From Candidatus Electrothrix yaqonensis (GTDB lineage: Bacteria; Desulfobacterota; Desulfobulbia; Desulfobulbales; Desulfobulbaceae), in assembly GCA_047651235.1 (NCBI GenBank), contig CP178758.1, positions 2,970,001-3,002,000 on the forward strand: a DNA stretch of 32,000 nucleotides, in the 5' to 3' direction. Shown piece by piece: positions 1 through 32,000 of the stretch. How positions within the stretch are numbered: the stretch's first letter is position 1; each line of letters begins with the position of its first letter. The notes beneath the pieces are model-generated. The model had not been told where the DNA came from. It saw only the letters and a list, made by a program, of their open reading frames with translations, and did not search any database. The translations under genes and the position numbers were made by a program.

Positions 1-1
1 G

Positions 2-763
2 ATCGCTCCTGTTCTCGAACCCCAAGTTCAGAATAACAATCAGGGAAAAAGGGATGTGTATCTGCCATCAGGCAGTAACTGGTATTGTTTTATGGATAAT
101 ACCATGCCGCTCGGACCTGCTGTTGACGGAGGCACTACGATAAGGGATTTTGATGCGAATATCAATACCAACGATAACCATATTCACTTCATTGTTCCGG
201 CGTATGTACGTGCAGGGGCTGTTATCCCGACCATTGAGGTTGAACAGTACGTGGGCCAGCGCAACAAGGAAGGGCAGCCCAATTCGATTACGCTCAATAT
301 TTATCCCGGTGCGGACGGAGAATACACCATGTATCTGGATGATGGAGAAAGCCGTTCCTCAGCTGATACGTCCGCCCATCCGGCTGAATTGGGCGGTGAT
401 CCGCAGGCCAAGGGGGAGTATCGCAAGACAAAAATTACCCATACCGGCAACGGCAAGAAAACTCGACAAATTACAGTGGAACGTATCCATGACGGATACA
501 CGCCCAAATTTGAAGACTATTTCTTTGTCGCTATTCTGCATGATCCCTCTGAAACAAAAGGGGCTTCAGGCTGTTTAAATAAGGTCAGCATAGACGGCCA
601 GCAGATCGAATGCATCTCAGGAGGTACATCGGAACAGCGGAGCAACAGTTTATGGGCATCTCCCGGAAACGCATGGTATTACAACGAGGATATCAAGATT
701 AGCTTCGTCAAGGTATCTGATAACAGTTCGAAAATTGTGATTAATGCGGAGTATGCTGAGTAA
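2..763 (+). CDS. Glycoside hydrolase family 31 (alpha-glucosidase-like), C-terminal part; 5' end lies outside the window
   Basis: The frame is open from base 2 with no stop before the listed ATG at 56. The sequence RDVYLPSGSNWY...PAYVRAGAVIPT...NIYPGADGEYTMYLDDGES matches the typical GH31 distal beta-sandwich pattern (VYLPxGxWY, FVRaGsIiP, YpGxdGxfxlYxDDG). Confidence 0.7.
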   Translation: MAPVLEPQVQNNNQGKRDVYLPSGSNWYCFMDNTMPLGPAVDGGTTIRDFDANINTNDNHIHFIVPAYVRAGAVIPTIEVEQYVGQRNKEGQPNSITLNIYPGADGEYTMYLDDGESRSSADTSAHPAELGGDPQAKGEYRKTKITHTGNGKKTRQITVERIHDGYTPKFEDYFFVAILHDPSETKGASGCLNKVSIDGQQIECISGGTSEQRSNSLWASPGNAWYYNEDIKISFVKVSDNSSKIVINAEYAE

Positions 764-791
764 CGGATGATACAGGTACACTAGCTTGACA

Positions 792-828
792 GAATCAGGG
801 CGGAAGAAGGCTCCTCCTGTCCTGATTC
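792..828 (+). terminator. Candidate intrinsic terminator hairpin after the GH31 gene
   Basis: GAATCAGG (792-799) pairs with CCTGATTC (821-828), with further partial pairing inside. It is followed by CTTTTCC and lies in the convergent gap between the GH31 gene and livF. Confidence 0.45.
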
Positions 829-841
829 CTTTTCCATTGTG

Positions 842-1555
842 TCACGCCCCTAAATACGCCTTCTTCACCGCCGGATCATCCAGCAGACCCTCAGCCTTGC
901 CCTCCAGGACCAATTTGCCGTTCTCCAGCACATAGCCGCGTTTGGCGAATTTGAGGGCCAGGCGGGCATTCTGCTCCACCAGCAGGATGGTGGTCCCGGC
1001 CCGGTTGATCTCCTTCAGGGACTCGAACATATCCAGCATGAGCAGGGGGGCAAGGCCCATAGAGGGTTCATCCAGCAGCATGATCTTTCTGCCGCTGATA
1101 TAGGCCCGGCCAACCGCCAGCATCTGCTGTTCCCCGCCGCTCAGGGTTCCGGCCGGCTGATCTTTCCGTTCCTCCAGGCGCGGGAAGAGGTCGAAAACCC
1201 ATTTGCGGTCCTTGGCCACGGCCTCAGTATCCTTACGGGCAAAGGCGGCCAGGGTGAGATTTTCAGTCACGGTGAGATTGCCGAAGATCATCCGACCTTC
1301 CGGCACATGGGAAATGCCGAGCTTGGAAACCACTTTATCCGTATTGTATTTGAGAATATTATGCCCCATAAAGTCTATCTTGGAGCCTGTCTCCGCAGGA
1401 ATCATTCGGGAAATGGCCCGCAGGGTGGTGCTCTTGCCTGCGCCGTTGGCTCCGATGATGGTCACGATCTCTCCCTGCTCCACAGAAAAGCTGATCCCGT
1501 GCAGGGCGCGGATATTGCCATAGGAAACGGTGAGATTTTCCACATAAAGCTGCAT
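842..1555 (-). CDS. livF: Branched-chain amino acid ABC transporter ATP-binding protein LivF
   Basis: 237 aa. Walker A is GANGAGKST, with LSGGEQQMLAVGRA signature, LLDEPSMGLAP Walker B, and a LivF-typical N-terminus and C-terminal VKKAYLG. Confidence 0.9.
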   Translation of the reverse strand: MQLYVENLTVSYGNIRALHGISFSVEQGEIVTIIGANGAGKSTTLRAISRMIPAETGSKIDFMGHNILKYNTDKVVSKLGISHVPEGRMIFGNLTVTENLTLAAFARKDTEAVAKDRKWVFDLFPRLEERKDQPAGTLSGGEQQMLAVGRAYISGRKIMLLDEPSMGLAPLLMLDMFESLKEINRAGTTILLVEQNARLALKFAKRGYVLENGKLVLEGKAEGLLDDPAVKKAYLGA

Positions 1556-2331
1556 CAGTGAATATCCTCCGTACCGAGATAGGCTTCAATAACCCTGGGA
1601 TCGTTTTGAATGGTTTCCGGCGGTCCCTGGGCGATGACCTCACCGAAGACCAGGACCTGGATGCTGTCGCAGAGTTCCATGACAAACTTCATCCGATGCT
1701 CAATGAGAAAAATGGCCACCCCGAATTCCCGGTGGACCTGGCGGATAATCTCGATCATCCGGCCCAGCTCATCCGGGGTCATCCCGGCAGTGGGTTCGTC
1801 GAGGAAAAGAATCTTTGGGTTGGTAGCCATCGCCCTAGCCATTTCCACCCGGCGCTGCGCCCCGTAGGGTAGACTGCCTACAGTATGGTCGGCAAACTGG
1901 CTGATGTCAAAGGTCTCCATAAGCCGGTAGCAATGCTCCTTGACCTCTTTTTCCTGCCGTCGGCAGGCCGGGGTACTGAAAAAGGCCCCGAACAGACCAT
2001 AGCTGAGCTGGGAATAATGGGCCAGCCGGATATGATCCAGCACGTTCATGTGCCGCCAGAGAAGCAGATTCTGAAAGGTTCTGCCGATACCCAGCGAGGC
2101 GATGCGGTGCGGTTCTTTACCCCGGATATCTTTCCCTTCAAGGGTCAGCGCCCCCTCAGTCGGCGTATGCACGCCGGTGATCAGGTTGAAGACCGTGGTT
2201 TTGCCTGCCCCGTTAGGGCCGATCAGGCCGTGGATCTGTCCCGGCTCAATGGTCAGATTGAAGCCGTGCACTGCACGCAGTCCCCCAAAAAAATGGGTCA
2301 TGTTTTGTATTTCAAGCAGGGATGGCATCAC
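1555..2331 (-). CDS. livG: Branched-chain amino acid ABC transporter ATP-binding protein LivG
   Basis: 258 aa. It has FGGLRAV...GLIGPNGAGKTTVFNLITGV, a LivG-type C-terminal extension (IEHRMKFVMELCD...VIAQGPPETIQNDPRVIEAYLG), a GGAG 7-8 nt upstream of the ATG, and a stop that overlaps the livF start. Confidence 0.9.
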   Translation of the reverse strand: MMPSLLEIQNMTHFFGGLRAVHGFNLTIEPGQIHGLIGPNGAGKTTVFNLITGVHTPTEGALTLEGKDIRGKEPHRIASLGIGRTFQNLLLWRHMNVLDHIRLAHYSQLSYGLFGAFFSTPACRRQEKEVKEHCYRLMETFDISQFADHTVGSLPYGAQRRVEMARAMATNPKILFLDEPTAGMTPDELGRMIEIIRQVHREFGVAIFLIEHRMKFVMELCDSIQVLVFGEVIAQGPPETIQNDPRVIEAYLGTEDIH

Positions 2332-2545
2332 CTGTCTCCATCAGCTAAAATCATAAAGGAGGTTCTTTCCTGCAGGTATCTGACAGAAAAATCATGTAAT
2401 CAGAAAACGACAGAGATCAGAGATATCTGATAAAAAAAGCATCAGGCGCTTTTCAGAACATCTATATGAACAGCAGAGCCTGAACCTGCAAAAAGATACT
2501 CTATCGCAGGTGAACGAACAAGGGAAACAGAGAGATCAGCAAATC

Positions 2546-2574
2546 TTGACAGAAAGCAAAGAGGCGTGTAGTAT
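2546..2574 (+). promoter_or_regulatory. Near-consensus sigma70-type promoter (TTGACA-N17-TAGTAT)
   Basis: TTGACA at 2546-2551, an exact 17 nt spacer, then TAGTAT at 2569-2574. It would drive the small ORF at 2692 and possibly the TPP enzyme gene. This is a sequence match only. Confidence 0.5.
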
Positions 2575-2582
2575 CCGAGGTT

Positions 2583-2613
2583 GTTGCATTTTCTGCAACA
2601 TGCAGAAATGTTG
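2583..2613. promoter_or_regulatory. Cluster of three overlapping palindromes just downstream of the predicted promoter (operator or 5' leader hairpins)
   Basis: GTTGCA-TTTTC-TGCAAC (2583-2599), TTTCTGCA-ACA-TGCAGAAA (2590-2608) and CAACAT-GCAGAA-ATGTTG (2596-2613). Confidence 0.4.
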
Positions 2614-2691
2614 ATAAAAGAACCGGCATAGAAATATTGGGTTTGATGTTGGCCTCTATCTTGCAGATAACTTAAGATGGAGGGTAACATA

Positions 2692-2828
2692 ATGAATTTC
2701 CGTCACGCTATTCACATTCTGATTCACAGTCCGTTCTATTTTCGTATGACACTGCCGCAGCGTCTTAAGCTGGTCAAGGAATACTGTCAGGCAATGAATA
2801 AACTCGAAGATACCTCGCAGTACGAATA
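2692..2828 (+). CDS. Small hypothetical protein (45 aa), below the ORF-track length cutoff
   Basis: ATG at 2692 is preceded by GGAGGG (2679-2684). Translation is MNFRHAIHILIHSPFYFRMTLPQRLKLVKEYCQAMNKLEDTSQYE, with stop TAA at 2826-2828. I recognise no family. Confidence 0.4.
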
Positions 2829-2934
2829 AACCTGCACAAAAAAACGTTCAACCGATCTCGTACATTGTTCAAAAAAAAACGCAGCTCTGCTTCTTACTAA
2901 TATTATTTTGTAATTTCAAAGGGAAGGTGTACAT

Positions 2935-4587
2935 ATGAACGGCGCGGAACTCATGGTCAGGTGCCTTGAAAATGAAGGCGTTAAATACATCTTCGGCATT
3001 CCCGGCGAAGAGAATCTCGCCTTCTTGGAAGCCCTGCGGTCCTCGTCCATCCGGCTTATCCTGACCCGACATGAGCAGGCTGCCGGTTTCATGGCTGCGA
3101 CCTACGGCCGCCTGACCGGCAAACCGGGCGTCTGCCTTGCCACTCTTGGGCCGGGAGCGACCAATTTTGTCACCAGTGTCTCCTATGCCCTGCTAGGCGG
3201 CATGCCCTGCCTGTTCATCACCGGGCAGAAACCGATCAAGACTTCCAAGCAGGGCCGGTTCCAGATCATCAATGTGGTTTCCATGATGGCCCCGATTACC
3301 AAGATGACGCGCCAGATTGTCGGGGCAGACTCTATTGCGATCCTGGTACGGGAGGCATTCCGGGTTGCGGTGCAGGAAAAATCCGGGCCGGTACACTTGG
3401 AGCTACCTGAAGATATTGCGGCTGAACAGACTGCTGCCCGTCCATTTCCGATCACCCCTATCCGTTCAGCATACGCTTCAGACAGAGCCATTGAAGAGGT
3501 GGCTGAAATCATCAGGCAGGCAAAAAATCCCCTCCTGCTCATTGCTGCAGCCAGCAATCGCCATCAGCAGGCCGGCCCGGCCCTGGAACAGTTTATCGAA
3601 CGGACCGGGGTCTACTTTTTTTCCACCCAGATGGGCAAAGGTGCAGCAGACGAGTTCCATCCGCGCTGTCTGGGCACGGCAGCCCTTTCCGATCATGATT
3701 ATCTGCACTGCGCTATCGGCAGAGCAGACGTTATTATCAATATCGGTCATGATGTAGTTGAAAAGCCTCCTTTTTTCATGAAAAGGAACGATCTGACAGT
3801 TATCCATATCAACTATTTCAGCGCGATATTTGATGAGGTGTATTTCCCGCAATATGAGGTCATCGGGGATATTGCCGACTCCATCAGACGACTGACAGTA
3901 CGGATCAAGCCGAACTTCCTTGCCGGAGACGGGTATTTTGGCCTGCTCAAAGAAGAAATTGAAAAAAATGTGTACAAACGGACGCTGCCCGCCTCGTTTC
4001 CCTATACGCCGCAGCAGCTGACCAGGGTGCTCCGGGAGCTGATGGACAAAGACTCGATTCTCTCGCTGGATAACGGGATGTACAAAATCTGGTTTGCCCG
4101 CAATTACCGGTCCACGGATTCCTTTTCCGTGCTCCTGGATAATGCCCTGGCAACCATGGGAGCCGGGCTGCCGGTGGCCATTGCCGCCAAAATGCTTTTT
4201 CCGGAGAAAAAGGTGGTTGCGGTCTGCGGCGACGGCGGCTTTATGATGAACTCTCAGGAGCTGGAAACCGCTATCCGTCTGAAAGTGGACCTGACCATCC
4301 TGCTGCTCCGTGATGACGGTCTCGGCATGATCAAGTGGAAACAGGGAGGAATGGGATTTCCCGACTTCGGCCTGACCTTCGGTAATCCTGATTTTGTCAA
4401 ATATGCGGAAAGCTACGGGGCGCACGGGTATCGAGGCGTTGATCAGGATCAGCTGGCGGAAGTGCTGCAGCATTGCCTGAATACGCCCGGTGTGCATCTG
4501 ATTGAGCTGCCCATTGATTACGCGGAAAATGAGTCCGTGCTCATTGAGGAGCTGAAGCGCAAGACCTGCCTGATCGGTGAAACTTAG
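2935..4587 (+). CDS. Thiamine-pyrophosphate enzyme, acetolactate synthase large subunit-like (catabolic AlsS-like size)
   Basis: 550 aa. N-terminal TPP pyrimidine-binding pattern is GAELMVRCLENEGVKYIFGIPGEENL...RHEQAAGFMAATYGRLTGKPGVCLATLGPGATN. C-terminal TPP-binding motif is GDGGFMMNSQELETA. Confidence 0.8.
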   Translation: MNGAELMVRCLENEGVKYIFGIPGEENLAFLEALRSSSIRLILTRHEQAAGFMAATYGRLTGKPGVCLATLGPGATNFVTSVSYALLGGMPCLFITGQKPIKTSKQGRFQIINVVSMMAPITKMTRQIVGADSIAILVREAFRVAVQEKSGPVHLELPEDIAAEQTAARPFPITPIRSAYASDRAIEEVAEIIRQAKNPLLLIAAASNRHQQAGPALEQFIERTGVYFFSTQMGKGAADEFHPRCLGTAALSDHDYLHCAIGRADVIINIGHDVVEKPPFFMKRNDLTVIHINYFSAIFDEVYFPQYEVIGDIADSIRRLTVRIKPNFLAGDGYFGLLKEEIEKNVYKRTLPASFPYTPQQLTRVLRELMDKDSILSLDNGMYKIWFARNYRSTDSFSVLLDNALATMGAGLPVAIAAKMLFPEKKVVAVCGDGGFMMNSQELETAIRLKVDLTILLLRDDGLGMIKWKQGGMGFPDFGLTFGNPDFVKYAESYGAHGYRGVDQDQLAEVLQHCLNTPGVHLIELPIDYAENESVLIEELKRKTCLIGET

Positions 4588-4597
4588 GAATCGGTGA

Positions 4598-5410
4598 TCA
4601 GAACGGCTGCTGTCCGCTCGAATGCCGGATGATCAGCTGATGAAACATCTCCACCAGCCCCCGCCCTATCATATACACGGATTCGACATTGGTATTTTCC
4701 GAAACTGTGTTGTCAAAAAGGATATTCAGCTTGGAGGAAAAGCTGTCTTCCGGTTCCCAGTAATTGATCAGAAACGGGACGCCGGGCAGAGGGTAGAGAA
4801 TACGTGCCCGGTCAGCCTTGGTTTCCGAGAGTTCTTCTGCCTCAAAAAGATCCAGAATCTCAAAAAACAGTTCCGTATGTTCATCGGCCAGCCGCTGCAT
4901 GGCTTGCTCGCAGCGATGGGCAAAAAAATGTTCCTTCCCGCCAGCATCCTTTATAGCTGGAAAGGCAATCCATTCTCCTGCTGGCTGGCGCCCTTTGCTC
5001 TGCAGCAGATAATGGAGAACCGGAATCTGCACCCAGTTATTGCAATGGCATTCCGAGGTCATTCCGCCCTGAGCATCAATTCGGAAATATTTTCCAAGGC
5101 ATTGTACCCCCACAGTCCCCTCGTTGAGCGGCAGATCCAGCCTGCGGGCGATCTCGTAGAGTCCCTGCCGGGCAATCTTATTCTGTAACGAGGCGAGATA
5201 CGCATCCTGTTCCTCTTCCATGGATTTTTTCTGCACGATACCGCCGGAAAGCTCGCTGATCTTTTCTGCTGAGAGCAGCGGGCAATCTGCCAGCTCTTTC
5301 TGCCCCTGAATGACGGCAACGCTGAAGGCCATGCAGGAAGGCAGCAGGCATCTGCGGCAGTTAGACTGCTCCAGATGCTTATAAAGTTCCAAGGGATTTT
5401 TGATCATCAT
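4598..5410 (-). CDS. DUF3786-like protein with an N-terminal putative Fe-S cluster domain (CODH/ACS-associated type)
   Basis: 270 aa. The N-terminus NCRRCLLPSCMAFSVAVIQGQKELADCP resembles the PF04060-type putative Fe-S domain, and the remainder resembles DUF3786. It lies 29 nt downstream of panB on the same strand. Confidence 0.5.
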   Translation of the reverse strand: MMIKNPLELYKHLEQSNCRRCLLPSCMAFSVAVIQGQKELADCPLLSAEKISELSGGIVQKKSMEEEQDAYLASLQNKIARQGLYEIARRLDLPLNEGTVGVQCLGKYFRIDAQGGMTSECHCNNWVQIPVLHYLLQSKGRQPAGEWIAFPAIKDAGGKEHFFAHRCEQAMQRLADEHTELFFEILDLFEAEELSETKADRARILYPLPGVPFLINYWEPEDSFSSKLNILFDNTVSENTNVESVYMIGRGLVEMFHQLIIRHSSGQQPF

Positions 5411-5439
5411 AACAGATAGCTCCCGTCTCTATGCAACGC

Positions 5440-6288
5440 TTATTCCGGATGCGACTCTTTCAGCAGACTGCGGAAGTCCGCCTTGGCAGTAAAGCTGTGC
5501 TCGGCAGCGGGAAATGTACCATTGTCGAGCTCGCTGATAAACTCCTGCACCGCCTGTTTGATCGCCGGAGCGAGATTACAGTACTGTTTGACGAATTTCG
5601 GAGTGAATTTTTCAAACAGCCCCAGCATATCGTTGGTCACCAGCACCTGACCGTCACAGCCCGGACCAGCGCCAATCCCGATGGTCGGGACAGTGACTGC
5701 TTCCGTGAGCACCTCTGCCAGCGGCGCAGGCACGGCCTCCACCACAATACCGAAAACTCCGGCAGCTTCCAGGGCCCTGGCGGCGGCAAGCAGTTTCCGG
5801 GCTGCCTCCATATCTTTTCCCTGCACCTTAAAACCGCCGAGCTGTCCCGCAGTCTGCGGAGTCAGGCCGATATGCCCCATAACCGGGACTCCGGCCCGGA
5901 CCAATCCCTGCACAGCAGCACAGACTTCCTCGCCGCCCTCCAGCTTGACGCAGTCGCAGCCCGCCTCTTTAAGGAAGCGGATGCCGTTGGCTACCGCCTG
6001 CTCCACCGAGACCTGATAGGAGCCGAAGGGCATATCGCCGATCACCAGAGCACGCTCCGTGCCCCGGCTGACCGCCCCGGCATGATGAAGCATCGCGTCC
6101 ATAGTCACCGGCACGGTGGAGTCGTACCCCAGCACCACCATGCCCAGAGAATCCCCGACCAGCAGGGCGTCTGCTCCGGCTGTGTCCAGAAGACGGGCTA
6201 TGGACGCATCATAGGCGGTAAGCATGGATATGGTATGCCCGCTACCCTTCATTGCACGGAAATCTCTGACGGTTATTTTTTTCATCAT
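5440..6288 (-). CDS. panB: 3-methyl-2-oxobutanoate hydroxymethyltransferase (ketopantoate hydroxymethyltransferase)
   Basis: ITVRDFRAMKGSGHTISMLTAYDASIARLLDTAGADALLVGDSLGMVVLGYDSTVPVT is a classic PanB motif. I moved the start to the MMKKITV ATG at 6288, because the upstream 25 codons of the listed ORF look non-native. Confidence 0.9.
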   Translation of the reverse strand: MMKKITVRDFRAMKGSGHTISMLTAYDASIARLLDTAGADALLVGDSLGMVVLGYDSTVPVTMDAMLHHAGAVSRGTERALVIGDMPFGSYQVSVEQAVANGIRFLKEAGCDCVKLEGGEEVCAAVQGLVRAGVPVMGHIGLTPQTAGQLGGFKVQGKDMEAARKLLAAARALEAAGVFGIVVEAVPAPLAEVLTEAVTVPTIGIGAGPGCDGQVLVTNDMLGLFEKFTPKFVKQYCNLAPAIKQAVQEFISELDNGTFPAAEHSFTAKADFRSLLKESHPE

Positions 6289-6455
6289 ATCGTAATGGTC
6301 TGTTTTCTGAGGTGTTGGCGGAAAATCAGCTGATCCCGGATAGTTGCTGCAGCAGCGGCACAAACGGAACGGAGAAGTCCGGGAGATCTTGTTTATCTCA
6401 TGATGATCAGAAAAATAACACGGTATGCTTCAGGAGGAAAGAATATTCAACCGAC

Positions 6456-6490
6456 AAAAAAAAGCCCCCTGCCGATAAACGACAGGGGGC
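6456..6490 (-). terminator. Strong rho-independent terminator on the minus strand with no adjacent upstream gene
   Basis: GC-rich 8 bp stem GCCCCCTG (6464-6471) / CAGGGGGC (6483-6490) with an 11 nt loop. A8 on the plus strand at 6456-6463 gives U8 after the hairpin on the minus strand. Confidence 0.65.
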
Positions 6491-6617
6491 TTGGTGCATT
6501 GGAGATAAATATCCTGTATCTGCAGGTGGTTATATTGTAAGAATGGTATCTGTTTTTTCCTCAAGGTACAGGTTTGTATACAGTCCGTTTCGGAAAGATA
6601 GCTCCGTCCCAGTCGCC

Positions 6618-7368
6618 AGGGCTGTTCAATTCTATAAGAGCTTGTATTTTCAAGACGTATGCAGTAATTGATACAGAAAAACTTTACACGAGGATTCTGC
6701 ATGCTGTTTTTTTGCTGAACACAATCAAAGATCATCGACGCGGGCAGGGCCGGCGATATGAGCTTACGCATATTCTTCTGTTTTCGATCATGGCGATCCT
6801 GAGCGGTTCGGATTCTTATCGCAAAAATCTGTTCGTTGATGCGCATCGTGAAAGGCTCAATGAATATTTCGGCCTGGACTGGAAAAAAGCTCCTGCATAT
6901 ACAACGATCCGCACTGTCATTCTGAATACTTCCGGTTCGGAACTTGAGCGGATTTTCAGGGAGCACGGCAAAGCTCTCGCGGAAGAGGAACCGGACGGAG
7001 AATTTATTCATTGCGACGGCAAAACTCTCCGGGGAAGTTTCGATAACATGAAGGATATTAATCAGCTTCAGATATTGAGTGCTTTTGCTGGCGACCGCGC
7101 CGTCGTTCTCGGCCATGAAGAAATCAGGGAGAAAAGCAATGAAATCCCGGCGGCGCGGAAACTGATGAAAGAACTCGGTTTATCCGACCGCATTTGACCG
7201 CTCCCGAATTCGTTGCAATCCGCACATATTTGCGAAACTGAGAAGCTTCGCTCTCAATATTCTTCGTAAGAACAAGGTGAAAAATGTCAGCCGGGAGCTT
7301 TTCAGGAACTGTATGGATATAAATCGTCTGTTTGATTACGCCGGGATTTTCTAGAATTGAACAGCCCT
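6618..7368 (+). mobile_element. ISAs1-family insertion sequence remnant (~750 bp, internally deleted) bounded by a perfect 15 bp inverted repeat
   Basis: AGGGCTGTTCAATTC at 6618-6632 is the exact reverse complement of GAATTGAACAGCCCT at 7354-7368. These repeats enclose the transposase fragments. Confidence 0.8.
6701..7354 (+). pseudogene. ISAs1-family transposase pseudogene (start-proximal frameshift plus internal deletion of the DDE core)
   Basis: The N-terminal part NTIKDHRRGQGRRYELTHILLFSIMAILSG...IHCDGKTLRGS...ILSAFAGDRAVVLGHEEIREKSNEIPAARKLMKELGLS matches ISAs1 (H-repeat) transposases up to about aa 200. It is then joined in a different frame to a C-terminal tail, FDRSRIRCNPHIFAKLRSFALNILRKNKVKNVSREL...AGIF*, ending at 7354. 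The ATG at 6701 is out of frame because of a T7 run (6707-6713); T8 would give MLFFLLNTIKDHRRG. Confidence 0.8.
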
Positions 7369-7388
7369 GCCGGTAGGGCTAGTTCACC

Positions 7389-7985
7389 CTATGTCAGCAT
7401 CATCAACGGCACGATCACGGAACCGGAAATTCTGCGCATCCAGGCAGTGCTTGATCTGCGGGCAGATACGCTGATCTTCAGCTTGCGGAAAAAGATGTCC
7501 CGGTCGATGAGGTGGCGTTGGCCCCGTTCTTTGGGGGTAAAGGGAAAGGGGGTGATGAAATCCAGGCAGACCTCGTCCGGGCGTTGCAGGGGATTTTTTT
7601 TGAGCAGGTCGGCAAGACAGCGGCGGCGGGCCGGTTCCACGTTATGCAGGGCAAAATTATTGCGGGGATTATCCAGATGTTTTTTCAGGCCAATGAGAAA
7701 ACGATCCGGGATGCTGTTGTCCGGGGACGGAAAGACCAGTTCCAGGGGATAGACTGTGTTTTTGCGGATGCGGTCGTCGGGCGGGCCGTCCAGGGGATGG
7801 TAAAAGGAGTCATGATGGGGGATGCCTGCCTTTTTCGCCGCTTCTTTGCAGATGGCGGCAAACACGGCCAAGGGGTGCTGACGGGCGAATGTGTTGCGGG
7901 TGTTACGCAGTTCGATGCGCAGGGTATGCCAGGAAAGGTCGAGCAGAGGCCTGAAACAGGTGGGGATTGAGGGGCCTGATTCCAT
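7389..7985 (-). CDS. Hypothetical protein (198 aa) immediately downstream of cas2; possible RAMP/Cas6-like N-terminal half (weak)
   Basis: I set the start at the MESGPS ATG (7985), 29 nt after the cas2 stop; the longer listed ORF overlaps cas2. The segment EVCLDFITPFPFTPKERGQRHLIDRDIFFRKL loosely resembles the hxFxTPxxF...LLrRL pattern of Cas6-type RAMPs. No glycine-rich loop is present, and the ORF ends 20 nt from the ISAs1 end. Confidence 0.45.
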   Translation of the reverse strand: MESGPSIPTCFRPLLDLSWHTLRIELRNTRNTFARQHPLAVFAAICKEAAKKAGIPHHDSFYHPLDGPPDDRIRKNTVYPLELVFPSPDNSIPDRFLIGLKKHLDNPRNNFALHNVEPARRRCLADLLKKNPLQRPDEVCLDFITPFPFTPKERGQRHLIDRDIFFRKLKISVSARRSSTAWMRRISGSVIVPLMMLT

Positions 7986-8014
7986 GGTGTTCCGGGCTGT
8001 TGCCGGAGATCGGG

Positions 8015-8296
8015 TTAAACGATAAAGGCGAAGCCGCTGTCCGGCGAGGGCGGGGCCTTGCCGATTTCGCTCCGCTTGGCCTGCTTGTTGAGGTGATAGA
8101 TGTACAGATAGCCGCTTTGCAGGTCCAGCTGCGCCAGTTCCGCCGCCATTTTCGCCTTGCCGCCCGCTGAGAGCGAGCATTCAAACACCGATTTCTGGAC
8201 CCGGAAGCCGTACTCGGTCAGGACTTTGCTGACCCGGCTGCGCTCCCGCTGGCTGCTGATGTCGTAGGCGATTACGTATCGGCTGAAATTACTCAT
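8015..8296 (-). CDS. cas2: CRISPR-associated endoribonuclease Cas2 (orphan)
   Basis: 93 aa. MSNFSRYVIAYDISSQRERSRVSKVLTEYGFRVQKSVFECSL...GYLYIYHL fits the Cas2 ferredoxin-fold pattern (YDI with the catalytic Asp, RVQxSVFEC, IYxL). The start is set at the ATG at 8296. Confidence 0.8.
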   Translation of the reverse strand: MSNFSRYVIAYDISSQRERSRVSKVLTEYGFRVQKSVFECSLSAGGKAKMAAELAQLDLQSGYLYIYHLNKQAKRSEIGKAPPSPDSGFAFIV

Positions 8297-8807
8297 GGTG
8301 TCAGGAAGCAGGAAGGTAGGGGCGATTCGCGAACCGCCCCTACAGTCATAACCCAAGGCGCCCCGGAGTGTCATTGTGACTCTGCCTTTTTTTATACCCG
8401 TAAATTCAGTTCCCTGTCAATCCCTTTTTGTAGTACCTCCCCTCCGGAGCATGATTCTGACCCTGTTTTGCGGGAGGTCCTACACTGTGTTGGTTTTGGC
8501 GAATAATGCCGTATATTCAGCAAGATATTTCGATATTGAAAAGTTAATTCAACCTGTTGATTCCAAAAGATTTTTTTGAATTTTTTCCCGAAATGCGCCC
8601 ATTTTTCCCTCTGACCGGCAAAAACGGCCCTGAATTGCCAGAAATTCGACCCAGGATTTTTTCAGGGTCATATTTTAACCGAAAATCAAACAAATGCCCC
8701 GCCATCTTCCCACACCAGATTAGGGCCTTGCCCAGCAAATCACCCACAGGCAGGGCAGCCGCCATCGTGCCGGGCACCGCCTTGAGCACATCCTGCGCAC
8801 GGGTCAA

Positions 8808-9842
8808 TAGACCTCCTGCAAAACTTGGTGATTTGACAGAAACGGCGGATGCTGATATTTTTTCGGTCACTTTTTCGATTATCAACCCCGGAGGTCTGAA
8901 AATCATGCTCACATTCGAAAAACTCTCCCGCCGCCCTGAAACATTCCGCCGTCTGACCGGTGTCGATATTGATCTTTTCAACGGAATGACGGAAAAGATC
9001 CGCCCTTTATGGGAAGAGCGGAGAGATAATTTTGAAAAGGGCGGGAGAAAGCACAACTTGGAAGGAGCTGAAAACCACCTTCTCGCCATGCTCCTGCGAA
9101 GTCTTCGCTTATCTATTACCGTTGTTACGTGACATATGAGTTCCTCAGTTTTTTCTTCGATTCCGATGAGACGACGGTGATGCGCGCAGTGAAACGGATG
9201 GAAAAAATCGCGGTACGGGTGATTCATATTGAAAAAAAGCGTGAAATCACACGGGAAGATGCGGAATACCTGATAATCGATGCGACGGAACAGCCGGTTC
9301 AGCGCCTGAAGAAAGGACAGAAGAAGTATTACAGCGGAAAGAAGGGAAAACACACGCTCGGAACGCAGTTTACCGCCGGTCCCGACGGACGGATTTTTTC
9401 GGTTTCGGCGTCGTATCCCGGAAGTGTTCATGATTTCAGGATATATAAGGAACAGAAGGGGCGGGAGCGTTTTCACGGTATTCCGAAGAAGGCCGACAGC
9501 GGATATCAGGGAATCGCGGCATATGACCGGCGCGCCGAAATTCCCTTTAAAAAGCCCCGGAACGGTGAACTGACCGCCGAACAGAAGGCATATAATCTTG
9601 ATTTATCGAAAAAACGTATCAAAGTTGAGCATGTCATAAGAGAGGTGAAGGTATTTAAAATCATGTCGGAAACATACCGGAACAGGCTTAAAGGCCATAA
9701 TATAAAGAAAAATATCATATCCGGCATAGTGAATATGAAGGTTGCGGCACGGAAAATGAAGAAAGCTGCCTGAAGCGGAAAATTTTGAAAAAGGGAAAAA
9801 CCTCACCGCCTGAGAAGAACAGGCAGTTCTGCAGGAGGTCTA
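8808..9842 (+). mobile_element. IS5-family-like (DDE_Tnp_4 type) insertion sequence, 1035 bp, with 17/18 bp terminal inverted repeats
   Basis: TAGACCTCCTGCAAAACT at 8808-8825 compares with the reverse complement of 9825-9842, TAGACCTCCTGCAGAACT. The terminal TA at each end may be a target duplication rather than part of the IR. Confidence 0.75.
8905..9773 (+). pseudogene. DDE_Tnp_4-type transposase split by a -1 frame change
   Basis: orfA starts at the ATG at 8905 (GGAGG 10 nt upstream) and reads MLTFEKLSRRPETFRRLTGV...ENHLLAMLL, stopping at 9132. orfB (9129-9773) carries YVTYEFLSFFFDSDETTVMRAV (HTH_Tnp_4-like) and the DDE core (IIDATEQPV...GKHTLGTQF...PGSVHDFRI...ADSGYQG). The frames must switch between about 9097 and 9113, and no A6G-type slippery heptamer is present. 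Confidence 0.7.
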
Positions 9843-9930
9843 AAGCTGGAGCAGTATAAACTGAATACAGGATCAGCTATCTGAAAGGCGTGAAGGCAAA
9901 ACTTATGCCTCTTGTGGGCATATTCAAATT

Positions 9931-10251
9931 ATGTTGCTCCAGCTATACCATATCTCTACACAGGATAAGATTGAGCCGAATCTTGTCTTTTCAGTGGATT
10001 TACTTGACGATCTCACGCAGGAAGATTTCGATAAACTTGTTCTGATTTCCAGATACGGCATAAGCAGAAAAAATCTGCTGAAAAAATTATGGAATGAAGT
10101 AAGTGTATTGAGTCATGAAAATATTATCAGCTCGATTTTGTCCGAAGATGTCATCAATAAAATACGCCTGGTGATTAAACGGGACACCGGATGCAATGTG
10201 GAAAATGAAAAAATACAGGAAGCCATTGAGGATATTCTGCAGATTAATTGA
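9931..10251 (+). CDS. Hypothetical protein (106 aa), AT-rich, no recognisable domain
   Basis: The ORF ends 12 nt upstream of the AIM24-family gene. There is no clear SD before the ATG. It is acidic and helical-looking, and GC is well below the window average. Confidence 0.4.
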   Translation: MLLQLYHISTQDKIEPNLVFSVDLLDDLTQEDFDKLVLISRYGISRKNLLKKLWNEVSVLSHENIISSILSEDVINKIRLVIKRDTGCNVENEKIQEAIEDILQIN

Positions 10252-10263
10252 GGAAGCCAGCTC

Positions 10264-11040
10264 ATGCATAATGAAGAGTTATTTGAAATAATAGAAACCG
10301 AGCAGGTGCCCGGCGCGAAATTTGAGGTTGTGCAGTATAAATTCTTAAAGGGTTCTGACAACCTCTATGTTGCGGAAAAAATCTTCTTTGCCCGACAGGC
10401 GGATATTTATCTGAAAATGATACGTATCACGCTGGATAAAAGCGAAACCCTGATTGAACCGGGAGCGCTGTATTTCATGCGGGGCGCGTTACAGCTGGAA
10501 TCCGACATGCAGGGCAGCCTCAGCAGAGGGCTGATGCGCAAATTCACTACCGGCGAAACCCTGTTTCAGTCGCGCATCAGGGGAACCGGCGAGATTTACC
10601 TGGAACCGAGCTTCGGCTATTATTCCTTGTTTAATATTGAGGATGATGCTCTGATTGTTGATAAAGGCGCGTTCTATTGCACTTCAGCCGGTTTGGAGGT
10701 CAGTGCCAAAATGCAGAGCAATGTCTCCAGTGCCCTGTTCGGCGGGGAAGGGCTTTTTCAGACCCAGATCAAGGGAACCGGGGTGCGTGTCCTGGTCTCG
10801 CCGGTACCGACCAGTGAGCTGCTCATGTACGAGCTGGCTCCGGGAGAAAAGCTCTCTGTTGACGGCACCTTTGCCTTTGCCCGCACTGCCGGGGTTGAGT
10901 TTCGGGCGGAAAAATCAGGCAAAGGCCTGCTCCAGTCCGCAACCAGCGGCGAAGGCCTGCTGCAGACCTTTACCGGCCCCGGTCTGGTATGGATCGCCCC
11001 GACCGAAGAGGTGTACAAGCGTCTGGGCAGGATGGATTGA
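10264..11040 (+). CDS. AIM24 family protein (DUF124 / TIGR00266-like)
   Basis: 258 aa. Repeated AIM24 hallmarks are GEGLFQTQIKGTGVRVL, GETLFQSRIRGTGEIYLEP, SGEGLLQTFTGPGLVWIAP and ALIVDKGAFYCTS. GAGGAA lies 8 nt upstream of the ATG. Confidence 0.75.
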   Translation: MHNEELFEIIETEQVPGAKFEVVQYKFLKGSDNLYVAEKIFFARQADIYLKMIRITLDKSETLIEPGALYFMRGALQLESDMQGSLSRGLMRKFTTGETLFQSRIRGTGEIYLEPSFGYYSLFNIEDDALIVDKGAFYCTSAGLEVSAKMQSNVSSALFGGEGLFQTQIKGTGVRVLVSPVPTSELLMYELAPGEKLSVDGTFAFARTAGVEFRAEKSGKGLLQSATSGEGLLQTFTGPGLVWIAPTEEVYKRLGRMD

Positions 11041-11231
11041 ATACGTCTTTTCAGATTCGGTTGACGGTTCAACTGCTGCAATATTTTTTTATCTTCCTGT
11101 GACAGTGACGGCATGAGCATTTCCTCCAGAGCGGCAAATATGTGCTGATGGTTTCTGTTTCCTGTTGGAGAAAAATTGCTGTATAAGAAGCATGGTCAGG
11201 AAACCACTGGACAATTATTGAAACCGCACTT

Positions 11232-11846
11232 TTAATCGTACCCGCCAGCCAGTACACCTATCCGAAAGTCATTTCGTGTTCCCCAAGTACCCTGCTGGTT
11301 ATCGTCTGAACCGGAAGCGCCGATATACCAGCCACGGATAAGAGCCTCGTCAAAATGTCCCTTATTACCGTCGCTACTGTAGTAGCCGTCTGTATAGTAA
11401 TCAAAATCATCATTCTTGTTCCACAGCTCCATACCGACGAAATTATCAGAGGGGGTGGAACCAAAGTGATCGAACTCATGGTAGGGGTAGTTATCCTGGC
11501 GACCGGGATGGTTAAACACGGCAAGCCCGTCATTGTTCTCTATTCAGGTCACCAGCTCACTGAAGGTGTTGGTAGAGGAATCGGTTGACTTGCAGTAGTC
11601 TGTGGTGTTAAAGACCGCTACATGGCCGTAGGTGCTGTGGGACCATTCAAATCCCCAGAGGGCGACAAAGTTACCATCAGAGTTCGCAGAATTTGCCGCG
11701 CTTTTCCGGGTGCTCCACTCTGTAGAGGTCACCTGCTCGGCATGATCAGCAAGGCTGAAGAAATATAGTCCGGCAGCCCGACTGTCGATGAAGAGCAGGA
11801 CCGGGCCTTGAAAATTAATCAACACCTCAGTAGAACATATATTCAT
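11232..11846 (-). pseudogene. PHP-domain (CehA/McbA-like) metallohydrolase remnant with an in-frame TGA and both termini truncated
   Basis: AGLYFFSLADHAE, ALWGFEWSHSTYGHVAVFN and LAVFNHPGRQ resemble PHP motifs. ORFs 11544-12056 and 11232-11519 are in the same frame, separated by TGA at 11544-11546 (...SELVT*IENNDGLAVFNHPG). The N-terminal HxH motif is absent, and the C-terminus stops at RIGVLAGGYD, where homologues continue. Confidence 0.6.
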
Positions 11847-14800
11847 GCTGTCTATCTGTAAGCAGCTGTCCGAAGGGCAGCAGGAACAAGACAGAAAACT
11901 GGAAATCTGCGGTTTGCACGGCGGCTGTGCAGCCCTGTTTGCCGCCCGTCTGCAGCAGATACAGCAGCAGACGCTGTGCTGCATTGTCCCGGCGGATAAC
12001 CAGCTGGAGGCCTTGGCCGGAGATATCCGCCTATTTACCGAGGTGCCGGTCCTCACCTACCCTTCCTTTGAGATTGCCCCTTATGCCCGGCTCTCCCCTG
12101 ACCCGAATACGGTAGCTACCCGGCTCTCCACCCTGTACTTCCTGCAGGAGCGCAGTCAGCCCTGTATTGTGGTGACCTCGGCTGAGGCAGTCATGCGGCG
12201 GATCCTGCCGCAGCAGATCCTGAGTGCACGGTGTGAGCTGGTCATGGCCGGTGAGGGCACGGACCGGGACGGCCTGATCGCCTCCCTGGTTGATGCCGGG
12301 TATCAGTCCTGTGAACTGGTGCGCCAGCCCGGTGATCTGGCTGTGCGGGGCGGTATTATCGATCTCTATCCGCCTTCCTCCGATCCTGCTGTCCAGAGCC
12401 CTCTGCGCCTGGACTTCTTTGGGGATACGGTGGAATCCATCCGGGTGTTTGACCCGCTCAGCCAGCGTTCTGAAGAGGAGATTGACGAGGCGGTTCTGTT
12501 GCCTGCCTCGGATATTCTCTTTCCGGCTGCATCTGTCCTGCAGACGTGGCGGCAGGGACTGTCTGCTGCGGCAAAAGAGCTTGCCCCGGAACATGCCGAT
12601 GCTGCGGAAGCCCGCCATGTTGTCCGGCAGCTGCGGGAACAGATCCGCTTTCCCGGTATTGAATTTTTTCTGCCCCTTCTCTATTCGGACCCAGGCCCGC
12701 AGACCCTGTTCGACTACCTGCCTGCGGATACGCCCTGCATCCTCCAGGATCCGGTGGCCATCCGGCGCAAGGTCGGTCTGGTCGGGGAACGGATTGCGGC
12801 CAATTACAGTGAGGCTGCTGCCGAGGGTTTTGTTCCGCCGCCGGACAGCCTGTTTCTGGCACAGAAGGAGCTGGAGCACTGCCTTGCCCGCAACCAGCGG
12901 GTCGAACTTTGCCTCTATCCTGACCCGGATGCGCTGCAGCCGCCTATCCTGCAGCAGGTGGGGGATCATTCCCTGCTCCGGCAGGAGATCAATGTGCAGC
13001 AGAAGAAACGGGGATACCTGGCCCCGCTTGCCGACCGCCTGTTGCACTGGCTCAAGGCGGGAGATACAGTCATTCTTGCCTGCCGCTCTGCGAGACAGGG
13101 TGCGCATCTTGAGGAGATGCTGCGCGGCTACAGCATTGAATGCGGCAGATTGGCTGCGCCGCTTGACCGGCAGCAGCACCCCGGTCAGATCCTCCTGGTT
13201 GAGCATCCCCTTTCGCGCGGCTTTGATTTGCCCGAAGAGCAGCTCCATCTCCTTTCTGCTACCGAGTTATTCGGGGAAAAACGTCTCCAGCCGGGTAAAA
13301 AGAAGAAGGCGCGCAGGCCGCAGGGTGAACCCGTTGCCCTGGAGGAGATCAGCATCGGGGATATTGTCGTCCACCGGGATCATGGCCTGGCCAGTTTTCA
13401 GGGCCTGGTGAATATGGACTTTGCCGGGCAGCGCGGCGATTTCATGCTCCTGGAGTTCCAGGGCAACGACAGGCTGTATATTCCAGTGCATCAGCTCCAC
13501 TGGGTCAGCCGCTACCAGGGCCTGAACGATCATCAGCCCAAGCTGGACCGGCTCGGTTCCAACCGCTGGCAGACGACCCGGAAGAAGGTTACTGAAGCGG
13601 TCTGGCAGGTTGCCCATGAGCTGCTGGATATCTATGCCCGCCGGGAGGTGCGCAGAGGGCACGCCTTTCAGGCACCCGGTATTCTGTATCAGGAGCTGGC
13701 TGAGTCCTTTGCCTATGATGAGACCGAAGGTCAGGCAGCAGCCATTGACGATGTCCTGCGCGATCTCACCTCGGACCGGCCTATGGACCGCCTGGTCTGC
13801 GGCGATGTGGGGTACGGCAAGACCGAGGTGGCTGTCCGGGCTGCCTGCAAGGTCATGGAGGACGGTTTTCAGGTGGCTGTCCTGGTTCCCACCACGGTTC
13901 TGGCCGAGCAGCACGCTGCCACTTTTCGCGAGCGCTTTGCCGGGTTTGATGTGGAAGTGGCCTGCACCAACCGCTTCCGGACAACCGGCGAGCAGAAAAA
14001 AATCGCTCAGGGCCTCAAGGAAGGCAAGATCAACCTGGTGGTGGGCACCCATCGGCTGCTGTCCAAGGCTATCCGATTCAGCAGGCTTGGTCTGCTCATT
14101 GTCGATGAAGAGCACCGCTTCGGGGTCTCGCATAAGGAGAAGATCAAGAAGCTGCGGGCCGATGTGGATGTCCTTATTCTGACTGCCACCCCGATTCCCC
14201 GCACCCTGCAGATGTCCCTGCTCGGTATCCGGGATCTCTCGGTGATTTCCAGTCCGCCGCAGTTCAGGCGCTCGGTCAAGACCTTCCTGGCCCGCCGTGA
14301 TGATCTGGTGATCCGGGAGGCCGTGCTGCAGGAGATATCCCGTGGCGGCCAGATCTTCTTTGTGCATAACCGAGTCAAGTCCATCCAGCAGATCGCGGAA
14401 AAGATCGAGCAGTTGGTGCCCCATGCCAGGATTGCCGTGGCGCACGGCCAGATGCCGGGCAAGCACTTGGAAGAGATCATGATCAGCTTTATCAGCCATG
14501 AGATTGACATCCTGGTCTGCACCACGATTGTCGAATCCGGACTGGATATCCCTAATGCCAACACCATCATCATCAACCGGGCCGACCGGATCGGGCTGGC
14601 AGATATGTACCAGCTGCGGGGCCGGGTAGGACGTTCCTCGCGCCAGTCCTATGCCTATCTGCTGGTGCCTTCCACAGACAAGATGACTCCGGAGGCCGGG
14701 CAGCGGCTGCGCGCTCTGATGGACTGCTCCGAGCTGGGAGGCGGCTTCAAGCTGGCCATGAATGACCTGCAGATTCGGGGCGGCGGCAGCATCCTGGGTG

Positions 14801-15432
14801 TCTCTCAGTCCGGCCATATTGCTGCGGTAGGGTATGATCTGTACCTGGAGCTGCTGCAGTCCACTGTGGCCGATTTGAAGAAACAGGCAGCCCTGGGAGA
14901 TGGCCTTGAAGAAGCTGCGCCGGAACCGGATGTGAAACTCCAGGTAGCTGCCTTTCTGCCGGACGATTATGTCCGGGATACGGTGCTGCGCTATCGCCTC
15001 TATCGGCGGCTCTCCGTGGCCGGGAATGAAGACCCGGAACTGCTGGCTGACCTGCAGGATGAAATCATTGACCGGTTCGGTCCCCTGCCGCGTGAGACAG
15101 AGACCCTGTTTTCCCTGGTCGGGCTTAAGTACCCGCTCCGCAAGCTGGGCATCAGCAGACTGGAGCAGGGGCCGGGCAACTTGGTGTTCAGCTTTGCAGA
15201 AAATTCTTTAGTAGCGCCGGAAACTTTGCTTGCCTTTATCGAGCAGTCCCGGTTAAAAAAGAAGAATAAAAAGGGCGGGCAACGGACAGGGCTGCGTCCG
15301 CCCGGACAACAAGCGGTGCAGGAACCGGTCCGCCTGACCCCGGATCAGCGGCTTATTGTTACCCTGGACGGGGAGAAGAATATTTTTGCGCAGATAGAGA
15401 AAGTTCTGCGTGCTCTGAACGGAGGCCAGTGA
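11845..15432 (+). CDS. mfd: Transcription-repair coupling factor Mfd
   Basis: 1195 aa. It has a CarD/RNAP-interacting region (IGDIVVHRDHGLASFQGL), superfamily-2 helicase motifs (GDVGYGKTEVAVRAA, DEEHRFGV, LTATPIPRTL, QLRGRVGRS) and a TRG/C-terminal domain. Confidence 0.95.
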   Translation: MLSICKQLSEGQQEQDRKLEICGLHGGCAALFAARLQQIQQQTLCCIVPADNQLEALAGDIRLFTEVPVLTYPSFEIAPYARLSPDPNTVATRLSTLYFLQERSQPCIVVTSAEAVMRRILPQQILSARCELVMAGEGTDRDGLIASLVDAGYQSCELVRQPGDLAVRGGIIDLYPPSSDPAVQSPLRLDFFGDTVESIRVFDPLSQRSEEEIDEAVLLPASDILFPAASVLQTWRQGLSAAAKELAPEHADAAEARHVVRQLREQIRFPGIEFFLPLLYSDPGPQTLFDYLPADTPCILQDPVAIRRKVGLVGERIAANYSEAAAEGFVPPPDSLFLAQKELEHCLARNQRVELCLYPDPDALQPPILQQVGDHSLLRQEINVQQKKRGYLAPLADRLLHWLKAGDTVILACRSARQGAHLEEMLRGYSIECGRLAAPLDRQQHPGQILLVEHPLSRGFDLPEEQLHLLSATELFGEKRLQPGKKKKARRPQGEPVALEEISIGDIVVHRDHGLASFQGLVNMDFAGQRGDFMLLEFQGNDRLYIPVHQLHWVSRYQGLNDHQPKLDRLGSNRWQTTRKKVTEAVWQVAHELLDIYARREVRRGHAFQAPGILYQELAESFAYDETEGQAAAIDDVLRDLTSDRPMDRLVCGDVGYGKTEVAVRAACKVMEDGFQVAVLVPTTVLAEQHAATFRERFAGFDVEVACTNRFRTTGEQKKIAQGLKEGKINLVVGTHRLLSKAIRFSRLGLLIVDEEHRFGVSHKEKIKKLRADVDVLILTATPIPRTLQMSLLGIRDLSVISSPPQFRRSVKTFLARRDDLVIREAVLQEISRGGQIFFVHNRVKSIQQIAEKIEQLVPHARIAVAHGQMPGKHLEEIMISFISHEIDILVCTTIVESGLDIPNANTIIINRADRIGLADMYQLRGRVGRSSRQSYAYLLVPSTDKMTPEAGQRLRALMDCSELGGGFKLAMNDLQIRGGGSILGVSQSGHIAAVGYDLYLELLQSTVADLKKQAALGDGLEEAAPEPDVKLQVAAFLPDDYVRDTVLRYRLYRRLSVAGNEDPELLADLQDEIIDRFGPLPRETETLFSLVGLKYPLRKLGISRLEQGPGNLVFSFAENSLVAPETLLAFIEQSRLKKKNKKGGQRTGLRPPGQQAVQEPVRLTPDQRLIVTLDGEKNIFAQIEKVLRALNGGQ

Positions 15433-16127
15433 TGATGCAGCATTCAGTCAAGGCGGCGGAAAAAATCGCCCCGAATTTTTCCTGGAATGATGTTGATACG
15501 GTCATGCTGGATATGGACGGTACCCTGCTGGACAAGCATTTTGACGATTACTTCTGGGAGGTGTACCTGCCGGAGCATTACAGCCTGCTCCATAATATCT
15601 CCGTGGAAGAGGCGGGCCGGGAGCTGCGGCAACAATATCAGCAGGTGGAGAACTCGCTGCAGTGGGCCGACCTTGAGTACTGGTCACATACCCTGCACCT
15701 TGATCTGCCGGAACTGAAACTGCGGATCAACCATCTGATTGCTGTGCATCCCTATGTTATAGAGTTTCTGGAATTCTGCCTGAAACAGCGGAAACAGCTC
15801 TATCTGGTCACCAATGCCCATTCCCGGAGCCTGTCCATCAAACTGGAGAAAACCTCCATCGGGGCCTGGTTTGACCGGGTGGTCTGCGCCGAAGAGGTCG
15901 GTTTTGCCAAGGAAGAAGCGCTGTTCTGGCCGACCCTGCAGAACATGCTCGATTTTGCTCCGCAGCGCTCTCTGCTTGCTGATGATACGGAAAAAGTTCT
16001 GCAGGTTGCGGAAAATTACGGCATCGGACACCTGATCCATATTGCCTGTTCCAGCAGCCGCCGACCGGCCTGCTATTCGGCAAGATATCCCTCCATTGAT
16101 TATTTTAAGGAGCTGATCAGCAGGTAA
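15432..16127 (+). CDS. HAD-superfamily hydrolase (YrfG/nucleotidase-like)
   Basis: It has the HAD motif I MLDMDGTLLD and a later LVTNA motif. GGAGG lies 6 nt upstream of the ATG at 15432, which overlaps the last base of the mfd stop. GTG 15429 and ATG 15435 are alternative starts. Confidence 0.7.
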   Translation: MMQHSVKAAEKIAPNFSWNDVDTVMLDMDGTLLDKHFDDYFWEVYLPEHYSLLHNISVEEAGRELRQQYQQVENSLQWADLEYWSHTLHLDLPELKLRINHLIAVHPYVIEFLEFCLKQRKQLYLVTNAHSRSLSIKLEKTSIGAWFDRVVCAEEVGFAKEEALFWPTLQNMLDFAPQRSLLADDTEKVLQVAENYGIGHLIHIACSSSRRPACYSARYPSIDYFKELISR

Positions 16128-16260
16128 CACAAAAAACAGACAGGAATTCTTTCATGAGGTGCATATTGTGTTCTGCTATGGTATCATGAGAGGACGACAG
16201 TAAAAACAGGATAACGAATTGCAAGAGCCTGGAACAGGTTATTCAGGAGAGAACTGGACC

Positions 16261-16647
16261 ATGTCGGAACGCATCGATAAACGCAGATACAAACGGGCTA
16301 AACTAAAGGGGTATATTGCCGATGTGGCTGACGGACATTTTGTCTATGACGGCATTGTGGAAGATATATCCCTTCAGGGACTTCGTCTGGTTGATCTGTC
16401 GGACAGGTTCGTGGTTGAAAACAGAAAATATAATCTCGTTGTTTCAGGTGGTCCTGATTCCATGTCCTTCAAGCTGAAAGTGACTCCGCGCTGGAAGAGA
16501 GTCAATGGATACTATATAGATGTTGGTTTCCAGATTGTTGATGCACCTTCATCGTGGAAACAATTTGTTCAGCAGATGCTCCCTGCAGACAAAAAAGACA
16601 AGAAAGAAGATGTCTGGGAACAGTTTTCAGGATCCAGCTTAGGATGA
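16261..16647 (+). CDS. PilZ domain protein (putative c-di-GMP binding)
   Basis: KRRYKR (RxxxR) and DISLQG (D/NxSxxG) are present at the expected spacing. The start is moved to the ATG at 16261, which has AGGAGA upstream; the listed ORF starts at a TTG. Confidence 0.7.
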   Translation: MSERIDKRRYKRAKLKGYIADVADGHFVYDGIVEDISLQGLRLVDLSDRFVVENRKYNLVVSGGPDSMSFKLKVTPRWKRVNGYYIDVGFQIVDAPSSWKQFVQQMLPADKKDKKEDVWEQFSGSSLG

Positions 16648-16709
16648 CAAACGCGCCCATGCTGTGCGCCCCAGCAGGGACGGACGGCATGAGAACGCTG
16701 TTGTAGTCT

Positions 16710-18437
16710 TTACCCTTTCTTTACCCTCCTGTCTCGGTATCCCGATCTGCGTCTGCCGTTCCTCCCCGCAGCGTCTGCATTTCTGCCCGGTACAACCTTA
16801 ATGCTTACAGCTCTGCCGTTAATTTCGGCCTGCTGAAAGGCATGCATGATCTGGGGAATAAATCTGCTGTCCCCCTCCAGGGTAGCCGTATTCCGCATAA
16901 TCTCGATTTTGCCGATTCTGATTTTTCCTCCGCCAGGCACCCCGTTAATGGTGCTTATAAGATTCTCCGGCAAAATACCGCTGCGGCGACCGACGTTGAG
17001 ATGAAACCGGGTAAATTCTTTGCCGTTATCAGTACATCGCTGCTCAGCACGTCGCGGCTGCGGCTTCTTTCTCCCCCTGTCCTTTTTCTCCTGTTGCTTC
17101 CCTTTGAGCGGCGGCGGATTCAGATCGGGTGCATCCTGATAGTATTCCAGCAATCGGTTGGATTCCAGGGAAAGAAACCTCCTGAGCAGCTGCTCCCGAT
17201 CCAGATGTTCCAGCTCTGCGGCCAGTTCGACATATAGCGGATCAATCTGCTCATGATTGACCGTTACTCCCTTGACCCGATCAATCAGGACGGCCAGATG
17301 ATTCCTGCAGATGTCCTGCCCGCTGGGCACAGGGCAGTGCCGGAATTTTTTCCGGATACGGTTTTCAATCTGCCTGAGCTTATACAGCTCCCGTCTGTCA
17401 ACCAAGGCAGCAGAGGTACCGCTTCGCCCTGCCCGTCCGGTCCGTCCGCTCCGGTGCGTGTAGGCGGCCGTGTCATCCGGCAGGCTGTAGTTGATCACAT
17501 GGGTCAGGTCATTGACATCCAGTCCTCTGGCTGCCACATCAGTGGCCACCAGCAGCCTGGACTGGCCGCTGCGGAATTTTTTCATCACCGCATCACGCTG
17601 GGCCTGACTCAGATCGCCGTGCAGCGCATCAGCCCGGTAGCCGTCCTGCGTTAGTTTGTCGGCAATTGCCTGAGTGTCCATTTTGGTCCGACAGAAGATA
17701 ATAGAGTAAATCTCCGGGCAGTTATCCAGGATTCTCTTCAACGCCGGATACCGGTCCCTGCTGTTGACCAGATAGTACTCATGCGCAACGTTCTCCGCCC
17801 CCGCATTGAGTTGGCCGACCGTCACCTCGACCGGATCGGACATGTACCTGCCTGCGATCTTTGTAACCTCTTTGGACATAGTGGCGGAAAAGAGCAGGGT
17901 ATTCTTCTCTTTGGGCGTAACGGCCAGAATGGCATTCAGCTCCTCCTGAAATCCCATCTGCAGCATTTCGTCTGCTTCATCAAAGACAACGTAGCGGACA
18001 GTGGAAATATCGACCGCCCCCCGAGTGATCAGGTCTTTCAGCCGACCGGGGGTAGCAACGATGATCTGCACCCCGCTGCGCAGTGCCCGAATCTGCTGAT
18101 CAATACGGGCACCACCATAAACGGCGAGCACCTTGATTCCTTCAAGAAAACGGGAAAAAGAGGTGAGATCCGAGGCGACCTGCATACAGAGTTCCCGGGT
18201 CGGGCAAAGGACCAGCCCCTGTGTCTGTCTGTTGTGCGGATCGGCAAGCTGAATGAGCGGTAGGCCGAAGGCTGCGGTTTTGCCTGTTCCCGTCTGGGCC
18301 AGGCTGACGATATCAACCTCCTGCTCAAGGAGCAGCGGAATGACCTGCGCCTGCACAGGGGTTGGTTCTTCAAATCCCAATGCAGTAAGGGCGTCGATGA
18401 TTTCGCCGTTGAGGCCGATATCTGAAAATGTACGCAT
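16710..18437 (-). CDS. deaD: DEAD-box ATP-dependent RNA helicase with a C-terminal DbpA-type RNA-binding domain (DeaD/CsdA-like)
   Basis: 575 aa. It has a Q-motif (FEEPTPVQ), AQTGTGKT, PTRELC, DEAD, SAT, HRSGRTGRAG and a basic linker. The C-terminus has FHLNVGRRSGILPENLISTI...IGKIEIMRNTATLE. Confidence 0.85.
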   Translation of the reverse strand: MRTFSDIGLNGEIIDALTALGFEEPTPVQAQVIPLLLEQEVDIVSLAQTGTGKTAAFGLPLIQLADPHNRQTQGLVLCPTRELCMQVASDLTSFSRFLEGIKVLAVYGGARIDQQIRALRSGVQIIVATPGRLKDLITRGAVDISTVRYVVFDEADEMLQMGFQEELNAILAVTPKEKNTLLFSATMSKEVTKIAGRYMSDPVEVTVGQLNAGAENVAHEYYLVNSRDRYPALKRILDNCPEIYSIIFCRTKMDTQAIADKLTQDGYRADALHGDLSQAQRDAVMKKFRSGQSRLLVATDVAARGLDVNDLTHVINYSLPDDTAAYTHRSGRTGRAGRSGTSAALVDRRELYKLRQIENRIRKKFRHCPVPSGQDICRNHLAVLIDRVKGVTVNHEQIDPLYVELAAELEHLDREQLLRRFLSLESNRLLEYYQDAPDLNPPPLKGKQQEKKDRGRKKPQPRRAEQRCTDNGKEFTRFHLNVGRRSGILPENLISTINGVPGGGKIRIGKIEIMRNTATLEGDSRFIPQIMHAFQQAEINGRAVSIKVVPGRNADAAGRNGRRRSGYRDRRVKKG

Positions 18438-18556
18438 AAGTAAAAAACTCTTTTTGTGTTATAAAAAAGCGCATTCCTGCTCAGAGGACTACGCTGTACG
18501 GACAGCGGTTCTTTGTGCAATGTGTGCAACGGACACAGATATGATTTTAACAGTAC

Positions 18557-18576
18557 GCTAACCTCTGCAGGTTAGC
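18557..18576 (-). terminator. Possible terminator hairpin after the three-gene operon (weak U-tract)
   Basis: A perfect 8 bp stem GCTAACCT / AGGTTAGC with a 4 nt loop sits 69 nt below the ATPase stop. The minus-strand 3' flank GTACTGTTAAAATC is only moderately U-rich. The site is also within the upstream region of the helicase gene. Confidence 0.3.
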
Positions 18577-18644
18577 TTTCCTGAGCACTCAGCAACTGCC
18601 TTATTTCACCAACTTTTCCTGACTCTCCTGAAAGTAAGAAACTG

Positions 18645-20363
18645 TCAGTTTCCCCCTGTTCCTCCAAACTGAATCCCCAGCAATTTGTTTTCCGGGTTAT
18701 CTCCTGTCAGTTTGAGAGCCACGGCTTTTTCGAGTGCATTAATCTGTTCATCCGTCAGATACGGACGCATTGCTTGATAATTTTCCGTATTTAGGGAGGC
18801 TATATACTGCTTTCCGATTCTTTCTGCATTGGTTGCAACATGGGTAAACCAAGCTGCACGGACTTTCGGGCATACATTTGCGAATAATCGGTTGTCATGC
18901 CATAAAAATCCCATACTGTGGTGAGAGCCTAGTGTGAGCATCAGCCAATCAAAACAGAGAATTCTGGCATCATTGATTCCGTCAGAATCATCGCCCTGTA
19001 TTTCTACAGATAAATCATACCGTATCTGGTTTCTGTCACTTGAGTTATTTTCAAGCACTATTCCTGCCGGAGTGTGCGGGTACAGCTGCTCTACCAGTTC
19101 CGCATAGACAAATTCATGTTGGCGTAACGGCTCAGTTTGAGTAAATTCAGCAGCTTCTTTGTTTTCCTCCAGCATCTTTTCTTTGATAGTTTGTTTCTGC
19201 TGTTCCAACTTCTGTGCAAAGGCCATGTATTCTTTTAATCGGGCATGCTCTTCCTCTAAGCCAGCCAGTTGCGCGACAAGTGCTTTGTATTCATCAATAG
19301 CCCTTTTGCCATTCAATACCCGCAATAAGTTGTCACGGTTTCTGCCCTGTTCCTGAATCTTTTCTTCCAGTCTTTTTATTTTATTAATAATGCGTTTTTT
19401 ATCTGCTGCCAATCTGGTCTCACGGTTCTCAGTCAGTTTCTTATGGAAATTTTCAACAGCTTCAAAATGGCGCAGGGCTTCCGGTTGAAAAAGATGGCTC
19501 AAACCGGAATAAAGTTGTTGTAAATCACAATTTGATATATCCGGTTGCCGGTTGAGCAGTTTTTTTATTCCGTCCAGTTGAAAGCGTAATGCTGCAGCCT
19601 GTTTTTCAAGTTCCCGTAACTTTTTCGTCTGGGAATCTGCTTCCAGAATAAGCTCATGATAGTTGTCAGCCACTTCAAACGATTCAAGGTCAGTACGCAG
19701 CTTCGGAATTTCCCGGTCAAGCCAGTCAATCCTGACTTTCGGCTTGATGCCGGTCCGGAAGATGTCCCGTAATACCTGATCCCTTTCAAAAAGGCTTATT
19801 GATTTCTTCAGTTCGTCCAGATTCGTTTTGTATTTTTTTTTGCTGGCAACCGGAAAACAATCAATGCCCAACAAATACAGACTGCGCAGCTGTGCATCAA
19901 AAGGATTCTCTTTATGCGTTTTTACGGGGGCTTCACAATCGCTTCTCAACAAACGGGCAAACCGGGAAAACAATGATCTGAAACTCAATCCGGGCAGTTC
20001 ATCATCTATATGAAATGCTCCGCACTCATTAAGCCACTGACGATATTTCGTTAATTTGATAGCGTTGCCGTCCAGCAACAACTGCTTACCGTTACCGCTT
20101 CGTTCAACAAGGTGTTCTGTTGAATTAACTGAAAAGCGCAGCCTGAAAATCCAGTCAGGCACAGCATGCTGCAATTTTTTATTGGCATTGGCACCGAGAC
20201 AGTGGTGAATCAGTCCCAGGGCAAGCGTCTTACCTACGCCATTGCTGCTTCCTTCTTCTTTTGGATCTTTTGCTCCGTCTCCTAAAATCAGTGTCAGACC
20301 AACAGGATTAAACGAAATTGATTTAAAACTGCTCTGATCAGCGGCAAGTTCAATAATCTTCAT
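18645..20363 (-). CDS. DUF2326/YydD-type ABC ATPase with a long coiled-coil insert (ABC-3C / Lamassu LmuB-like component)
   Basis: 572 aa. The N-terminus is FKSISFNPVGLTLILG...SSNGVGKTLALGLIHHCLGA (Walker A). About 230 aa of E/K/L/Q-rich heptad-like sequence follows (LRELEKQAAALRFQLDGIKKLL..., IKRLEEKIQEQGRNRDNLL..., LEEEHARLKEYMAFAQKLEQQKQTIKE). The C-terminal part has a Walker-B-like GFLWHDNRLF. Confidence 0.8.
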   Translation of the reverse strand: MKIIELAADQSSFKSISFNPVGLTLILGDGAKDPKEEGSSNGVGKTLALGLIHHCLGANANKKLQHAVPDWIFRLRFSVNSTEHLVERSGNGKQLLLDGNAIKLTKYRQWLNECGAFHIDDELPGLSFRSLFSRFARLLRSDCEAPVKTHKENPFDAQLRSLYLLGIDCFPVASKKKYKTNLDELKKSISLFERDQVLRDIFRTGIKPKVRIDWLDREIPKLRTDLESFEVADNYHELILEADSQTKKLRELEKQAAALRFQLDGIKKLLNRQPDISNCDLQQLYSGLSHLFQPEALRHFEAVENFHKKLTENRETRLAADKKRIINKIKRLEEKIQEQGRNRDNLLRVLNGKRAIDEYKALVAQLAGLEEEHARLKEYMAFAQKLEQQKQTIKEKMLEENKEAAEFTQTEPLRQHEFVYAELVEQLYPHTPAGIVLENNSSDRNQIRYDLSVEIQGDDSDGINDARILCFDWLMLTLGSHHSMGFLWHDNRLFANVCPKVRAAWFTHVATNAERIGKQYIASLNTENYQAMRPYLTDEQINALEKAVALKLTGDNPENKLLGIQFGGTGGN

Positions 20364-20628
20364 AACTAACCAGCTTTATTCTACTGCTGTTGCTGTCAAC
20401 AACTTCAATCTGCTGTAAGGCAAACAGAATATCCACAGCGAGAATCAAATGCTCAAAAGGTGGGCGCGATAACCAACCGGAATTATCCCGATCAATTAAG
20501 CTCCAAAGTTCATCCAATGTTCGTGGTTGGCTGAGAAGACCGCGCAGGAATCCTGCCAAGCCGACTAATGAATCGCAGAATCGAACATGTTTATGTGGTG
20601 CTAATATCATCTGGATGTTCATAGGCAT
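20350..20628 (-). CDS. Small helical protein, ABC-3C middle component-like (LmuC/DdmB position)
   Basis: About 92 aa, with sequence FCDSLVGLAGFLRGLLSQPRTLDELWSLIDR...PPFEHLILAVDILFALQQIEVVDSNSSRIKL, which looks like a winged-helix middle component. It overlaps the ATPase start by 14 nt and the effector 3' end by 20-50 nt. The start is uncertain (TTG 20640; ATG 20628, 20622 or 20610). Confidence 0.6.
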   Translation of the reverse strand: MPMNIQMILAPHKHVRFCDSLVGLAGFLRGLLSQPRTLDELWSLIDRDNSGWLSRPPFEHLILAVDILFALQQIEVVDSNSSRIKLVSYEDY

Positions 20629-21541
20629 CACACGTTTCAAAATATTTCGCTATAACGACCTGTGCGGCCTCCCGGTATGCTTTTAAGCTATGGGGGTGTT
20701 TTTTCATGTGCGGAGGTATAAGCTCCTCAACCATCCATACGTATCGTATATTCGGATACCCGTCATTGTTTTTGCGAATTTTCTCTTTACTTTTTTCATA
20801 TATTTTTTTTATTTCTCCGGCAATACTCTGCGTTAATCCCGGTCGATTCTGGAGAAAAAAATCAATATCTTGGCTTTGATAATAATAGAACTTGATGTAG
20901 TCCGTTACCGGTTGCGTTAATCCATTAAGCTGAATCTTCCCGCCAAATTCAGGGGCTGATTCACAGAGAAATGGTGAGAGAACCGAATCTTTATCTGCTA
21001 AATGAGTCAGTAGCTCACTCACGGCCTGAGGATCAATAAAGTTGGGTACATCAGAGGGAACCCCGCCGATAATGGACATTTTTTGATCATCGGTAAGTTC
21101 CATAAAGAGCTGTTCAAGTCTCCCGGCGTTCCATACTCCCACTTCCTCTAATTCGTATTGCTCCTGCAACGTTATCATTGCCTGACTTAACGGTGCAGGA
21201 ACTCCTTCGAAGCGATCGTTATAGACAAAATGATAGCATCTTGCCTTTGGCCATTTCTGTAGAATTTTATCAAAATCTCCTGTTATTTTTCCAGTGATAG
21301 TTGAGAGAGACTCTGTCGTTTTTGATGCTTTCGGTCCATAAACCTGAAAATATCTTTTTTCTAATGGGAACCAGCCGTCATTACCGCCATCTCCCCAGTT
21401 CCCATGAGGTTGAACAGATTCAAAATCAGGATAGCGATATATCATCACATCCTGAAAGAGCTTTTGAAACGATTCACCGGACACTTCATAAAACTTCAGC
21501 TTTAAAAGCGTCCTGTACCAGAAGTTATCTCCTGCACTCAT
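20591..21541 (-). CDS. Putative effector of the three-gene system: N-terminal Mrr/PD-(D/E)xK-like nuclease domain plus a helical C-terminal coupling domain
   Basis: 316 aa. FQKLFQDVMIYRYPDFESVQPHGNWGDGGNDGWFPLEKRYFQVYGPK resembles the Mrr_cat pattern (fE.l...GDgGiDg...vQcK), with Tyr in place of the Lys. The C-terminal ~150 aa are helical and end in AAQVVIAKYFETCDAYEHP. The ATG overlaps the lysA stop (ATGA). Confidence 0.55.
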   Translation of the reverse strand: MSAGDNFWYRTLLKLKFYEVSGESFQKLFQDVMIYRYPDFESVQPHGNWGDGGNDGWFPLEKRYFQVYGPKASKTTESLSTITGKITGDFDKILQKWPKARCYHFVYNDRFEGVPAPLSQAMITLQEQYELEEVGVWNAGRLEQLFMELTDDQKMSIIGGVPSDVPNFIDPQAVSELLTHLADKDSVLSPFLCESAPEFGGKIQLNGLTQPVTDYIKFYYYQSQDIDFFLQNRPGLTQSIAGEIKKIYEKSKEKIRKNNDGYPNIRYVWMVEELIPPHMKKHPHSLKAYREAAQVVIAKYFETCDAYEHPDDISTT

Positions 21542-22803
21542 GAGGCAACAGTCTCCCCCCGCACCAGATCCTCATAGCTTTCCCGCTGCCGGATGACCCG
21601 GAACTGATCACCGCTGACCAGCACCTCGGCCACCTTGGGCCGGGAGTTATAGGTGGAGGACATGGAAAAACCGTAGGCGCCGCAGCTCATCACAGCCAGC
21701 AGCTCACCGGGCTGCACCTGGGGCATCATCCGGTCACGGGCCATGAAATCACCGGTTTCGCAGATCGGGCCGACAACATCGACCTCCTGCTTTTCCGCAT
21801 TCTCAGCAGGCTCCTGCACCGGGAGAATTTCATGATAGGCACTGTACAGAGAAGGCCGGGCCAGGTCGTTCATGGCCGCATCGACAATGACAAAGCGCTT
21901 TTCTTTTTCCCCGCCTGTGTTAGCCTTGGTGTACTGAACTTCCGTGACCAGGATGCCTGCGTTGCCGGTAATTACCCGGCCCGGCTCCAGAATCAAGGTG
22001 CAGTTCATGTCGGCCAGTTCGGCCTTGATTGCAGCGGCATAGTCCACCGGATGGGGGGGCTGCTCATCGTCATAGGTGATCCCGACTCCGCCGCCGAGGT
22101 CAAGGTACTGAATACTGATCCCTTCCTGTTTCAGCTTGGCCACAAAGTTCTTTACCTTGCCCAGGGCCTCGATAAACGGATCGATTTGGGTGAGCTGGGA
22201 GCCGATATGACAGCTCACGCCGATGATCTCAATATTTTCCATCTCTCTGGCCCGCAGGTACTCCTGCAGGGCCTCGTTGACCGGGATACCGAATTTGTTT
22301 TTCGCCAGCCCGGTGGAGATATAGGCATGGGTTTTGGGATCAACATCCGGGTTGATGCGGAAAGCGATCCGGGCCGTGGTGCTCAGTTCCGCTGCAACCT
22401 CCTGCAGGCGGTCCAGCTCCTGGGGTGACTCCACATTAAACATCAGGATACCGGCCTCCAGAGCCTCGCGCATTTCGGTCCGGGTCTTACCTGCCCCGGA
22501 ATAGATAATCTTCTGCGGATCAATCCCGGCCTTCACCGCCCGGAACAGCTCGCCGCCGGAGACAATATCTGCCCCGCCGCCCATCCGGACAAAAATCTTG
22601 AGAATAGCAAGATTGGAACAGGCCTTGACCGCAAAGCAGGTTTGGTGCTGCATCCCGGCAAAACCGGAATCAAAGGCATCAAAATGACGCTGCAGAGTTG
22701 CAGTACTGTAGAGATAAAAAGGGGTGCCAACTTCCTTGGCGATATCCTGCACAGGTTTGTCTTCGCAGCAGAGGATTCCGTTTTTATAATTAAAATGATT
22801 CAT
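21538..22803 (-). CDS. lysA: Diaminopimelate decarboxylase
   Basis: It matches the LysA/PLP-dependent decarboxylase family (GTPFYLYS..., FAVKACSNLAILK, HIGSQ, LDLGGGVGI, EPGRVITGNAG, CETGD, GAYGFSMSSTYNSRP). The start is set at the MNHFNYKNG ATG at 22803. Confidence 0.9.
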   Translation of the reverse strand: MNHFNYKNGILCCEDKPVQDIAKEVGTPFYLYSTATLQRHFDAFDSGFAGMQHQTCFAVKACSNLAILKIFVRMGGGADIVSGGELFRAVKAGIDPQKIIYSGAGKTRTEMREALEAGILMFNVESPQELDRLQEVAAELSTTARIAFRINPDVDPKTHAYISTGLAKNKFGIPVNEALQEYLRAREMENIEIIGVSCHIGSQLTQIDPFIEALGKVKNFVAKLKQEGISIQYLDLGGGVGITYDDEQPPHPVDYAAAIKAELADMNCTLILEPGRVITGNAGILVTEVQYTKANTGGEKEKRFVIVDAAMNDLARPSLYSAYHEILPVQEPAENAEKQEVDVVGPICETGDFMARDRMMPQVQPGELLAVMSCGAYGFSMSSTYNSRPKVAEVLVSGDQFRVIRQRESYEDLVRGETVAS

Positions 22804-22871
22804 GGTGGTAAACGTTATTTTTTGGAGAGAAGTACCCTGTTGAACAGGCTGATATAGAATCGACAGAAAAG

Positions 22872-23288
22872 TTATCGTATCCAATAGGGATGAACTTTTT
22901 TCAATTTTTCAAGAGCATCTAACTCATGATGATCAGCTGTAACAAGGCGGGCCTTTCGTATATTCGCCTCCGCAACAGCAATAGAATCAGCAAGAGAGAG
23001 TTTGTGTTGCGCTTTCAGAGAACCGGCTTCAAAGAAAACTTTATCGGATAGGGAGGAGATGATTTGAACAGGCAGCTTTTTTATCGTCTGTAGAACCAAA
23101 TCGGCAGTTTCATACCCATCATCTCTGTATACACCGTAGTATATCTCCAGCAGATTGATTTTGTGGATTACTAATTGATGCGTTTTGTTATCGGCATTCT
23201 CAAGTAAATCTTCAACAAGATCCGCGCCGGGTTCATCGCCTAAAAAAGCGATCAGGGCACAGGCATCCAGTACAAAGGTTTCGTTCAT
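22872..23288 (-). CDS. vapC: PIN-domain toxin VapC
   Basis: 138 aa. PIN acidic residues are in the expected contexts (FVLDACALIAFL, LLEIYY, LSLADSIAVAEA, LVTADHHE). Confidence 0.8.
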   Translation of the reverse strand: MNETFVLDACALIAFLGDEPGADLVEDLLENADNKTHQLVIHKINLLEIYYGVYRDDGYETADLVLQTIKKLPVQIISSLSDKVFFEAGSLKAQHKLSLADSIAVAEANIRKARLVTADHHELDALEKLKKVHPYWIR

Positions 23289-23509
23289 CTCTCTGCGGCC
23301 TTATCTTCTTTTTTTAATTGGAAATATCTTTCCGTGGAAAAATTTTTATTTTTCAGAACACCTCTTGCTTCTTTCACTGATCGGGGCACCGTTTTCATCA
23401 TAATGCCGTCTCCAACCTCTATAAATTGGATTACTTTTCCGATGAGTTTCTTGGCTATCTCATTCGGGAGCTTAATGTGCGCCGTATCGATTTTCAGTGT
23501 ATTCTGCAT
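23285..23509 (-). CDS. AbrB/MazE/SpoVT-family antitoxin (VapB-like)
   Basis: 74 aa. The N-terminus, IKLPNEIAKKLIGKVIQFIEVGDGIMMKTV, looks like a swapped-hairpin beta-barrel. A 4 nt ATGA overlap joins it to vapC. Confidence 0.7.
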   Translation of the reverse strand: MQNTLKIDTAHIKLPNEIAKKLIGKVIQFIEVGDGIMMKTVPRSVKEARGVLKNKNFSTERYFQLKKEDKAAER

Positions 23510-23550
23510 GTGGAACAGCCATTATTTTATGTGAGAGAATCGTCTTCTGT

Positions 23551-23604
23551 TCCCTCCGGAGAGCACAGCATCTTTTCAGTGAGTATCTTTTCTTTCCGGA
23601 GGGA
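23551..23604. repeat. Perfect 10 bp inverted repeat (TCCCTCCGGA / TCCGGAGGGA) with a 34 nt spacer, between the lipoprotein stop and the vapB start
   Basis: 23551-23560 and 23595-23604 are exact reverse complements, and 2-3 further inner pairs are possible. It could be a terminator for argH-lipoprotein or a VapB operator. Confidence 0.5.
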
Positions 23605-23633
23605 GACGTTATTTTATCGACCAGCCTGAGTCA

Positions 23634-24704
23634 TTACTCAGCCTCTACCTCAGCAGAGCGCTCACTCTCATTGGGCGGGTCGTTTTTGTCAAAACTGGTG
23701 ACCGAATAATAAACATACACATCTTTACCCGGCGCGTCCAGATCCTCATAAATAGTATAGGGCATTTCCACTGTCCCGATCGGCTGCGGAGTGGTTTCAT
23801 TGCCCAGACGCCGGTAGACCCGATACCCGGCCAGGTCGGCTTCCGTGCCCTGATCCCAGATAATCTTGACTGACCGTGCTGTACGGATGGTTTTCACATT
23901 TCCAGGAGGAGCCGGAGCGGTCTGATCCTCCACATTTACTTCAAGGGGTTCGGTAAAATGTCCGGCAACCATGTCCTCATTATATTCAGTCAAAGCCTGC
24001 ACGCGATATGCATACGCATGACTGCCGCCAACCTTAGTATCTTCATACTCCGGTGCAGTGAGCAGGCTGCCGATATCCTCAAAAGAGGCGCTGTCAACAC
24101 TGCGGGATACCTGGTACATGACCGGTCCCTTGATCGGGGTGCCGTCAGTATAATCGGCTACCGGCTGCCAGTGGAGCACAACCCTGCTGTCGTCAACGTC
24201 AGCCACAAGCCCTTCCGGAACTGCCGGAGGCGTCTCCCAGGTAAACGAAATCTGGTTGGAATCCGCAGAGGGCGTCAGCCAGCCGGTCCTGCTCCGTACC
24301 TTGAAGAAATACGTATGCGCCGGGCGGAGCAGCCCGATCTTATAACTTGCACTTCGTTGGCCCTCGCGTTCAGGAATATTTCCTCCGTCCACTTTGATTG
24401 GCGTTGTAAACGGCACAGGACAGGTTGTGCAGTATTTATCCGTCGGCACCTCGGCCCGGTAGAGCATGAAGGAGTCTATTTCCGTCAGCTCTTCTCCGCT
24501 CACGGTCCGGGTCGGATAACTCCAGTGCAAGACAGCCCCCTTATCAGTGAGTTCGTAGCGCAGATCGCTGATCGGCGCCGGAACCAGGGCCTGCGGCGCC
24601 ACCGGCATATCCTTGTATCCGCAACCGCTCAGCCCGCCTGCCAGCAGCATTCCGCCCAGCAGACAGCACCAGACAGCATTCCACATGTTCAAAAATATCT
24701 TCAT
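23634..24704 (-). CDS. Lipoprotein with three fibronectin type III-like repeats
   Basis: There is a signal peptide with the lipobox LSGC (MKIFLNMWNAVWCCLLGGMLLAGGLSGC). Three Fn3-like units are present (VLHWSYP...YRAEV, VLHWQPV...YQVSRS, IIWDQGTEADLAGYRVYRR). The start is 2 nt after the argH stop. Confidence 0.7.
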   Translation of the reverse strand: MKIFLNMWNAVWCCLLGGMLLAGGLSGCGYKDMPVAPQALVPAPISDLRYELTDKGAVLHWSYPTRTVSGEELTEIDSFMLYRAEVPTDKYCTTCPVPFTTPIKVDGGNIPEREGQRSASYKIGLLRPAHTYFFKVRSRTGWLTPSADSNQISFTWETPPAVPEGLVADVDDSRVVLHWQPVADYTDGTPIKGPVMYQVSRSVDSASFEDIGSLLTAPEYEDTKVGGSHAYAYRVQALTEYNEDMVAGHFTEPLEVNVEDQTAPAPPGNVKTIRTARSVKIIWDQGTEADLAGYRVYRRLGNETTPQPIGTVEMPYTIYEDLDAPGKDVYVYYSVTSFDKNDPPNESERSAEVEAE

Positions 24705-24706
24705 GA

Positions 24707-26113
24707 TTATATCCCCAGTTGTTGTTCCGCGCGTTGCAGGGCCTCGGCAACCCGTATCCCGGAGGTGCCGCCTATGGACACCCGGCTGTTCACCGACCCC
24801 TCGACAGAGAGCACCTCAAAAATATCTTCTTCGATCAGCTCGGAAAACTGCCGCAGCTCCTCCAAAGCCAACTCGGTCAGCTCAATATCGCGCTCCTGGC
24901 ACAGAGCGACAATCCTGCCCACCACCCCGTGCGCCTGCCGAAACGGCATATTTTTCCTGACCAGATAATCCGCAATATCCGTGGCTGTCATAAAACCGCC
25001 ATAGGTTGCCGCCTGCATCTGTTCACAGTTGAAGGCACTGTTGGCCAGCAGCTCCGCTGTAATGGACAGGCTGGCCTTGACCGTATCCAGGGCATCGAAA
25101 AGCGGCTCCTTATCTTCCTGCAGATCCCGGTTATAGGTGAGCGGCAGGCCCTTGACGGTCATCAACAGGGAGACCAGCGAGCCGGTCACTCGTCCGGCCT
25201 TGCCCCGGATCAGTTCAGGAATGTCGGGATTCTTCTTCTGCGGCATGATCGAAGAGCCGGTACAGTATTTATCGCCGATCCGGATAAAGTCAAACTCTTT
25301 GGACGACCAGAGGACAAATTCCTCGGCCATTCTGCTTAAATGCAGTTGAATGGTTGTCAGACAGAAGAGCAGCTCCAGAGCAAAATCACGGTCAGCCGTG
25401 GTATCCATCGAATTGGCCGAGACTGCCGGGAAACTCAGTTCCTCAGCCACGAATTCGCGGTCAATAGGCAGGCCGGTTCCGGCAAGGGCTGCTGAACCCA
25501 AGGGCATGATGTTGATCCGCTTCATACAGTCCGCTATCCGCTCCCGGTCCCGCCCGAACATCTCCACATAGGCCAGCAGGTGATGGGAGAGCAGGACCGG
25601 CTGGGCCCGTTGCAGATGGGTATAGCCCGGCATCACCGCGCCGAGATTGGCACGGGCCTGCCGGGTGAAGCCCTCCTGAACCTCGCTTAAAAGCTGATCC
25701 AACAGTACCCCTTCATCCCGGAGATAAAGGCGGATATCCAGAGCTACCTGATCGTTGCGGCTGCGGGCGGTGTGCAGCTTTTCTCCGGCAGCGCCGACTT
25801 TCTCGGTCAGGGCCTTTTCGATATTCATATGAATATCTTCCAGCTCCTGCCGGAAGACAAACCTGCCCTCGGTGATTTCCTGCTCAATCTCAGTCAGCCC
25901 CCGGAGAATGGCATCCCGTTCCTCGTCGGTAATCAAATCCTGCCGGGCCAGCATCCGGGCATGGACCTTGGAACCCATGATGTCGTGCCGGTACAGGCGC
26001 CAGTCATAGGAGATGGATTCGGTAAAGGCCTCCACCGAGGCAGCGGTCTGCTCGGCAAAGCGTCCGCCCCAGAGTTTGCCGGATTGATGCGTCTGATTAT
26101 TTTGTTTTGTCAT
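24707..26113 (-). CDS. argH: Argininosuccinate lyase
   Basis: 468 aa. It has GKLWGGRF...SISYDWRLYRHDIMGSKVHARMLA, TARSRNDQVALD, GYTHLQRAQP and GSSIMPQKKNPD (fumarate lyase signature). Confidence 0.95.
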   Translation of the reverse strand: MTKQNNQTHQSGKLWGGRFAEQTAASVEAFTESISYDWRLYRHDIMGSKVHARMLARQDLITDEERDAILRGLTEIEQEITEGRFVFRQELEDIHMNIEKALTEKVGAAGEKLHTARSRNDQVALDIRLYLRDEGVLLDQLLSEVQEGFTRQARANLGAVMPGYTHLQRAQPVLLSHHLLAYVEMFGRDRERIADCMKRINIMPLGSAALAGTGLPIDREFVAEELSFPAVSANSMDTTADRDFALELLFCLTTIQLHLSRMAEEFVLWSSKEFDFIRIGDKYCTGSSIMPQKKNPDIPELIRGKAGRVTGSLVSLLMTVKGLPLTYNRDLQEDKEPLFDALDTVKASLSITAELLANSAFNCEQMQAATYGGFMTATDIADYLVRKNMPFRQAHGVVGRIVALCQERDIELTELALEELRQFSELIEEDIFEVLSVEGSVNSRVSIGGTSGIRVAEALQRAEQQLGI

Positions 26114-26321
26114 AGGGATATTATTTTGGCAGTCCTTTTTCTTCAGCCTGTTCTACCGTATCTATTTGCTCGATCTGACCCGCAAAGTCAAGCGCTTCTT
26201 CGCTTTATCCATCTTCTTGCGGAGGAAATTCAGCAGGCTCAAGGACAACCCGATATTTCGACCCGGTTACTGTCGGATAAGGATAACAGCCGTCCCGCCG
26301 TCAGCAGCTTTCAGCGTCTTC

Positions 26322-26804
26322 CTATCTCCAAGTTGTAATCAGTGCGGCTGTCAAAGCAAAGATAATCAGGATACTCGTCTCCCACAGCCAGTTGGGAAGA
26401 ATACGGCGGGAAAATGACTGGTTTCTTTTCCGATATTGATATGCATCGGGAATTAGGTCGGGAAATCCACGTGTAGCGAGAATTTGAGCAACAGCATTCT
26501 CAGCGTTCACGGCAATGGTCATATTTCTTTGGTTGGCTGAATGGATACGTCGTAAGTAGGCGGACGATATACCCGCGACAGTGAAGAAGAGAAACCATAC
26601 GACAACGCTGAAGGAGATTGAAGATGGTAAAGTCATTTTGCCGGTCAGAACCGCGCCCGATACCGAGGCGTAGAAGGTAACAGTCGTAAACAAGACCCGA
26701 AACTCAATTTTGCGGCGCTGGTCATGTAGGGAGCGGTGAGTTGAGGAAATGAATTTGAGATTCTCAAGGTCCGCTTCTGTAAGGCTACATTCGTCCGAAG
26801 TCAT
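26322..26804 (-). CDS. Hypothetical membrane protein (about 3-4 TM segments), lower GC than its neighbours
   Basis: 160 aa. A polar N-terminal ~35 aa is followed by hydrophobic segments (VLFTTVTFYASVSGAVL, FSVVVWFLFFTVAGISSAY, TSILIIFALTAALITTW). I recognise no family. Confidence 0.55.
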   Translation of the reverse strand: MTSDECSLTEADLENLKFISSTHRSLHDQRRKIEFRVLFTTVTFYASVSGAVLTGKMTLPSSISFSVVVWFLFFTVAGISSAYLRRIHSANQRNMTIAVNAENAVAQILATRGFPDLIPDAYQYRKRNQSFSRRILPNWLWETSILIIFALTAALITTWR

Positions 26805-26831
26805 GATTTTTCAGCCAATTATAAAAGATCT

Positions 26832-28529
26832 TCATCTCCCCAAGTCTGTCTGCTCATCCCCCCGACCGATCAGGGCCGCTCCGACCGCATTGCCCACTTC
26901 GTAATGCTCGGGAAAATGCACGGTAGTGTGCAGCCGTTCGGCCACCCCGGGCAGGAAACACCTGGCTGCCGCACCGATGCCGATAATCGGGAGATTCAGC
27001 GCGACGCTGAGTGAAAACAGCTCGTTCTCCCGGTTGTTCAGAAACGGGGTAAAGTGACCGTCATCCCAGACCTGCCGTCCGAGATAATCGAGAATGACGT
27101 TTTCAATGGTTTTTTCCGTCTCAGCGATAACCTGGAGGCAGAAGCTCTCCACGTCCATATTCAACACAGCAGCCAGGGATCTGGCGCCGCTCTCGGCCTG
27201 TTCCCGGTCGCCGATATCCAGGCGGCCCAGGACATGCAGGGCGTCTGTGGGCGTGAACCCGGCCATACTGATCTGCTGGAGATAGGCGAGCCGTTCCAGC
27301 CGTTTCTCCAGGATGATGCCGGACAGACCGGTCTGAATGGTCAGGGTTTCCAGATTGACCGGCCCCCGCTCCCGGAGACAGAACAGGATTTCGTCCTGGG
27401 TCACGATATCCTCCCGGAGTCCCTCCACCGGGACAACCACGGCATTACGCAGGCCGCAGCCCAGCCAGTCTTCCGGATCCGGCAGACCTGGAGTCATGCA
27501 CAGGGGCTGGACCCGGACGGTCTCCAGACTGATGGTCTGATTCAGGCCGCAGCTGTCTTCCTGGTCAGAAGGGCAGATGATGTGGGAATCCCCTCCGCCA
27601 GCAGCTGTATACATATTAATGGCCTCCACATGAGTCTGCCATTCACCGATCCGGCAGCCTTCATTGCTCAGCACCGGGTGGCTGTTCCGGATCATACAGA
27701 CATCCGTGGTCGTGCCGCCGACATCGACAATCAGGGCCTTGGGTTCTCCGGAAGTACAGCCGAACCGGGCCGTGGCTGCCGGACCGCTGGCCATGGTGAT
27801 AGCTGCCCGCTGCACCGCTTCATCTAGGCCTGCGCCTTTGCCGTTGCCGCAGATAATGGTCACCGGGCAGTGCAGACCCGCATTGAGCATGGAAATCCGG
27901 ACAGAGGAGAGAAAACCGACCATGAGCGGCATGAGCTTGGCGTGCAGACAGGCTGTGGCTGCTCTGGCCCGCATACCGGGATTGTCGCTGACCTGATGGG
28001 AGCAGAAAATCGGCTTGGGGTCAATCATGGTGATGGCTTCCTCAGCCACCAGCTCATGAGCAGGATTTTTGATGGACATGCCGCCGCAGACCGCATAACT
28101 GTCCACCTCGCCCTTGAGATCGCGGACAGAATCAACCAGTCCTTCAATATCCAGAGGCTCATCCTCTTCCCCGGTGATCTTATGGCCGCCTTTGAGAAAA
28201 ATATTCGCAGTGATGGGCAGCTTGAAATGCCGGACATAGCCGAAGACCAGCAGGCCCACTCTGGCTCCCCGGTCTTCGACCACCGCATTGGTAGCCAGGG
28301 TTGTGGACACGGAAAGCCGGATGATCTCTTCCGGTGAAACATCGGAAGAGAGCAGTTTTCTGAGCACCCGGCCCACCCCGATGCCAAGGTCGTGGTGGGT
28401 GGTCGGTTCCTTGGCCGAATGCACCACCTCAAGAGTGGCATTGTCGATCAGTACGCCGTCGGTGTAGGTACCTCCGGTATCTATACCGATGCAGTAGCAG
28501 TTGATGTATTGTCGTACCAGTTTGCCCAT
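26832..28529 (-). CDS. Hydantoinase/oxoprolinase family protein (hydantoinase A-like, ASKHA fold)
   Basis: 565 aa. It has GIDTGGTYTDGVLID, STTLATNAVVE and LIVDVGGTTTDV phosphate-binding motifs. Confidence 0.75.
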   Translation of the reverse strand: MGKLVRQYINCYCIGIDTGGTYTDGVLIDNATLEVVHSAKEPTTHHDLGIGVGRVLRKLLSSDVSPEEIIRLSVSTTLATNAVVEDRGARVGLLVFGYVRHFKLPITANIFLKGGHKITGEEDEPLDIEGLVDSVRDLKGEVDSYAVCGGMSIKNPAHELVAEEAITMIDPKPIFCSHQVSDNPGMRARAATACLHAKLMPLMVGFLSSVRISMLNAGLHCPVTIICGNGKGAGLDEAVQRAAITMASGPAATARFGCTSGEPKALIVDVGGTTTDVCMIRNSHPVLSNEGCRIGEWQTHVEAINMYTAAGGGDSHIICPSDQEDSCGLNQTISLETVRVQPLCMTPGLPDPEDWLGCGLRNAVVVPVEGLREDIVTQDEILFCLRERGPVNLETLTIQTGLSGIILEKRLERLAYLQQISMAGFTPTDALHVLGRLDIGDREQAESGARSLAAVLNMDVESFCLQVIAETEKTIENVILDYLGRQVWDDGHFTPFLNNRENELFSLSVALNLPIIGIGAAARCFLPGVAERLHTTVHFPEHYEVGNAVGAALIGRGDEQTDLGR

Positions 28530-28863
28530 GTATCTCTGCGGAGTTCAGAAAAGATTCTTTATCAGCCGCCTGTGTGCGGCGAACATAGCATCTTAAACCA
28601 GCAGCAAGGGATTGTCCAGTGCGGACTGAAGATTGCGCCGGACAGCCCGGAGAGTTGGATGAATTCTTCAGAATTCGAAAGCCCTGCATCGACATGACCG
28701 GCTCAGTCGGGTATAGTCGGAATCCGGAATGATTGCCGGACAAGCCGGCAAAAAAGGTCTTCCCGTTTATAGTCTTCTGATGCGCCAGTTTCTTATGGAT
28801 AGATTATTACGCGGGACGCGACAGTTATAGCGATATATCATAGTCAGATATCAGAATTCATAG

Positions 28864-29457
28864 ATGGATACAAATACAGCAAAAGAAGACTCCCCGCCGC
28901 ATCGTATCATCCTCGCCATAACCGGCGCCACCGGCATGTTGTACGTGACGGCCTTGCAGGAGCTGCTCGCTGAACAGGATACGGAGGTTCACGCCGTGAT
29001 TTCTGATTCCGGCAGAAAGGTCCTGCGGCTGGAACAGAATATGGCCCCGGAAGACCTGTCCGGTGTCAGCCGCTGGTTTGCTGCGGATGACTTCACGGCT
29101 CCGGCGGCCTCCGGCTCAGCCCGATATGACGCCATGATCATTCTGCCCTGCACTGCAGGTACCCTCGGCGCCCTAGCCGGGGGCTATTCTGGCAACCTGA
29201 TCCACCGGGCCGCTGATGTCAGCCTCAAGGAGCGGCGGCCTCTGGTGCTTGCCGTGCGCGAAACTCCGCTGAACCGCATCCACCTCAGCAATATGCTGGC
29301 CCTGCACGATGCCGGGGCGATCATCTGTCCGCCCATGCCTTCCTTTTATCTGCACCCGGCAGACCTCCGCGAAATGGCCCGCCAGTTTGCCAGCCGCATC
29401 TGTGACCTCATCGGCCTGCCCCTTGACGGGCTTCCCCGCTGGCAGGGGCTTGCCTGA
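28864..29457 (+). CDS. ubiX: Flavin prenyltransferase UbiX
   Basis: 197 aa. It has RIILAITGATG, ILPCTAGTLGALAGGYSGNLIHRAADVSLKERRPLVLAVRETPL and ICPPMPSFY. Confidence 0.9.
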   Translation: MDTNTAKEDSPPHRIILAITGATGMLYVTALQELLAEQDTEVHAVISDSGRKVLRLEQNMAPEDLSGVSRWFAADDFTAPAASGSARYDAMIILPCTAGTLGALAGGYSGNLIHRAADVSLKERRPLVLAVRETPLNRIHLSNMLALHDAGAIICPPMPSFYLHPADLREMARQFASRICDLIGLPLDGLPRWQGLA

Positions 29458-29588
29458 TTCATTGCCTGATTCTTCTTGCAACGACAATACAGTCTGCTAT
29501 AGTCCCCTGTCCGGAAAGGCGGAAGCCTTTGGTTCTATGCGGAGGCCCCGCATATGTGTATTTGACTGAGTTACCTGTGAATGACGCG

Positions 29589-30374
29589 ATGACCTTATCT
29601 ACAACAGAAAGAGAACAACAGAGCGGCACCCTGTCCGTAGTCGGCATCGGCCCCGGCGCGGCTGATCTAATGACGCCCCGCGCCTGGCAGGCCATTGCAC
29701 AGGCCGAGGTGGTGGCGGGCTATACAACCTATCTTGATTTGATCCGCGACTGTCTCACGCCGGATCAGGAAATCCTGTCTTCTGCCATGATGCAGGAGAT
29801 CGAGCGCTGCCGCCGGGCCCTGGAACGGGCTGACAGCGGCAGGACCGTAGCCTTGGTCTGTGGCGGTGATCCCGGTATTTATGCGATGGCCGGGCTGGTG
29901 TATGAACTGGTGCGGGATACCGGGAGCAGGAGCCGGATTGAGATTATTCCCGGTATTGCTGCACTCAATGCTTGTGCGGCGGTTCTTGGCGCCCCCCTGA
30001 TGCACGACTTTGCCGCGATCAGCCTGTCCGACCTGATGACCCCGTGGGAGCTGATAGAAAAACGTCTGCAGGCAGCGGCAATGGCCGATTTTGTCACAGT
30101 GCTTTATAACCCGAAATCGAAAAAACGCACCGAACAGATTGTCCGGGCCAGAGAAATCATGCTGGAGCACAGAGACCCGCAGACTCCGGTGGGTATCGTA
30201 TCCGGGGCCACCCGCCGTCACGAGGCCGTTTCTTTGACTGATTTGGACAACATGCTGTCCGGGGACATCGGGATGCAGACAACGGTGATCATCGGCAACA
30301 GTGCCACTTTTGTCTTTCAGGATAAAATGGTCACCCCGCGAGGGTATTCGGCAAAATACGGCTTGGCCTGGTAA
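29589..30374 (+). CDS. cbiH: Precorrin-3B C17-methyltransferase / cobalt-factor III methyltransferase (CobJ/CbiH)
   Basis: It has LSVVGIGPGAADLMTPRA, AEVVAGYTTYLDLI, VALVCGGDPGIYAMAG and TTVIIGNSAT. The start is set at the ATG at 29589 (MTLSTTE); GTG 29577 is an alternative. Confidence 0.8.
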   Translation: MTLSTTEREQQSGTLSVVGIGPGAADLMTPRAWQAIAQAEVVAGYTTYLDLIRDCLTPDQEILSSAMMQEIERCRRALERADSGRTVALVCGGDPGIYAMAGLVYELVRDTGSRSRIEIIPGIAALNACAAVLGAPLMHDFAAISLSDLMTPWELIEKRLQAAAMADFVTVLYNPKSKKRTEQIVRAREIMLEHRDPQTPVGIVSGATRRHEAVSLTDLDNMLSGDIGMQTTVIIGNSATFVFQDKMVTPRGYSAKYGLAW

Positions 30375-30543
30375 TGCAGGGGCGCCCCTCTGCGTTACCG
30401 AACCATTATGCCCGTTAAAAGGCATCTTCAGGAGCCGTAACTGCCTTAGCGCTGCCGCACAGACACAAAAAAAAGCCGCCGCATCCTGGAACCGGAATGA
30501 CAGCGGCATGGAAAAGAGTCAGCTGAGTTTTGAGCAGAAGTCA

Positions 30544-30732
30544 TCAAGATTGCTCAACAGCCTGCAGCAGCATATCAACCGAATACTTCTTCTGCCATGC
30601 CTGCCGTTCTTTCACATAGTCCCCGTACCCGTCATCAACCTTCTGAATACACTGTATAAGATTGACCACACCGAGCCTTCTGCAATAGGCATCAATCCCT
30701 GCCTGCTGAACATCATTCCCGATTTTTTTCAC
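30544..30732 (-). CDS. Small protein (62 aa) translationally coupled downstream of the PIN gene; putative cognate antitoxin
   Basis: The GTG start overlaps the PIN stop (GTGA), and GAGGTG lies 5 nt upstream. The sequence GIDAYCRRLGVVNLIQCIQKVDDGYGDYVKERQAW resembles small partners that carry a GxGDYTxER motif (from memory, unverified). Confidence 0.5.
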   Translation of the reverse strand: MKKIGNDVQQAGIDAYCRRLGVVNLIQCIQKVDDGYGDYVKERQAWQKKYSVDMLLQAVEQS

Positions 30733-31157
30733 GACATCACCTCATTCAGCCAAGTTACCGGATTATTTACCGCTATCTTCAAATCTTCAATGGTTAATGC
30801 CTGCTTCAGCAGATCGTCATCCACCGTCAGAAAAACCTCTGCTCCATTTTCTGCGCAGGCCAGATGCAGGGCATCAAAAGCCTGCATCCCCTTTTTTTCC
30901 AGCGCTTTTGCCCGCGATGAGACTGCACGGTCTATTTTGATGACATTGTCTGCCAGCCCGCTGACAAGCTCCAGCTTTTTCCTTCTGGCTTTATCAGGAA
31001 TGTGTTCAATCTCGAATTGCGCGATATTGTGCCAGCGCCGCTGTTCACAAAACGATAAAATCACCTTGACGGCCTCGGATTCAAGTCGGATACGACGGTC
31101 CGACTGGTCATCGAACGGTCTGTTCATACAGCAGTTATCCAGGTAGATATTCATCAT
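30729..31157 (-). CDS. PIN-domain protein (putative toxin/RNase)
   Basis: 142 aa. It has IYLDNCCMNRPFDDQSDRRIRLESEA, FDALHLACA and FLTVDDDL, which gives the D-E-D-D arrangement. GAGGAG lies upstream of the ATG. Confidence 0.7.
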   Translation of the reverse strand: MMNIYLDNCCMNRPFDDQSDRRIRLESEAVKVILSFCEQRRWHNIAQFEIEHIPDKARRKKLELVSGLADNVIKIDRAVSSRAKALEKKGMQAFDALHLACAENGAEVFLTVDDDLLKQALTIEDLKIAVNNPVTWLNEVMS

Positions 31158-31180
31158 AGCGAATTCTCCTCATCATATTC

Positions 31181-31300
31181 TTAGGAGTTACGCAGTTGGT
31201 TTTATAACCCGCTGATTTTGTTCAACTGACGGTTTTTGCCTCCAACAAGCGAACCTATTGTAACACTTGAGATTCTTGTTTTCAACTGCGTAACTCCTAA
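31181..31300. repeat. Perfect 18 bp inverted repeat separated by 84 nt (MITE-like element or long-range 5' UTR hairpin)
   Basis: TTAGGAGTTACGCAGTTG at 31181-31198 is the exact reverse complement of CAACTGCGTAACTCCTAA at 31283-31300. TTC flanks both ends. The left arm lies 23 nt upstream of the PIN gene ATG on the minus strand. Confidence 0.7.
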
Positions 31301-31464
31301 TTCTTTTTTTTCTGCCTGCACAGGGCTATATAAGACATCCAGGCACACTGCGTCTCACCACATTACGACCGCAACTTCTCTTTATCTTCATAAATCCAAT
31401 CCTCCACCCTCCTAAGCTTCAGCTTCTCCTTAATCTCCCTGATAGCCGTCTCTTCCTCTGAAAT

Positions 31465-32000
31465 CTACCCGGAAACAACAGAGCGGAAGTTATCAGATCG
31501 CGCCTCTCCAAGCTTGTCGTGCAGCTCATCAAGATGCCGTTCCTTATGCGCCAAAACATTATTCAGCTTATTCCGGCGTTCCTCCAGATTCCTGATGTTG
31601 GCCTCAACCTTTTCTTCCCAAGCCCGCCGCTTTCCGGCACGCTCTCGCTGATACTTTTCATATGCCTTTTGCCGCTCCGCTTTATACCTCTCCCAGCGTT
31701 GGTCCAGCAGTTCCTTGGTTTCGTTCAATGCCTCAAAGGCAAGACCCTTATCTTTGCCGAGCATGTGTTCCTTGTGCTCACGCAACATATCCCAGCCTTT
31801 TTGCAAGGCTTTGTTGCAGGCTTTCAGCTGTTCCTTCTCTTCATCAAAGGGCCCCATAATGGCATCAAGCAGCATATATACTCCGCCGGTGGCAAGAGTA
31901 AGAATGAAATCTGAAAACGCGCTGTCAACAGGCCGAGCTGCCTTGGCCTGTGATATAATCTGCTTCCCCAGCCGAGCAGACTCTTCCTTTTTCTTCTCCC
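31465..32000 (-). CDS. Charged coiled-coil protein of unknown function; 5' end lies outside the window
   Basis: The frame is open from the ORF-track ATG (31875) up to the window edge (...EKKKEESARLGKQIISQAKAARPVDSAFSDFILTLATGGVYMLLDAI...). A highly charged helical region follows (QRWERYKAERQKAYEKYQRERAGKRRAWEEKVEANIRNLEERRNKL). Confidence 0.55.
   Translation of the reverse strand, partial: EKKKEESARLGKQIISQAKAARPVDSAFSDFILTLATGGVYMLLDAIMGPFDEEKEQLKACNKALQKGWDMLREHKEHMLGKDKGLAFEALNETKELLDQRWERYKAERQKAYEKYQRERAGKRRAWEEKVEANIRNLEERRNKLNNVLAHKERHLDELHDKLGEARSDNFRSVVSG

What the first reader, a model, noticed from the sequence alone, without database searches (positions are those of the whole stretch)
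18645..21541. Three-gene ABC-3C / Lamassu-like conflict system: nuclease-like effector, small middle component, coiled-coil DUF2326 ABC ATPase
Three minus-strand genes overlap one another. The effector and middle component overlap by 20-50 nt, and the middle component and ATPase overlap by 14 nt. The gene order and sizes (316 aa, ~92 aa, 572 aa) match the effector / middle component / SMC-like ABC ATPase architecture that comparative genomics defined as ABC-three-component systems. Lamassu (LmuACB) and DdmABC are the experimentally studied members of that class. The ATPase here looks like the DUF2326/YydD clade (SNGVGKT Walker A, about 230 aa of coiled coil, FLWHDNRLF Walker B), not the classical LmuB clade. 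To my knowledge this clade has no experimental phenotype, trigger or mechanism. The operon also has clearly lower GC than its neighbours. It is the best candidate in this window for an uncharacterised immune or conflict system.
Basis: partly seen in the sequence, partly recalled or inferred. Interest (0 to 1): 0.8.

Follow-up and report, generated by a model that had tools for sequence, protein, structure and literature searches.

The report
Lamassu-like three-gene defence operon
This is an intact three-gene, probably horizontally acquired, bacterial immune-type operon in a cable bacterium: an SMC-like ATPase sensor, a small adaptor and a nuclease-like killer protein. It belongs to an already catalogued but experimentally untested branch of the Lamassu/ABC-3C family, so it is a sound but unsurprising find.

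Summary
Three overlapping minus-strand genes at 18645-21541 encode a 316-aa effector, a 90-aa middle component and a 572-aa coiled-coil ABC ATPase. This is the lowest-GC stretch of the window (42.9% against 53.3%).

All three proteins pass curated Pfam cut-offs: CTD10, MC6 and DUF2326. The ATPase matches the PADLOC candidate PDC-M68B over its full length (6.6e-76). Its predicted structure is closest to B. subtilis YydD, then to solved Lamassu LmuB chains.

The block is complete and in the same order in 11 of 11 other loci examined. These lie on plasmids, in an ICE, beside type I RM genes and near integrases; one further complete copy sits in a prophage contig. All three genes are under purifying selection (dN/dS about 0.1).

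The effector's N-terminal domain carries an Mrr-like GDGGNDG...QxY core that lacks the canonical Lys. The same domain also heads NACHT and TPR-PIN conflict proteins.

The most likely mechanism, inferred from solved Lamassu complexes, is this: an ATPase dimer plus the middle component hold the effector inactive until foreign DNA triggers its release.

However, the type is already in Pfam, NCBI annotation and PADLOC, so this is a new member of a known, untested kind. Interest is about 0.4.

The parts
20591..21541 (-). Effector gene (316 aa): N-terminal alpha/beta effector domain plus C-terminal helical ABC-3C CTD10 domain
   Evidence: ORF. Pfam CTD10 2e-11 on residues 174-308. AF2 model pLDDT 84.9. 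248 homologues found. dN/dS 0.117.
21038..21541 (-). Effector N-terminal domain (residues 1-168), a predicted restriction-endonuclease-like (Mrr-like) fold
   Evidence: Secondary-structure order alpha-alpha-beta-beta-beta-alpha-beta-alpha-beta. Weak fold hits to XisH 2inb and Mus81-Eme1. Recurrent weak Mrr_cat hits. PADLOC LmuA PDLC03852 N-terminus at 1e-3 here and 7e-7 in fusion proteins. 1420 cluster representatives carry the domain.
21371..21394 (-). Invariant G50-D51-G52-G53-N54-D55-G56-W57 motif (putative metal-binding acidic residues)
   Evidence: Invariant in 50 homologues. D51 and D55 stay invariant at 22% identity. Aligns with GDGGIDG of E. coli Mrr.
21338..21346 (-). Q66-V67-Y68 on strand beta3, the position of Mrr's Q-x-K. 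The Lys is replaced by a Tyr that is invariant in the deep alignment
   Evidence: register against Mrr VYVQAK.
21287..21289 (-). K85, an invariant Lys on the helix after beta3 and a candidate relocated catalytic Lys (inference)
   Evidence: Invariant in A1, A3 and A8. Helix 79-96 in the model.
20618..21022 (-). CTD10 helical bundle (residues 174-308), the predicted docking and oligomerisation module
   Evidence: Pfam CTD10. All-helical in the model. PDC-M68A HMMs hit this part only. Short-Lamassu LmuA CTDs are described as bundles of 5-6 helices.
20350..20622 (-). Middle component gene (90 aa from ATG 20622; the ORF is open to TTG 20640), ABC-3C MC6
   Evidence: Pfam MC6 1e-11. Conserved start and a P-H-K-H-x-R-F motif in five orthologues. 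dN/dS 0.085. Present but uncalled in L012 and L013.
18645..20363 (-). SMC-like ABC ATPase (572 aa), DUF2326/YydD clade
   Evidence: Pfam DUF2326 1.8e-31. PDC-M68B 6.6e-76. AF2 pLDDT 87.7. Foldseek YydD 3e-24 and LmuB 3e-12.
20226..20249 (-). Walker A / P-loop, residues S39-T46 (SSNGVGKT)
   Evidence: N41, G42, G44, K45 and T46 invariant in 40 homologues.
19134..19856 (-). Antiparallel coiled-coil insert (residues 170-410), with breaks near 228-235 and 351-356
   Evidence: AF2 secondary structure.
19443..19550 (-). Coiled-coil apex (residues 272-307). It is the most conserved region of the ATPase, has no CxxC zinc hook, and is the predicted partner or dimer interface
   Evidence: 47% of columns at 90% or more, against 35-36% in the heads; CxxC in 0 of 40 members. 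In solved Lamassu the LmuB apex contacts LmuC and the LmuA CTD.
18978..18986 (-). Signature-like motif S460-D461-G462
   Evidence: D461, G462 and I463 invariant. Assignment rests on its position about 30 residues before Walker B (inference).
18891..18908 (-). Walker B F486-L-W-H-D490-N491, with Asn in place of the catalytic Glu
   Evidence: W488, H489 and D490 invariant; N491 in 90% or more. Short LmuB Walker B is hhhhD[Q/S/T/E].
21538..21541 (-). ATGA junction: the lysA stop codon overlaps the effector start codon
   Evidence: Sequence ...gcc tca tga gtg.... The same position after lysA is seen in relative L006.

Best explanation
This is an ABC-three-component (ABC-3C) conflict system of the CTD10 / MC6 / DUF2326(YydD) subtype. 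It is a distant sister of short type II Lamassu (LmuA-LmuC-LmuB; DdmABC). It was probably acquired horizontally and now sits directly behind lysA in a Candidatus Electrothrix genome.

Proposed mechanism, inferred from solved Lamassu complexes and not shown here:
1. The ATPase dimerises through its heads and its conserved, hook-less coiled-coil apex.
2. The apex, together with the 90-aa middle component, docks the helical CTD10 of one effector molecule. This keeps the N-terminal restriction-endonuclease-like domain monomeric and inactive.
3. Invading DNA is sensed by the ATPase and middle component. The likely signals are DNA ends or replication intermediates of a phage or plasmid.
4. The nucleotide state of an ATPase that lacks the Walker-B glutamate gates release of the effector.
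5. The released effector oligomerises through its CTD and cuts DNA indiscriminately, stopping the infected cell or the invader.

Shown here: gene structure, family membership, fold similarity, conservation of the block and of the motifs, purifying selection, and association with mobile and defence elements.

Inferred: complex formation, the trigger, nuclease activity and the abortive outcome.
For: - **Family membership.** Pfam CTD10, MC6 and DUF2326 all score above curated cut-offs. PDC-M68B matches at 6.6e-76 over the full length.
- **ATPase fold.** The model is a split ABC head with a coiled coil of about 240 aa. It is closest to YydD (3e-24) and to four solved LmuB chains, 9hqx_f, 9hqu_A, 9uxh_F and 9ux7_A (2.9e-12 to 1.9e-11), ahead of SMC, Rad50 and SbcC.
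- **Sequence bridge to LmuB.** A Streptomyces plasmid orthologue hits PDC-M68B at 1.8e-147 and LmuB PDLC03859 at 4e-12.
- **Features shared with short Lamassu**: ATPase length of about 600 aa; Walker B Asp followed by a non-Glu residue (N491 here); some short LmuB have no zinc hook (0 of 40 members here); the LmuA CTD is a helical bundle; and the apex is the docking site, matching its status here as the most conserved region.
- **Portable effector domain.** It occurs in 1420 cluster representatives. It is fused N-terminally to NACHT STAND NTPases and to TPR + PIN-TPR-GreABC proteins. There it hits the N-terminus of PADLOC LmuA PDLC03852 at 7e-7 to 1e-5.
- **Mrr-like core.** GDGGNDG and Q-x-Y align with GDGGIDG and Q-x-K of E. 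coli Mrr.
- **Block conservation.** Complete and in the same order in 11 of 11 other loci.
- **Contexts.** Type I RM hsdM-hsdS; YhcG + AbiJ-TIR; ICE tra genes; integrase, IS and polymorphic toxin; 45 plasmids; and a prophage contig where the block lies between the repressor and integrase genes.
- **Signs of acquisition and function.** Low GC and GC3; dN/dS about 0.1 for all three genes.
- **Lamassu mechanism** as published.
Against: - No experiment exists for this subtype. PDC systems are untested candidates.
- Neither the ATPase profile nor the effector profile finds any solved Lamassu chain by sequence. PADLOC Lmu models match the window proteins only weakly.
- The effector lacks the canonical catalytic Lys (Y68). 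Its link to Mrr_cat is not significant: hhalign E = 0.0076-0.018 with probability of 5% or less. No fold hit has E below 1e-3.
- Besides the Walker-B Glu, no His is conserved at the expected H-loop position (QYIASLNTEN). ATP hydrolysis may therefore be slow or absent, and the Lamassu analogy may fail there.
- In this window the operon is not in a defence island. Only a vapBC pair lies nearby.
- No complex prediction could be run.
Confidence: 0.6

Rival explanations
1. The architecture is the same, but the biological role is competition between mobile elements rather than anti-phage immunity. Possible roles are plasmid elimination (as for DdmABC), plasmid or ICE stabilisation, or addiction.
For: Distant orthologous blocks lie on 45 plasmids, of which 25 are mobilisable or conjugative, and inside ICE transfer genes. 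DdmABC-type Lamassu responds to plasmids as well as phages. No match was found in the INPHARED phage genomes.
Against: The block is also found in a prophage contig between the repressor and integrase genes (L015) and directly after type I RM genes. Both are typical settings for anti-phage cargo. The two roles are not mutually exclusive.
Confidence: 0.15
2. The effector's N-terminal domain is not a DNA nuclease. It could be a different enzyme, an RNA-targeting nuclease, or a non-catalytic nucleic-acid-binding module, so the output of the system would differ from Lamassu-Cap4.
For: The Lys of the (D/E/Q)xK motif is replaced by Tyr in the whole family. There is no significant Pfam, PDB-sequence or fold match for the domain. 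hhalign against Mrr is marginal.
Against: The GDGGxDG motif, the helix-1 F-(E/Q) and the strand-3 Gln align in register with Mrr. Invariant D51, D55, K85 and N108-D109 argue for an active site under selection. The domain occupies the effector position in NACHT and TPR-PIN proteins and matches an LmuA effector model. From general knowledge, restriction enzymes with the Lys substituted are still active (BamHI, BglII).
Confidence: 0.2
3. It is a housekeeping SMC/SbcCD-like DNA repair or chromosome-maintenance module that is co-expressed with lysA.
For: The ATPase has the SMC/Rad50 fold. The operon start is fused to the lysA stop codon, and the position is shared with a relative. dS is similar to lysA.
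Against: GC3 is 0.39-0.42 against 0.61-0.70 in the flanks. Outside the Electrothrix-like pair, every one of the other loci has a different context, and several are on mobile elements. The family is patchy across Proteobacteria, Desulfobacterota and Actinomycetota. The Pfam families involved were defined for conflict systems.
Confidence: 0.03

Closest known systems
[quoted passage not shown] 2020 from my own knowledge; the paper was not readable here)
   Same: Gene order is effector(CTD) - middle component - coiled-coil ABC ATPase. All three Pfam models are passed. NCBI already names homologues 'ABC-three component system protein' and 'middle component 6'.
   Different: Nothing differs in architecture. 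This is a new instance, in a cable bacterium, fused behind lysA.
PADLOC phage defence candidate PDC-M68
   Same: The ATPase matches PDC-M68B over its full length (6.6e-76). The effector C-terminal domain matches PDC-M68A. Plasmid orthologues match much more strongly, up to 1.8e-147. One relative (L001) sits directly after type I RM hsdM-hsdS, the setting used to define PDCs.
   Different: PDC-M68A matches only the effector's C-terminal domain, and weakly (3.6e-4). The N-terminal effector domain is not covered by those models. The middle component has no PADLOC model hit.
Short type II Lamassu (LmuA-LmuC-LmuB; Vibrio cholerae DdmABC, Salmonella LmuACB)
   Same: Three-gene order. An SMC-like ATPase of about 600 aa with a short coiled coil. 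Walker B Asp followed by a non-Glu residue. A helical effector CTD and a small middle protein. Structural match to solved LmuB at about 1e-11 to 1e-12. Published systems use other members of the same Pfam series: CTD7/MC3 in DdmABC and PF20276/PF20289 in a lactococcal system.
   Different: No detectable sequence similarity to solved LmuB chains, and only fragmentary hits to PADLOC Lmu HMMs. Different CTD and MC families (CTD10/MC6). The effector is not Cap4. Walker B is D-N. No experimental phenotype, trigger or structure is known.
Bacillus subtilis YydB-YydD (PDB 9a6c, integrative model from cross-linking MS)
   Same: YydD is the best structural match to the ATPase (3e-24, TM 0.60). YydB is among the top fold hits of the effector (prob 0.77). 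Sources name the ATPase homologues 'YydD (DUF2326 family)'.
   Different: Only 17% identity. YydB is 481 aa against 316 aa here, so it is a larger effector protein. The function of YydBD is also unknown.
EcoKMrr / Pfam Mrr_cat type IV restriction endonuclease catalytic domain
   Same: The G-D-G-G-x-D-G strand motif, the helix-1 F-E/Q and the strand-3 Gln are in the same register. Mrr_cat is the only recurrent N-terminal-domain Pfam hit among homologues. The Lamassu literature lists 'Mrr' among LmuA effector types, shared with Avs proteins.
   Different: The window protein itself has no Mrr_cat hit. The profile comparison is not significant. The catalytic Lys of Q-x-K is a Tyr, and an invariant Lys lies on the next helix instead.
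SbcCD / Rad50-Mre11 DNA-end processing complexes
   Same: ABC head plus antiparallel coiled coil; fold hits at 1e-7 to 1e-9. SbcCD is the proposed ancestor of Lamassu.
   Different: A much shorter coiled coil, no zinc hook, no Mre11/SbcD-type phosphoesterase partner, and a mobile, patchy distribution.

Membership tests
ABC-3C (ABC-three-component) system | Coiled-coil ABC ATPase of the SMC/Rad50-like assemblage | tested here: met
   Walker A and B and a signature-like motif are invariant. The AF2 model shows a split head plus a coiled coil of about 240 aa. Foldseek hits to LmuB, SMC and Rad50. Pfam DUF2326 scores 109 bits against a cut-off of 28.7.
ABC-3C (ABC-three-component) system | Small middle component (MC family) encoded between effector and ATPase | tested here: met
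   Pfam MC6 scores 45.1 bits against a cut-off of 27.2. It overlaps both neighbours and is conserved in all loci examined.
ABC-3C (ABC-three-component) system | Effector protein with a variable N-terminal effector domain and an ABC-3C C-terminal domain (CTD family) | tested here: met
   Pfam CTD10 scores 45.0 bits against a cut-off of 28.1 on residues 174-308. The N-terminal domain also occurs with CTD11 and CTD12 and in non-ABC-3C architectures.
ABC-3C (ABC-three-component) system | Co-conservation of the three genes as one block across unrelated genomes | tested here: met
   11 of 11 distinct loci, plus one complete copy in an IMG/VR prophage contig.
Lamassu (as detected by PADLOC Lmu models) | LmuB, LmuA and LmuC HMM matches over most of the protein | tested here: not met
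   Best LmuB hit is 3.8e-5 over residues 40-91 only. LmuA is 1e-3 over residues 20-108. There is no LmuC hit.
Lamassu (structural/architectural sense, short type II) | LmuB-like fold, short coiled coil, Walker B hhhhD followed by a non-Glu residue, helical LmuA CTD, small LmuC | tested here: met
   compared with the descriptions. N491 is not among the listed Q/S/T/E but is of the same kind (non-Glu).
Lamassu | Membership of the LmuB clades in the published LmuB phylogeny, or detection by current DefenseFinder models | not testable with these tools
   DefenseFinder models and the published tree are not available here. The preprint says the ABC-3C profiles were added to the new models, so detection is plausible.
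Lamassu | A1B2C1 complex that sequesters the effector; activation by DNA ends; anti-phage phenotype | not testable with these tools
PADLOC PDC-M68 | PDC-M68B ATPase HMM | tested here: met
   6.6e-76; residues 3-566 against model positions 2-581 of 581.
PADLOC PDC-M68 | PDC-M68A effector HMM | tested here: inconclusive
   3.6e-4 and 6.9e-3, covering the C-terminal domain only. Plasmid orthologues reach 2e-12, again over the CTD only.
Mrr_cat / PD-(D/E)xK restriction endonuclease fold (effector N-terminal domain) | Significant profile match to Mrr_cat | tested here: not met
   No hit for the window protein. 3 of 50 and 5 of 135 homologues hit at E of 0.016 or worse. hhalign E = 0.0076 and 0.018 with probability of 5% or less.
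Mrr_cat / PD-(D/E)xK restriction endonuclease fold (effector N-terminal domain) | Acidic residues at strand 2 (GDGGxDG) plus helix-1 E/Q | tested here: met
   D51 and D55 are invariant. Q26 here is E in the wider family. The alignment is in register with Mrr.
Mrr_cat / PD-(D/E)xK restriction endonuclease fold (effector N-terminal domain) | Catalytic Lys in the (D/E/Q)-x-K motif on strand 3 | tested here: not met
   The motif is Q66-V-Y68. Y68 is invariant in the deep alignment, and K85 is invariant on the next helix.
Mrr_cat / PD-(D/E)xK restriction endonuclease fold (effector N-terminal domain) | Alpha-beta-beta-beta-alpha-beta core topology with a significant structural match | tested here: inconclusive

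The most novel reading that the evidence does not exclude
The DUF2326/MC6/CTD10 branch is not simply Lamassu under another name. It would be a mechanistically distinct SMC-like immune sensor in three respects:
1. Its ATPase lacks both the Walker-B glutamate and a conserved H-loop histidine, so it may act as an ATP-binding switch rather than a hydrolase.
2. Its hook-less but extremely conserved apex may form a new kind of docking or dimerisation module.
3. Its effector may be a previously undescribed restriction-endonuclease-fold variant (D-D-Q-x-Y plus a helix Lys, with no strand-3 Lys). That variant is shared with NACHT and TPR-PIN conflict proteins and may have a different substrate or chemistry from known Lamassu nucleases.
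Probability: 0.2. Interest if true: 0.65.

Novelty: new member of a known kind. Interest (0 to 1): 0.4.

Why it matters
The DUF2326/YydD branch of ABC-3C systems is widespread. The effector search returned 248 homologues, the N-terminal domain occurs in 1420 cluster representatives, and distant versions lie on 45 plasmids, in an ICE and in a prophage contig. Yet it has no phenotype, trigger or structure.

A tested example would extend the Lamassu paradigm (SMC-like sensor, sequestered effector, release and oligomerisation) to a branch that current Lamassu HMMs in PADLOC do not detect. It would also define the activity of an effector domain reused by NACHT/Avs-like and TPR-PIN systems.

This copy is a clean candidate for such work. 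It is intact, has all invariant residues, is under purifying selection and is only 2.9 kb long. It also documents a defence-type operon in a cable bacterium, wired directly behind a lysine-biosynthesis gene.

The classification itself is already in public annotation, so the value lies in enabling experiments rather than in discovery.

Tried and rejected
- **PDB sequence searches.** Single-sequence and profile searches for the ATPase and effector found only coiled-coil or chance matches.
- **Profile-profile test against Mrr.** I built a profile from E. coli Mrr homologues, but those retrieved were all at least 69% identical, so the profile had low diversity. The result stayed marginal. I therefore do not file the domain as Mrr_cat.
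- **EF-hand_7 hit in the middle component** (E = 0.0018). Rejected, because the DRDNSGW loop is not conserved in orthologues.
- **NCBIfam.** Nothing scored above cut-off.
- **Literature searches.** DUF2326, PDC-M68, YydD, YydB and CTD10/MC6 returned no functional study. Krishnan et al. 2020 was not held. The paper behind PDB 9a6c does not mention YydD or YydB in its main text.
- **Promoter and terminator scan.** No more sites than expected by chance, so the transcription unit could not be defined.
- **tRNA and Rfam scans of the window.** Both empty, so there is no tRNA integration site.
- **INPHARED phage genomes.** No match, although IMG/VR held two prophage contigs.
- **Housekeeping interpretation.** Considered because of the lysA fusion. 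Rejected on composition and on the variable, mobile contexts elsewhere.

Full report
**1.

The six-frame ORF list shows three consecutive minus-strand ORFs:
- 18645-20363, 572 aa;
- 20350-20640, 96 aa from the first possible start;
- 20591-21541, 316 aa.

Alignment of the small protein with five orthologues places the conserved start (M-N-I-Q) at the ATG at 20622. That gives 90 aa and a 32-nt overlap with the effector. The overlap with the ATPase is 14 nt.

The operon has 42.9% GC against 53.3% for the rest of the window, and is the lowest of 292 sliding windows of equal length. GC3 is 0.39-0.42 against 0.61-0.70 in the flanking lysA, argH, fn3-domain and DEAD-box helicase genes.

All three genes are under purifying selection relative to an 82-86% identical relative, L006. 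dN/dS is 0.117, 0.085 and 0.087, against 0.076 for lysA. The short overlapping middle ORF is therefore a real gene.

**2. What the three proteins are**

Pfam places each protein above its curated cut-off:

| Protein | Pfam family | Region | E-value |
|---|---|---|---|
| ATPase | DUF2326 | 424-566 | 1.8e-31 |
| Middle protein | ABC-3C Middle Component 6 | – | 1e-11 |
| Effector | ABC-3C C-terminal domain 10 | 174-308 | 2e-11 |

PADLOC matches the ATPase end to end to the candidate PDC-M68B (6.6e-76). Its Lamassu LmuB and LmuA models give only short or weak matches, and there is no LmuC hit. NCBIfam has nothing above cut-off.

The identical proteins are on record from Candidatus Electrothrix sp. 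YB6, a cable bacterium. They are named 'ABC-three component system protein' and 'DUF2326 domain-containing protein'. Other sources call ATPase homologues 'YydD (DUF2326 family)'.

**3. The ATPase**

In 40 homologues (49-86% identical) several motifs are conserved:
- Walker A: N41-G42-x-G44-K45-T46, invariant.
- A signature-like S460-D461-G462.
- Walker B: W488-H489-D490, invariant.

The residue after the Walker-B Asp is Asn in at least 90% of members rather than the catalytic Glu. The strand where an H-loop His would be expected reads Q519-Y-I-A-S-L-N-T-E-N.

The AlphaFold2 model (mean pLDDT 87.7) has these parts:
- a split head, residues 1-165 and 414-566;
- an antiparallel coiled coil, residues 170-410, with breaks near 228-235 and 351-356;
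- an apex at about 272-293.

The apex region 272-307 is the most conserved part of the protein. It has 47% of columns at 90% or more, against 35-36% in the heads. None of the 40 members has a CxxC zinc hook.

Foldseek against the PDB ranks the matches as follows:
1. The B. subtilis YydD model 9a6c_A (3e-24).
2. Four solved Lamassu LmuB chains from Salmonella, Vibrio and Bacillus (2.9e-12 to 1.9e-11).
3. SMC, cohesin, condensin, SbcC and Rad50 heads.

By sequence, however, the family profile finds no PDB chain at all. One sequence bridge does exist. A Streptomyces plasmid orthologue hits PDC-M68B at 1.8e-147 and LmuB model PDLC03859 at 4e-12.

**4. The effector**

The model (pLDDT 84.9) has an alpha/beta N-terminal domain (about 1-168) and an all-helical C-terminal domain (171-303).

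Fifty homologues share invariant G50-D51-G52-G53-N54-D55-G56-W57, Q66, G69, K85, D89 and N108-D109. I then made a deep alignment at about 22% identity, including plasmid versions and unrelated architectures. There the invariant residues are D51, D55, Y68, P70, K85 and N108.

E. coli Mrr reads ...GDGGIDGVISLDKLGLEKVYVQAKR... against ...GDGGNDGWFPLEKRYFQVYGP... here. The acidic strand and the Gln are in register, but Mrr's catalytic Lys is a Tyr.

The statistics do not reach significance:
- hhalign gives E = 0.0076 over 38 columns, and 0.018 with a broader profile.
- Mrr_cat appears only as a weak recurrent hit, in 3 of 50 and 5 of 135 members.
- Fold hits to XisH and Mus81-Eme1 are weak; from my own knowledge both are restriction-endonuclease-fold proteins.

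I therefore describe the domain as restriction-endonuclease-like with an Mrr-type motif, not as a member of Mrr_cat. K85, on the helix after strand 3, is a candidate relocated Lys. That is inference.

**5. The effector domain is a portable module**

An exhaustive profile search of 1.84 billion representatives found the N-terminal domain in 1420 proteins at E of 1e-3 or better.

Most are proteins of about 310 aa. Of 135 scanned, 89 carry CTD10, 11 carry CTD11 and 4 carry CTD12. The domain also sits at the N-terminus of NACHT STAND NTPases and of proteins of about 1270 aa with TPR repeats and the PIN domain of the TPR-GreAB-C-PIN system.

In those fusion proteins it matches the N-terminal part of PADLOC LmuA model PDLC03852 (7e-7 to 1e-5). 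That is the same model and register as the weak hit of the window protein.

The Lamassu literature notes that effector domains such as Cap4, Mrr, protease and Sir2 are shared with Avs (STAND) proteins. The pattern seen here fits that description.

**6. Conservation and context of the block**

The order effector - MC6 - DUF2326 ATPase is complete in 11 of 11 distinct other loci:

| Locus | Organism or source | Context |
|---|---|---|
| L002 | Geobacter metallireducens | Small TumE, HVO_A0114 and RHH-type genes of the kind seen in toxin-antitoxin modules |
| L004 | Xenorhabdus beddingii | Between housekeeping genes |
| L005 | Thioflexithrix | Next to IS630 |
| L006 | The 82-86% identical relative | Also directly after lysA, followed by a YhcG nuclease and an AbiJ-TIR protein |
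| L001 | A marine proteobacterial MAG | Directly after hsdM-hsdS and an AAA_21/AAA_15 ATPase |
| L008 | Paracoccus plasmid | Mobilisable plasmid, next to a recombinase gene |
| L009 | Streptomyces plasmid | Mobilisable plasmid, next to a HEPN protein |
| L010 | Halomonas | Inside ICE transfer genes |
| L011 | Pectobacterium | With an IS, an LHH/SUKH toxin pair and an integrase |
| L012, L013 | Two further genomes | Middle ORF present but uncalled |

tblastn finds distant versions on 45 plasmids and none in deposited phage genomes. IMG/VR holds two prophage contigs. In L015 the complete block lies between a CI-like repressor gene and the integrase gene.

In the window itself the surroundings are housekeeping genes: mfd, argH, lysA and a DEAD-box helicase gene. 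The exceptions are a low-GC vapBC pair just upstream of lysA and an IS transposase about 9 kb away. The effector ATG overlaps the lysA stop codon (tcATGAgt).

**7. How it most likely works**

Solved type I and II Lamassu complexes show the following:
- An LmuA1-LmuB2-LmuC1 assembly in which the kinked LmuB coiled-coil apex contacts LmuC and the LmuA CTD.
- The effector is held monomeric and inactive.
- dsDNA ends, or phage replication structures, are bound by one LmuB head together with LmuC.
- LmuA is then released and tetramerises into an active nuclease, modulated by ATP.

The present system shares every architectural element that this mechanism uses. It has an SMC-like ATPase of about 570 aa, a variant Walker B, a conserved apex, a small middle protein, a helical CTD and a nuclease-like N-terminal domain.

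I therefore propose the same logic of sequestration, DNA sensing, release and oligomerisation, ending in abortive infection or destruction of the invader. I give this about 60% confidence.

The steps are inferred, not shown. The missing catalytic Glu and H-loop His, and the Lys-less effector core, are the points where this branch could behave differently.

**8. Comparison with what is known, and novelty**

The system is a member of the ABC-3C class. All defining features were tested and met.

It matches PADLOC's PDC-M68 on the ATPase and, weakly, on the effector CTD. PDCs are 145 untested candidates derived by 'guilt-by-embedding' in BREX, DISARM and type I RM systems. They were filtered to exclude anything that matched DefenseFinder v1.2.3 or PADLOC v1.4 models. 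That explains why classical Lamassu HMMs miss this system.

It works like, and is structurally related to, short type II Lamassu. It fails the PADLOC Lmu HMM test, and I could not test it against the newest DefenseFinder models.

Published Lamassu examples use other CTD and MC families: CTD7/MC3 in DdmABC, and PF20276/PF20289 in a lactococcal plasmid system.

The only experimental datum I found for the DUF2326 clade is the title of PDB entry 9a6c, an integrative YydD-YydB model from cross-linking MS.

**Verdict.** The finding is a new member of a known, computationally defined but experimentally untested kind. Interest is moderate (0.4). The most novel reading still open is that this branch uses a new effector chemistry and an ATP-switch rather than an ATP-hydrolysis mechanism, with a probability of about 0.2.

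Noticed in passing
window 22872-23509 (-): A low-GC (0.39-0.42) PIN-domain toxin gene (vapC-like, 138 aa) with a 74-aa upstream partner sits between the fn3-domain gene and lysA. It overlaps the longest lysA ORF by 13 nt. In the relative L006 this pair is absent from that position, and a PIN gene lies upstream of argH instead. The argH-fn3-lysA cluster has thus collected different mobile cargo in the two genomes.
   Followed up: partly
window 21538-21541: The lysA stop codon and the effector start codon overlap (ATGA). In L006 the two genes overlap by 17 nt. A horizontally acquired defence-type operon is therefore fused to the end of an amino-acid biosynthesis gene, which suggests read-through expression. 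No promoter or terminator signal above chance was found.
   Followed up: partly
proteins P0323, P0307 (NACHT) and P0331, P0339 and others of about 1270 aa (TPR + PIN-TPR-GreABC): The effector's N-terminal domain has no Pfam model of its own, yet it heads STAND NTPases and TPR-PIN conflict proteins. It may deserve definition as a separate effector-domain family, with consensus GDxGNDG...YYQVYAPE...K...D...ND.
   Followed up: partly
L001 337-4808: In a marine proteobacterial MAG the three-gene block directly follows a 591-aa AAA_21/AAA_15 (OLD/AbiEii-like) ATPase, hsdM and hsdS. This is the RM-embedded setting used to define PADLOC PDC candidates. The contig ends before any hsdR could be seen.
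   Followed up: partly
L015 4120-10198 (IMG/VR UViG_3300011489_000006): A prophage contig carries the complete block between a CI-like repressor gene and the integrase gene, next to replication-initiation and Holliday-junction-resolvase genes. From general knowledge, that is a typical slot for prophage-borne defence cargo.
   Followed up: partly
L012 6730-7014 and L013 6729-7004: The middle-component gene was not called by the original gene callers in these two assemblies, although the ORF is intact and conserved. Small overlapping MC genes are probably under-annotated in public data.
   Followed up: yes
window 20350-20640 (middle component residues about 42-81): There is a weak Pfam EF-hand_7 hit (E = 0.0018) on a DRDNSGW loop. 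The loop is not conserved in orthologues, so the hit is almost certainly spurious.
   Followed up: yes
window 9001-10500: A low-GC (0.42-0.46) stretch with strong positive GC and AT skew contains a DDE_Tnp_4/DDE_Tnp_1 transposase ORF (9129-9773). This is an IS element unrelated to the operon.
   Followed up: partly
window 18557-18576: A perfect 7-bp inverted repeat (GCTAACC-TGCAGA-GGTTAGC) lies in the 207-nt spacer between the ATPase stop codon and the DEAD-box helicase gene start. It has no T-run, so it was not scored as a terminator.
   Followed up: no
window 30500-32000: Strongly negative GC skew (-0.23) at the right-hand end of the window. Not examined.
   Followed up: no
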